A DNA stretch of 64,000 nucleotides, from NCBI GenBank assembly GCA_977030845.1, contig OZ365112.1:15004001-15068000 (forward strand). The letters are read 5' to 3'. This DNA is from Fimbriosthenelais zetlandica (taxonomy: Eukaryota). Below are positions 1 to 64,000 of the stretch, one piece after another; position 1 is the stretch's first letter; every line of letters begins with the position of its first letter. The translations under genes and the position numbers were made by a program. The notes under the pieces are model-generated. The model was given only the letters and a program-made list of their open reading frames with translations. It searched no databases and was not told where the DNA came from.

Positions 1-169
1 AACAATAAATTGAGCTGATTCTACTCCTAGATCACTCCTGTCTTTGTAATGCTACTGTCATATCGTTTTAAAATAAAATATTCACGTTTTTCACGAGATA
101 GAGACGAAATAATAACCCTATCTACGGTTCAGATCGATCCCTGTAGCGCCCTCGCTCACTTAAGCCTTG

Positions 170-481
170 TTTATCGACGGAAGATTCGGGAACTACAGAT
201 TTTCAAGATGGCCGCCGTGTTTACCGGATGACCCCATGCCGCTCGTTTACTCCCTCTGTTTACAGGCCTACAGACAGCTTAGCTCTGTTGTTTTGGATGT
301 AATAAATTCCCCATGTAAATATACCTACTGATTTCAAATTTCGCCGGATTAGGAGCTTTCTTTGATATACAAATGTCGGCTGAAAATTTCAATCGACAGC
401 GTTAGTTCCCATTGTCGCCGTACGGCGGGGAACTGTAATATGACCTTGGGGTCAAGGACGGTCATAGACTTGACAGGCAAG

Positions 482-490
<9 letters not shown>
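170..490 (+). promoter_or_regulatory. CpG-rich promoter/5' region of ECHS1 with two YY1-like CAAGATGGC motifs
   Basis: CpG-dense relative to the rest of the window. CAAGATGGCCGCC at 204-216; CAAGATGGCTGCC overlaps the ECHS1 start codon (ATG 482). The TSS cannot be located from sequence. Confidence 0.55.
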
Positions 491-2356
<1,866 letters not shown>

Positions 2357-2513
2357 AGCACCTAATTACTGGCACTGATTTTCATTACTAATATCACATA
2401 TCACTTCAAAGGTGGATCTACCCATTGAAACCCGTGAACTGTCAGTAGAACTGACGGAGTATTACGTATGTTAAAATTTACAAAATCACTTAACACAATA
2501 TTGAGATTTTTTC

Positions 2514-2519
2514 TTTATT
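2514..2519 (-). terminator. Possible ZNF830 polyadenylation signal (AATAAA on - strand)
   Basis: TTTATT on + at 2514-2519 is the first canonical hexamer I found downstream of the ZNF830 stop; an ATTAAA variant lies at 2588-2593. Confidence 0.35.
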
Positions 2520-2541
2520 TAAAAAATGGAATCATGACGAA

Positions 2542-2547
2542 AATAAA
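2542..2547 (+). terminator. Probable ECHS1 polyadenylation signal AATAAA
   Basis: First AATAAA after the ECHS1 stop (186 nt downstream); an ATTAAA follows at 2621. Confidence 0.5.
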
Positions 2548-2966
2548 GATAGATCGCGAGAAATCTGCTTTATGAAATCTTCCTTTGTTTAATAACCAGC
2601 TTTAAAGAAATTCTAAACGTATTAAACCTGTTAAACTGTAAGAATGAAAATAACACAGTCTGAAAGAACGAATTTCCATTTGCTAAGAAAAAGCAAAGTT
2701 AAATTACTTTCCAGAATGTTAATTTTTATCTCATGGCTTGTTATGTACAGAAGCAAACTATCTGGGAAGCAACTAAACGCATATGAATTGCCAATAATAA
2801 CAGTCTTAACATCACTAAGCCCATGCAGCTTAAGTAACTGATCTTAACGTGATTAAATATTCAAAGTCCCTTTATCATATGTCCCTCTGATACATAAACC
2901 ATCCTTAACAGCCATCACATCACTATTAACCTCTCTCATTCGCTAACATTCAGAACATTCAGCCTC

Positions 2967-5158
2967 TCAGGACTTTTCCCCCTTCTTGCCGATGAGCTTG
3001 GTCCGCCAGTGTAGAAGCTGATCAAATTCTTCCTCGTCTATATCACTGTCAGAACCAGACCCGTCCTCTTTACGACCCACTTGTGAATCCTTTGACATCA
3101 GTTCCTCTTTTTTCTTGGCCAGGTTATCCACTTTTGACCATCGATGTCTACAATAAAGAGTACATTACAGGTAAAAGACTCATAAAGAATCATAATTTTT
3201 TTTAGATTACATCATTCAGAAGAAATAAAATTCAGATTTTGTTAACTCACATTTGTTCATCAATCTCATTGATATTTCTCTCGCTAATCAATGCCTCGTC
3301 ATCCTCCTCTTGAATAGCCTCCGAGATCTATAAAGATAAACATTCAGCCATATTTACTTTCCATCAAAATTAAACAAATTAATATTATGGGCGAATGGAA
3401 TGACTAAAGCCAAAAGTCATTGCAGTGATCATGGATAAATTCTTGACTATGGTACTTACAGTTGCTTCCTCCTTCATGGCTTTCTGGAAAAGTTCCCACT
3501 CGTCGTCAAGCTTGTCTCTATACTCCACTTTCCTCACCTATAAAAATAGTAATCCTACATTCAGCAATTTAAATCAAACAGGATACATTTGTAGCATCAA
3601 GGGCCTACTCGGAACATTTTCCATGGGATCCATATATCTAATTTATATATAATGACATGCGCAAGAGTGAAATGTCGAACCTTAGCGTCTTGTTTGGGGT
3701 CATCGAAGAATCCTTCTGGAAGTTTCTCGGCCATAGACACCTCAGGTTTTACTTCTTCTGTCGCTGGTTTGGAGGGTTTAGCAGAGATACCAGGGTCGAA
3801 GAAATCTGTAAATCCAAAACATAAATCAGCATGTTAGAGAAGTGAAAGTGCCCTCACGCTCAGTAGAATTGTAAAGTTTTCAAGTTAAGATCGTGTTAAT
3901 TTCCAGAAGTATTCTCATTCCATTAAAATTTTGGAAATTTAGAGATAAATTAAATTAAAAACATAATGATTCTTTAAACAAAATAACAGGAGGAATAACC
4001 TGCGGGCAGGCCAGGCGTGTCTGTCTTTGGTGCTGTGGTGGAAGCTTGATTGTTAGACGAGGTATTGTCGACCTCCATCTCCTCATCTGAAGATTCATAT
4101 CCACCCAAACCGAGACCTGTCCCTCCTTCTCCAACCTTTTCCTTATCAAAGAAATCTGCTGGAACACTGAAAGGCAACGTGAATGCAATATTCGGATCAG
4201 TAAGATCTTATTTGACAGTTCAAATCACATTTTACTATGAGTAGGATTAGGATTTCCTAGCCACTTACCCTTTCGTGCTTGACCCTGATCCATTTGATGC
4301 CACTGCAAACAGAAAAATCATTACTGGTATGAAAGTTCATATACCCTAAATTTATATACCCTAAGCATAATGTTTAATATTTGTTCCTTCTAGTTCTATA
4401 AGTCACATTCAATTGAGCAAGGGTAATTAAGATGTTTACATTTTGCATGTTTGGCTGAGTTATCTGCACTTCCCCCTGGATGTGCACGCTTGAGAGAACC
4501 TGGAGGTAAGGCCACAGACGGCGTGTTTTTTGCTTCATTTCTTAGTTTCAGGGCAGTGACATTCTGAAAAATGCATTTGAAATATTTATAGGTACCATAA
4601 GACAATTATGGAAATTGAAATACCAGAGCAGAGACTGAAGAACTTAAGAACCATGTTTACCGTCTGGAACTACCCATAGAATATTAGAAATCTAAGTACG
4701 GTAGCCTATATTTAATATATCTGTCAATGACAATGGGGAATAATTTTCTTTACCTCTTTATGTGTTCGTCCCTGGATATGTGCATTCCAAAGGAGTTCCG
4801 ATTTGATTTGGGAATTGCACACAACACACACCAGCTGTCCAATGGAGTTGTATGTGCCATAGGTTAAGGGGGAAATACTAAAGGAAGAAATTACTAATGA
4901 TCGAATTGGGGAGCAATGTTTTAGGCCTACCGCCTATCGAAAGCAATGCACCTCAGGTGAGCGATAATAGGGAAACATCACAAAGCTAGGCAATATCGTC
5001 TTATTTAGTAAGTCAAAATAACATTTAAAAGGATATTTTGCAAGCGGGGAGTCGATCTTCTTCTTGGCTGTCTGTTGCGTGACTTTCTTCTCTCGCATTA
5101 GACGACGGAGATCATCTTTGGAAACAGGTTTTTTGCTTCCCTTGCTACTGGCCGCCAT
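2967..5158 (-). CDS. ZNF830: Zinc finger protein 830 (CCDC16/OMCG1) orthologue, spliceosome-associated, 335 aa; complement(join(2967..3147,3251..3327,3460..3537,3681..3805,4000..4166,4269..4302,4440..4563,4754..4853,5037..5158))
   Basis: Nine exons join in frame (1008 nt, ending in TGA). DLRRLMREKK..IDSPLAKYNSIGQLVCVVCNSQIKSELLWNAHIQGRTHKE matches the remembered human N-terminus ([50 protein letters not shown]), including the C2H2 finger. Also present: LPEGFFDDP..DAKVRKV, DDEWELFQKAM, EIDEQI and a C-terminal WR.K. Intron 1 is AT-AC; the others are GT-AG. Confidence 0.95.
4854..5036 (-). other. ZNF830: U12-type (minor spliceosome) AT-AC intron, ZNF830 intron 1, 183 nt, phase 2
   Basis: On the - strand the 5' end is GCAAA|ATATCCTTTT. 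The branch site TTTCCCCCTTAAC lies about 10 nt before the 3' end, CTATGGCAC|ATAC. Removing the intron restores AA+A TAC = Lys-Tyr of the conserved SPLAKYN motif. Confidence 0.93.
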
Positions 5159-5687
5159 TTTGGATTTTGAAGTGCTCCGGTGGAGCCACCGCACGGGAAA
5201 ACCGTGCACTACGCAGCAACCGGAAGCGGTAGTTCCACTTCCGTCCGCTTGAGGTCGAGGCAGTGAAGCTTGAACATGTGGAGCTTGCGGTGTAAGGATT
5301 TCTGGCGGATTTATATATGTGTCAGGGTGTGCTGCGGTGGCCTACATGTGGCCGTGTTGTCATTTCGTTAAGGTGGTCATCCTTATTTGTAAACTTTCTT
5401 AACAAACTGTTTCTCAAGATACCAGAGCCCCGGAGACTGCGCCATGGATCTGTTGTTATTCTACATGACTTGAACACGTGGCTGATCAATCTGTGTGGAT
5501 TACTAAACACATTTATTACCTGTTTTCAAGTTTGGATCATCCGAAGCGAGAAGCCTCCCCCTAAAGGCTAAACAGTCCCACATACTCAGTGAGGGAGGCG
5601 GGCAAGTCCTCGTAAACGGTGGAACAATGTCTTGTTTTCCTTTTAAATCAGTGGTCTGACCGTGGGAAGAAGTTAAGCAGTGCCAAC
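5159..5687. promoter_or_regulatory. Bidirectional promoter shared by ZNF830 (-) and the MPRIP-like gene (+)
   Basis: The start codons are 529 bp apart, head-to-head. CpG-rich from about 5040 to 5350. Inverted ETS cores ACCGGAAGC (5219-5227) and CACTTCCGT (5236-5244). A YY1 consensus (CAAAATGGCGGC, - strand) overlaps the ZNF830 ATG. Confidence 0.65.
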
Positions 5688-5810
5688 ATGGATACCAACA
5701 CAGTGTCATGGTGTAAAAAATTCCAGGCGAATATCTTCAACAAGAGTAAATGCCAGAATTGTTTTAGGCCTAAAGAGCAGCATTCAGCTGAAGCTCTGGA
5801 ATCAAGCAAG
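5688..5810 (+). CDS. MPRIP: MPRIP-like coding exon 1 ([41 protein letters not shown])
   Basis: Near-identical to the remembered human [29 protein letters not shown]. Start context AACATGG; donor AAG|GTAAGT, phase 0. Confidence 0.95.
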
Positions 5811-6083
5811 GTAAGTTGACACGCCGGTAAAGTTTTCAATACACACCTCACGGAGCTCTATTAATAGTTATTAGGCCTAACGTTATTAATTCATTTTGAC
5901 ATAACAGTCATTGTATAGAGCTGTCATTATGGTACGGTATAATAGTATAATAGTTTTTGATGTAAGGTTATTTTGATTTGTGTATGCTAATTCGTCACAT
6001 TTTATTACAAAATTATTACAGCAGATAACTTTTGCAACATTTAATATTAGAGACTCTAATATATTAGATAACAATGTTGCAAG

Positions 6084-6136
6084 ATATTCTAGGCCCAAAT
6101 CTAACTCTAACAGCAGGGCACTTGGGCCTAGAATAT
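6084..6136. repeat. 15-bp perfect inverted repeat with 23-nt spacer
   Basis: ATATTCTAGGCCCAA (6084-6098) / TTGGGCCTAGAATAT (6122-6136). Confidence 0.8.
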
Positions 6137-6757
6137 TTCCCTGGGCCTGTGCCTGTGGTATCGGGGTGATCCACAGGCTCAACCCTATAATAGTATAAGA
6201 CTGTCACATGTAGGCTATTCAATGATAAATCTCTTTCTAAATCTGATCATTGATATCAGACACAACCCAGTTTAAGGTATGACTAAAATGAACTGAACAT
6301 AATATATTAGTCCTATTATGAATTGTAACTCTGCTGCTGTGATGGTCACAGTGATTGAGTCTATTTACCTTTTCATACAGGTACCAGTCATGTAACATAA
6401 CCTTGTTCAGTAAGGTCATGCTGTGTTACAAGTATTTATTATGTGATCACTGGGTGAAATCCAAATCTGGCTGTCTGTCCCATCTCCTGTGATTTGAACT
6501 TTGATATTCATAAGGCTAATTTAGTTACTGGTAAACTAATGAGATAAAAAAATAAAATCTTTTTAAACCAAGCTCCAATTACAATTTCCCATAATAATAG
6601 GACTAATGATAAGACTCCAGGGGTAGGCCTGTAACCTAAGTTTGTGTATTCAAGCACGTACAGTTCTTACTTCACGAATGAGATATTTATGAATTTATAA
6701 ATCCTTTTTAATATATTGAGACTGATTCCATTTATAAATGTTATCAAACTTTTTCAG

Positions 6758-6841
6758 GTACTGAGAAAGGTGTCAAAATGTGGATACCTGTTTGTGGCAC
6801 CTGACTCCTTCGACTTCAATAGTCCTCTGGACAGAACAAGG
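6758..6841 (+). CDS. MPRIP: MPRIP-like coding exon 2 (VLRKVSKCGYLFVAPDSFDFNSPLDRTR), start of PH domain
   Basis: TTTTTCAG acceptor, AGG|GTAAGT donor, phase 0-0. Resembles the remembered Outspread KCGYLFVAPD..DF.NPL.RT. Confidence 0.93.
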
Positions 6842-9800
6842 GTAAGTTTTTTTCAATTTAAAAACAAATTAGACATTTTCATGAAAAATATAAAGGTCTT
6901 ATGGATACAGCTTTGAAGTACCCGTATTCAAGACATGCAGCTTTAGAAATTGAACTTTAAGTAAAAACTTGCCGGTTATCCTCCCACAAGTGGATTTACG
7001 AGACTGACTTTCTATATTGACTCAATGATGTGGACATGGAAGCTTAAAATAACTTAGAAATATGAGCGTGGAGACTTTATATATACCCTGACTTTGAATG
7101 ATGTAAGAAAGTTAGTTTGGTTAGACGGAATGACTGCATTCCGGACATAGCGGTGGTTATATAGGGAAGGTGGACATAATGTGTCCACCCACCCCCCACC
7201 CCCGGTCCTTATCCTTTTCCCTATCCCTTTTCCTCTTCTGTAGTGTCCCATCCTTTTAAACTCCCTGTCCATCTCCAGTTGGGACCTATTGCCTATCAAA
7301 CATTATGAAGCATCACTATGAATTCCAATACTTTAACACATTTGCCTCTACATCAATTTCTTATAATGATTGATGATTAACTTCCCCACCACTTCCATCA
7401 CAAATTACCCTGACCTCACGCCCACTCACTCATTTCCCGCAACCAGCATATGGTCTGGAGACTCCATCCACCCAGGTACCTAAACAAAACCCAGTATTTT
7501 GTAGCTGTTGATAAATGACCCTTTTATGCCACTTATACACCTGCAGTTTACCTGTTGGTCCAACCTCCCTACCCACAGACCACCATCCCCACAAGCAGTC
7601 CCTCCAGTCACTCCCAGGTAATAGCCTGATAGTCAAGTGCTTCCATTAGGGATGATAATATCTATTCTTCTCAGGCCTGATCATGGTTCTTGACGATGTA
7701 CATGCAATACCGACAGACAAATGTGTATTCTGTAAAGCAACTAAACTTTATGAATCAATCCCAAATATCCATCGACCCATCTACTTATTTTGATATGCCT
7801 TTAAGACACTATAGATCTAAGGAATAATACATATTGTGAGCATTAATAAAGAACATAATACATAGGATATGACTTGTTCAGGGGGACCTCTGGCATTTTT
7901 TCATGTCAGGATGTGGAATCCTTATACACCTATGACCCTGGCTAAAAAATGACTTGGAATCTTGTTTAACAAGCACCCCATATGACTGGCATTGTCACCA
8001 GTTCCGCCTTAGATGATACGCACACTCACCTTGCTCTTTTTTATGCCATTGGAACAAACACCAGAATACCACTGTACTTTCCGCTCTGACTCCTCTATAA
8101 TAGTTCATATTATCCCCACTCCCATATTGTCTCTACAATCATTCATAGACTTGATGCTATCTCTGAGAGATTTCTCAGTAATTGTAAGACCTTCCCTCAC
8201 AGTTATAAAATCTGATGAAATAAATTATTTTCACCTACAATAGTCTCAAAGACAAACTGAGGTATTGGATTGTGATCAGCTTTGCCTGTACCTGAGAGAT
8301 CAGTCTGTGAAATATGTCTGGCATGTAAAGAATGGTATTTGTTATGATTCAAGTATTTGGAAGTGTTTAACTACTTAGGTTTAGGGTTGTTGATTCTGTT
8401 AGGGTCTTGTCAGATCAGAAATACTGAGGAAGGCTTGACTCACTTGCTTCCATGATATTAGTGAGAAAGTTAATTCCTGAGCCAGCAAGGCTTTGAATTT
8501 CATTTATGAGATTCAAATTAAAAATGTGCCAAGAGTTTTCAGATTAACCCCACATTGCTCTAAATTCACTTCTCGGGGTTTTAATATTTGCACACAAGCA
8601 TAAGTGCTTGCCATTTATAGATGCACCTTTAAAACCCTGTCCCCTAGACCCTCCATTGAAGTGAACACTTCACCTCACTTCCCTGCCAAGCTTTAAACCA
8701 GTTCTTGTGTCCCTGATCAAAGTTCTTTGATTCATTCACTAACTTCAAGTGGATCAGCTTGGCCCATGAGGGCATTTTCTCATTCAAATATATATGATGT
8801 AACATTCTGTCATATGGGCTTCCACTAATGGACTTAAATGTGAAAGTTCCACATGGTTGACCAGCCAGGTGTTCATGGTGAGGTATGTGGCGTGTTGTGG
8901 TCACGGCAGCGGTCAGTTCATCTATACACTTATCCCATGCTCTGTATCATGCGGGTGGGCAGTGATTGATTGATGTAATTTTAACAATTATTGATCCCCC
9001 ACCCCCGTCCCATTATGTTGCTACCCGGTAACCACAGATAGGGTGACCGCCATGGCTGGTTTCCAACCTGAAATATGGGGGTGGGTATTGTTCAGAGTCC
9101 TACCATTTATCCTAGAAATCTGGGCTTTAAAATCATTGTATTTTGGAGAGAAAAATTAAACTGGTTATCTGATATGTGAACATCAACAACTTGTTAAAAG
9201 GCAAACGGTATTGAGTTTACTTTGATTGTTCCTAAAGGCACGGAGGACAATAGAAGAGTTGTAATACTCTCCTCTCCCGTCAGTGGAAGGATGACATGTT
9301 CCCATTTTGTCCAATTCTGTTGGAGGGATCAATTTCCCAATAGCCTGAAGCCAATGGGTAACCAATTATGTCTTGCTCTGTCACTAGAATCTGCCGACGT
9401 CAGTCTGCCAAGATAACTTTTGCATGTGACGTTTGCTTCTGGCCATTTCTTTGCTCCTAATGCTCACAGTCCATTCACTTGTACTAGTGCAACTTTTGTA
9501 CCTGTTTGAGCCAAAAAATGGGACACAATTCCATCTTTATGGAAGTGTGTTTCGCTCCTGACCATTTCTTAGGCAAATCTTAGACAAAAGTACTAGATGA
9601 TTTGTCAGATATTCTACAGATATTCCATTTTGAAATCAAAAGAATGTCATGAAATATCTGGAGTTGTTGAGATATGGCCAACAACAGGACTTATTATCTC
9701 TCTTCTATTCTGGATCGCAGGTAGAAACAAATGTAATTCATAAAAAAAGGTTTTCTGGCATAAAAATACTTTGAATCATGAAAAGTATTTCTTAGATTTC

Positions 9801-12800
9801 CCTTTATCTTAAGACAAATCGAAGCAGTGAATGTTATGGCAGTGTCAATCTCAGATAATGATTATGCTATGACATTGTATCTGAATTCATCTTCCTTGTC
9901 TTTCTCTGGAAACCTGGCAACCATTCGTGGCACTTCTGACGGATCGACTTGGCAATGAGCTACTGACTTGTGTGACTGTGGAGGAAAAATGTGTGGCAAA
10001 ACAGTGGCATATCAACAAATGCCAAGAACAAAGTCAATGGTGAAGGCTGGAGGGGGAGGAACAAATATACAAACTTGTATCAGCTGGAGTAATCAATGCA
10101 GTGCATTGTATTTACATGGTTATACTGCTGATCCCATTCTAAGGGAAAAAGCGGACTCACTTATAGTAAATATTATGTACTAGGTCTGACAGGTCCCATT
10201 TATTATTTCAAAATGAATCTCGGAACTGACTATATGGGATATTGGGATACTGTTTGGAAAATGAACACTGCAGTTATTGAATTTCAAGACATTGAATTAG
10301 AATTTTCCCTAGTTGGGAAAGGGTCGGTAAATTGATTTGTTATTTGAGTCTCCAGGAAAGTCCATGATCATTCAGATTGGACCATTTCTAGGCTAAATAA
10401 TCTTATACCTTGCTCCTTGAGCTATGGTTATCTTTGCCCCTGCCAACCTTGTTTACAAATAAACAAACCCGTGTCACATACTGAGATAGGCTGGGAACTA
10501 TGATTAGGGGTAATGTGGTAATGTGTGGAGTATAAAGGAAACCACAAGTAAGATGGTTGTCATTCCTACTGAGTGAGGCACCAGTGAGGGCTTCCAGGCC
10601 TCTCCTAGACAACCCTGGGGCTGACCTCCTCCTTGACCCTCAATGTTGGACCTAGTCATCTTCTCCACCCGTTTCCTCCAAGGCCCTCCCTCAATATTAT
10701 AGAAAAACGTCCTCAAGTCTCAGTCCATAACTGAACCTAGAGAATAAAAATCAAGACTAAATATAGAAACATTTTATTACAATTGATCAAGCAGAAAAAT
10801 CCATTTGGGGACTAACTGCAGCCGTCTTAAGAAATGATTTTTTGGGGCAGAAAGCAAGTCTATTCCCCCGGTGCCACCCTCAGGGCACTGGGGAGACAGG
10901 GGGAGAAAAACAGCTTCACTGGTCCAATTTGAAGTGAAGGGTTGCCACTTTGTAGTTATACATGTATCTCATTCTGTGTGGAGACATTGTTAAATATAAA
11001 GTTAGGAAAGTTGATTGATCGATGAGTAATTGTAATGTAAAGAACACGAGACAGCAGTTGGAAACAGGAGATGTGGATTATGCCAACTGTAGCCTTTGAT
11101 CTTATACCATGGCCATCTGAATCTCTATCTCCTAATACAAAAGTTATTTCTTAGGAAATATATCAGAGAATGGTTTTTATTTGTTCGTCTCCTTTGTTTT
11201 AAAATGATAATAATCTGTAAATGCTTAATCCTTATAAAATGTCTTCAATCATTCTACCTGTTCATGTTTTCTGAATTTGTCACACAAGGCGGCCAAATAT
11301 TTGATATACGAGCTGTCTCCCTCGGGATTGCACCTCGATCATCCATTTAAAAAATATCAAATTGGATTGAAGTGTTCCTCTGGCTAGAGGTGAGAAAAAT
11401 ACACAAGGGAAGCAATTTCAAAGTTCAGGTAGAAATGGAGAAGTTTTTGGGTGCATTCACTGACAGGGCCTGTCATTAGGGATTATGTTACCCACTCTTC
11501 TTGTTTGGAGGTAATAATTCAGTGTGTTCCGGTTGATGGGGGTGCATTAACCACTACCTGACTGGGGTACAAAGTGGGGGTTTCTGGATACAAGGTACCA
11601 TATTAAGATCTGCAGAAAATTATATTGAGATATGAAACTAAAAACGTCTGCTGATATGATAAAGTGCTCCAGAATTTACCTGCACATATCATATGTGCGT
11701 TGTATATGAGTCATTGCCACTTACAGCCCTCTACCCATGGCTTAAATGGGATTGAAAATTGTAGATCAATACATTAAAATTCCTCCCAGTCGGAATATAA
11801 TCCTATCTTGTACTATTGTATACTAACTATATATTAGCTTTCACAGTTATCTTTTTTTTCTCCTTTTAAACGGCCTTTCTGTGCCGTTAAAAAGGGACTT
11901 TAGTAATTTGATAACTTTCAATTCCCAGTGTGGGGTTCCCTCATGGATTTTACGCCTCATGACTATTGATTGGATCGAGTTTCTACCTTGGCCTGCTTTC
12001 TGTGATTTTCATTATTTATGAACCTGGAAAAGTATGCAAATTAAGATAGGACTAAGGAGTATGGACGAACTTGTTAGATTAAAACGTACTGGTCATCAGA
12101 TATACTGTTGATTCATGCATTTTCTCTTATCTATCTCCACTTGCCCAATGCCCTTGGCCAGCTGAAGAAGTATTCTCATTGAATTCACTGGTAAAAAAGT
12201 CTTTGGATACCAGTCAATAGAAAGTGCCTCTAGATACCATTACTAATTTCCCCCGTTTTTGGCTAAAATTGTTCTCATGCATCATCATTATATGACCCCC
12301 ACATGAGGGCCTGGGCCTTCAGGGAGTGCTGGGTGTGCTCTCCCCGAGTCTTCACAAACCCAATAAAGTTTTCCCTCTCTTTGTATCCTCGGTAATATGA
12401 TATTGTTGCGGTCGATTTTCATTGCATAAGAATTGCATGAACTCGATCCCATCCGGGATTATTGTGTGTAATGTGAAGGGCTTTGTTTGGGTTTGTTATT
12501 TCTGCTGGCTTTAAGAGAGAACGGTCTAGGGCTTTATCTGAAGTTTAAATGCAGCTGAAGCTTTCTTGACCCATTTAACCCAATACTTTCTGCTATGACA
12601 CATCGTGGTTAATTTCATGGTGGGTATTCATTGTTTGGGCTAGTCAAACTTTAGGTAAAAATATAATGAGATTTCCTTGGAGGAAATGCCTAGAGTCAGA
12701 GGACCTTTTACACTAAGATCCTTTGTAATTGGACTTTGTTTTGTGGATAAGACTGTGGAAGAGTAGAAAACACAATTTCCAATGAAGTTGTGGCCTGTGT

Positions 12801-14682
12801 CTTCGTGTTCTTGTTTTGGGCTTAGAGTACTCTAAGTTTTGGGGTATTAAAAAGTATTATTTTTCCGTGGAATATTGTTCCTTTGAAACTACTACAAACA
12901 GAAGCTGGTACTATTGTGTTCATAGTTTGAAACGGCCTGCTGTACCAGATGGACAGATTAATGACATGTGTTTCTCTGTCGAGACAGGGGGGCTTGGAGG
13001 TTAAGTTTTTGTTTTTGTGAGTATTTACTTAATACACTTGACACTAAATATCCCACTGAGTTAGTTAATACTCGTAGGAGATAATCCAACCTGAAATAGT
13101 AGACATGATAACAGAGATTATCTTTATGGTGTTATTGACACTGGACACGCATAAGCTAACCGTATTATCTACTGGGCTTTAAACCTTAACGGGAGAGAGA
13201 ATAATCATTGCTATTTATGTACATGTATACAGTAACATGTTATGGATTTCTAAAATAGCTTTGAATATCAATCATGTACTGAGAAGTACGTAACAAGTCC
13301 TGTGAAAATATATGAGAAATTAGATTGTTGATGATAGCAATAGCTCCCAATTCGCCCGGGAATATTTTACCCAATATATTAAGGACTAAATATTTATACA
13401 TTTGCCCTGTGTGGCGACTGGAATCAGTCTAGCATGGATGAATGGTTATTTTCATGTTATGCTCAATCAGGCATGATGAGGAGTGATTCCAGTATTCCTA
13501 GGGTCTGTCAAGAAACAAGATGCAGAATAGTAACCCATACATCTAGACACAAGACTTGCCTCTAGCTTTTACAGTCAATATTTGATGTGAAACGAGCCCT
13601 GACCAGTTGTAATCCGCTCTATCGCACCTGCTGACTCCTCCATGCCTTCCTAATCTAGTTAATCTGGCTTAACTGTATGAACAGAAACAATGTTATAACT
13701 TCACTGACATTAGCCTCATAAGCACCAGCTGTAGCCATCATTTATTCTCAGATATCTTTCATCCATTTCTAGATGTCCACTTATAATTTATTGTGATAAT
13801 TTGCGATTAAGCTGGCAATAAATAGACCACAAATTCTCTTAATGAGCAGATCAAAGGAGATCAAACACATTTGCCTCTTAAAGAGAAGCAATTTATCAAT
13901 TTTGCTTGATGGTGAACCTGACTTTTCCAAATGCTACATGCAGTTGTTCATGAGTTGCACACAATGTATTAAATGTATTAATTAATGTAAAATGTATTAA
14001 TACTGCATAAACATATGGACGCCTAATGAGTCCTTGTTAAGCTATTAGAGCCACTCACTCTCTTGTTATTCTGTGTACGTCGTGTGTGAACTATGAACTT
14101 AAGTTTGGGGCACCTCCAAAACACTGTTGTTCCAAAACTAAGGCACCTTCCCTCCCTCCGCCCGACCTCCACGTTTGGCAGTAGGCAAGCCTGTCTCTGC
14201 TATAACTTGTTCACCTATTTGTATTTGGGATATCGTCCAAGCTGAAGGTCTTGCGCCTGAACCCCACAACCCCCCTGCTCCATATCCATGCTCCATTTTC
14301 CCCGCCCCTGGAACCAAGGCACTCTTGTTCAACTGTACTCCACACTTGGCAGGAACACTGGCACTCTTTCCGTTCAAAAGCCCGCCCCACAATTGTGCCA
14401 GATTTTGTCATTTATACTGACATCATTTTTACAAGCTCAGCTGATGCTGATCCTGGCAATTTTCACCAGGGGTGAAATTGTGTGCGTTGAAAAAAGAACT
14501 TTTTGTGTGTGTTTATTGTGACGCCCGAACATGTTTAGATTGTTCACTCTTTGAGTTCTACACATCTCGGTTCCCTCCATTAAACACATTGATGTTCTGT
14601 TTGCTGGTACTCCCAATGTTCAGCCTTTAATTTGAAAAGGTATTTTTTGAAATACAATTTGAGCTTCACTCGTAGATTGATC

Positions 14683-15420
14683 CTTAGAGTAAAATGAATA
14701 GAGAGAGCTCTTCCCGAACTGCGGTTTGCCTCCTGTTGAGAGGGTCCGAATCCGCGGCCGGGGATGAGAGAGATATCTTAGATTAAGTAGATAACAAAAC
14801 CCTTTTGAACACCATGTGCGTTGCCGCTTCGACCTGATTTTACTGATGTCCTAGTGACCTAGTAAATTTTAACGGATTATAAAAAAGTTAATAACTCATA
14901 AGTTGATAGACCGATCTTAACAGTAAGCAACAGTAAAATCCGATCCATCAATGCGGTCATTTTGATAGCAAGCCTGTGTTTCTCGGACCATTCAGCCTTC
15001 AGAGAAACATTTTAGTATTGTACTTTTAAAATCCATTTTCCACCATTTTGGGCTGTATTGGGGGGCATTGAAATTACATATTATTAAAGAGAAAAAGATT
15101 CTCTACCTCTTGGTACAAGTGTAACCCGTGTCACCTCGTGTCACCAATTAGATATCAGAGAGTGAAAACCCGGTTGTTTCTATAATTCCCCTATGTTTCT
15201 ACACTGAGAACTCTCTCGACAATAAAGTGGAGGCAGGGTTATACCCTCCTCTGAGGTCATATCAAGGCGGCAATCGGCTGACCACTCAGATGTGGTCAGT
15301 CTTCCCTCCACCTACCCCATGCTGTTTTACTGTCATATTTGCGGTAACCTCCTCCAGGGCGGCAACGCACATGGTACCTCAGATCTGGAGGAGAGCTCTC
15401 TCTATTCATTTTACTCTAAG
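14683..15420. mobile_element. Complete non-autonomous TIR DNA transposon (MITE-like), 738 bp, in MPRIP intron 2
   Basis: Perfect 29-bp terminal inverted repeats CTTAGAGTAAAATGAATAGAGAGAGCTCT (14683-14711 / 15392-15420). ATTGATC is directly repeated on both flanks (14676-14682, 15421-15427). An inner 17-bp inverted repeat lies at 14811-14827 / 15359-15375. No transposase ORF. Confidence 0.9.
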
Positions 15421-15829
15421 ATTGATCTATAAAACTTAGCCGCAGGGCAAAATATATGCTCTCGTATCTCATCCTTTGCCTTGGAGCTCAGGACATATAT
15501 TATAGGCCTGACAACTTGTTCTGAACAGTCTATACACAAGAACCAAGACAGTGGCAGAGTTCCAGGATTGGATGTTATCAGGCCTGTGATGGTGTGAGTG
15601 TAATCACTGGAAGACTATGAACTATCACTGTCAGGGGCGAGCCAATGTGTGAGCTGCTCAACCTCCGTCAATGGGTATTATTTATTGAATATTTAGAAAT
15701 TTGTGAAATTTATATCTTTTAAGGCAATGCTGTTGGAATCAAACTCTTTTTATTATTGAGCATTTCGTTTTTGCCCATGAAGCTAGTTTGTGAGAAAAAC
15801 TACCAAAAGAAATCAGCTTCCACCCTGAC

Positions 15830-15903
15830 CCGGAAATGGCCTGCCCCCACCTGTGTTAATGTGGGAGAAGGCGCCTGGGGGTGTGGATAAAGGTCAAAGG
15901 TTA
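15830..15903 (+). promoter_or_regulatory. Candidate enhancer: ETS core, E-box and nuclear-receptor DR1
   Basis: CCGGAAAT (15830), CACCTG (15848) and AGGTCA-A-AGGTTA (15891-15903) in a GC-rich patch. Motif match only. Confidence 0.3.
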
Positions 15904-18900
15904 GACGACTACAGGGCTCTGCCCTTATGCTGGCTTGTACTGAAGTGTCTCTCTTACCGATTTATGTGGCTACATTATGTTGATTTGGGTACTCTAGCGA
16001 AGGGTTTATTGCAAAGTGACATATGGTGTTTGATAGTAGTGTGAATTTTTTTGGATCATTTGGAAATTTAATCTTGTTTAAATTTAATCATTTCCTAATT
16101 GATGAACATTAATTCGGGTCATTATAAATGGAACAGTTTTAGTTGAGAGGGTACGACTGAACGAGGCTATGATGCCTATACCTATGGCTGAGGCTGACCC
16201 TCCTCTCCTGCCCCTAGGATCCATGCACTGGTCACATATCAACTCCAGCTGTTACTATGGACACAGAGCAGGCCACATGCTCAGCTGAGTGCACAATTTA
16301 TGTTCCAGGTTTATTTTTATTATTGAAGTCCCTGATGGTTTTGTAAATATAATGTCTTGAAAATGCTCCCCATTTCTTTTGTCCACCACTGAATTCTATT
16401 GGATGGACAGAAAATATCTCATCTTTGTAGTGTACTTGCATTGTGGTTTTCACCGTTTTGTGACATCTGATCTCTGAGCCATAAATATAAGCATTTCCGG
16501 TACCATTTCCCGAGCGAGCTTCTCATGGTGTGGTCCCTTTATCTCTTTATCACTGCTTATCATATAGGATATCTCAATCATCCAGGCAGGGGGTCATTGA
16601 CCAGTAACAACTGGAACCGTATACATCCCTGTCATCACTGGCCATATACCCGCCTTCAACCTCAAGCCAAGGATAAAGAGCGTCAGATATTGTTGCAGAT
16701 CTCTTATCTCAAAGATGAGGTCTTTATAGCTCTGGGTCTTTTAATTGAAGGAAACATGACTCATTTAACCACACTAGTTGGATGATAAAGATATATTTTT
16801 ATCAGTGTTCAGCTAATGTTCTTTGAAGAGAGACTGTTATAAATTTATTTAAACAAAGAATTATGCCAGATTTATCAGGTAGATTGATCCATACCAGAAT
16901 TAGTCCCCGATATTCAATTCTTAGGCTTCCATGACTTTATCTCAGTTTAATTATCATGGATTCAATTAATAAAAATTAATTTTATATTAATTGAGACTTT
17001 GTAGCGTCAGTATATTGACATATATCTCCTTCCATTGAAGTTCATCTATACCTGCTATACCTGCTATCTCTCAATCATCTTATGATTCCTTCTTGAGATC
17101 AACGTCCCTAGATTTTCTGAGTAATGTCCATCATTTATAAATAATGGGTTGTAAGTGAAACTCCTTGTGTGGTGAAGAGAATTAATGCCACCAGTGGACT
17201 ATAACAATAAGTGAATCATGCCACTAATTCATCATTAATCAGGCTCACCCCTCCATCCGCTCCCATTACCCTCCATTAGTACATTGCCCCCAAGAGAAAC
17301 CGAATGATTAGTCACTCTAAGTCTTTTTTTAGGTGGGAGGTTGAAATGCATCTGATAACAAAAATATTCAATTTCAACTCAAAAAATCGCCTGTAGCTCA
17401 CACTAATCTACACTGTGGGAAATTTCTAGACGTTATTTCAAGTCTGTGATTTGGTTTGGTCCTTAGTCAATATTTGAATATTCTGAAAATCAAAAATAAG
17501 GTTTATAGTGTATTGACAAATTATACTTCGAATGAAATTATGAAGATGTATAGATCTTCATGTGTTTTACTGTTACTGAACCCCATGGAACTAAACCGAA
17601 CCAGATGGTCCAGTGACTTGTTATAAATCAAGGAAATTTGATTGCACCTCATGTTTTGCGCCTATTATGTGGGCCTGATTGTCTTAAATCACTTTCATCG
17701 GACGTGGACAATTACTATTATGAGCTGTTAATGACCAGATTGAGTGCTCTCCTGACGGAAACTGCGGCCATGATTCAGTGTTTAAATTGTAACTGTGTAA
17801 ATACATTCAGCTCGGTAGAATCCATTGCTGATCAGAGAGGCATCAGCTCTGTTGGTTTGTCGTTTGGTCACATTGATGGGGTTGGGTTAAGATGAGGTCT
17901 GAATCACACATGTATCAAGGCAATCATTCATAATATTAATCATTCTCATGATGAATCGGTGGCACTTTTGTCACGGACTCATCCGGACATGAGCAATTGG
18001 ATTTAGTCTTTTTCTTCGGTTTTAGTTGAAATATATAAGATCAACATGGCTCCTTTGCATCACTCATGTCACATTAGGAGCCTTCAGCTGGTGTGTTAAA
18101 TTATGGTGCAAAAAATAAAGGAAACATGTTCCAACTGTCACTTGGCCCAGGTGCTCTGGATTGCTTTGATTGTAAAACGCCCAGATTTTGTTCCCTATTG
18201 GTTTTGGAGCCTCAGCCCAATGATAAAATGATACATTGTGGATATCACTATCAAATTTCCAACACAATAATAGGCCTACTCCTATAATATGTCAGTCTCT
18301 CGCCCATTTATGTCTACTTTATCACACTTCGTCTGACCGTAATTTATTATTCATCATTCAGATGTTAAGGAAGACTTTTTATCAAAGTTCTATTAAATAA
18401 ATTTTCTTTGTATTATAAACTTTGGTGTCCAGGTGTTCAACAATATTGGTTCACATACAAGTTTCTGTAAGATTTACTTTGATGTCTGTCTCTCCTACAA
18501 TACGACTGTTCTATTTATTAACACTTTTTGTCCTCTTCTCCTCATAGCGGCGGGGCTCTTGTCTGGTTTGATGAAAGTATAGTTAATACCATTCATCTTC
18601 TCTCTGTGAGATACTTAAAAAATAAGGAATTCAGAATCTCTAATAAGTCTTCCTTGCTTGCCTGCCTTTCCAATGGGATGGGGATTGGTACTCTGTGCTG
18701 TGTTGGGGCTATGACTTGAGGGAGATTTGATTTGATATGGGTTGGCCATCATCGGCATGTCAGTCATGATAGATATTTCTTTAAAGGTTTTTTCTACCGG
18801 TTGATTTATTTAGTCAGGTTAATGAATTATTTAAAATCTTGCTGGAGGAATAAGTGACAAATGGTATTCCCCTGAAGTTTACATCTGACCAGAAAGCTTC

Positions 18901-20087
18901 AGACATTGACACTGCATGAACCAGACACCGCTCAGATGTTCTACCGCAAAAATATGACGACGCTAAAAACTGCTAAGTAATCACACTCACAAAAATAGTT
19001 TCTTGAAAGCAAACATATATCCCTGACGTTTTTATTTAACCCCGCCGACCTAAATAAAATAGAAGCGAAGGAGACAGTAATTTGAAACTGGTTTTAAAAA
19101 GATGGGAGGACTTATCATTGTGGGCGTATGACCAAATGTGTATACGTGAATGTGCTTGGATCAATAATTTTTTGATGTTGAAACAGATGGGAAAAATCAT
19201 GGAGACTGGGTGTGGGGCTCGACCATATAAGAAATGGATAAGAAATACATGTGGGAGAACATAAATGTATTGTTAGAGGTGAATAGTGTATGGTGGGCAA
19301 AGAAGAGTGGTGGGAAATCTTCCCTGGACATCTGTTAAATATTATCACAACTTTTCTTGTTAAATGTTCTCAAAACACGCATAAATATGGGGGATGATAT
19401 CTAATGCACAATAAATAATCAGTCGTGTATTACTTCAAAGATAGCACACTGAGAAAAAAAGTGAAATGCTCTCCTTATCGGATTCCATGTTCACAATGTT
19501 CAAATGTCTCTATGATTATAGCAGTGCTATGTTAAATTCAGTTTGGAAATATGATTTTAAGGCAAACAATGTGTTTAATTATTTAAGTTTGTAGTTAAAT
19601 ATTGCCCCCAAAACTGAAGATCAGGTCTTTGTATGTCTCTGATACCATTAGGCAATTATATATCGCGCTAAATGATATGTCTAAATTGAAATCTGAAGAT
19701 CTGTTTTTCTGTAGATCTATAGTAATTCCTAAACCAAACAAAATGAGTCATTGACAAAACCCTGGGAGGTAAACCCATGTACTAATATTGCGTCAGTCTA
19801 TTGTACGCATCAATGATAATTCATCACAGTATTGAAGCTAAATGGTGACGCAATTTCCTTTGTCAGTTCTGTGTATTAGATCAGTTAAAGGCTTCTATGA
19901 TTCAAAGGCTTGATTTGTACCCAATATTACATAAAAGCCCTGGATACTGCTCTTTCAAGTGCTCATTATTTCTTGACGAATAACAAATTATATTATATAA
20001 ATTGATATTTTCTATGATAAGATATGCATTGAACTTTATTTATGTTTCCTATGAGTGTGACTAACAAATGTTTTTCTCTCATTTCAG

Positions 20088-20153
20088 CGATGGCAGAGAC
20101 GGTTTTTCGTTCTCTATGATGATGGAGAGCTTACTTATTCCGTGGATGAAAAT
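20088..20153 (+). CDS. MPRIP: MPRIP-like coding exon 3 ([22 protein letters not shown])
   Basis: Pyrimidine tract plus CAG acceptor, AAT|GTAAGT donor, phase 0-0. Carries the PH-domain WQRRFF.LY motif of the MPRIP family. Confidence 0.95.
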
Positions 20154-23100
20154 GTAAGTATTATATCTAAGAAACAAATAGCCCAGCAATCTTGGGCTGA
20201 ACTTGGACCCCAGATATTGAACTCGTTAATAGCTTAATTTGACTTTAATGTACACTTGTGAGCACATATAAATAAGGGTTTTATTGCCGGAATGTGTCTC
20301 TTTTGGAAGTGTGAAGATTTGATTCGTGCCACTGCCTCCTCAAGTCTTTTCCTGTCCCACTTTTCTTCTTAGATCGTGACAAGAACGAAGCTTTTTAAAG
20401 TGCTTGACACTTGAAGCCAATCGTAAAGTTAATGTAGCCAGGTTGATGAGATAATTTACATGGCATTGACATTCATTGGTCGATCTGGATGATATGGGTA
20501 GGAGGACCATCATTGTATGATGTTTTGATTAGACATGGGAATGCTATTATTTTTTATCAATTTTTTCACCAGAAAAATGTACAGTTGGTCTCTGAAGTCA
20601 CATGTGATACATCACACTTTAAACAATTTCTGGAAGAAAAATACATCGGCCATATGTTCATAATGCTTACATGCATGTCTTGCATGATGATATTGATATT
20701 TTGTCCAGGACTATGTTGTCCTCGTAAGATCACAGAACAGCTGTTTAGGATCGAGATCAAATGTTAGGAAGGATATGGTCTTTATCGTGTGAACCCTTGA
20801 CTTTAAATGTTAGAGATTTATGCCTTAGCGTGAGGTACAACAGAAGGCCTTCCATACTGCACCATTTGTGGAGAGTCAACATTTTATTTCTCGTAGTAAA
20901 AAAAAACTCAGGTCCATTTCCTTGTGAGAGGTTTTCTTTTCTCCATCTGACACCTTTGAAAGTGCTCCTGATGAAGTGTGATACAGACACTCAACCCAGA
21001 TAAGGAAAAAATATGTCAGGAAGTTTGACAAAACAAATAAGTAAGATAATGGGTTCTTCTGGTGCAGACTGCCCTTGATATATTGTGGGTGTCCTTTCTC
21101 AATCTGTCATTGCTTGTAAAAGCTGCATTAGTGCGAGTTATCGGGTGGCAATAACTATAGGCTCTGATCTTTCTGGGTTTGTCTGGTGGCTTAAAGCTGG
21201 GAAACCAGATGTTTCCCTTTAGAAGATTTATATTCCTCCCTCAAGACCTTTCCCTCCCATTAAAGCCATTACATTAAGTATTCACCATATGACATTTGTA
21301 ACAAGAGTATAGAACTGGCAGGCAGGTATAAATGGATCTTTATAGTGTTAAGGTATAGAAGAACCGCCTCCTGGGTAGCATGAATTCCTCATCACAAAAA
21401 GGATGAACATTTTTAAATCCATAGTTTAGAGGTTAACAGATCAGGGCCATGGGAAAACGGTGAAATCAAATGTTAAAGCCGCAATGAATGCATTGAAATG
21501 ATGGATTTTAATGAATATCGGACATATACCCATGGGAACAGATCCACCCCATAGGAGCACTTTAGGCACCCACTCGTGAAGAGGGACTTGCATGTTTAGC
21601 TTTTACAATGATTAGATCCTTTTGTTCATGTATCTGGGAAACCTAGTGTGTGTTCACAGCTGGTTTATGGTATAGGTCTGCTGGAAGGTTATATGTCCTG
21701 AGATACCATTGTCATCACCTATCATGTGAATTACCACAATCATTCACAACACTAACCACAGGTATCTCCAGCTCCTTCACCAACACTTCCACCACATACC
21801 ACTCTACCACTGTTGCATGAATATGATGTCCAAGCCCCTCTTCTGCTGGCCAATATTGCCTTTAAAATAGTTGTGCCAATATTTTGCATTCATTTTGTGC
21901 ATACGCTCAGCTGCTCCATGATCGAAACGCATCCGAATCGTTCCAGACAAAAATGTTCTGGGACCAGACCAGGACTGAACTTCCGCGTCTGAACTTCTGG
22001 TCCTATTTAATGATCATAAAAACATAGATAATCAGATTATGACAATGGACATGCAATACTCGGATGATCCACTCGTGAACCCGGGGTGAGGTGGGGAGGG
22101 ATGCTGCCTTAATGAGTTATCAATCAGTATTATTGAGACAGGGGGGCTGGCTAGATTGGATGTAATTATGGTATAGAGCTGCCACTCTGAGAGCTCATCC
22201 TGCACGAGTCTGTCTACACACTGATAGCTGTAATCATGTTATCAACCAGTATGTGAGATTATCACTCAATTGGTGGCCACTCCTGTTGTGGATTAGGCCT
22301 CTGAGCCTTCTATATGTTTGCCCAATATAAAGGGATATAATGCTAAATATGGTCTGCTTTTAGTACATAAATGTATAGGCAAAGAGCTCTTTGGTAAAGG
22401 TATTCCCACCAGGAATGCAATTTCTATTCATGAGATAATTGAGTATATTTTAAAATTGGTGATGGTGTTGAGGTGTTGAAAGGACATTTTAAAGGAGGAT
22501 GTATCGAGGAGAAAATTATATACCGTACTTATAATTTATGTCATTGAATTTGTGGAAATTCTATTTAAGCCTGATGTATCTAGGTGTAAATACCAATTTC
22601 TTTGTCACTCTTGATAGATTTAGTAAGATTACCTCAAAGGGAAATTAGAATGCACGCTCAATTTGGGTTCAAGTGGTTGTGAAATCAGGGAGTCAATTTG
22701 ACTCTCAACCCGTAGCTAATAAATGGAGGAGGGTGTGTGGGAGAGGTTGTCCTTGTATGTGAGCCCACGAGAGTGTGTCCTAACATAGCCTCAGTATTTA
22801 TTAATATGCGATCATCATGTAATTGTATGTGTGTATGGGTCACACACGTTTGGCATGTGGTGTGTTCATGTAGCTTGGAAAAGTGAGTGTGGAATATTTG
22901 GCTTTGTGACAAAATCCTCCTGGGTCAAGCGGACTAAAGCTGGCTCTAAATACCTGCGGTAGACTGGCTCTATATGAAGTCTTAGCATTCCTCGGAGATG
23001 CATAAACACGAGGGCAAAAATAAACTTATGACATGGGTGCTCAGCGTGCTTGGACAAACAAGCAGACTGTGATGAACACAAAAAGAAATACACTTCCCCT

Positions 23101-23183
23101 CTCCCTCCCGTCAATGGCCCTCAAGGTGCTACAAGCGCATCGAAAACTTGGCTTATACTCCTTTGATTTTTTAAATATTTTTC

Positions 23184-23267
23184 TAGCCCTATGTACATTG
23201 AAAATGTTATTTTTGCACTTAGAATATTTTTAAATTCAGTAGCCCTAGGTACTTTGGAAATGTTATT
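23184..23267. repeat. Degenerate local tandem duplication, 28-bp unit, period 56
   Basis: TAGCCCTATGTACATTGAAAATGTTATT vs TAGCCCTAGGTACTTTGGAAATGTTATT (3 mismatches). Confidence 0.7.
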
Positions 23268-26200
23268 ATTTTTTTAATAAAAAATGATTATGTATTAAAT
23301 ATGATGATACCTTTGTAATATCATATTTATTTAAAAAATATTTAACATTTTTAAACCAATGGATGTTTTCCCCATGCATAATGATTTTGCTGCATGGTTT
23401 CATGCCCTTCACACTCGAGACAATTCCCCTTACCACCTCTGTTGGTAGTAAATTGGACCGTGGGGAATGAGTTACCAAGTTAACATGTGAGAGTCAAAGT
23501 GCTGGTGTTTAGCATGCTGTCCACAATTAGCAGGCTGGTCACAATGGTTTATAGGCGGCCAAACCAAGCAAGCCACCACGCCTGACTGGTGGTTACATGG
23601 CGTGACCACTGTCCACCCTGAATACCTGCTCATCAGGCTGACCCCCAATTTAGCTGGACAATACCTCTACAGGCTTGATCACAAGGCTCCCCTCTCTATG
23701 CGCCCCAGGCTTAAAATGACCTGTGGGTGGATTCTTGACTGGACATTAGTTTGTTCTGTCACCTCTTGACTGTAGGGGAATTGGAATGTGTCTGGCCAGT
23801 GGTAAAGTGTTGCTATTGGGAGATATGAATTATACATGTTTTGTAGGGCTTAAACTTGTATGTGTTATGTTCGATGAAACAAACACATTCCTGAAAATAT
23901 AGGCAAAATCAAGTTTCCCCTGCCTTGCATCACATATCCCTTCACTCTCATAGTCTTTATTGTGGAAACACAGGGAAGGATAAGTTCGACCCATTACACT
24001 GTATTCAGCCTGTACTTCAATGAGGTTGAGATGCTAATAAACACCTTAATACATGAGGAACTGACAGGTGTTGAGTGGCTTTGAAGTCCGACCAACCCCT
24101 CAATAGTCACAAGCCATGTTGGCCACAATGGAACAAACAATTCCCTCTTTGAAACCATTCACATCCTTGACTAATGTGAAACTGAAAGGATGGCCTTTCA
24201 ATTCATGAGAAGGTAGTGTGTTTAGAAACAGACTTGTTACCTCATCCCTAAATACATCCATTTCTTAATCCCTAATCTCCACACAAAAACAATTATTTCA
24301 CAAGCTCAAACTTGAATGAAAGTACATGAATCTTTGATGTAAATTACACATTTTGCCCCGTAATCCTACGTGTAATCAGGATAAATTAGCATCTGTAATA
24401 TCCATTTACCTGTCACTTTCATGGGGGAGTAAATGCATGTATACACTGTACTTAAATAAGACAGGAGTGGTAACTGGGCAATGTGAATTTACCCGGTGAA
24501 TTAATGTTCAGGTCTTGAGACAATGATCTCTAATTGTATCTATCTAGGCCACGTTAATTAACCCAATTATCTCATAGTCTCTCCCGACAACAAATGTCTA
24601 ATGAGACTTGGGAATCTAACGAAAAACACTGGTAAAGCAAAGGAAAGTTGATTCATAACCGAAATAACTATTTAAACACTTAATTTTTTTTCAGGGTGAG
24701 ACCAATTTGAAATGTCATTTCTACCCTAGTTTGTATGAAAAATCACTGCAGAATTGCCACCAGCAGTGAAACGTAGTAACCTCGCCGGGTACAAGCAAAA
24801 ACAATATAAAGACTATAACCGACATATACCATACCAATCCGTTGCTTTTGGTAAAATGCCCATAGTCGTATGATGAAGTATTAAAAGTTCCCTATTCACT
24901 TGACAAATTCATTGCGTCATATTCACTGATGACGGATTCAGAATTGAAATAAATAAGAAACATTTTTGTCATATTTAGCATGTATGTCATCACCGCTTGT
25001 GTGGGAGTGGTAGTGGGAGCCTTGCCATGCAGGTAATATGTATGTGATATAGATGTAATGGTCCCATACCTTTACATACATGTCAATGTACAGCATGATT
25101 CAGCCTGCTCATGTAGATAGCAATGTATGCTGCATGGTAGTAGTCATTACTGCTGACTCCCGGAGTGTAACCACCCAATGTGAGTTATCATTGTGCGTCT
25201 ATTCACAACCTCTCATACAATAGACAAGAGTTATGTCATGAACAATACTCCAAGCTCAGTCATCCGCGGATGCTACCCATCTATATTTGCCCTCGACCTA
25301 AAATATGATTTGGAAAACTATTACATAAATTTATCTTGTACTTAGACCAGTCTACACGTACTTGTTGACTGATGTTGTTTAGCTTAAATTTAATAATGCA
25401 CGACTAATAAGTGTGGGAACATTCCTGTCAATGATTCACAGAGGTTGGGATTCTCTCATGTGGTAGAGACCTTCAATTAACCACAAATTTGGTAATTGTA
25501 TCCACAAGCCTTTTCCTGGTTGCCAAAGTGCATTGGTACCTTTTCACAGAGAGTTATTTGATCCTAGATGGACTCAGGATAGATCTGTATTCTTTCCCAG
25601 TTTAAAATGCATCTGGAATTTAAAAGGGCAGGTGCAAAATAGATTCACTCATGTGCCTTTTCCATTAAATGTAACTTCCCATTTTTCAGTTGAAACATAA
25701 ATGGTTAAGCATTTTCTTGTGTTGGCCTAATTGATAATGATGGAGAAGATGAATTTGGAGTAGGCTCAGGGGATGACACTGAAAAGTTGATCTTGTCAAG
25801 CCGGCTCAGATCCACTGAGGGTATGTATAGGGAAGTCAGACTAGATCTATATATTCTCCTCCACAATTAACCTGAATAAGGTTACCTGAGCATCCATGTA
25901 AAACCTCATTCCACATGTAATTACCTATCTTGAGTGCAACTACCTCTAATGGGAATATTCAAATGAAAATAGAGCAATAACATTACGGAAATTTATGACA
26001 ATACAATTGATACTATTTGATTTATGTAGTGTAAGGACCTTTCTGTGCCAGAATTTATCCTTGGTTTTCTCATTGTAATCTTGGATTAAATTTGTTGTGC
26101 TTTAAAAGTTGCTCACTCGGTTCATAATATTTCAGTGTTCCCCTGTTCTTATATAGCATAATAATGTAATGTTAGGTTATATAACAAAGTAGTTTATACC

Positions 26201-29200
26201 GATTTAACATACAGGTGGGAACCTATTTTCTTATTCCAATTGAAAATGGATTTGAAATATTGGGCGGTGTAACTGTGATGCCCTCTGTTACTGAGCCAAT
26301 GACGTCACAAAGGATCAAGACAAATTACCATCAAGATAATGGGCATCCAATTGTCAGTTTCAAGTTTCGAGCCTTTTATTTTTTCCTAATTTCCATTACG
26401 TAAAGAAAAGTGACTGTACTTCATCATGGAAGACATGTGCATTACTCATTGGAAGAAAGGGAATAGACTTAAGGATCCAGCCAATATACTTTCTCCCACG
26501 CTCTCCTAAGAGATAATTTCTATAAGCAGACCACATACAAAGGCCAAAAACTTAACCACAAATAAATTATTGTCCTCTTTCTAACAAATCTACAAAATCA
26601 CATGTATACCTTTCCCCATCTGAATGTTGCCATACTTTTTGGGAAATATGTCACCTGATTATTATGTGATTATTACAAATGCAATTTTCTTATAATTTAT
26701 GTTGAGGCTTTATGTTAGAATACAAGGTGTATTCATCTAACATCATAATGTTTCACTTGAGTTATTGTGGTTCCTGGCAGATTCTTCCTCTTCCTTCTCT
26801 TTCTTCCTCCTACTGATTACTGATCAGATAAAACCCCTCCTTCAAAGGTGAATGAATCAGGTTAATTGTTGCAGAAAATATAAGAAAACAGTTTGGCTCA
26901 TATCCGTATGGAGAATTGAAGAAGGTGGCCGTGTGGTGTTGAGTAATGGCAATTAGTGAAGGAACATCCACACGTTATGGTCGAGGATAAAGGGAGAGGT
27001 GATGGTCGGGCCTGCCATCCTTCTCAACCCCTGACATGGCCAAGTGGAGAGCCAACATGTAGGTCTGGATTTGAAGGAGATGTGAGGTTAAGAGGTTGAA
27101 GAGAAAGTTGGCAGGGGTGGGTCTGTGTCTGCTGAACACCCACACAGCAGGCTGAATGTGTGTCTTCATGTGTGTGGGACTGTTAGTGTGTACCTGGCGT
27201 GTGTTGATTGTGAGTCAGACTAACATTAACCCATAGTGGGTGAGAACACCTGGCAGATGATCTCTATACCCACCATTCTAACCCCCTCACCCTGTCCTCA
27301 CAGCTTATCATTGCCACACATACAAGTTGTAGTTTAGCATTTTGTCAGGATTTAAGATTAAAAGCCGGTCATTCAGTTTTACTGACATGATAGTATTTCC
27401 AAGGAGTCAAGGGTGTTTAAGAATACTTCCCATTGCTGGACACAATGACTCCTTCCAAGTATGGCATTAGAGGTTTCACCTGACCGGTTTGTGTCATTTT
27501 AGATCAGATTAGAAGGGATGTGGGCAGAGTGGGGCAGTTACACTGGGGTGAGACTTACCTCTGATGTCTGAATGCCAATGATAAGATTGAATGTTTGTGA
27601 AAACTACCCTGGCTAATAATAGAGAAAAACAGTATTATATTGATCCTAATCCTGTATAATATATGTAATATAGGTATCAATGGACATCTCACTTCCATGA
27701 TGTTCTACATTACCTAAACTAACCATTAATTATTCATGAGAATGAAGGATATATGTTTATGTTAATCTCTATATAATGTCGTTGATTAATGCAGATGGAG
27801 GTTTAATGGGTGTTGTACATGTTGAGGAAGTTTGTATTGTGACTGTGAGGTGTGGGTAGTCATATATTATACCTGGATTACATGCAAACTTTGGTTTGCC
27901 CAGGTCTCTATCTCCTGTCACAAAACAGCTCAGTGAAGTGCTTGAATTAACCATAAAACATCCCATCAGTTTCCTAACTTGACAGTGGGACAGAGAACGC
28001 TGGATGCCTTACAAAGGGACTGATTGGTCTTAATTAATCAGATAAATAATGGGTGGATTGGCCAGTCTTTGGTAAGGTTATTGTCCAGTACATGCACACC
28101 TGATGTGGACATGTGTGACATATTGCATGATACTTGCTTCATGATGAGGGTGGAGAGTGAGGGAGAGAGATGGGGGGAGGGGGGATCGAGGTCATCAACA
28201 GCTGGAGGTGGGATCCAGAGACTGTGTGTATATATGTGTATGATATATATACAATACATGATACACACAGCTGGTCTTCACTCTATATCTAGGTGAGCTA
28301 TCTTCTATGGCCTTAAAAAAACACTATTTCTCTATTGCATGATAATTAGATGCAAAAAAAATCTTGACAGGTATAAGCTATTTCTCCAAGTTATATCTGA
28401 GGAATACAGTTTTCTCCATCCGCAGTTGAGACTAGTCTATGTCAACGTGCTTGATTTTATCTCATAACCCTTTAAAGGATCCTCCGTTGAATATATAGGT
28501 GCATCCAATGAAAGGTAAACAGATCCATGAATAGCCTGCTAAATGCACCATACCATGTGGGGGCATTTGATATGTAATAATACACCCACACAAAATCCTC
28601 GTGACAGTTTAGGAAATAACTATCCTTTTTAAGGGGCCTTATGTTTTGCAGCAAAGCATCCAATTTCCACATTCTTGTGCTGCTCAATTTTTCTATGATA
28701 AATAAATAAAATTGTATTCTCACTGTACGGAAATTTATATGAATAGGCAGAAAATGAAACACTGTAATGGCAAAGGAATTAATATTGCGCAAAAAATGAA
28801 GAAAGTGAAGGTTAACTCTTGGTGCCTTGACTCTGTCGTCTCCCCGTGGGTATGGAAGGGTCAGAGTTTCTCGTGGCTCTGTTTGTTTGTTCATCTCACG
28901 GTTTGCTAGGCTGACGAGGAGAAAAACAATAGGTGTTCTATGTGCTCACTTGATTGCTATTCTCGAGGCGAAACCTTGAGACAATGGAGGCCATAGTTTT
29001 AGTGTATGGATGGATGAGGATTGAGGAGTGAGGACAAGGCAGTGGAGGCATTAGTGGTGGGGATAATCCCACCATTGATGGTGGCGGAGAATGAAGGATG
29101 GGACTGGAGGAGGTCTGCAACGTACTTATCCTACAGATGGCTTCCACTGTAAAAGTCGATTGTTTGAATCATAACAAACTTCAGATTTTTATTCTCAAAT

Positions 29201-32200
29201 TTATTTAAGCTGCAGTGAATAAAGGGACAATTTAGAAGCGGTCTCAAAGTGGAAAAAGTTGTTTTGATCATTGTTTAATTTATAACTAGATATTATATTT
29301 TGGTCAAAGCCTGTTTTGGTTTTCAACAAACTACGTCTCATTCCAGTTATTGATTAATCAATGATTAATCAATACAATAAGTCTATCACCAGTGATCGTG
29401 ACCTGAATGTGATGGAGCTGTCTATAACCCGGGCGTCTCATTAATTGGTGGTAACTAATGAAGTTTCATTATGGGCTTGGATGAACATGCATGCCACCGG
29501 ATATAAGCTGGGCTTACTGTAGATAAACGAGTGAATTTTGTTGGCTGACTGAAGATGTGATTGCTTTGAGGCATTCTTGCCTGTTCACTTGGCTGATTGA
29601 GTCATGTCTGCCTAACTCAATCATTAGCCTACAAATCTTGTCATGTGTGAACCGGACAATTGTCAGGGTGCAGTGTTTATCAAATGGCTATGGACAAAAA
29701 GAGGAATAATTTGTGTCATTGGACATTTGTAAATCACTGCGGGGAGAAGGAAGATTGGTTGGAATTTGATTAAAGGGTAAAGTTTATTCTTTGTAATAAG
29801 AAAAGCTGGGGTATATATCATAGCATCTTTACCCTAACAAGTTTCCCCCAATAACAATGTTTAACGAGATCAAAGGATGATGAAGATGGAACTTTAAAAT
29901 GATTGAAGTCAGTCACACTCCGAATAGGCTGACCTAACAGGAAAGTTCACTTCACTTTGCCTCTTTAGTCTCACTGTGGACTTGTATAGATGAGTTGTCA
30001 TAGTTACGTGTGTACAGAGGGGATGTCAACAGTGAATAGAGCAGATCATGTTACATGCCTTTATAAATATACCCCCTGTGGTTTCCCCACACTTACCTTT
30101 CCTTCCCCAACTTAGCATCACAAACCCACCTCAGACCTACTTTAAATATGCTCTACCTTCATCCAATAAAACCCTAAAGGATTCAGTCAGATTCCTGGGG
30201 TCCTTTTACATTTATAACCTTGGGGATTTATATAGAAAATCTGATCATGGAAACCAAGGATTAGGCTCATCAAATCATGATATCTCACACGTCATGGGAC
30301 ATGTGAAAAGCGTTGGCCACGATTTTCCTGAATTCCCCTAAAGCCTCTGGCATCTTCCTGGACTTGCAAACCTTTCAGTTTCATGAACACACTCTCTAAA
30401 ATGCCTTATTATGCATGCGTGGGACTAGAAACGTGCATGCATGTAAATTCATGACCTTGTGTTTGTGACTTATAAATTCAGGTGAATTCGCCTTTATTTC
30501 ATGTCCCCAACAATTGAGAATAAATAACCGAGTTTTGAACTCTGGCCACAGTACGGTTTCATCAGCAGATCGTATCGTCCCTCACCGAAATTACTAGTGG
30601 CAATGCTACGGTGGAGGAGCAGGAATTCATCAAACCAAGGAATTCATAAAGATCACTTCATATAACTAGTATATGTACAAGAAAGAGAAGAATGTCACCA
30701 ATATAAATAACTATTACCCACCTGTTGGTGTACAAATAAAAGGGAAATTCTTAGATGTCTTTCCTCCCACGTCCAATTTAATTAATACTCTCTTCCCATT
30801 GTACTATTACATACTTTGTTTGAATTTATAATGCTGTGGGTATTCTATATTTGTAAAGTTACAAAAACTGTAAGAGATATGGGTATATACCATACTGTGA
30901 AAACCTTTAGTGGGTGTGACGCTTATGCTGGAGATAGATGGGGGAACACTGGTGAAGAATAATCTATAGACTGACACCCAATAAGGAAGCACCTCGCTAC
31001 AGGCTTCTCCTATAGAGGATCTCCACATTGTGTCAGGTACTCATTGTACCTCATACAAATCACAGAAGATCTAATAAAAGGCAAGTGAACAGAACTCACA
31101 TACATCTGTTCATAAAGATGGATAATGAAAAAAAAACCCAGCTGATTGCCAGGTTGGTTGCCAACTGATGTATAGGCACATTAAACTTTTTGGGGAAACA
31201 CCCATATGAACTATATATTATGTTATCCCTTTATGCCCAATTCTTAACACTTAGTTGTTGAATATCCTTCATGTTTTATGTCGTGATATTGTCCGGAAAA
31301 ATTGAAAGAATTTGTGGCAGGGAGGACTGATTCTCAAAGACGCCTCCGAAAGCTACTGTTGACTATACATATGTATGCATATACTTATGATTCTTCACTA
31401 CCAAACTTGTGCATTGTATGCTTACTTTCAGTGAAATGGACTTTAAAATGTATTCCTTGGTCCATGATTAATTAGCCCCCTCTTGGAAATCTATTGTTGA
31501 CACCTCTCTCCAATTTTAAAGCCATTATAAAGAGATCAGTCAGCGTCAACACCTCAAGTAGATATGAACCCTCTTCATCTTTTTAAACATGTCAACCTGA
31601 AGGTAAAGAACATTTCAGTTTCCACTGTCCCAAGGCACCTTATTAGAAAGTGCATAATTCATTGGTTTTCACACTGATCTACTTGAACATGAAAGTTGTA
31701 TTTAGAAAACTGTCAGGTTAGGACAAGCTGTTGATAGGGATATGTGAACCATAAACATAGACATGGGTTACTGGAGGTGAAAATAATTGTATGGATACAG
31801 ATGGATAGCTGCATTGTCCCATTGAAAAATAATTCTTCCTACCATAAGATTTAATGCAAATCGTCCAAACGATTCTTTGGAATAAACCGAATTAAAATGT
31901 GATTATTTTTGGCGCCAAAAGTCATTCTTATTTTCTGCCAACCTATTAAATGAAATCAAAATCTTCTACTAGTTAAGTACTGGAGATAATTCATTCGCAT
32001 ATGCTGAGGTCATGTCGGGTGAAATGTGAGAATGAGAGGAAGAGAGAGTTGGTTCAGTGAGGTGTAGAGAGAAATTCACACCTAAGAGCCCTATAGCTCG
32101 TCCCTTGTACATGTGACTCAACCCTCTACCTCATATATAGGAACTCTCCATGACCTTAAGGGATCCTCAGTTCCTCCCACGAGTCTCAATCTTCCCTTCC

Positions 32201-35200
32201 CTTAAGGATATTTCTACTTCTAGTGTTCTCACTTACTCTGAACTTTTCCTTCTTGGACCATTTTGGAGACTTAAATGCAAAAAAAAACAGTTCTCCCCTC
32301 TATCTCCCAATCCTAATACACAGCCTAATAAAGATGTCCTTTGTTAGTGGATTATAAAAATAACTCTTATTGCCCCTTGTTCTGAACCCTCAGGCTCGGT
32401 TGATGATAAAGGAACTTAATTCTGGGTGATAGATCCTGAAGCGAATAAAACCGGGTTGTACTGTTAATTTCACAGCTAAAGAAGGTGCCAAGATCTAAAT
32501 TTATCCATATTGTGTTACCTCTATATAGAGGGTTGTAAAGGTTTCCGGATTTACCTGAGATGGCTTCTTCACATCGACACTTTTTACAACAGCAAACTTT
32601 CACTTACTACTTGAAACTTAAGGTTTAAAAGCTTATTACATAACGTATACAATCATGTACATGACAGTGTTTCCTTCTCTGTCTTTATATATCCTCAAAT
32701 GTCATTACTTTAGACACTGAACTGGAATAAGAGAAGCATCGTGCCTACATGTATTCTGAGCTTTAAGAACTCTATACATATAATATATTGCCTTTTTGAC
32801 ATTGAAATATTAGTATACATAAATTGAAGCAGTGCCTTGTCTATTGTTAATATAGTTTTCACCACATGGTACGGTAATGAGTTGAGTAACATGAATATTC
32901 CACCACTCTCTGTGGCCACCCGAAGAGGTGCTACTGGCACTGGCTGTTCCTGCCTTGGGGCTATCTAGATTTAGATTTGAATCTGAAGGTCCCAAACAAA
33001 AATAGTATTTTTATGGGATTCAAGTGAGGCCATTCTTCTCTCACAATGGATGGGGCCTCACTGGAGGTCAGGCTAACTTACTTTAGATTCACTGGCGATT
33101 AGTAGAAAATGAAGATAAAATGATTTGAAACGTTACCAGAATTTATAGTCAGGATGGATATAGGTCCTGATATTATGCGTTGCAAAATGAAAAATGGCTG
33201 AAAATATGATTATTAGAAATATGACAGCTGGTGTATTCGCGTATCTGATGATTGTCATAATAGTGACACGCGAATAGCCAACATGATTGCATTTCTAATT
33301 ACTTTTATTCGTGTACTGGGATGTGCCACACCTAACAGAATCACAATCAAAGTTCATTGTGTTTCCCCTTGTGGTCTTCCTCATTTAACCTGTATGGAGC
33401 CTCATTCATTCTTGATGGATTGGGTTTTAAACATTTATCACTTTCACGTTAACCCATTGAATGGTGGCATAATTGTTCGCTTATTTCGGATATATAATTA
33501 TACTGATTTAGTTGCTCCCAACGCGGAAGTGATGATAAGACTTCCAAACTACAGGCTATTGCCTAAGCCCAGGTAGATTTCTTTGCCTGGGGACAGAGAC
33601 AGAATGAGAAACTAGAAACAATTAGCTGGCCAGTAACTGTTTCCTCTGTAGCGGATTCTCTGGGTGAGTGAGGTCAGGGTCTGTTTCTGTCCGGGTCTGT
33701 GGTCATCGATTACTGGCTTTCATCTCTATACTGCCCACCTACAGACATCCATAGCAGCTGCTTTATTGTTCCTTGGAGATGTCCACTTCACTTGAAAGGC
33801 TCCCTAAAATAAACTCTTCTGCTTTTTGAAGAGGAGGCTATGATATAATTCTCGTGGGAAACTTCATGAACTCCCTGAAATAATAAAGTGGTCGAGGCCA
33901 TGTTGCTTCAATGCCATTAAGCATGCTTTCACAGTAAATATTTTTGTATAAAGAGACTTTGCCAATATGTGACAGTCATGAATGATGTATTTTTTCTGGA
34001 ATGAATGATAGGCTAGATTTTGGGAAGTGTTTAATATTTTTCTGTATCCTGCATCCTGCACCTCGAGGACAGTTTTCTGTCATCTCTCATCACCTATGTC
34101 GCTGACATTTATATTCAGACATATCTATTATAATGTCACATCTCACAGCTAGATTCAGGTGACATAGCATACTTCCTTCTTATAAATGTTGTTTCCCACG
34201 TTTTATTAGCTTCTCAATAAAAGCTGTCTGAGTGGGATTTGCTTGTATTCAGGGCCACCCTTTTACATCACCATCTTTTGTGCATCTCTGGACATTTTGA
34301 TGGGCTAGAGATGTCACACTCTCGGCTAATGCATTTCTTTTGCTTTTCCTACCGGAAGTCGTAAGCTAAGTGTCGATCTTCGTCTGACTGGATCGATCCA
34401 TCCTAGCATGTCCTTCAAGGATTTTGAAAAGCTTAAACCAGTTTCCTGAAAGTTAAACTGTCAGAGCATCTTCACTGTTATGTGAGAGAATTGTACTTTA
34501 CCGATTTTTAATTAACAAACACTTCATAAGTTCTAAGGACATTATTCATCTTCTGTTCGTCTTATGATTTATGGGATCCACTTTTTGTAAAGACAGGATA
34601 GGATTGTGGAGTTTTGAAATAATAACCAGGGTCTATTAAATGCTCTGTAATTATAAGCCTTGCCTTAAAATCAACCTCCACATTGTGCTTTACTCCCTCC
34701 AGGCTGTCCCAGTCTGAGGCCAAATATGGATAAAATATGCATGGGACACCTGTTACACAACTGCTCCAGTTAAACACACACATCATCCATATGAAAACTG
34801 TTGATTTAAATGTGACTGTCTCCCTCGTGCGTATGATTTATTGATGTATATTAATTTACGTAACACTCACGTATCAACGTGTTGAGACTGACTCATTTAT
34901 TTAAAATAGGAGTGCTAAACGTGAGCTTCTCTCTATAATAATAAGGAATTGTTGAATGGCCTCATTGACGCAAGGTTAGAGTAAGCCTACCTGGGGAGAG
35001 CATGATTGCACATCATTTGGACATTGATGCTGGCAGATGCTTGGCTATTATTGGAGAGAATGTAAAAAATAAGTTTCATTTAATTGTTGTCACCCAACTA
35101 TTGGCCATACAAAAGCAATTTGTCCCCAGGCTTTTTCTGTGGAGATCCCGGTGAAAATGGATGTTATCAAAAAGTGATTGTGATATAAAAACATCAATTC

Positions 35201-38200
35201 ATGGAGATCTTTACTTAACGTTAGACTGGAAAATGTTTTGTGTCTGGCTCTGGGCCTTGCTCTCTCTCCACCTTGAGTCTGAATTCACAATAAGTGCGAG
35301 TAAATATGATAACTGTGTGAAGGGAAACCTCCCATTTTAAGTGCCAAGAAATTTCAAGTTCACTAGAAGGCTTGCCCTTGGGTACGTTCATTCTCGGTCA
35401 ACAATATTAACTTTGCTTCATTTTCTTCTGTTGTCATTTCTTAACTACATGTATATTGGTCTACACTGAAACAATGCTGTAACTCTTTGTAGCTTTTTCA
35501 CAGTGATATTTCTGCATTAGTGACATAATAACTGGCATATCAATAGCTCGAGACATATTGGGGCCTCAAAAACTTCTTTATGACTGTCTCAAATCCCTGT
35601 GAGAAAGTTCCCACCATGTTAAGTCATTGGTAATGGTTTTGTCCCCTAGTTATGTGGAACAGGCTTGCATGTTGTGAATACATTATAAATGATATAGATG
35701 TCTGTTCCTTCCCTGTCTCTCTATGTATGTGTGTGGTTTCATGGTCATGTTGCATGCCTCCAGGGTCTAACACGCTAGCCAGAGGTCAGCACCAGCCCAA
35801 CCATTGCTAAATCTGCACTCACCAGAAAGACAGATTTAATATCTGCACTTCCCACTACATTGCTTCCTACCATTGTTAGAAAGGAAACCATCGTCCTCAG
35901 TTCATTCTGCGAACGGAGGTCGTGTTTTCTGTGCTGTGCACTCAGATTTTTCCTTTTCTATTTAATAGTAAAGATGATATCCTTTTGATAGAGGGTTGTT
36001 AAAAGAAGAGTTTGCTAAAAGAAGTTTTATTCCTCTCCAAGGCCACTTGCAGGCATTATTTATAGTCCTAACATTGACTTAATTATCACCAGTTTGAACA
36101 AAGAGTTGTTGCCCATGGCTTAAAAAACTATCTATAATTTACATAAGAGAATCCTGATTGAATACATTAAGTTAATGAAATTAATTGAAAACATCCCTTC
36201 CTTGCTAGGTCCCCGGGAGTTATGATTAGCATTGCAAATACAGAATGCCTGGGAGAAGGTGGAAGGAAGTGAGAGTAGGGGGAAGTTTTGTATTGGTGAT
36301 GAAGCAGAATCCAGACATTCCTACGTCTCTCACTGATTTCTGATCACCTTTATAGAGGTCACTCCCCTCAGGCCTATATGTTTAAATTGAGCCTGGAATG
36401 GCCGTGGGTGTCTTTTGAATCCCTGATTCTGTCATTCCCATAGATCACCTGTGGCATCTCCTTATTTCTGCATGTCATGGAACTTTATACTGACCCTGAA
36501 ATAGTGGTTCCCCAAACAAGACCAGATCTTGTTATAGATTCTGTGGAACTAATATTAAACTTGAAAAGAGATGCCAGATCTGTGTTTTTTCATGTTATAC
36601 ATGTCTTACCATAGCCTGGCTTTGATCTGTGTTCCCTTGACAACACATTTAAACTGCCATGATGCAATGTTAACTGAATAAGATACCGTCCCTGGCCCAT
36701 GGCAATGACTGTATTTAGACTTTGACAGGTTGCTAGTACCCAGTGATTAGAGAAAGCAATTTAAGGTGAAGTTAACTCTCGTGAGTTGTCTCCTTCTGGA
36801 GGGTCTGACATCTCCAAACGCCAATACAAGTGGTGCATAAAAAATAATTCAACAAATTAAGTTGTTAGGAAGTCTTTTGAAAAAGACATCATTACATAGT
36901 GAAAGATATAAAAATAGGTCTTTTGGGTGGTTCACTCCATCCTTGTGAAATTGAATCTTCCTGACTTGGTCCTCTCTGATCTTTATGGAGAAGTGACTAT
37001 AAATTGTAATTTTCCCTAATTTGAGTATTCCTATGCATAAATAATGTGCTATGTCAAACATCAAGTGTACAATAGGTATGAAATTAGTAGATAATATAGA
37101 AACTTTAAAAGACCCTTTGGACTCTGGATAGCTTACGATACCATTAAGTTTACTTACTTTTTGAAGGTATCACTAAGTTCCCCCTTGCAAAAGAATGGAA
37201 GTCAGCCTCTGAGCATATATTTTGCCACTATTTGAACCAGTGTATTATTCGTGGATCCTATTGCCAGCCTCTAATTGGCCAGCATTTGGTCAGGAGAGCT
37301 GATAAGATCTTCTCGCGTGGTGTCACAGACGCTCTCCGTGCCACCCTGGCTTACTATTTACGTCATTTCAGACGTCATTCGACCATGTAGAGGGACTTCA
37401 GTTCAAGGACCACCCATTCTCACATAGCAGTCCTTCAACAATTGCAAAATGTCATAACTCGATGACATTGTTTCTCAAATTGCTCGAACTTTGAACCTGT
37501 CCCGGTGGATAAGTCTGGTGGGGCCCTATCTGCCAGCTTCCGGGCCTCATTTCTGTGCCAAAAAGAACATAAACTGAAGCCTGGATAAAAATGGAGAGTG
37601 TAAAAAATTGTGCACTTAGAACACACATACATTGTTTGCAATAGAGAACTTGGTGATAAATTGCCCGGTTTTTGCCAGCTGTAAACCACTTTCTCTTACA
37701 AAATTGATTTACACTTTGTCCTCTGAAATGTACTGTTCAGTTTTAACAATGGAAGAATACATTCTAAGAACAGTTTTGAACATTAAAGCAGATGAATCTG
37801 TTCTTCACATTTGTGATAAAAATGATCTTTCCTATAGTGACCAAGCCAAATATCCTACACATCCCTGAGGGTCGATTTTACTCTTGGAATCCCAGAACGA
37901 GCACCATTCTGTACACACGCTTACCACAGGAGTGTGCATTGAGTGATTTGAATGAATATTGAATGAGTTTAACCCGGTGATTGGTAATGAGATTCTCAGT
38001 TAGCTAGACCATTATGTTCTCTGCTAGTTTGTATAACCGTGTCCTTACACGTTTGGTCTTCTATTGATGAACTACTATTGATGTACTGAGGAGTTAATAA
38101 TGAGATATGTAAGAGTTGGCTGTTGTTCGGACCCTTTTAGAATACCAGTGGACAGACACTAGGTTCACTGAAGCATCACTTGGTCAGTTTATAATCAGTT

Positions 38201-39094
38201 CAAGGCATGCCTGAGTAGATCAGGCCTCTGAAAGTGGAACTTATGAAATAGACTGAACTATTCTTCAGAATTTTAAAGAATTTTTCTGATTTTTTAAAGA
38301 AAAATACAGTCTGATCCATTAATGTTTAATGTATCACTCTCTGATGTGTTAGGGCATCACGGATCACTTCCTCCCATCTGTTTCTGTCACCACGACTGAC
38401 CTGAGAGGTGGTCAAGCATCAGGCTCCTCCCATTGACCAGTCGACCCCCCTGTGGTCAGTGGATGTAAAGGTGAGGGGTCATCCCTTTACCTGTCCCCGT
38501 ACACCCCCACCCCGCCAGGTAAATGAGTGGGGCGGCCATTACTGTCACGGGCCGGGACTAAATATAAACACCTAAACCTCTACTTCACCCCTCAGGTATA
38601 GGGCTAACACTGAAGATCTCTTGAATTACCATCTGGGAAAATTATATGCCGTTCAACTGTCCTGCCCGGGAACACTAGACTTTGATTGGACTAACCTTTC
38701 ATGAAGCCAAACCTAATGATTGATCTTTAATTCAAAAATATACAAAGCTTACTTTAATGCCAAGTATAATGTCCTGTAATGTCTGATGATGGTACGATAT
38801 TAAATTTCACAATTACCAGTCATCTTTGAACACCAATTCACCCATTAAAGACTTGAATGGCATGTCAATAATCCGGTAAACTCTAACCGTATATTTCCTG
38901 CCTCCTTTTGAAACATTCTTGCTTATATACGAATGAGATGTATAAACTTAACTCTTAAAGTTATCTATCCAGATAGCCTGAAGCTACTTTATAAAATTGT
39001 TTTGGATGCATAGTCTCCCCAGACAATATGTGATGCTCGTGAAAAGACAATCTCCTGATTCTAATCATTTTACCCTGACTCCTTCTTTATTTTA

Positions 39095-39254
39095 GGGGCG
39101 TGGCTTGTGAGGGTCAATATGAAGTGGACTTTGTGTAATGCTAGTAATGACAGATGATCGGCACCTGTCAGAGCCTCAACCCGCCATAGTAACAAGTATG
39201 GTGGGCTGTGACCTCTACTTTATTAGCATCATTGCCACGCCCCCTGCCACGCCC
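39095..39254. promoter_or_regulatory. Cluster of three KLF/Sp GC-box motifs (GCCACGCCC)
   Basis: GGGGCGTGGC (39095-39104), GCCACGCCCCC (39234-39244), GCCACGCCC (39246-39254). Confidence 0.35.
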
Positions 39255-41101
39255 ACTATTCTCTGACCCCCAACTCCTCCAAAAAGAAATAGGAGTTAAA
39301 TTACCTTTAAAGATGGAATCAGCCTCGGGGTGGTATGGAATAGTCCCCGATACTATATATAGGGTGGGGTGTTTTGTCAACTTCAAAGAACGATTGGCTT
39401 TCTTCTTGGCATTCATCTTAAATAAAACTAACTTGTATGGAAAGGTATTTCTTGAATGGAGACTTTTGTCCTGTTATTTGTCGAGAATGTGGAATAAACG
39501 CATCTTTATGTTAGGCAGTATTGTTACCAATCCACCCCCTAGGCTTTGATAGGATAATATAAAACAAAGTTAAAAATAACCAGATCTATTATTTCCTTAA
39601 TCAGCCTTGAAATAGCTTTGTGGCAGTAAGTGTGTTTGTAAACAGGCTTGAGAAGAAAGCATCATAATCACCCATTACCTAACCCCATACACGTTCCCAT
39701 TAATGTCCATTTCCCTCCCTTTTTGCGGTGCTTGAGTTTATTGCCCAGACCTGTGTGAGATTTGTTAGGTTCAGGTATCACAGTTCTGGTGCATGGCCGG
39801 GGGCAATGGGTGAAGTTCTGTTTAGGTGTTGAAGTTGTTTGTAAGTGGAAGTGGGTGGATGTGCCGAGCTCTTTGAGTACTGAAAATAAAAAAGAATAAA
39901 TATTATTTTATTCCTGCTAATTCTGGAATCACAGACTAAACTGTTTTTAAATTCAACATACCCTTGAATTTAATCATGAATAATGTACAACAATTTTACA
40001 TCATCTATAGGTAATATATTTCTTAATATCAGGAAATGTGTATCACCAAAGGGTTAACGATAAATACTGGGTTTCCTATTAAAGAAGTCCAGTCTTTTAT
40101 TTTATGACTATTTTATCGCTGATTTCTGGTGTTTGATTACATTCCTGGCCCTGGTCATTCCTCGTGACAATCCCCTTTATGATGTCCGATTCTCAGTATC
40201 CTTGTTTAGCTTTATTGTTGCCATAGAGTGAGGATAGCCCTGATAAACCCATTCCACAGAGAGAGATCACTGATAAAAGTCTAGAGATATGAGCCTGATA
40301 AGAGATGTGTTGGACTTGTGTGGGAGTTGATGCCATGGTGATATCTCAGACTGACTGGTACTTTGTCAACCTGGATGAGGGGATCAGTCACCGCCTGTCG
40401 CCAGTAGTCTCATGTACCCACTGATTGTTCTAGGAAGGGTACGAGTAACCCTGCTTTATCATGATTTTAAACCAAACCTTATAGGGAGAAGAAAGCATTG
40501 TGTCCATCAGTCACGTTTCATATTCTGCAATTTCCTCTTAAGTGGTCCATCCTCAAGCATTCCACTCACTGATTCTTAAGAATATTAGGCCTACCCATCC
40601 ATATTATATTTGCTTAGAATAAAGTACAAGTATCTGTAAAACTGCATAATGTTTCAATGATATTCAACCTATTCAATATTTGAGTTAAAAATAAAATTTC
40701 AAAATGTTTCCACTAAGATTTAGAAGGTAGAATCTTTGCTGGTTTTGGCACAATGTTTATGAGACCTGTTAGGATGGAGTTAACTGTGTTTTTATGGGCG
40801 GGTCATGGCGTGCATGCATGCAGCCTGACAGAATGACACTCCATGTGTGATGTACATTCAAAACTTTTTAAAATTTAAAGGAAAAAATAATAAAAACGAC
40901 ATGCTTATTAGTCAACCCAGTCAACCATGTAGACAGAGACCCGTGTAATGAGCTTTGAGCTAAATTTAGTTTAATGTCTGGTACAAATGCCAAGGTTCCA
41001 TCGAACAACAGATTTCATCAGAAGGAAAAGTGTTTACAATTTAGAAGATTTAAGTCGTTCTGGGCCACTTGTTTTCCCGGTCACTGGGCTTCCTCATGCT
41101 C

Positions 41102-41170
41102 AGGTCATAGTATCCGAGTCAAAGGTCAAAGGTGACTGTGAGTAGACAGCTAGCTTGTTGTCATGGCAGC
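41102..41170 (+). promoter_or_regulatory. Candidate enhancer: array of nuclear-receptor half-sites (tandem DR1) plus X-box-like site
   Basis: AGGTCA (41102), then GAGTCA-A-AGGTCA-A-AGGTGA (41116-41135), then GTTGTCATGGCAGC (41157-41170). Motif match only. Confidence 0.35.
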
Positions 41171-43302
41171 TCGTCACCCGTCCAACATCACCACTGACTT
41201 TATACTATAAGGTCTGTGACATCCCCTATATCATGATCCAGCTGGCTAGCTATATGGTGTGGAGGAAAAACTTCACCTCACCTCACTCTCAGTAAACTTT
41301 TATATTTAATAGGAAAACACCTGGCCCTTCTAATTCTAGAGAATATTTCATCACTTTTTATCAATTGATTATTTGCCATCTTTTCCTAAGGCAGTATCAC
41401 TGTTTTTTTCAATTGTCCCCCAAGCACAGGTAGGCCTACTTTATAAAAGTATCCCGAACAATATAGTTCCTAGGCTATGGTTGGATAGTGAGGTGGGATG
41501 GGGCCTGGGTGGAGATGGGAGGGGGATCTGAGTCAGAAAAGTAGTCCCCTCAACTAACTTCATCCTGATTGTACAGAGGGCAGCACCATATGGGAGACCA
41601 CTCAGTTAGAATGGGGGACTATAGAGTATACTTGATATTAAATATTTTATTCCCGCTTAAAAGTGGGTTCATAAAGATCTTCAAGCAAATTATCTAACCT
41701 AGAATTGATTGTTTTACTAATTAGGAGAATCCAATTATCCCACATCTTCCATGTACATGCATTTGGTATCACTATACGGGCCGGCAGGCTTGGCCTAACC
41801 CTTTCCTGAAACGAATTTAAATTGGCCTTTGGTCTATTGACTATTGGAATTTTAGAAATATTAGAAACGTTTGAAATATTTGGATTGAACTTTGTCAAAC
41901 ATTTACTCCCCACTGTGTCCAATGTGTCCAGATTAATCTCCTTTACAAGTCTTCATCAACAGTCCCTGCAGGACTTCAACAATCTTTTCTCCCCTTCACA
42001 GTTGGTGATAAGCACTTGATTTCGCACCGAATTCTGCGCTTGGCAAGCTCAGCAGGCGGCAATTGACAGGGAAAAAACAATTAATTACTTAAATTGCCCC
42101 CTTTGCACCTCCTCCTTCATGCTTTTGGTGGCGAAACATGGGAATGCCAACTGACTTGTGTCTGACTTGCCAATTGTTGGTAATTACTTGGAATTTAATT
42201 GGTTTTCTTTGGAATTATCTGATAGCCTTTTGGCCTGGTGCAATTGCCTGTCAATTACCTTTGTTGGAGACCTGGAATCAGAATTAATATGTACATTTTA
42301 CATACATTGAACAATATATATACATAAGTGAAAATTCACGAATGGGTAATGTTGAGAGTTACAATGCCTAAAATCAGTGCCAATATTGGCCCTGGAAGCC
42401 AAATAATGTCTTGCCATATGATAACTTCTTAGATACTTGCAATTTGATTTGCTCAGCCTATAAAGATTTTCTGTTAAATATTTAAATTCCATGTAGGGAT
42501 TAAGATTTTGGCTTCTTTACATGCCTGTCTTTGATCCAAGCAATTCACTTAAGGAGGTGACTGGAATTCAGTGCCACATTGCTATGATTAAGAATACGAG
42601 TCAATTGAATTATCTTTTGTCTTTTGTTCACTCATTAACTACTGTCTTGTGCTTAACAGGATTTGTCATGTTCAAAGAGGTGTTAGTTTAGTGACCAGCC
42701 AGGCTGAGTAGGTATACAGAGAGCCTTAATTAAAGGCCTTGACTGGAGGAAGTTATAGGGGGTGGGACTGTGGGACTCCAGCCTATAGCTGTACACATGT
42801 GTAGTGCTACCATTCACCCTCTCACAGTAACTATATCCACACCTCACTCGGGATTATTGCCCCCAAAGCTTGGATTAACACCCACAGTTGTAGGTTAATA
42901 AGGGAATGTGAGAAACTGTCGTAGCTAATTCATTCCAACATCAGAAAAATGCAGTTCACCTCGTCATTCAATACGACAGGAACCTCCTTGAACTTATTCC
43001 CCAGGCAGGATCTGCCATAGGAAGCTGTTGATGAATAATTCAACCAATTCCATTTGAGTTTTCTGTTCAGGATTGTAATTGGCTGCAGTGTAAATTATAG
43101 ATTAAACCTTCGTATCTGGGCAATGACATTGTTCATTGTTCGGGAATTAAAGGAGCAGGATTCAGATGGAGTAATAGTTATAACAAAGGACCAAGTTTCT
43201 ACTATTTCATATACAGTAACTGTCAAAGTAATGAGTCAGCAGAGATGCAAAAGTCCCAGTACAAAATAAGCACATACAGGTAGACATGACACTTGTATAA
43301 GC

Positions 43303-44202
43303 ATGATGTCGTCTGACAGTGATAACTTGGCCTGGTACTGTAGCCTGTGTGGTCACAACCATTCAGCCTATAAAGAACCAATCTCACTCTCCTTGTCTGA
43401 CGATGAAGATCCATTACCTCCCTTAAGTGGACCCTTCCATTGTCACCTCGCCAGCTTAACTTCCAGGCCATGTTCTGCACAAAATCTATATGGGTGCATA
43501 CCCCCTGATCCCTGGTCATCCATGGGCGATGGGATTCCACAATTGAAAACGCACCAAGAGACCAGTTATTTGAACCACACAAACAGTTATCAAAATTGGC
43601 CTAATGGTAGAAACATATCAAGTGGATCAACTCCATTTAGCAGATTCAAAAAGACTAAAGGCTACTCACATAATGGAAGAAAAGCTAAGATAAAGTCATT
43701 TCTGCATTTTGATACCAGACCTACAACACAAACGCATAGAAATAAATGTAGGGTATCGATGAGTCTCAAAATTCCAAAATCTCTAAGGAATCCTGTCATT
43801 AACAGTCACTTAAACAGTAGTTCAGTACGGGATTGTCCACCTATCAAAAATGATGTACTGAATCATAAGTTCCAGCATGAGATTCCTTCTGACCAAGGAT
43901 TTTGGAGAGGATCTGATGTAAATCGTTACAAATCATCATCTGCTCGGACTAGATTTGAAGACCAAAGACTTGATGTTGAAGAACATTCACTCAGTGCTCA
44001 TAATCTTGACCAAAACTTTAGAGCAGATGGAAAAGTGCAGCAAAATTGCCAAAATAAGAGATCAAACTGCCCTGGATGGGTTGAGGAACTTTGTCAATTA
44101 GAAAGAGCAGACTCTGATTCTGAGGTTGGTCACCCCCTAAAGAATATCAAAATAGCATCTATAAGTTTTGTGCCAATTATTAGCAGGTTAATCATTTTGT
44201 GA
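43303..44202 (+). CDS. 299-aa Ser/Asn/Lys-rich ORF just upstream of exon 4; putative large alternative first exon of the MPRIP-like gene
   Basis: 900 nt open in AT-rich intronic DNA, where a chance ORF this long is very unlikely. It ends 97 nt before exon 4. In-frame donor candidates: GAG|GTTGGT (44124, phase 0, fits exon 4) and CAG|GTTAAT (44186, phase 2, fits exon 5). Confidence 0.65.
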   Translation: MMSSDSDNLAWYCSLCGHNHSAYKEPISLSLSDDEDPLPPLSGPFHCHLASLTSRPCSAQNLYGCIPPDPWSSMGDGIPQLKTHQETSYLNHTNSYQNWPNGRNISSGSTPFSRFKKTKGYSHNGRKAKIKSFLHFDTRPTTQTHRNKCRVSMSLKIPKSLRNPVINSHLNSSSVRDCPPIKNDVLNHKFQHEIPSDQGFWRGSDVNRYKSSSARTRFEDQRLDVEEHSLSAHNLDQNFRADGKVQQNCQNKRSNCPGWVEELCQLERADSDSEVGHPLKNIKIASISFVPIISRLIIL

Positions 44203-44298
44203 TTCCACACCACTATACTGGGGGATATCCCTGGGATAGACTTGATCCCTAAACATTGTCAAATGACTTAATCTTACCTGTTGTTTTTGTCTTGTCAG

Positions 44299-44450
44299 GT
44301 GGGTACCGTCCCCCAAGGTGTGATCGACATGAACAAGTGTTGTGACGTTCACGACGCTGAAGCCATGACGTCACACCAAATGTCTATCGCCGTCAAAACG
44401 CCAGACAAAACAACCTACATCAAAGGCAGTGACAAGCATGAAATTGCCAG
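44299..44450 (+). CDS. MPRIP: MPRIP-like coding exon 4 (VGTVPQGVIDMNKCCDVHDAEAMTSHQMSIAVKTPDKTTYIKGSDKHEIAR)
   Basis: TTGTTTTTGTCTTGTCAG acceptor, CAG|GTAAAT donor, phase 0-2, 152 nt. Matches the remembered PQGTINMNQC..TPEKEHFIRA. Confidence 0.95.
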
Positions 44451-44632
44451 GTAAATTACTTTCTTTTTAAACAGATTTTCAAATATTTATAACAAATTTC
44501 CTGGAAAAAATATTCTGTTTATCTTTCCAATAAGTTTCCTGAAAGAAATGTAGTAAATTTGTGCAACTTTCTGCACAGACCTACACAGTTTTATTGCAAT
44601 CACTATAACATTGTTAACATTTTCTCCACCAG

Positions 44633-44744
44633 GTGGTTTGATGTGCTGGTGATGTATCCACGAAGCATGAAGACGAAACATCGCCGCTCACCCACCTACC
44701 CTTCAGCCATCCCCAAACCTGACATTCAACTCCCCTCCACACAG
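44633..44744 (+). CDS. MPRIP: MPRIP-like coding exon 5 (WFDVLVMYPRSMKTKHRRSPTYPSAIPKPDIQLPSTQ), end of PH domain
   Basis: TTTTCTCCACCAG acceptor, CAG|GTAGGT donor, phase 2-0. The conserved PH C-terminal helix W..VL..YPR is present. Confidence 0.93.
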
Positions 44745-45716
44745 GTAGGTGTCGCCACTCTCATACATGCACCTCTAACACCATGTCATGCTTTCCATAG
44801 GAGCTTTCCTTCTTTTTGGAAGGAACCTTCCATTCAAAAGTCTATCTTTTTAGTTTTCTTGGATAAATCCCAGTTAAATACATCTTCAATTAAACACATA
44901 GTACACAGAAAATGCAAAAGAGGGCATTTTCGTTCCATTGCATTGAAATATTATTGGTTTAATTCTCCTTCCCAAATTCCCAAATGATTGTAAGTCTTGT
45001 TCGTGTTGGTTCTTGGATTGCGTTGGGTTTTCAAAATGGCACAACCTTATTCATAAATGGATTGGGTGCCTAGATTTGGGGTTGGAACAATGCTAACCGG
45101 TGAGGGTTTACTTTGGATCAAATGGATTTTATATACCAGATCGTTTGTACATCAGATCCCTGTTTAAGTAAATGATCTGATTTTCCTTCACTTTGTTACC
45201 ATGAGGGATAATAATGTACTACTCGGTTGCGCTTGTCATAACAGGATGTGCATGTGGGGCTTTGGGTGCAGAAATTAATGAATGGCAACTCAGGAGTCCC
45301 TGGTTTTCCAAGTATAGTTCAGTGCAAGAAATACCTACCCAGAAATGCAGATATTTTGCACACTTCATACCCTGGTGCTGGTTGGTCATATTTCAATATA
45401 AAATGGATTGGTTCCTTATGTTATTATTTGAGTTTCTTGTGAATTTGGTGAGAACTAATAATTGGGATTTTAGCCACAACAATTATTTGCACCAGGGTCT
45501 GAATGTGGGCTCCTAGCTTGTGATACATGGTATAGACCCCTGCCAATCTTCCCTACCAATTCCCAAGTACCTCTGCATTCCCCAGCGAAAAATCCCAACC
45601 TCACTCAAGAAGGGGCGTGAATTTAATCAAGGAGCTTATATGCTCTTTGATTTAATGGAGGTAAACACTCTTTCTATTTGAATGCGTTTCTGCTGCTATG
45701 TGTCTCGTTCTTGTAG

Positions 45717-45749
45717 CCTTCGCCAGGTGGGGACTCAGGCTGTGAGCAG
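45717..45749 (+). CDS. MPRIP: Probable 33-nt micro-exon of the MPRIP-like gene (PSPGGDSGCEQ)
   Basis: Strong acceptor (TGTCTCGTTCTTGTAG) and donor (CAG|GTAAAG). Phase 0-0, open and in frame with exon 5. No homology support. Confidence 0.55.
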
Positions 45750-47482
45750 GTAAAGCTGTTCTCTCCTCAAACATAGACCCGACAGTGAATGAGTTGTTAG
45801 ATATCCTGTTGCCAATAGCTCGTCTCCCTGCTTTTTGCAAAACAAATGCTCTAAATGATCTGACTGCTTTATTGGCTGTATGGATGTATCCCTGGAATCT
45901 TCAGTCTTGTGACCTGGTCCATGTGCATAGTTTAAGTTTTTAAGCCCTTCCTTATAGATCTCTGAATGGATAGAATTTAAATAAGCTTTTGTGCATTTTG
46001 TCTGTTAAGGGAGTATGGAGTAATGCACAGATAGATTCACAGCTTTGCATGGCTTCCCATCTTGATGTAGTAAAATGCACCCTTGACGTTTCCCAGCATC
46101 AAAGTCACTCTATGCATCTTCAGCACTTTCCTTTAGTCCAGTTACTTTCTCTGTTGTCTTTATTTATATCGTACTATATTATCAAAAAACCGCAGTGGAA
46201 AGTCTTCATATTGATATTGTAATGAAATGCTGGAGACATCTCTGGTTTTCCCCTAACAATCTGACCTACCACACCAGACTATTCCAGACAAAAGTATTCG
46301 CTTCCACTTTTTGATACCATGTCTCCATTCCATGTATGGTTAAAGTCCACAAGGGAAAGGGCAGATGGTTCTGGTTAGTCTGAAATAGTTGACTTTTTGT
46401 CACATTTATCATTAGAGTGTGTGGACGGTTGTGTGCCTCAGTATTTCTATGCGTCCGTTCGTTTGGCCAGGTGTTAAGTTGTTTGCTACATTACACGGGT
46501 TAATATTCTTTGTTTCGCTCTCACCTTGATTATCGACCAGATCATCATGTCTTTGCCTCGATAGATATCGCCATGTTTATACTGGTATCCATAGTTACCC
46601 GGCATATTGCCTCCTCTATTCTAGTTGACCATGACTCACGCTTTCATGAAGTCATCAAAATTGTATCCAGAGAAAAGAACAGCATTAAAAAGTGCCAATG
46701 GGGGAGTTGTATTCGTGATTACCTTCAAGATTATTAACGAAGGTGGTTTCATCCATAATTGATATGGATACCTTGAGTTACATCATAATGTAAATGTTTT
46801 TTATCAACTTTTGCCATCCACCTGTCATTTTATAGTTTAAATTCCAACAGCCATTGCAGCTGCCAGGAATGGGAGTGTCAGGTGCATATTATTGAAATGC
46901 CCTCATCCCTGATATCATGACAAATGATGCTGCTGCTAATGATTACTGTAGACCCACATATTGTCTCTGTCAGTCATAATAAATGTTATACTGATGGATA
47001 AAAAAGTATTTTTTTACTGCATGCTATATAATTATGCTGTACAATCTTATATGTTTAGTCTATTACTTTGCCATATTTTGACCAAGGAGGGGTCACTCAC
47101 TAAACTTATAATATATACATGAAGCATATTCCAAATGCTATGTCCTGAACTTGGGGTCAGATTCAAGTTAATTTTCATTTGCTGAACACATATCTGTGTA
47201 TTTACTATGAACTCTTGAATAATGGAGATTAAACTCAAGTTGAACTTCCCAAGTCCTTTTGAAGTCCTTGCAAAATTATTGATGAAGAAATTCATAAGCA
47301 AAACAGAACATTATACCTATCGGTTCTGTTGTGCACAAACTTATTGTACAAAGTACTGTAGACCTAGGACGTCCAAGTGAATTGGAAACGGAGATATTTC
47401 TCCTTCAATATTGAGGTAATTCCAGGAGAAATCAATCAAGGCAGCTCATAGAAAGAAACTTAATCAAAGTTTAAAAATAGCC

Positions 47483-47902
47483 ATGAGAAGGATTGTGGAT
47501 GTTTTAAGTGTGGAGGAGGTTAACAAGACCCTGAAGGAATGGCTCCGTGAAAACGAAGATGTCTCACAGAGAGAATATGTGGGCATTGGCTTTATGTGTA
47601 TCAGGGACAAAATCTATCACGAGGGTGAACTGACCAACGCTAGCGTCACTATCCATAACCTGGAGATGGAAGCAGAGGCTACCATAGAGACCAAAGACTA
47701 TAAAGGTCCGCTGAGAAAAACATTCAAAGTGAGACATAATGAAATCATCCGCAGTGATAAAGCCTTCAAGGCTCGGGAGATCTTTAAGAAAGGTTTGAAG
47801 CTACTATGGGAGATGCTGGTTGAATTCTTCGGCGGTATGGGAGTGAAGGTAGCAGGCAGACTTAGTCATGTTGACGAGCTAGAGGCGATCACTTGGAAAT
47901 GA
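47483..47902 (+). CDS. Unidentified 139-aa protein, intronless ORF nested in an MPRIP intron (or an alternative terminal exon)
   Basis: About 74 of 139 codons end in G/C by hand count, against AT-rich flanks. Many G-starting codons, start context GCCATG, globular amino-acid composition, AATAAA 160 nt after the stop. The frame is open from 47420, with a candidate acceptor TTCCAG| at 47425. No family recognised. Confidence 0.75.
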   Translation: MRRIVDVLSVEEVNKTLKEWLRENEDVSQREYVGIGFMCIRDKIYHEGELTNASVTIHNLEMEAEATIETKDYKGPLRKTFKVRHNEIIRSDKAFKAREIFKKGLKLLWEMLVEFFGGMGVKVAGRLSHVDELEAITWK

Positions 47903-48061
47903 ATTGAACTATATCTCATGTGTTAATGTGTACTCAAATCTACTGGTGGAAATCTATTATAATTTATTCTACCAAAATATTGAACTTTACTTGGATCAAG
48001 TCTTCGAGTTAAATGTTCAAAATATTCCAACTATTTTACCTCGCTTTACAATTGATTTCAC

Positions 48062-48067
48062 AATAAA
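48062..48067 (+). terminator. Polyadenylation signal AATAAA downstream of the 47483 ORF
   Basis: First AATAAA after the stop at 47902, followed by T/GT-rich sequence near 48100-48170. Confidence 0.45.
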
Positions 48068-49046
48068 GCTTTCTTTGTCACGTGCAAAAAAAACCTGACG
48101 TACCTTTTGGGTTTTGCATGAAAGGTTCTACCCGCAATAAGTGATCTTTGTTATGTATTTTGTCTCCCATGAACTAAAGTCGAGTATGGCCAGGTAGATC
48201 TGCGTTCTCAATTGTCACATACCTGGCATAACTGCTTGTGTAAAAGTCTTCGCCGCCAAATTTGTTTCGTGGCTCTTGGTATATTTGTCAGAGGATTGTG
48301 AAAAGAAAAAAACATGAGAAAAATGTACTCCTCCATAAACCGTGGGTATTTACAGGGGATATTGTATGGGGGGGCGTGATACATGAAACTTATGAAGATA
48401 TACTTGAATACAGGGTACCTATATACCATTCCTGCTAACTTTAATTGGCTGAATTGACTGATGAATACACAATTGAAAAATGGTTTTGTACCACAATACT
48501 TGATGTAACTTCAAAATGATTTTATCTGAAATTCTAAAATTAGACAATTTTGTGTACATTAAAAATACAGCGATGAAAGATGATTAATCATTGGATGTAC
48601 CTTTGATGCCCGGGGCAGGTAAATTACTTTGTCCCCAGCGTCTAATATATGATCTAACGACACCTCACCCTGCCAATAACGCTCTTTGTGACAAAATACT
48701 CCACCCGAATTTGCCAAAAGAGACCTCACCCACAATTTATTTTTTCATCTACGCGGGAAAACCATCTGATCATATGTTTGGCTGCAAACATTGTAAATAC
48801 ATGTATTATTTGTTTGTGGAATTGAAACTCATTTAAACAAGAAAATCTGATAGGTTTGTCATTCCTATGACCTTTCTCTTGACCGTTCTGTCATGACCGT
48901 TCTCAAACCATGCAGTATTTATGAGTTCATAGACATTTAGTACATACTGATGGCTATTTTGTAACCACAAAGCCTCCACCCCTAATCATTCCCTATCGTT
49001 TATAAGTTCATTTTCTTACCCGGATCAATACCATCTCTAAAACAAA

Positions 49047-49100
49047 GCTCCGCCCACTGACCCACCAGCCACGCCCCCATCATCATTACGCCCCTCCCCC
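49047..49100. promoter_or_regulatory. Cluster of Sp/KLF GC-box motifs
   Basis: GCTCCGCCC (49047), GCCACGCCCCC (49068), TACGCCCCTCCCCC (49087) within about 55 bp. Confidence 0.3.
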
Positions 49101-52100
49101 TACCATCACCACCACTCACCACCATGAGGTGGGCAGTAGTTTGCTTCAATTAGTGATGGCCAGTAAGGGTCACCTCGTACCTGTCTGGACATGAGGGCTG
49201 CTTGACCACTGGTCATCATCTCTTGTGTCCACAGCCTCAGGCTGTGTATACATGACTTTTATTCTTACTTTTATTTCGGATTACTTATGAGGTTTGATCA
49301 TCGATCTTGTTTCGACATATTCCTGTAGAGTTGGCATGGACCTTTAACCAAACTTATTCTTGAAAATCCCCATGTTTGCTGATTGCAATAAGTGGTTGTG
49401 CACCCAGTACTTTAGTACCATTTTCCGTCTTTGCTGCCATTTCACTGTCTTTCCATGTTGTAACTTGGATGTGTTGTTGTCTACTTTACTGGTGGGCTAT
49501 CATTACCTGGACATGAGCCATCACAGGCTTTCATCAAACTCTCTTCTGTCCACGCGTTAGAGGATATCCCACTCACACAAATATGTCTCCATGCCAAGCT
49601 CAAACTCCAATATTAATGTTGGGCGATGCTTATAGTTATATCTGGATTGTTATTAGTAAGATTTATGACATTTTAATTATGCTATATATGCATAATTATG
49701 TCAGAGTAATCAGTGCATGGATGATGAACATGGAAAGTTTCTGTATAGCCAGAAAGAGCAAGATTTCCTCTCATATTGAGTGTTACTCACTTACTGTTTT
49801 TCACCAAGGAAACCTGCGTTTAACCAAGGCTAGTGCTTTGTTGTATTTTCGTAATTAAGTCATTTCATCCACGTGGGTGATTTGAGCGTGTGTTATTGTT
49901 GCCAGTTAGTGGGGCGTGGTTGGCAGCTTGAGAGAGAACCAGCTCCAGGGTGAGTTGTGTGTTTGTGTGGAAACCAACACATCATGATCACTCACACATT
50001 TTAGGTGATAACTCCAGTATGGGACAAACACTCACGCACACAGTTCAAGGGAAAGTTCTAGTTTTGTCTGGCACTTAGTGTTAAAGGTCCAGCGGTTTAA
50101 ACACTTTCCATATTAGAGACCTTCCTGGGCTGACCTCAGTCTATGCTTCGCCCCACACAGTTTCTCCCCATCCTCGCACCTGGACAGGTGTGCTCTGTAC
50201 ACCTATACATGGACTGTTACAGTGCTGGTTGGACTGCCACCGCCACATATTCACTCTCTCCAACTCTTAGGACTTCAGAAACATCTCTAGACCCCTTGTG
50301 TTACCACTGAGTTAGACATTAGCGCTTTTCCATTCAGGGATACATTTTTCAGCTGGATCTGAAAATCTCTATTAAAGGATTAGAGAACCTGCTTTTGATT
50401 TTATTGACGCATTACCCCTGTTATCTCGCTGGATTAATAACACTATCTCTACACGGTCGTCCCTCTGCTATTCAGCATTAGCAAAGAACTTATCTATTGG
50501 TTTTAGTGTGTGTTGGTTTACCATCGGTGTCATATTTTGTTTTGGATATATCTAGGAGTACCACAACAACTCTGTCTTCTGTTGTCATTGTTTGCATAGT
50601 TATTCACACTTTTATGTAACCACAATTAGTGCTGGAGGTGACTATGCAGTCTGGATCTTAGGACAGAAATGTTGAATATTTCTGTTTTAAAAGACTTGGG
50701 AGATAATTCACATTTTATGTGACGAGCGCTGTAATAGACTTGCTGGAAGTGATCACATTTGAGCGACGAGACAAAATGTCTGGGTTTCTCTCATCAAGAT
50801 GAAAAAAGTTTTTTTCTCTGATAGATTCCTTGATGAATACTTGATAGACTGGAGTTCGATGCTTGAGTGATCCTTTGATGATCAGACCAAAAACCAGTTT
50901 AACAAGCCGTCTGTACATTTGATGAATTATAAAGAGCATTTATATCAAGAGATGGGGACATGTGGGAGGAAACATCATCAGGGATATTCTTTATCTGATA
51001 AAACTCACATACTACATTGGAGGAGGGGTCTGAGAGCTGGTCCTCAATGAATATCCCAAACTTATTGGAATTTAGACATCAGAACGGCAGCAAAATGTTC
51101 GTCTTGGTTGGAGCAAAGGTAAGGCATTGAATCCATATCCGAAGAATCTGTATTTCGTTTGAATCCTTTTTAATTATCCCCTTATGTCTGGGCACTTTTT
51201 TAAGTCAAATATATTGAATGTGGGCTAGAGAAAATAGCAACTGCTTAGAAGAACTTTTTTAAGGAGATCCTCCTCAACCTTCATTTATCAAACGGATTCT
51301 TTTCCTCAGAGAGAGGGGTTTTCTTTACTCAGGCCATGCCTGCTCATGTTCAGAATGGCTAACGTTTCCATGTCATGTAATGTGAACCTGAGCTGAATCT
51401 TACCAATCCCATTAAAATTTACCTCATGTCAAGAGGAGAAAAATCCATCTTTCATACCATTCACTATTATACCTCTTGATGGTATTCCCATAGGGGCCAT
51501 GGACCCTATGTATACACACTTGTATATTATGAAATGCTCTGCGCCTTTTTGGTATGTGAAGGGTTGAATATTTATTTCATACACAACAGCTTGTGCAAAT
51601 TGGTCCTTTGCATAGACTGGATTTGGGATGAGGGAATGCACTGCTCCTTGACACTGTTTGATATGAGGAGATCGACAGTGTAAGCTGGAAAGTAAACTTG
51701 TGTCAACCCAGTGTAACAAGCACTGACTGGAGGCTACTGTCTATCTCCCAGTGTTATCATCTACAACCTATCATCTACTTCATCGTTTTTCATATTCACT
51801 TGTAACGAATTGTTCCGTGGGCGGAGCATACTTTTTTTTGATAATTTAGGCCAAGAAATCTTTCAGATAACGTGGCATCTGTGCTGAGAAAAAAAAATGA
51901 TTCGGTCACACCGTTCGTGACAAAAAGAATGAATTTCCAGACCTAGCCACAAAGAAATCTGGTCTTGCAAAACGTGATAGAACGTGAATTACGTCAGCAC
52001 CCAGAGTCAAATGTTTTTAAGGACAAACAACTTCTGCCTCAACTTAAAAACTTTTCCTCCTCAAGGCATGCGTTCTCGCATCTATAGATATATATTTGAA

Positions 52101-55100
52101 GAATCAAATCTTTTCAAATCAATCCAGAATATCTTCTTTTGAGTAATAGTTGCTGGATTATTGCCCCAGTATATTTCATTTATATTGATAAAATCAATGT
52201 TGAAAAGTCCTATCTCAGACCACTGATACCTATGCCAACTCTATCTAGGCCTACATTCCTAATCTTCCCTGTTTCATATTTAACTATAGTTCATCATAAT
52301 GAATCCATAACATAGCCTAATACTTCTCTATACCAAGGATATTTGGGGCCTCGTATTGCTAAGTTATGCACCACAGTCCATGAAACGATCCAAAATATTA
52401 TAGGTCTATTCCCCTTGGAGAATGATAATGAATAAGTTGTCCCTTGACAATATTATGCCTTGTTCGTACCTATATTTCTTTGTAATTATCATAAAAGGTC
52501 GATATATCTAGGTGCTATATGAAAGATGCATTCTCTAACCCAACATGTGATTTGGATAATTGCTGATCTGAATGGATGAACAGAAGATAGGACTTGCTTT
52601 CTACGGTTAGCTGAAATCCTATACTTGCCCTCTATACATTCTCTGCTTAACAATGGGAGGTGGAGAAAGTGGGGCTTTGTGATCATTTACCGCTGGTTGG
52701 ACGTTAATGAAGTTAGAGAATCCCTGGGTGTAGGCGTGTGAAAGTGATGTCAATAGACACCTTTATGTTCACTGAGAATGCTTCAGCTAAACCATGTCAT
52801 GTTCAAACCTGAAGCCTTGTAATATGAGGTCAAAAAAAACATTTCATCAGCATTTCTGCTGATCAAAGCTCTGAGATTTCAACATGTGAAAGATCTTTGG
52901 GATCACAGCTTCTCTGCTTTCATTCTTATGGAAAGAACACTCCGAGTCTTTGGTTGAAGGTCATATTCTGCATACAATGGGTGTGACCTCATTGTAGATA
53001 AATATAAAAGAACAGGAAGACCTTACATCTCTCCCATCAACTATTTGGACTTTTGAGATCCTTGAAGTGAAAGCAGTATCTCTAAAAGTATTCAGAAGGT
53101 CATGTGCAGTCACATTGCCTATATTTGTGGCAATATTATATTGCATGCTTCATTTATGCATGTAGATTAGTATCCATGTTATGTTACCAAGGTAACGTAT
53201 CAACTTCTCTGGCCGGGTCAGCCAGGTGAGATGAGGGGTCAGCGGTAGGTCTGCGCTAGATCAACCTCTCCCCGTCTGTGTGGTTTTGTTTGTCAGTAGC
53301 TATTGTTAGATCCTTGTACCACCATCCAGTTGTAGCCAAGCCACTGTACAAATATCCATGCTTGTCCTCTGTGCAGAATTCGGATGGATTTGGCCTTTGA
53401 TAGTGTAAAAGGTCCTCTGTCCATGTTTCTTTTCATAATACTTGAAACAGTTACTGATGGGAAACAGAGTGGGACATTTTGAATTATTTGCAAAATAAAT
53501 TGTGTGACGCACCTTACATTAATGGGTTTATATTTGGTAAATTAGCCCATGCATGTTAGCGTGACAATGTTAAAGAGTTGTAATCAGAGTACGGCTGGTG
53601 GATTTTATGACTGTGAATATTTAATTAGAGCCTAGTCACATTCCTGGATTACAGCCTGATAATTCACCCCCTCATTGTCTGACTTCTACCATCAAATCCA
53701 TCAGCTAATGAAATCACGTGACATCCTCAGTCATTACCCATGTAATGAAAAGTAGTCTTATAAAATGGAAAAACTAGGATTTTGGTACAGTACTTGGTTA
53801 GCCTATGACTTGGCATACCTTGACATAAAAAAGTAGGATGTTGAGCTAGAGATCTTGATGTTGATAAGCTTTTCCAAGAGCATGGTTTAAGGATAAATCC
53901 AGCTTTGAATGAAGATATCCTGAGGTATTTCGAACACGATACTTTTGACACGTTTATGCATGGGAATTATTCTTTCTCGCACTGTGCAATGTGCTTTGTA
54001 TTTCGATTCGGTGCATTATTTTGGGGTGGAACCTGATAGGTGACTTATTTTGGAATATGTCAGCCATCTTTATGTTTGACTCAGCTTTCAGGAAAGTCTA
54101 GACGGAGAGGTACCGGGGGACACAATTCTACACCTGTATACTCTTACCTAAAGCTTCACCAAACGGTTGAAAGACCTCTAATTAGGCCCCGTGGAGGGCA
54201 TGGGTTTCTTTTTGTTATACTTGCCAACATTTGCATGCAGTGGACATGCATGCAATGCACACCAATGTTCATGGGGGGTTTCAGAAGAAAAATTATAACA
54301 CATTGAAGCCCCAATACTGCTAAATAAAAGTACACGAGGACAGATTTTCTCGTCTGATATTGATAAATACTATGTTACAGAGGCTAATGTAGCATTAAAT
54401 TACATAATATAATAATGCTTGTAAATTCGTAAGACTTGTCCAATTGGTCGAATTGTCCCTGAGGTATTGTTAAATTGAAGTGCTAAACCCCTACAGGGTG
54501 AGAAGACTTTACCAGGTGACATATTTATCCATCCACTGTCTTCCCGCAGTCATAAATTAGCAATAGCCAGAGGACAATGTGTCTGCAGTTACCTTCTAAA
54601 TATAACCTATCCATCAGCCATATCTTATGTGAGTTGAAGGCCTTAGTTGAGATTTGGGATGATTGAATTCGTGCTTCGATCGAATCTCAAACTATTTAGC
54701 TCCATACTCGGACCTTTTTCATGGCAGGAAATGGAGATTTAAGCCCTGAATGGGACATATATCAGGACCTGACCTCCATGACCATCTATTTGGACGGTCA
54801 TGGTTTAAGTTGGCGTTATCAAACATTTCTAACAGGTCAGGTGTTTCTCTTGAACTTTGCCTCGAGAAACCGTTTCAAAAACATCTCCGTGGTTCTATTC
54901 CTTTCCTTGAATTCTAGCAGAATCAATTAACATTCAGTTTTCATGTGTACGTTAATTCTGCATAAATTCCGCGCTGTGTTTTTAACACTGTATTTACAAT
55001 GAATATTCTTAGCTCCCACACAGGTCTATTATATACATGATGTGAATCACACATTGCCTGTATGGACTGCGTTTCCACCCGGTCGTGGGAAGCTACTCGC

Positions 55101-56492
55101 ATGTGCTTCCATCTGGAGGGCAATGCTTTAATGACTACCTGTGAAGGGGAATTGGGAATAAGAGCTTCTGTTTTGAAAATGAATGCAAATCTCTCCCAAG
55201 TCATTACAATATCCGAGGTGTTAAAACTATTGTAGAAATTGCGTGGAAACAATGCATTCTCTCCCTTCTGTATTCTTAGCAGTGCCATAACCAAACATGT
55301 ATTGTACATGTGCCATTTCCACCTGTCGCATGTAAGCCTATGTACCCCTACGATTATTTTTTGTTGTGATGGAATGTTATGCAAAAGGCTTAAGTGCTAC
55401 CCAGTGGGAATGCTGGCCTTCAGTAGTACTGGAGTGGGGAACAAGCGGATAAACCGTGAATGAAGTATTTAATTAGCCAGGCCCCGCTAGCAGAGATTTC
55501 TGATACTGAACCAACAACCTGTGAAATGATTTACACAATACCTAGAGACTAATCTGATAATACTATATTACATTTGTCAACTTCGAAATATTCTCTTTCA
55601 ATGGAGTTGTATAAATATGGGTTCTTGCCACTTTGGGTGACATTTTTAATGTGATTAGAACAATTATTAAAACCCTGGGTTTCAAAGAAAAAAATGTATA
55701 GTGACACAGTGCCCAAAAACAAATTACAAACAGGTAACGGGTCCAATGACTTAAGGCATGAGCCTAGCTGGGACATTGTTTTTACTGGACTCATTAAGCT
55801 GGTCTACTGAAGGGGGACCAGGCCGTCATCCTATTGCAGCTGCTTAAAATGGCTAAGCCAGGATTAAGGGTACAGGTAGCTGAGAAGTAGCTGCCATAGT
55901 CTCAGAGATGGAGGATAGAAATTACTGCATGTTGAGAGATTAGGAACAGTATATTGGCAACATTGGTGAGAGGCGGAACATTATGTTCACACTTTCACAT
56001 GTGAAAATCAAGAGGGAACTGTACCTTTTACTGATCCATTATATGGATTTGTCACTTTTCTGAGGAATATTAACAGGAAGATTCGTCCACTTTAAGGGAA
56101 AAAATACATTCACTGCTAAATTCAAACACTTTGAACATAGCTCAGAAGTGATTGGATTGCCGATTGGAACTGATTTTTCTTCTCATTTTGTTGGACATGC
56201 CTATCTGACAAAATGTTGGATAATGCGCAGAGGCGACGCTGGACATGGACCAAGTATGAACCCCTTTTGTGATGAATTATCCTTTAAAATTGCAATTTAA
56301 AATGCTCAAAAAATGAGATCTGCATTTCTTATCCTTTAGGCTATAATATTCCCTTTGATTTTCGTGTATGTCTCATATTTCTTTAAAGAAATACTTTATA
56401 GTTTCTTAAATTAATGCATAATTATTTGGAAAGATAAAGTATGGTATTTTATCACTAGTGGGAGTTTAGCACTGGCCTTATGGAAGCAGTAC

Positions 56493-57365
56493 ATGAAGAA
56501 CATAGGGATCTCCAGAGGATCAAGGTCGTCAGACGGTGAAGGCAGTACCCTGGAGGAGGTGAGGTCAGTGGGCATCAGGTGGGTCAGTCAGGGTGACCTC
56601 TACGATGACCACCACCCTGACCATCACAGTCCAGTTACTGTTAACAGGAGCAGAAGTATGTCAGAAGGCCTTGACTTGCTGAGCACAGACAGACGACATA
56701 GGAACAAACTCACATCCAGAACTGAACTGCTGGTACCCAAAAGCCCAGAGCAACAGAGAAATGCTGTCATGTTTCAAGTCAGGTCTCCACATGGGACTCC
56801 CAGAATGGGCAGGCGTTGTCTGCAAGGGACTAAGACTAGGATTTCATATGAGGAACATTCTAATTCCCCTCTCCCTACCGGACCCACCAATACAAGACAG
56901 AGAAGACAAAGGAGAGAGAGGAGGAGAAGGACATTTTGTACTCCAGGGGATCCATCCCTATCAGGGAGCTCTCCTCGTCCACAGGAGACTTCCCACCCTC
57001 AAGCCATGGGCAATTCATCAGAAATCCCTGGTGTCACACCCATGAACAATACGAGTTCCCAAAGGCGAATGAGACCTGGCCCACTGTCAACAGATAATTA
57101 TTCTAACCAAGAGGACATGTTGAACTTGAGAAAGGTGTTGTCAGGGTACAATGATGGCATACACAAATTTAAAAACATTCAATCCGGAAATTTAGCTGAA
57201 AATCCTTTTAGCAGAAAAGATAGGTCTGTGAAGAGAAATGGCAGTCTGATTGACAGTGTAAAGGAGGGTGACCCTACTCGCACAAAGATTGGTCTTCGTA
57301 TTCAAGCTAGAGTAAGCAAGTCTCCTGATGGTTTGGACAGAATGACTGTCTATCGATTGGTCCAG
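56493..57365 (+). CDS. 291-codon Ser/Arg/Pro-rich exon ending at a strong donor; putative large alternative first coding exon of the MPRIP-like gene
   Basis: An 882-nt ORF, clearly more GC-rich than its flanks. The donor CAG|GTAAGA at 57365/6 is exactly in phase 0, two codons before the ORF stop. No good acceptor upstream. The assignment to MPRIP is inferred from strand and position. Confidence 0.68.
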
Positions 57366-60300
57366 GTAAGATAGTGAAATAAATAAAGAAATCACATAAG
57401 ATGATGTATGTGTGGTGATATATATGTGATCTACATTTCTTTACTCTGTGGAGAGTTTTGAGTGGTATGAACTTAACCATGCAGAGGGGCTAGATGTTTT
57501 TATTGTTAGTGTTTGATATGTTTCACACACTCTCTTCCTGACTGACACAGTTTAAACAAAGGACCTGTTCTTTGACAGAGCTTCCTTCTCTATGGTTTTG
57601 TTCTTTGAATCTTGGGAAAGTGAAGGGTGTGCATACATGTACATTTAAGAAAAACACAAAATACATCTCTCAATGAGCATTGTCATGTACATTCTATATG
57701 TATTGACATTTGGATCAGTCGTTGCGATTTGGTTAGGCAACAGAAGGCTTCTTGTCTTGTGAACCAGAAGAGGAATATTTTGGACGCGTCTATACTAGAG
57801 TGGTGGTATACCTGGCTCCACTCATGTAGTCCTTCCTCGCATCGCTTCTCAAAGACAATGTTAGTTTTGATCATAATCTTCGGTATCAACGTACGCAAAA
57901 TTTAGACCTCAATACCTCTATTGTTCTCGTGTGTCCAAGAACAGACAGTTAATTGGGGATGCTTCATGGAGGCTTCAGTCTGGGTAATGATCTTGACTGT
58001 TGGCCGATGTCATTAACACATGCTTTGTAATGATAACTAATATGCAGAAATCATCAGAAGTGATTAGTGTTGATACTTGACTCTTCAGTATTTGGAATCG
58101 TATGTAGATTAGGATAGAATGACAAATCTTTAGTTGCCGTGACAGGAGCTGGTTGATCAAGATATTAAATTCCTGTGGTTTCTTCCCTGACAGAATTAGC
58201 CACAGCTGACATCATTGTAGTTTGATAAAGGACATTGCCTTTGTCATGACTGATAGATAATGTTGCATTTCATTTCATCATTACAAACATAATCCATCCG
58301 TGGACGGTTGACATGACATGTATGATTATGAATGTCAACCTTTCATTATGTTCTGAAGCATTTCTGACAGACCATCTTGTTTGGCTTGCATGGTGATGTC
58401 TGCTTTGGTAATATGCATCACCAGTGTTGTTATCCACAAGTAAGGAATGTCTAGGAGATCAAGAAGTACTCCATTCAAGGTGTCTTAAATTGCTGTGCTT
58501 CAATGGCCTGCTCTTCAACCCTGCTCTTTTTCAAATTCCTCAACCCTAAACTCTATGACACCTTTGGGTCTACTCTGATAAGATCAAATCCTCTGAACCC
58601 AACTTAGTTTTGCCATATGCTTTTAGGGAAACAATACCCCTGGACACAATTTATTCTTACAAAGTGAATGGGCTGTACCAGCCCTTGACCCCCTGTCGTT
58701 GAATCTCTAGTTTGTTTCTATAGGAATCTTGCCATTTTAACTCGGGAAATGGTGACGGAATGGTCATTCATTTTTCAGTTATAGGTGTAACATGGAATAT
58801 TTGGGTTTAATATTTTCTTCGGTGGTTGTGCTTACATTTTGATTTTACCAATTGAGGCATCATCAATATAGCAGAAGGTAAGTTCTTATAAATATTTAAA
58901 GATGTATTCAGAAATGTCGAAACTGTACACCTTAAGTCCTCTGGCATTTATCAATAGCTGAAAAGCAGAAGACAGCAACCAGGGGTATTGTTGAGTAAAT
59001 GGGGTTCTCTTAATCTCTTAAATCTTTTCAGGAATTAATTCCTTTGATCAGTCACTCACCGAGTTAAAACTAGTGTAAATATCTGGACCAAACATTTCCA
59101 AAAGGGGCTTAACTCTGAATTTCAACATCTGCATCATTGACTTATCGCTCTTATTGAGAAAGCCATTGACTTCACTCCAAGCAAAAGCTGGCCTCGTTTT
59201 CTGGCATACCAGAGCTGCGTTTAACCCCTATAATGGTATTTGGTAACGGAGTTGATCATTTCCCGAGCGTTGACAAGAGGAGAGAGTTGAGAGGTCGTGT
59301 CTGGAAAGTTTGTAATGCGGGTGAAAGGCGTGGAACGACAAGCCTATTATCCAGACCATCAATTTGATAGGAGATAATTGAGGTGGGATCGATTACTGCT
59401 CTTTCTACCTGGAGCCATGCTGGCTTTAGGGGAGGGTATGAACTTTCTACATTCCTACCCTTAACCTGTCTCAATATAGAACAAGTTCTCACTATATACG
59501 CAATATATTATGTAATGACAATTTTTAGAAGACCCTAAGACAACAAAGCGATCCACATCCTACTGGACCGAACATGTCTATATGACTAGTTGATGGTTTT
59601 CCCAACCATATTTGTCCCAGAATAACAGAAGACCCTTGGAACAACCCTTCCAGTATTTTGGCACTTTCGGTTCATATCAATGCCCCGGTAAACAAGAGGA
59701 ATACCTAGTCGTAAACCATATCTCTGATCCTAAACAACACCCGTATGAACACATGCATGTAGAGCATGTCAGACATAGGAAGGCCCCCATCCTTTATCCC
59801 CTAAACATATGAAGCAGAGCTACCATTACAACCCATCCCTAATCTGTCTTCATAGCTAGGTTTTCAAGCAGATCCTCAGCTGACAAATGGATTAAGCTGT
59901 TTAGCCTAAACTGTGAGATATGTCAGTCGTGCTTGATCATATCTAGTTACCTGGTCGTCCATGTTCTAATACCTGCTCCATGTATTGAAACCAGGTTTCA
60001 TAGGGCTTTCATGTTGGGTTAGGTTTTAGCATGTATATGTATAAGGCTAATATTGTTTGCCCATGTGGGTATTGTAATATGATCCCAAGCCACCTGCTAC
60101 CACTGAATACGATAACACTAATCCTGACTCCATTCTGGATCTCAAGAGATCATCGTCAACTAGTATACATCTCTTGAGATGATCCCATATGTGAGACTTA
60201 CTTACATCCAATAACTGACAGGAAAATCCATCCATGTACTGAGGACATTTGCCCAAAACGGTTTAGTTTACTTTGTTCATTGTTTCTTATGTATTTATTC

Positions 60301-63300
60301 AACCTGTCGGTTAGGCTGGTGGTTTGGCTAAAGGCAGGTTCTCTGAAGATTATCCTCATTTTTGGCCTTGATTCCAGTCTGACTCTAGCTTCTTAGTGTA
60401 CAATTTCTACAATAGTATTATATTCTCTACGGGATGAATTTGCATTTTAATTATAATGCATTATGATGTTATTATCATGCAACTACTGACACAGGGGAAA
60501 ATACTTGTATATTTAAACTTGATATGTTTGTGAAACCCTTCTTTAACAAGTGAACCCCTTGGTCCCTGTCTATGAGTAATTGTCTGTGAAAATAGGAATA
60601 TAATAATAATAACTATGTAAGAATTATTTCTTGCTCTGGTAGACCTCCCCGGGAGTCGGGATCAAACAGTTTGGAAGCAGTTATTGCTACAGGGCCTTCT
60701 TGTGATCCCGGACCTTGAATGTCACACCATGAGATATAGCCACACTTAATGGTCACTCAAGGCCTGCCTATACTTTAAGCATTGTGTCTTGCTCCGTTGT
60801 GCTAAAGGTTACTCATTACTAGCTTGGAAATTCTGGGATATTTCTGACACGGAATTACGGAGTGGAATCCACTGTGTGTAGGTGGTATATGGGACAAAAA
60901 CAACCAAGAATCATGTCTATCCAAAAGGAGATAAAAATCATAAACACCTGTAGACATTGTGGTCTCTTTTATGCAGAAATATAATCAAAGATCTTTTACC
61001 TACATGTATCCAACATTCTTATGAAATAGGGCCTGAAGTTCTGATATCTAAGACATGAACATGAATTGAATGCATGATGCCTTAACAACATATCATGACT
61101 TCTTCCTCACCTTTTCATACTTCAGTATAGAAGAACTTCAATTGAGTTTTTTTTCCTGGAAGAAGAAAGCCTGTTGAGAATTACAATTGCTGGCATGCCT
61201 ATGTCACGGGGAGACCCCATTGACCCCAGGCAAAAAACTGTAACCGGAAAAGTCTCTCATCCGTATAATGTCATGGAAGCCCATTTCAAGTTTTGAACAT
61301 TATATTGGATGTATTGTATGGTTGACAAGTTATGAATATACCATTAGCGGAAAGGTTTAAACAGAGATCTGCACATTCTTGGCTCTCTTTGGGTCAATGA
61401 CTGAAAAGAAACACTCCCTTCAAAGGTTCTATAGAAGTCATTGTGACATTAAGCATGACCGGAACCTTGAATATAATGTAATTTATACAATTGAACCTTA
61501 GATCATACAAAAGTTACAGTCATACTGGAATATTTCATATATTGCTTCATAATAAATATATGTTAGTTGTGGGGATGATTTGATGTGTAGGTGGTATGAG
61601 GTAGTGGCTGTGTCGGTGGGGGATATAGTGGGTGGTGGGCAGGTTATAGCAGTCAGGTGAGACCATTGGGATCCCCCCTGGCATGCTGGATGCCTCCCTC
61701 CTTCCTTGTCTCTGTATGTCTCTATAAGAGAGGAGTGGATGGTTAAATGATCATCAGACAAGACACTCAAGTATGCCAATAACGCAGTGCAGACAGGACC
61801 TAGCTAACCCCCATACAGACAGCCAGTGAGCTGAGGAGAGTGAGGAATGAGGGCAGAAAGCCTGAGACACCAGGCAGTGTAGGACATGTCTATTGTCTAC
61901 TGGAGGACTTAAAACTGAGGGACACCAGGGTTTAAAATTAATCAACTAGTTTTTGGTTAAATATTCAGGGCATCCCAGTGACCCTTGAATGAGATACAGG
62001 AGTTATTCAATCACAACTGAGGTGAATGGGATAGATATCATATACCAGACTGGACCAGACAACAAGAGTGGCTTAGGTGGGTTATTTTTTGACTTGTGAT
62101 TTCTTTTTGATATATTTTCTCCTGACAAATCCACCAGGATATGACTTGAGACGTAGATGAAAGCTTTACTTACTACCTGAATGTGAGTCATGTGTAGGTC
62201 ATGGGTTAAAATATCACATGCAGGTCTAACGTCTGACAACATGGGGCTTCAATGTACAAGATATTTTCATCTCAAATTATGACATGATGTCTATGAAGCA
62301 GTCGACAGCCGGGAAATCCACTGTAATTTACTTTATTGGGAAGCATATTATTTTTGAGCTACTTCTTCATGCAGGATCAAAATCTTTGAATCGAATTTTG
62401 CATATAATGCCCCGCTCGTCTTTTTGACTGTTTTATTTTGAAAATCTTATGAAGCCCTTTGAAAAAGGGACTCGTATATATGGGGGATATGTTCGTGTTA
62501 AGAGACCATAAAAGGTAAATAATTATCTAACAATATGTTTAAGACCTTGTTTTTATTGAACCCTTTTCGTGTTCGCATGGCGTCTGGATTGTATTATAAT
62601 ATACATGTCATGAATGCTTTGATTCTTGCACTTGACTCTGGGCATACAACAATGTCCACCCCATAGATACAAGACGTTTGGTTCTGCACTTTTAAGCAGT
62701 TGATAATTGGGGGTAACTGATACATATTCATAGAGCAGAATAATGGCTATGTAGCCTTCCTTGAGGCACGATGTAGTAGTTGGACGTCAAGGGAAAAGGA
62801 GTTAAATTACATTTTTGGTTAAATATGACCTGTCTTACCTTGGAATAAGGAAAGAACATTCATGAGTTTCCATTTTCCCGGAGCTATGCATTGACCCCAG
62901 TGGGAACTATGTATATCCATAAGAAGTCTTGCACTCAGACGGTTTGTTGTCAATAGCAGGGTCTGTCAGAATAGTGGCCTAGGAGCACTCTTGTTTATAG
63001 CAGTCGAGTGCCATATCAACACATATGTGCAAAGATGTACACTGTTGCAGGTAACACACACCTGTTACTCTGAGGCAATAAATATCAGATCCTGTTACCA
63101 CAGGAATGCCCCTTGCATAGTTGTTACATTGTATATAAAGATGTACAATATTTGTAGCAATGACGAAGGCCCTAATCACAATTTTGGCATCCACTTGTTG
63201 GATTCAATATTGAAAGTTAGTTAAAGTCAGATATTGAATATGAATAGATGATGTCAGATGAAGTGTTAGGATGGGTCGGTACGTATGGTCCACGAGTAGT

Positions 63301-64000
63301 AGTTACCATTCCTCTCATGAATTCTCCCCATATTGGTATATTTACCCGGGGTAAATTGGCTCACTGCCAAAAAGTTCCAACCGCAAGGGGTATGTCAACC
63401 CCTCTATGAGGAATTATGAATTTTCATTAGGCCTCCAAAACATCGACGTGTCATGGGAGACGAGTATACCTCCCTGCTCTCAAAGACTTTTAGTTTCTAT
63501 AGACGAAGCAGCGCACAAATGTGTGAGACTTTGAACATTTTACCCACTGACATGAGTTGAATAGTAATGGTTTTAATTAGAATTTGAATGTATAATTAGG
63601 GTGAGAGGTGGGGGAGAGCATGGGAATGTTGTTTGTCATTACAGGGTCTATGTTCATGCTCCATGTGTTGTGTTAAGTGTATCATTCATCATTTTACGAT
63701 CTTCACCTTCTTGCTATTATAGGGAATATAACATAGATCCACATTCCTATTACAGACTCATCGACCTGTCACCGGCTAGGATGGGTGGTGACATAGTCTA
63801 TTTGTAGAGGCTTATCTTTAGTTTAATGCTCATTTCAAGCTGTTAGATAAACTCTTGCAATGCTGACAGTATCAGCAAAGAAATCCGGTACTCAAGTTGT
63901 GGGTGTATTGAAGTCTCTTGAGTAATTGATGACGTCAGGCTAATTGTGTTATTTAGATTCTTACCATTTTCTCAAGGGAAAAAATGATAATTTAAAGCTG

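What the first reader, a model, noticed from the sequence alone, without database searches (positions are those of the whole stretch)
4854..5036. Minor-spliceosome AT-AC intron gating the zinc finger of the splicing factor ZNF830
Seen: no GT donor exists where homology requires one. Instead there is a textbook U12 5' site (ATATCCTTT), a CCCTTAAC branch site about 10 nt from the end, and a terminal AC. Excision restores SPLAK|YNSIGQLVCVVC exactly. Retention reads 34 codons into the intron and stops at 4936-4934, giving a 74-aa product with no zinc finger and a premature stop. Established: U12 introns are rare, AT-AC is their minority subtype, and they are often slowly spliced. ZNF830 associates with the major-spliceosome intron-binding complex (XAB2/AQR). 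Inference: here the minor spliceosome could rate-limit a major-spliceosome factor. GT-AG-only gene predictors will mis-model this gene.
Basis: partly seen in the sequence, partly recalled or inferred. Interest (0 to 1): 0.8.

Follow-up and report, generated by a model that had tools for sequence, protein, structure and literature searches.

The report
Known U12 intron in ZNF830 gene
The first intron of this animal's ZNF830 (CCDC16) gene is very probably a real minor-spliceosome AT-AC intron, but the same ancient intron was described in the fruit fly and non-mammalian vertebrates in 2010, so it is an ordinary conserved feature.

Summary
On the minus strand, a 9-exon, 334-aa ZNF830/CCDC16 orthologue runs from ATG 5158 to stop 2972-2970.

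- **Intron 1:** it spans 5036-4854 (183 nt). It starts ATATCCTTTT, carries CCCTTAAC with the branch A 10 nt from the end, has no pyrimidine tract, and ends AC.
- **Other introns:** the remaining seven are all GT-AG.
- **Splicing outcome:** excision gives SPLAK|YNSIGQL, which aligns without gaps to orthologues. Retention stops at 4936-4934, giving 74 aa.
- **Alternatives:** none of 21 in-frame GT/GC-AG pairs restores the conserved sequence.
- **Conservation:** an intron sits at the same codon and phase in every intron-bearing orthologue I fetched.
  - AT-AC U12-type: Lingula, Owenia, sea urchin, Anopheles.
  - AT-AG U12-type: the coral Porites.
  - GT-AG with a U12-type donor: Octopus.
  - U2-like GT-AG: a clam and amphioxus.
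  - No intron: the fish Chanos.
- **Not tested:** no sequencing run was listed for this genome, so the junction has no transcript evidence.
- **Novelty:** low. Lin et al. 2010 describe this orthologous U12 AT-AC intron in fly CG11839, frog, chicken, zebrafish and lamprey, and its mis-annotation with a U2 donor. Fly work shows CG11839 protein falls when minor splicing fails.
- **"Gating":** a regulated gate is untested. Repeated conversion and loss of the intron argue against it being essential.

The scan holds two unchecked U12-intron notes elsewhere in this genome.

The parts
5037..5158 (-). Coding part of exon 1 of the ZNF830/CCDC16 orthologue. ATG is at 5158. The exon ends after the second base of codon 41 (K), so the intron is phase 2.
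   Evidence: The N-terminus aligns to orthologues.
4854..5036 (-). Intron 1, 183 nt, U12-type AT-AC.
   Evidence: An orthologous intron sits at the same codon and phase in 8 other animals.
5028..5036 (-). U12-type 5' splice site ATATCCTTT.
   Evidence: The 9-mer is identical in Lingula, Owenia, S. purpuratus, Porites and Anopheles.
4863..4870 (-). Branch-site motif CCCTTAAC. The likely branch A is at 4864, 10 nt from the last intron base. No pyrimidine tract follows it.
4854..4855 (-). Terminal AC of the intron.
4934..4936 (-). In-frame TAG reached if intron 1 is retained. The product would be 74 aa with no zinc finger.
   Evidence: ORF 4934..5209.
4754..4853 (-). Exon 2, which holds the whole U1-like C2H2 zinc finger (YNSIGQLVCVVCNSQIKSELLWNAHIQGRTHKE).
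   Evidence: zf-met 29.7 bits (cut-off 21.2) and zf-C2H2_jaz 25.7 bits (cut-off 22.6).
2970..4563 (-). Exons 3-9: 4563-4440, 4302-4269, 4166-4000, 3805-3681, 3537-3460, 3327-3251, 3147-2970. The stop TGA is at 2972-2970. All intervening introns are GT-AG.
   Evidence: Exon 7 matches ZNF380_CC at 33.5 bits. Exon count and boundaries match Lingula, Mercenaria and Octopus.

Best explanation
Intron 1 (5036-4854, minus strand) of this spiralian-like animal's ZNF830/CCDC16 gene is a genuine U12-type AT-AC intron. It was inherited from at least the cnidarian-bilaterian ancestor.

**Shown here**
- The sequence carries the full U12 signature at the exact base where the protein homology breaks.
- The same codon and phase carries a U12-type intron in a brachiopod, an annelid, a sea urchin, a mosquito and a coral.

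**Inferred from established knowledge of minor splicing**
- The U11/U12 di-snRNP pairs with ATATCCTTT and CCCTTAAC.
- U4atac/U6atac.U5 then join, and the intron is removed to join K41 to Y42 just before the zinc-finger exon.
- The gene therefore needs the minor spliceosome for expression, as every minor-intron gene does.
- A retained intron gives a 74-aa truncated product with a stop upstream of seven further junctions, which is a likely nonsense-mediated decay substrate.

There is no evidence that this dependence is used as a regulated gate. It is best read as a conserved, constitutively spliced minor intron.
For: - **Sequence:** ATATCCTTTT donor, CCCTTAAC with its A 10 nt from the 3' end, no pyrimidine tract, terminal AC, 183 nt.
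- **Gene model:** 9 exons and 334 aa. The other 7 introns are GT-AG.
- **Homology:** the spliced protein aligns end to end at about 49% identity to Lingula, bivalve and nemertean ZNF830. There is no gap at SPLAK|YN.
- **Alternatives:** none of 21 in-frame GT/GC-AG pairs keeps IDSPLAKYNSIGQL.
- **Orthologous intron at the same codon and phase**:
  - AT-AC with ATATCCTTT and a TCCTTAAC-like branch site in Lingula, Owenia, S. purpuratus and Anopheles.
  - AT-AG with the same motifs in Porites.
  - GTATCCTTAA...TCCTTGAC...AG in Octopus.
- **Literature:**
  - Fly CG11839 (ZNF830/CCDC16) intron 1 is a catalogued U12 AT-AC intron (PMC2831892).
  - It is orthologous to U12 introns in frog, lizard, chicken, zebrafish, platypus and lamprey (Additional file 1 of that paper).
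  - CG11839 protein is lower in miso-null fly ovaries, where minor splicing is impaired (PMC12084885).
  - AT-AG U12 introns are a known minority class (PMC1557818).
- **Same genome:** two other first-reader notes of U12 introns exist. They are unchecked.
Against: - There is no transcript evidence from this organism. No sequencing run was listed in either search, so the junction 5037^4853 is inferred.
- No minor-spliceosome snRNA gene lies in the window, so the machinery is not shown directly for this genome.
- The branch motif starts CCC rather than the commoner TTCC/TCC.
- The donor 9-mer alone occurs at chance frequency in the window.
Confidence: 0.88

Rival explanations
1. Regulatory gate. 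The U12 intron is kept because slow or regulated minor splicing sets the level of ZNF830. Through the XAB2/Aquarius intron-binding complex, this would tune the major spliceosome.
For: - U12 identity at this position is kept from a coral to insects and spiralians.
- The fly orthologue's protein level drops when minor splicing is impaired.
- Its transcript was among the minor-intron transcripts reported as reduced or mis-spliced in Smn-mutant fly larvae.
- ZNF830 is reported as a member of the XAB2 / intron-binding complex (PMC6315705).
- Lin et al. raise the same cross-talk idea for fly SF3A1.
Against: - The same intron is U2-like in Mercenaria and Branchiostoma.
- It is absent in Chanos.
- Per the literature it is absent in mammals and is a U2-type intron in plants.
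- So U12 dependence is dispensable for the gene.
- Loss of protein on minor-splicing failure is expected for any minor-intron gene, and it does not show regulation.
- Nothing conserved beyond the splice signals was seen in the short introns.
- No retention data exist for this organism.
Confidence: 0.1
2. The major spliceosome removes this region through a cryptic GT-AG or GC-AG pair. The AT-AC look is then coincidental.
For: - One search lists 21 in-frame GT/GC-AG pairs without stops.
- A fair U2-like acceptor (TTTCTTCCTTTAG) ends at 4878.
Against: - Every such pair deletes or inserts residues in the most conserved stretch, IDSPLAKYNSIGQL.
- Their donors are weak (GTCACG, GTTATT or GC).
- The AT-AC arrangement recurs at the same base in five distant animals.
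Confidence: 0.03
3. It is a U2-dependent AT-AC intron, the rare class with a U2-like donor apart from its terminal bases.
For: Such introns exist (PMC1557818).
Against: - The donor is ATATCCTTT, the U12 consensus. It is not a U2-like donor with changed termini.
- A U12 branch motif lies 10 nt from the 3' end, with no pyrimidine tract.
Confidence: 0.02

Closest known systems
Drosophila melanogaster CG11839 (ZNF830/CCDC16 orthologue) intron 1, one of the 19 catalogued fly U12-type introns (Lin et al. 2010, PMC2831892).
   Same: - Same gene family and same AT-AC subtype.
- It is the first intron, just before the zinc finger.
- A dipteran orthologue read here (Anopheles bellator, L008) has the intron at the identical codon and phase with ATATCCTTTC...TCCTTAAC...AC.
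- It has the same risk of mis-annotation with a false U2 donor.
   Different: - The fly gene has only this one intron. The window's gene has eight, seven of them GT-AG.
- I did not read the D. melanogaster locus itself. Position identity with fly rests on the Anopheles locus and on the paper.
U12 intron of CCDC16/ZNF830 in frog, lizard, chicken, zebrafish, platypus and lamprey (Lin et al. 2010, Additional file 1, example 2).
   Same: A multi-exon gene with one U12 intron among U2-type introns, said to be orthologous to the fly intron.
   Different: - Those are vertebrates. The window's protein groups weakly with non-molluscan spiralians.
- Their loci were not read here. The shark gene was too long to fetch.
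Minor-intron genes that encode major-spliceosome parts, such as fly SF3A1 (CG16941).
   Same: A factor of the major spliceosome whose own mRNA needs the minor spliceosome. Lin et al. point this out explicitly for SF3A1.
   Different: - It is a different protein and complex.
- In neither case has a regulatory use of the dependence been shown.

Membership tests
U12-type (minor-spliceosome) intron, AT-AC subtype | 5' splice site matching [A/G]TATCCTT from the first intron base. | tested here: met
   ATATCCTTTT at 5036-5027.
U12-type (minor-spliceosome) intron, AT-AC subtype | TCCTTAAC-like branch site close to the 3' end, about 8-20 nt away. | tested here: met
   CCCTTAAC at 4870-4863, with its A 10 nt from the last intron base. 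This is one mismatch from the commoner TCCTTAAC.
U12-type (minor-spliceosome) intron, AT-AC subtype | No pyrimidine tract between the branch site and the 3' splice site, and terminal AC. | tested here: met
   The tail after the branch motif is CTATGGCAC.
U12-type (minor-spliceosome) intron, AT-AC subtype | Orthologous introns in other species are U12-type. | tested here: met
   - U12-type in Lingula, Owenia, S. purpuratus, Anopheles (all AT-AC), Porites (AT-AG) and Octopus (U12-type GT-AG).
- U2-like in Mercenaria and Branchiostoma.
- The literature agrees.
U12-type (minor-spliceosome) intron, AT-AC subtype | The spliced junction is observed in transcripts. | not testable with these tools
   The look-up of sequencing runs listed no run in either search, so read laying could not be used.
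U12-type (minor-spliceosome) intron, AT-AC subtype | Excision depends on U11, U12, U4atac and U6atac, and the organism has these snRNAs. | not testable with these tools
   - Only this window of the genome is available, and Rfam finds no RNA gene in it.
- Two unchecked notes of other U12 introns in this genome exist.
ZNF830 / CCDC16 protein family | N-terminal U1-like C2H2 zinc finger. | tested here: met
   Exon 2 alone scores zf-met 29.7 bits and zf-C2H2_jaz 25.7 bits. Both are above the curated cut-offs.
ZNF830 / CCDC16 protein family | C-terminal ZNF380_CC coiled coil (PF23406) and full-length collinearity with named orthologues. | tested here: met
   - Exon 7 scores 33.5 bits against a cut-off of 28.
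- BLASTP aligns residues 1-326 of 334 at 49% identity to Lingula ZNF830, E 4e-93.
- Alignment.

The most novel reading that the evidence does not exclude
The U12 status of ZNF830 intron 1 has been actively kept for over half a billion years, from coral to spiralians, insects and echinoderms. On this reading it couples the supply of an intron-binding-complex protein of the major spliceosome to minor-spliceosome activity. Lineages that converted or lost the intron (clam, amphioxus, teleosts, mammals) would have rewired that coupling.
Probability: 0.08. Interest if true: 0.5.

Novelty: already known. Interest (0 to 1): 0.2.

Why it matters
**Annotation:** the correct gene model needs an AT-AC junction at 5037^4853. 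A GT-AG-only predictor would delete or pad the most conserved part of the protein, as once happened to the fly orthologue.

**Biology:** this is one more lineage that keeps a very old minor intron, one that even the intron-poor fly retains. It implies that this organism has a working minor spliceosome.

**Side result:** one orthologous intron position shows almost the whole known range of states across animals. These are AT-AC, AT-AG, U12-type GT-AG, U2-type GT-AG and complete loss. That makes a tidy illustration of subtype switching and U12-to-U2 conversion, but both processes are already described.

**The cross-talk idea:** the minor spliceosome feeding a major-spliceosome factor has been raised before and remains untested as regulation.

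Tried and rejected
- **RNA evidence:** two searches for sequencing runs (RNA over 2900-5300, any kind over 4400-5250) listed nothing. No junction test was possible.
- **Rfam on the whole window:** no RNA family, so no minor snRNA gene here.
- **Motif statistics alone:**
  - RTATCCTTT occurs twice against 2.2 expected.
  - My first gapped pattern used too short a gap and found nothing.
  - A loose donor + branch + terminus scan returns about 95 chance combinations.
  - The second exact ATATCCTTT, at 35977 on the plus strand, is not at a recognisable exon end. I rejected it as a second U12 intron.
- **PDB by sequence:** exon 2 hits only generic U1-like fingers. A shark ZNF830 finds no solved chain, so there is no structural context for the finger.
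- **Locus look-ups that failed:** Lineus and Tachypleus proteins were not on record. The Heterodontus gene was too long to return DNA.
- **Exon 9 against the 1.84-billion-protein library:** only 4 hits, but one full-length orthologue (P0003) opened the family.
- **Organism:** the tree places the protein only weakly among non-molluscan spiralians. I did not resolve it further.

Full report
**What is in the sequence**

The gene lies on the minus strand. Coding exon 1 runs from ATG 5158 to 5037 and ends ...GAC TCC CCG CTT GCA AA. The next bases are ATATCCTTTT (5036-5027). There is no GT at the junction. The nearest GTs are at 5083 and 5022.

CCCTTAAC lies at 4870-4863, followed by CTATGGCAC. The last C is 4854, so the likely branch A (4864) is 10 nt from the intron end and no pyrimidine tract follows it. 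Exon 2 begins A TAC AAC TCC ATT GGA CAG at 4853.

Joining 5037 to 4853 gives ...IDSPLAK|YNSIGQLVCVVCNSQ.... The intron is 183 nt and phase 2. Read-through from the ATG gives 74 codons and then TAG at 4936-4934.

**Gene model**

From I read nine coding exons:

| Exon | Coordinates |
|---|---|
| 1 | 5158-5037 |
| 2 | 4853-4754 |
| 3 | 4563-4440 |
| 4 | 4302-4269 |
| 5 | 4166-4000 |
| 6 | 3805-3681 |
| 7 | 3537-3460 |
| 8 | 3327-3251 |
| 9 | 3147-2970 |

Together they make 1005 nt, or 334 aa plus the stop. Introns 2-8 are all GT-AG with ordinary pyrimidine-rich acceptors. Only intron 1 is AT-AC.

Exon 2 alone passes Pfam's cut-offs for the U1-like fingers zf-met and zf-C2H2_jaz. Exon 7 passes the cut-off for ZNF380_CC. 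So the U12 intron sits immediately before the exon that holds the whole zinc finger.

**Identity of the gene**

Exon 9 searched against the 50%-cluster library found a 309-aa protein, P0003. Searching with P0003 returned 405 proteins. Those listed that carry a source name are almost all called zinc finger protein 830 or CCDC16, from cnidarians to vertebrates.

The spliced window protein aligns over residues 1-326 at about 49% identity to Lingula, bivalve and nemertean ZNF830, with E values down to 1e-95. A multiple alignment has no gap at the exon 1/2 junction. A tree puts the protein, with weak support, among non-molluscan spiralians. I did not resolve the organism further.

**Is it more than chance?**

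The donor 9-mer alone is not significant. RTATCCTTT occurs twice in the window against 2.2 expected, and a loose scan gives many chance donor/branch pairs. The case rests on placement and conservation.

I enumerated all in-frame, stop-free GT/GC-AG pairs around the junction. There are 21, and every one deletes or inserts residues in IDSPLAKYNSIGQL, the best-conserved stretch of the family.

**Comparative test**

I fetched the genomic loci of nine orthologues and mapped their proteins back onto the DNA. All eight intron-bearing genes have an intron after the second base of the K/R codon in SPLAK|YN. This is the same codon and phase as in the window.

| Species | Termini | Length (nt) | Signals | Type |
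|---|---|---|---|---|
| Lingula anatina | AT-AC | 174 | ATATCCTTTT...TCCCTAAC | U12 |
| Owenia fusiformis | AT-AC | 759 | ATATCCTTTC...TCCTTAAC, A 9 nt from end | U12 |
| Strongylocentrotus purpuratus | AT-AC | 992 | TCCTTAAC, A 11 nt from end | U12 |
| Anopheles bellator | AT-AC | 101 | TCCTTAAC, A 18 nt from end | U12 |
| Porites lutea | AT-AG | 171 | ATATCCTTTG...ACCTTAAC, A 10 nt from end | U12 |
| Octopus bimaculoides | GT-AG | 6007 | GTATCCTTAA...TCCTTGAC, A 19 nt from end | U12 |
| Mercenaria mercenaria | GT-AG | 9447 | GTATATTT...TTTTCAG | U2-like |
| Branchiostoma lanceolatum | GT-AG | not computed | GTATGAAG...pyrimidine tract...TAG | U2-like |
| Chanos chanos | none | - | gene translates straight through | intronless |

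The exon count and the other intron positions also match between the window and Lingula, Mercenaria and Octopus. This is strong independent support that the window's intron is a true U12-type intron of great age.

**What is already known**

- Lin et al. 2010 (PMC2831892) list fly CG11839 (CCDC16/ZNF830) intron 1 as one of 19 fly U12 introns. It is AT-AC and is absent in human.
- Their Additional file 1 makes four further points:
  - FlyBase and RefSeq had mis-annotated the gene with a U2 donor 26 nt upstream.
  - Placental mammals and other fish are intronless through retroposition.
  - Arabidopsis and rice have a U2-type intron at the orthologous position.
- The same file notes, for SF3A1, that building the U2-type spliceosome depends on U12-type splicing.
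- CG11839 intron 1 is used as a reference U12 intron in Li et al. 2020.
- CG11839 protein is significantly lower in miso-null fly ovaries, where minor splicing is impaired (PMC12084885).
- Its transcript was among the minor-intron transcripts reported as reduced or mis-spliced in Smn-mutant larvae.
- AT-AG U12 introns, and their possible role as intermediates of subtype switching, are described by Sheth et al. 2006.
- ZNF830 is reported as a member of the XAB2 / intron-binding complex with Aquarius, ISY1 and PPIE (PMC6315705). No ZNF830 chain was found in the PDB by sequence.

**Mechanism**

*Shown:* the signals, their placement and their conservation.

*Inferred from established knowledge of minor splicing:*
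- The U11/U12 di-snRNP recognises the donor and branch site.
- U4atac/U6atac.U5 complete the spliceosome.
- Excision yields the K41|Y42 junction.
- Expression of full-length ZNF830 therefore requires the minor spliceosome.
- A retained intron gives a premature stop upstream of seven exon junctions, which is a likely NMD target.

*Not shown:* any regulated or rate-limiting use. The intron has been converted to U2-type at least twice (clam, amphioxus). It has been lost in Chanos here, and in mammals according to the literature. This argues that U12 dependence is tolerated rather than required.

**Limits**

- No sequencing run was listed for this genome, so the junction has no transcript support here.
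- The window contains no snRNA gene.
- Two other first-reader notes of U12 introns in the same genome exist, in ADAM10 and in Lon protease. I did not check them.

**Verdict**

The gating idea is unproven (about 0.1). Novelty is low, because this is the known, ancient U12 intron of ZNF830/CCDC16 seen in one more animal.

Noticed in passing
L001-L009 (orthologue loci), intron 1 of ZNF830: One orthologous intron position shows nearly the full known series of states across animals:
- AT-AC: Lingula, Owenia, sea urchin, Anopheles and the window.
- AT-AG with U12 signals: Porites.
- GT-AG with a U12-type donor and branch site: Octopus.
- U2-like GT-AG: Mercenaria and Branchiostoma.
- Intronless: Chanos.
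   Followed up: partly
window 850-2000, + strand: Exon-like ORFs of a short-chain enoyl-CoA hydratase (ECHS1-like), for example ...[13 protein letters not shown]..., ...[11 protein letters not shown]..., ...[25 protein letters not shown]... and ...[16 protein letters not shown].... The gene converges tail-to-tail on the 3' end of ZNF830. I identified it by eye only.
   Followed up: no
window 5688-5816, + strand: A divergent neighbour starts about 530 bp upstream of the ZNF830 ATG, with a Cys-rich opening ([32 protein letters not shown]...). It has no Pfam match. The two genes probably share a bidirectional promoter, and a CTTCCGG element lies at about 5222-5228 on the minus strand.
   Followed up: partly
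L004:5252-5316 (Owenia) and L007:1-413 (Porites): In both an annelid and a coral, the gene next to ZNF830 is a molybdenum-cofactor-sulfurase-like gene (Aminotran_5 + MOSC_N + MOSC) on the opposite strand. This may be old synteny. No such gene was noticed next to ZNF830 in the window.
   Followed up: no
window 35977-35985, + strand: This is the second exact ATATCCTTT in the window. It is preceded by AT-rich, non-coding-looking sequence and is not at a recognisable exon end. It is most likely a chance match, since about 2 are expected per window.
   Followed up: partly
window 43303-44202 and 56493-57374, + strand: Two long Ser/Arg/Pro-rich ORFs of 299 and 293 aa have no Pfam family. They may be large exons of an unidentified gene.
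   Followed up: partly

What the first reader, a model, noticed from the sequence alone, without database searches (positions are those of the whole stretch)
47420..48067. Orphan globular protein gene hidden in an MPRIP intron
Seen: MRRIVDVLSVEEVNKTLKEWLRENEDVSQREYVGIGFMCIRDKIYHEGELTNASVTIHNLEMEAEATIETKDYKGPLRKTFKVRHNEIIRSDKAFKAREIFKKGLKLLWEMLVEFFGGMGVKVAGRLSHVDELEAITWK. It has coding-like codon usage and sharp compositional edges. The pattern suggests an N-terminal helix, a beta-rich middle and a C-terminal amphipathic cationic/hydrophobic helix (IFKKGLKLLWEMLVEFFGG), followed by its own AATAAA. Length alone is not significant here; composition is the evidence. The acceptor candidate at 47425 is phase 0 and open, so it could also be spliced to MPRIP exon 5 or the micro-exon as a terminal exon, giving a short PH-fusion protein. 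Inference: a nested lineage-specific, retroposed or horizontally acquired gene, possibly membrane-interacting. This is the best candidate for undescribed biology in the window.
Basis: partly seen in the sequence, partly recalled or inferred. Interest (0 to 1): 0.75.

Follow-up and report, generated by a model that had tools for sequence, protein, structure and literature searches.

The report
Conserved unnamed small gene inside intron
A real, evolutionarily conserved 139-residue protein gene of a family that no database names sits by itself inside an intron of a PH-domain (MPRIP-like) gene of an invertebrate; it is not an extra exon of that host gene, and its function is still unknown.

Summary
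The ORF is real (47483-47902, +, 139 aa) and is a protein-coding gene under long-term purifying selection. Against a 58%-identical gene in another species, pN is 0.25 and pS is 0.82 (saturated). Differences by codon position are 37/30/84.

That other copy lies 2.5 kb downstream of the same 33-nt host micro-exon, on the same strand, so the nesting is old and orthologous.

The gene belongs to a small unnamed family: two diverged paralogues in this genome (one with a stop), and about 15 unnamed clusters among billions of proteins. There is no Pfam, PDB or named relative.

AlphaFold gives a confident beta-alpha-alpha-beta4 domain plus a long C-terminal helix. It has no convincing solved-structure match (best Z 4.4, REDD1).

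The host exons end in phase 2, so splicing to 47425 would stop after 15 codons.

A conserved upstream motif that follows TATA-like elements, ATG-free leaders and an AATAAA point to an independent transcription unit.

I found no evidence for a transposon, a virus, horizontal transfer or membrane insertion. No RNA data could be reached.

Verdict: an ordinary but genuine lineage-restricted nested gene of an undescribed family. The scan had not noted it elsewhere.

The parts
47483..47902 (+). Coding sequence (139 codons plus TGA) of the nested gene. Residues 1-92 form an alpha/beta domain, 93-120 an amphipathic helix, and 121-139 a low-confidence tail ending in the family's conserved C-terminal A-I-x-W/Y-K motif.
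   Evidence: ORF. Purifying selection against L004: pN 0.25, pS 0.82. Codon-position differences 37/30/84, p=3.6e-8. Family alignments A1 and A4. Model.
47430..47438 (+). Conserved upstream motif AATCAATCA, 45 nt before the ATG. Putative transcription start / initiator-type or factor-binding element of the gene's own promoter.
   Evidence: The same 9-mer (AATCAATC[C/A]) lies on the gene's strand upstream of three homologues (L004 3429, L007 306, L008 7409), each downstream of a TATA-like element, and is inverted upstream of paralogue L002. Background is 4 per 64 kb on both strands. Function is inferred.
47407..47414 (+). Weak TATA-like element (AATATTGA) 16-23 nt upstream of the motif.
   Evidence: The position corresponds to TATAAAAG in L004, ATATAAT in L007 and TATATATTGA in L008. 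It is degenerate in this copy. Inference.
47439..47482 (+). Putative 5' leader without any ATG.
   Evidence: There are 0 ATG in 286 nt of the three putative leaders (window, L004, L007), against 6.7 expected; Poisson P=0.0012.
48062..48067 (+). AATAAA polyadenylation signal 160 nt after the stop codon.
   Evidence: Homologues carry ATTAAA or AATAAA 77-189 nt after their stops. Use is not shown.
48086..48093 (+). Run of eight A, 18 nt after the AATAAA, at the expected cleavage site. It could be a remnant of a retrocopy tail or chance.
   Evidence: No flanking direct repeat of 7 nt or more.
45717..45749 (+). 33-nt micro-exon of the host gene (tag|CCTTCG...GAGCAG|gtaaag). It and about 40 nt of upstream intron are conserved in the other species, which marks the synteny.
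   Evidence: 88% identity over 78 nt to L004 985-1062; the rest of the intron does not align. Two of the six substitutions are silent in the frame set by the upstream exon.
44299..44450 (+). Host-gene exon encoding the middle of a PH domain. It ends in phase 2 (..GCC AG|gtaaat).
   Evidence: Pfam PH E=0.06.
20061..20234 (+). Stop-free stretch containing the host exon for the start of the PH domain (motif [10 protein letters not shown]). Exon borders were not determined.
   Evidence: Pfam PH_8 E=0.044 and PH E=0.12. PDB PH domains at E about 0.65.

Best explanation
This is an independent, single-exon protein-coding gene. It is nested in the sense orientation in a long intron of a PH-domain (MPRIP/outspread-like) gene of an invertebrate, probably an annelid.

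It is most likely transcribed from its own small promoter: a TATA-like element, then a conserved AATCAATC[C/A] element about 50 nt before the ATG. It is translated from the first AUG of an AUG-free leader and polyadenylated after the AATAAA 160 nt past the stop, giving an mRNA of roughly 0.65 kb.

The product is a 139-residue soluble intracellular protein with no signal peptide and no membrane segment. It belongs to an undescribed family of 110-160-residue proteins. Each has a compact beta-alpha-alpha-beta4 domain, a long amphipathic helix, and a short conserved C-terminal A-I-x-aromatic motif.

The invariant residues sit at core positions or at helix caps and turns, and no Cys/His/Ser triad or acidic cluster stands out. 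I therefore think it most likely acts as a non-enzymatic binding or adaptor module, with the C-terminal motif as a docking peptide.

Shown: the ORF, selection, family, synteny, and frame incompatibility with the host exons.
Inferred: promoter, transcript ends, cellular location, and binding role.
For: Gene reality:
- A 58%-identical intact homologue exists (P0001).
- pN is 0.25 against pS 0.82.
- Third-position excess of 37/30/84 differences, p=3.6e-8.
- Between the two species only the ORF and the host micro-exon align; the rest of the intron does not.

Orthologous nesting:
- The micro-exon lies 1.7 kb (window) and 2.5 kb (L004) upstream of the ORF, on the same strand.

Family:
- Two paralogues on another chromosome, 44% identical (intact) and 40% identical (one TAG).
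- 9 true relatives in an exhaustive search of 1.8 billion representatives, plus further unnamed ones.
- Invariant residues W20 L21 N24 E31 V33 G34 G36 T70 D92.
- Tree.

Independence from the host:
- Phase mismatch with the host exons.
- In-frame stop upstream of the ATG in the orthologue.
- All full-length members start at the same Met, before strand 1 of the fold.
- Members occur at other loci.
- Shared upstream motif behind TATA-like elements.
- No ATG in 286 nt of leaders, P=0.0012.
- Polyadenylation signals present.

Not a repeat:
- The 2.6 kb around it is single copy.
- Flanks of the paralogues are unrelated.
- No terminal repeats.

Fold:
- pLDDT is 88-94 over residues 1-90. A second member gives the same topology at mean pLDDT 81.5.

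Soluble:
- Maximum Kyte-Doolittle 19-mer score 1.15; net charge 0.
Against: - No RNA evidence: no sequencing run of this organism could be listed. Transcription, start site and poly(A) site are therefore inferred.
- This copy's TATA-like element is degenerate.
- A 5'-UTR intron, or occasional splicing from other host exons, cannot be excluded.
- The binding-module reading rests only on where conserved residues fall in a predicted secondary structure. No coordinates were available to test whether the polar invariants (N24, R30, E31, N52, T70, D92) cluster into a site, so an enzymatic role is not excluded.
- One homologue (P0004, L008) seems to begin at a splice acceptor. The family is therefore not uniformly intronless, and its N-terminus may vary.
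Confidence: 0.75

Rival explanations
1. The ORF is an alternative 3'-terminal exon of the host PH-domain gene and gives a short PH-fusion protein.
For: It lies on the same strand as the host. An AG at 47424-47425 follows a weak pyrimidine stretch, and the frame is open from 47420. The orthologue also has a 'ttccag' upstream of its ATG.
Against: The PH exon (44299-44450) and the micro-exon (33 nt) end in phase 2. Splicing to 47426 then reads RNQSRQLIERNLIKV-stop. In the orthologue an in-frame TAG (L004 3468-3470) separates 'ttccag' from the ATG. The 20 residues upstream of the Met are not conserved, while the Met and strand 1 are. Family members exist at unrelated loci.
Confidence: 0.04
2. It is a domesticated or decaying gene of a transposable element or endogenous virus that landed in the intron.
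For: It is intronless, sits in an intron, and has few dispersed copies of which one is broken. Its distribution is patchy. In other organisms two family genes sit 2 nt and 137 nt apart, which is unusually tight for animal genes. The structural neighbours are 'uncharacterized' proteins of molluscs, a coral and reptiles.
Against: The locus is single copy at DNA level. There are no terminal or inverted repeats of note and no transposase, integrase, RT or capsid domain nearby or in the protein. There is no match in predicted viral structures or phage families. The copies differ by 55-60% in protein with saturated silent sites, and the position is kept between species.
Confidence: 0.07
3. It is an old retrogene: an mRNA copy of a family member inserted into the intron. 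This is a statement about origin and is compatible with the best explanation.
For: The coding region is intronless. An A8 run at 48086-48093 lies exactly where a poly(A) tail would begin, 18 nt after the AATAAA. The paralogues are on another chromosome.
Against: No target-site duplication of 7 nt or more. No intron-bearing parent was found in this genome. Nearly all members seen elsewhere are also single-exon. The gene carries a promoter motif shared with other members, and a processed copy would not normally bring its promoter along.
Confidence: 0.15
4. The protein is a small enzyme (a hydrolase or nuclease-like domain) or a degenerate OTU-type or REDD1-type domain, rather than a plain binding module.
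For: There are invariant polar residues N24, R30, E31, N52, T70 and D92. Weak Foldseek hits to OTU deubiquitinases recur in four libraries. REDD1 (3lq9) is the best whole-domain match for both models: Z 4.4 and 4.2, with 83-84 residues aligned at 3.6 A.
Against: OTU chains reach only Z 2.8 or less on re-alignment, and the family has no conserved Cys or His. The REDD1 Z values are below the level typical of chance. hhalign of the family against this genome's own RTP801/REDD1 gene gives probability 0.5%. There is no Pfam hit. All the polar invariants sit at helix caps or turns in the model.
Confidence: 0.12
5. It is a chance or dead ORF with no function.
For: ORF length alone is not significant: the window has 4 stop-free frames of 160 codons or more. 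There is no expression evidence.
Against: An intact, syntenic, 58%-identical orthologue exists with saturated silent sites and strong third-position bias. The family-wide invariant residues and the confident fold also argue against it.
Confidence: 0.02

Closest known systems
Adh/Adhr nested in an intron of Drosophila outspread (osp), the fly homologue of MPRIP (McNabb et al. 1996, cited in PMC10409296; osp = MPRIP homologue in bioRxiv 10.64898/2026.05.22.727264)
   Same: An unrelated small gene with its own promoter lies inside a long intron of a gene of the MPRIP/outspread type.
   Different: The nested genes are unrelated (a short-chain dehydrogenase there, an unnamed family here), and the nesting events are independent. 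Identification of the host here as MPRIP-like is only weakly tested.
Lineage-restricted ('orphan') nested genes, e.g. the Cys-rich membrane gene in a receptor intron of this same genome
   Same: An intact small gene without named relatives sits inside an intron, and nothing ties it functionally to the host.
   Different: This one has detectable relatives: paralogues, a syntenic orthologue and about 15 clusters elsewhere. It also shows measurable purifying selection, lies in the sense orientation, and is a single exon.
REDD1/DDIT4 C-terminal domain (PDB 3lq9; Pfam RTP801_C)
   Same: It is the best solved-structure match for two family models. Both have two antiparallel helices packed on a four-stranded sheet. 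83-84 residues superpose at 3.6 A, Z 4.2-4.4.
   Different: Z is below the chance level quoted by the tool. There is no sequence or profile similarity (hhalign 0.5%), and the genome has its own canonical RTP801 gene. This family also has an extra N-terminal strand and a long C-terminal helix.
OTU deubiquitinase domain
   Same: Both share the beta-alpha-alpha-beta order. Low-level Foldseek hits recur.
   Different: Z is 2.8 or less on re-alignment, TM is about 0.2, and there is no catalytic Cys or His.
Uncharacterized AlphaFold-DB proteins A0A1R2C483, A0A210PXK3, K1RCB9, A0A3M6UMJ9 and reptile LOC proteins
   Same: They have a similar predicted fold (Foldseek probability 0.96-1.0, TM 0.42-0.52). 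Two of them are also about 140-156 residues long.
   Different: Identity is only 9-19%. They were not found by sequence search, nothing is known about them, and homology is not established.

Membership tests
Protein-coding gene under selection | Non-synonymous change far below synonymous change between orthologues; excess of third-position differences; indels in multiples of three | tested here: met
   pN 0.25 against pS 0.82. Differences 37/30/84 at codon positions 1/2/3, p=3.6e-8. The only length difference is a C-terminal extension.
Independent nested gene | Own promoter and own transcript ends, not spliced to the host | tested here: inconclusive
   Supporting signs: a shared upstream motif behind TATA-like elements, ATG-free leaders, AATAAA, and a phase mismatch with host exons. 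No RNA data were available.
Alternative terminal exon of the host (PH fusion) | Acceptor in a phase compatible with the upstream host donors, keeping the ORF in frame | tested here: not met
   Host donors at 44450 and 45749 are phase 2. Reading from 47426 then stops after 15 codons.
Alternative terminal exon of the host (PH fusion) | Open, conserved reading frame between acceptor and Met in the orthologue | tested here: not met
   An in-frame TAG at L004 3468-3470 lies between 'ttccag' and the ATG. The upstream residues are not conserved.
Transposable element / endogenous virus gene | Multiple similar copies with shared flanks; terminal repeats; element-type protein domains | tested here: not met
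   Single copy at DNA level. Only 3-4 protein-level copies at 40-44% identity with unrelated flanks. No repeats. No Pfam, PHROG or viral-fold match.
Processed retrogene | Intronless copy | tested here: met
   The whole domain is encoded in one ORF.
Processed retrogene | Poly(A) remnant and target-site duplication | tested here: inconclusive
   An A8 run at 48086-48093 lies 18 nt after the AATAAA, but no direct repeat of 7 nt or more flanks the unit.
Processed retrogene | Intron-containing parent gene | tested here: not met
   Both other copies in the genome are single-ORF. Most homologues elsewhere are too.
Horizontally acquired gene | Closest relatives in bacteria, viruses or another kingdom | tested here: not met
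   All true hits are unnamed, with GC of 33-42%. The longer contigs hold little else; one carries animal-type GPCR genes. There are no viral or phage hits. The search for related loci in viral contigs could not run.
RTP801_C / REDD1 | Match to the Pfam model or profile similarity | tested here: not met
   No Pfam hit. hhalign against this genome's own RTP801 protein gives probability 0.5%.
RTP801_C / REDD1 | Same fold at a significant Z | tested here: inconclusive
   Z 4.4 and 4.2, with 83-84 residues aligned at 3.6 A. It is the top whole-domain match for both models but lies below the tool's chance level.
OTU deubiquitinase | Catalytic Cys and His; OTU fold | tested here: not met
   No conserved Cys or His. 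Z is 2.8 or less.
Membrane or secreted protein | Signal peptide or hydrophobic segment | tested here: not met
   The maximum 19-residue Kyte-Doolittle mean is 1.15, and the N-terminus is charged.
Host gene = MPRIP / outspread | N-terminal PH domain of MPRIP type, followed by a long disordered region and a second PH domain plus coiled coil | tested here: inconclusive
   Two exon pieces give weak PH hits (E 0.04-0.12; PDB PH domains at E about 0.65). The [10 protein letters not shown] motif resembles MPRIP only from my memory. The downstream domains were not examined.

The most novel reading that the evidence does not exclude
The family is a previously unrecognised, ancient eukaryotic domain with a fold absent from solved structures. 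It would be shared at the structural level with uncharacterized proteins of a ciliate, molluscs, a coral and reptiles. In this worm lineage one member has been held for a very long time next to a conserved micro-exon inside the MPRIP-like gene, possibly because its expression is coupled to the host's transcription or splicing.
Probability: 0.15. Interest if true: 0.55.

Novelty: new member of a known kind. Interest (0 to 1): 0.38.

Why it matters
It adds a genuine, selected protein-coding gene that gene catalogues appear to lack: no source names any member of the family.

It also defines a small family with a confidently predicted domain that matches no Pfam model and no solved structure. That makes it a reasonable target for a new domain entry and for structure determination.

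The case shows how a nested intronic gene can be told apart from an alternative exon by splice phase and by comparison with an orthologous locus.

Without expression or functional data it remains one of many lineage-restricted genes of marine invertebrates. It does not bear on a long-standing question.

Tried and rejected
- **Pfam** on the protein and on all 15 aligned members: nothing.
- **PDB** sequence and profile search: nothing.
- **PHROGs**: nothing meaningful.
- **ESM Atlas by features**: no usable hit. Atlas by structure gave TM 0.42 or less for two models.
- **Foldseek** against PDB, viral structures and Swiss-Prot models: no hit at E below 0.1.
- **VIA-align wide search** for two models: best Z 4.4 and 4.3.
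- **OTU resemblance**: rejected at Z 2.8 or less.
- **REDD1 homology**: rejected by hhalign.
- **Two profile searches** of the 5.8-billion-protein set: only unnamed relatives.
- **Two sequencing-run searches** (RNA, any): none was listed, so read laying could not be used.
- **Paper search** for the accession numbers of the contigs that carry homologues: nothing.
- **Atlas searches** of the two large neighbouring ORFs, meant to name the host gene: uninformative.
- **Missing first exon of homologue P0004 in L008**: a profile search did not find it.
- **P0010 and P0011** from the exhaustive search are repetitive false positives.
- **The 19-nt inverted repeat** 47469-47487 / 48947-48965 (84% complementary): judged chance.
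Full report
**1. Observation**

- The stop-free frame opens at 47420, and AATAAA is at 48062-48067.
- GC rises from 0.31-0.35 upstream to 0.41-0.46 inside and falls to 0.33 downstream.
- The coding strand is purine-rich: AT skew up to +0.27 and GC skew about +0.2 inside, against about 0 outside.
- Length is not evidence. The window holds four stop-free frames of at least 160 codons.

**2. It is a real gene under selection**

A six-frame search of the window's own 447-Mb assembly finds two diverged paralogues on another chromosome.
- One is intact (44% identity).
- One has a TAG stop (40% identity).
- A doubtful fragment also turned up.

A word-indexed search and an exhaustive phmmer scan of 1.8 billion representatives find a 58%-identical protein, P0001. 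They also find eight true relatives of 111-157 residues and a 62-residue fragment, at 33-45% identity.
- Two long repetitive hits are false positives.
- Profile searches add a few more members.
- None carries a name or a Pfam domain, and none comes from UniRef.

Against the DNA that encodes P0001 (L004):
- pN is 0.25 and pS is 0.82, so silent sites are saturated.
- Differences fall 37/30/84 on codon positions 1/2/3 (p=3.6e-8).

The family alignment has invariant W20, L21, N24, E31, V33, G34, G36, T70 and D92, and a recurrent C-terminal A-I-x-W/Y/F-(K) ending.

**3. Synteny**

Between the window and the 4-kb contig L004 only two blocks align.
- One is the ORF: 68% identity over 311 nt.
- The other is a 78-nt block at 88% identity: window 45675-45752 against L004 985-1062.

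The second block is a 33-nt exon (45717-45749) with canonical splice sites and a highly conserved pyrimidine/TGC-rich upstream intron. It lies 1.7 kb (window) and 2.5 kb (L004) upstream of the ORF on the same strand. The nested gene was therefore already in this intron in the common ancestor of two species whose silent sites are saturated.

**4. The host gene and the fusion idea**

Plus-strand exon pieces at about 20061-20234 and at 44299-44450 give weak PH-domain hits (PDB PH domains).
- The first carries [10 protein letters not shown]. From memory, this resembles the N-terminal PH domain of MPRIP.
- I could not test host identity more strictly, so I call the host "PH-domain, MPRIP-like".

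The exon 44299-44450 begins in phase 0 and ends ..GCC AG|gtaaat, two bases into a codon. The 33-nt micro-exon keeps that phase.
- In L004 an in-frame TAG lies between the corresponding 'ttccag' and the ATG.
- The residues upstream of the Met are not conserved, whereas the Met and the first strand are.

The PH-fusion reading is therefore not supported.

**5. Signs of an own transcription unit (inferred)**

The 9-mer AATCAATC[C/A] occurs on the gene's strand upstream of the ATG in several loci:
- window: 47430, 53 nt before the ATG;
- L004: 90 nt before the ATG;
- L007: 143 nt before the ATG;
- L008: 2.6 kb upstream of the apparently spliced homologue;
- paralogue L002: present but inverted.

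Its background frequency is four per 64 kb on both strands.

In L004, L007 and L008 a TATA box or TATA-like element lies within about 35 nt upstream of the motif. The window has only a weak AATATTGA at that place.

The 286 nt between motif and start codon in the three loci hold no ATG, against 6.7 expected (P=0.0012).

Poly(A) signals follow the stop codons at +77 to +189 nt.

No sequencing run could be listed for this stretch, so expression is untested.

**6. Not a repeat, virus or transfer**

- The 2.6 kb around the gene is single copy.
- Flanks of the paralogues are unrelated.
- No meaningful terminal repeats were found.
- No transposon, viral or phage family or fold matches.
- Contigs with homologues have GC of 33-42%. 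The longer ones (L004, L008) hold little other coding sequence, and one carries rhodopsin-type GPCR genes.

Earlier notes of this scan call the genome an invertebrate, probably an annelid. I did not test that.

Retroposition remains open.
- For it: the gene is intronless, and an A8 run (48086-48093) sits 18 nt after the AATAAA.
- Against it: there is no target-site duplication and no intron-bearing parent, and the promoter motif is shared with other loci.

**7. The protein**

AlphaFold with the family alignment gives pLDDT 88-94 for residues 1-90.
- Topology: strand 2-5, helices 10-23 and 27-47, strands 53-58, 64-70, 79-84 and 87-90, then a helix at 93-120 (pLDDT 56-69) and a disordered tail.
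- A second member (P0005) gives the same topology at mean pLDDT 81.5.

No solved structure matches convincingly.
- Foldseek against PDB: E 0.47 or worse.
- All-against-representatives alignment: best Z 4.4 and 4.3. The tool states that unmatched models typically reach Z 7-8.
- REDD1 (3lq9) is the only hit covering the whole domain in both searches (83-84 residues, 3.6 A). However, hhalign against this genome's own RTP801 gene gives 0.5%.
- Recurrent weak OTU hits collapse to Z 2.8 or less, and no Cys or His is conserved.
- AlphaFold-DB clusters give uncharacterized proteins of a ciliate, a scallop, an oyster, a coral and reptiles at probability 0.96-1.0 but TM 0.42-0.52 and 9-19% identity. This is a lead, not established homology.

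The protein has no hydrophobic segment and no net charge.

The invariant residues fall in the core (W20, L21, V33, F37, I57) or at helix caps and turns (N24, R30/E31, N52, T70, G75, D92). I read the protein as a soluble binding or adaptor module. Its amphipathic helix probably covers the free face of the sheet, and the C-terminal motif may be a docking peptide. This last step is inference.

**8. Family structure**

In a maximum-likelihood tree the window copy groups with the syntenic P0001, then with P0002, P0003 and P0020. The two other copies of this genome are sisters. All 17 rows were kept, and the L016 upstream ORF sits on a very long branch.

In two metagenome-derived contigs a diverged second type of the family lies directly upstream of a typical member. 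This type lacks the W-L-R..N..R-E-Y-V-G motif. The gaps are 2 nt and 137 nt (hhalign 94%).

**9. Comparison with what is known, and verdict**

Nested genes in long introns are common. The fly MPRIP homologue outspread is itself the classic host of Adh (PMC10409296, citing McNabb 1996; bioRxiv 10.64898/2026.05.22.727264).

What is new here is the gene and its family, not the kind of arrangement. It is a genuine, conserved, unannotated gene of unknown function. Interest is moderate to low.

Noticed in passing
window 45675-45752 (exon 45717-45749); L004 985-1062: The host gene's 33-nt micro-exon and about 40 nt of TGC- and pyrimidine-rich intron before it are 88% identical between two species whose introns are otherwise unalignable. 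In the host frame it would insert 11 residues just after the PH-domain exon, before the expected C-terminal helix. It looks like a regulated (possibly neural-type) micro-exon.
   Followed up: partly
window 43303-44202 (+): A 299-codon ORF starting MMSSDSDNLAWYCSLCGH.. ends 97 nt before the host's PH exon, on the same strand. It has no Pfam family (only a zinc-ribbon hint at E 0.057) and no Atlas lead. It could be another nested gene, a large alternative exon, or chance.
   Followed up: partly
L016 1136-1564 and 1567-2010; L017 546-986 and 1123-1596: In two metagenome-derived contigs, a diverged 'type B' member of the family lies immediately upstream of a typical member, on the same strand. It lacks the WLR..N..REYVG motif but hhalign gives 94%. 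The gaps are 2 nt and 137 nt, so this is a conserved tandem pair with unusually tight spacing for an animal genome.
   Followed up: partly
L008 7380-7700 and 9980-10001: Homologue P0004 starts right after a strong acceptor-like tract (..ttttattttaaaag|ATG), at the position of family residue 19. A TATA/CRE-like element plus the AATCAATCC motif lies 2.6 kb upstream, followed by about 88-nt tandem repeats with donor-like sites. This member may have a 5' exon and an intron.
   Followed up: partly
G000 C21:6301290-6301646 (L003/L011): The third copy of the family in this genome has one in-frame TAG and lacks the upstream motif. It is probably a pseudogene.
   Followed up: partly
G000 C21:25343678-25344037 (L002/L010): The intact paralogue has a quite different, W/C/F-rich C-terminus without the A-I-x-W-K ending, and carries the promoter motif in inverted orientation about 190-250 nt upstream.
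   Followed up: no
window 56415-57371 (+): A 319-codon stop-free, Ser/Arg/Pro-rich stretch downstream on the host strand. It is presumably the host gene's large disordered central exon. It has no family match.
   Followed up: partly
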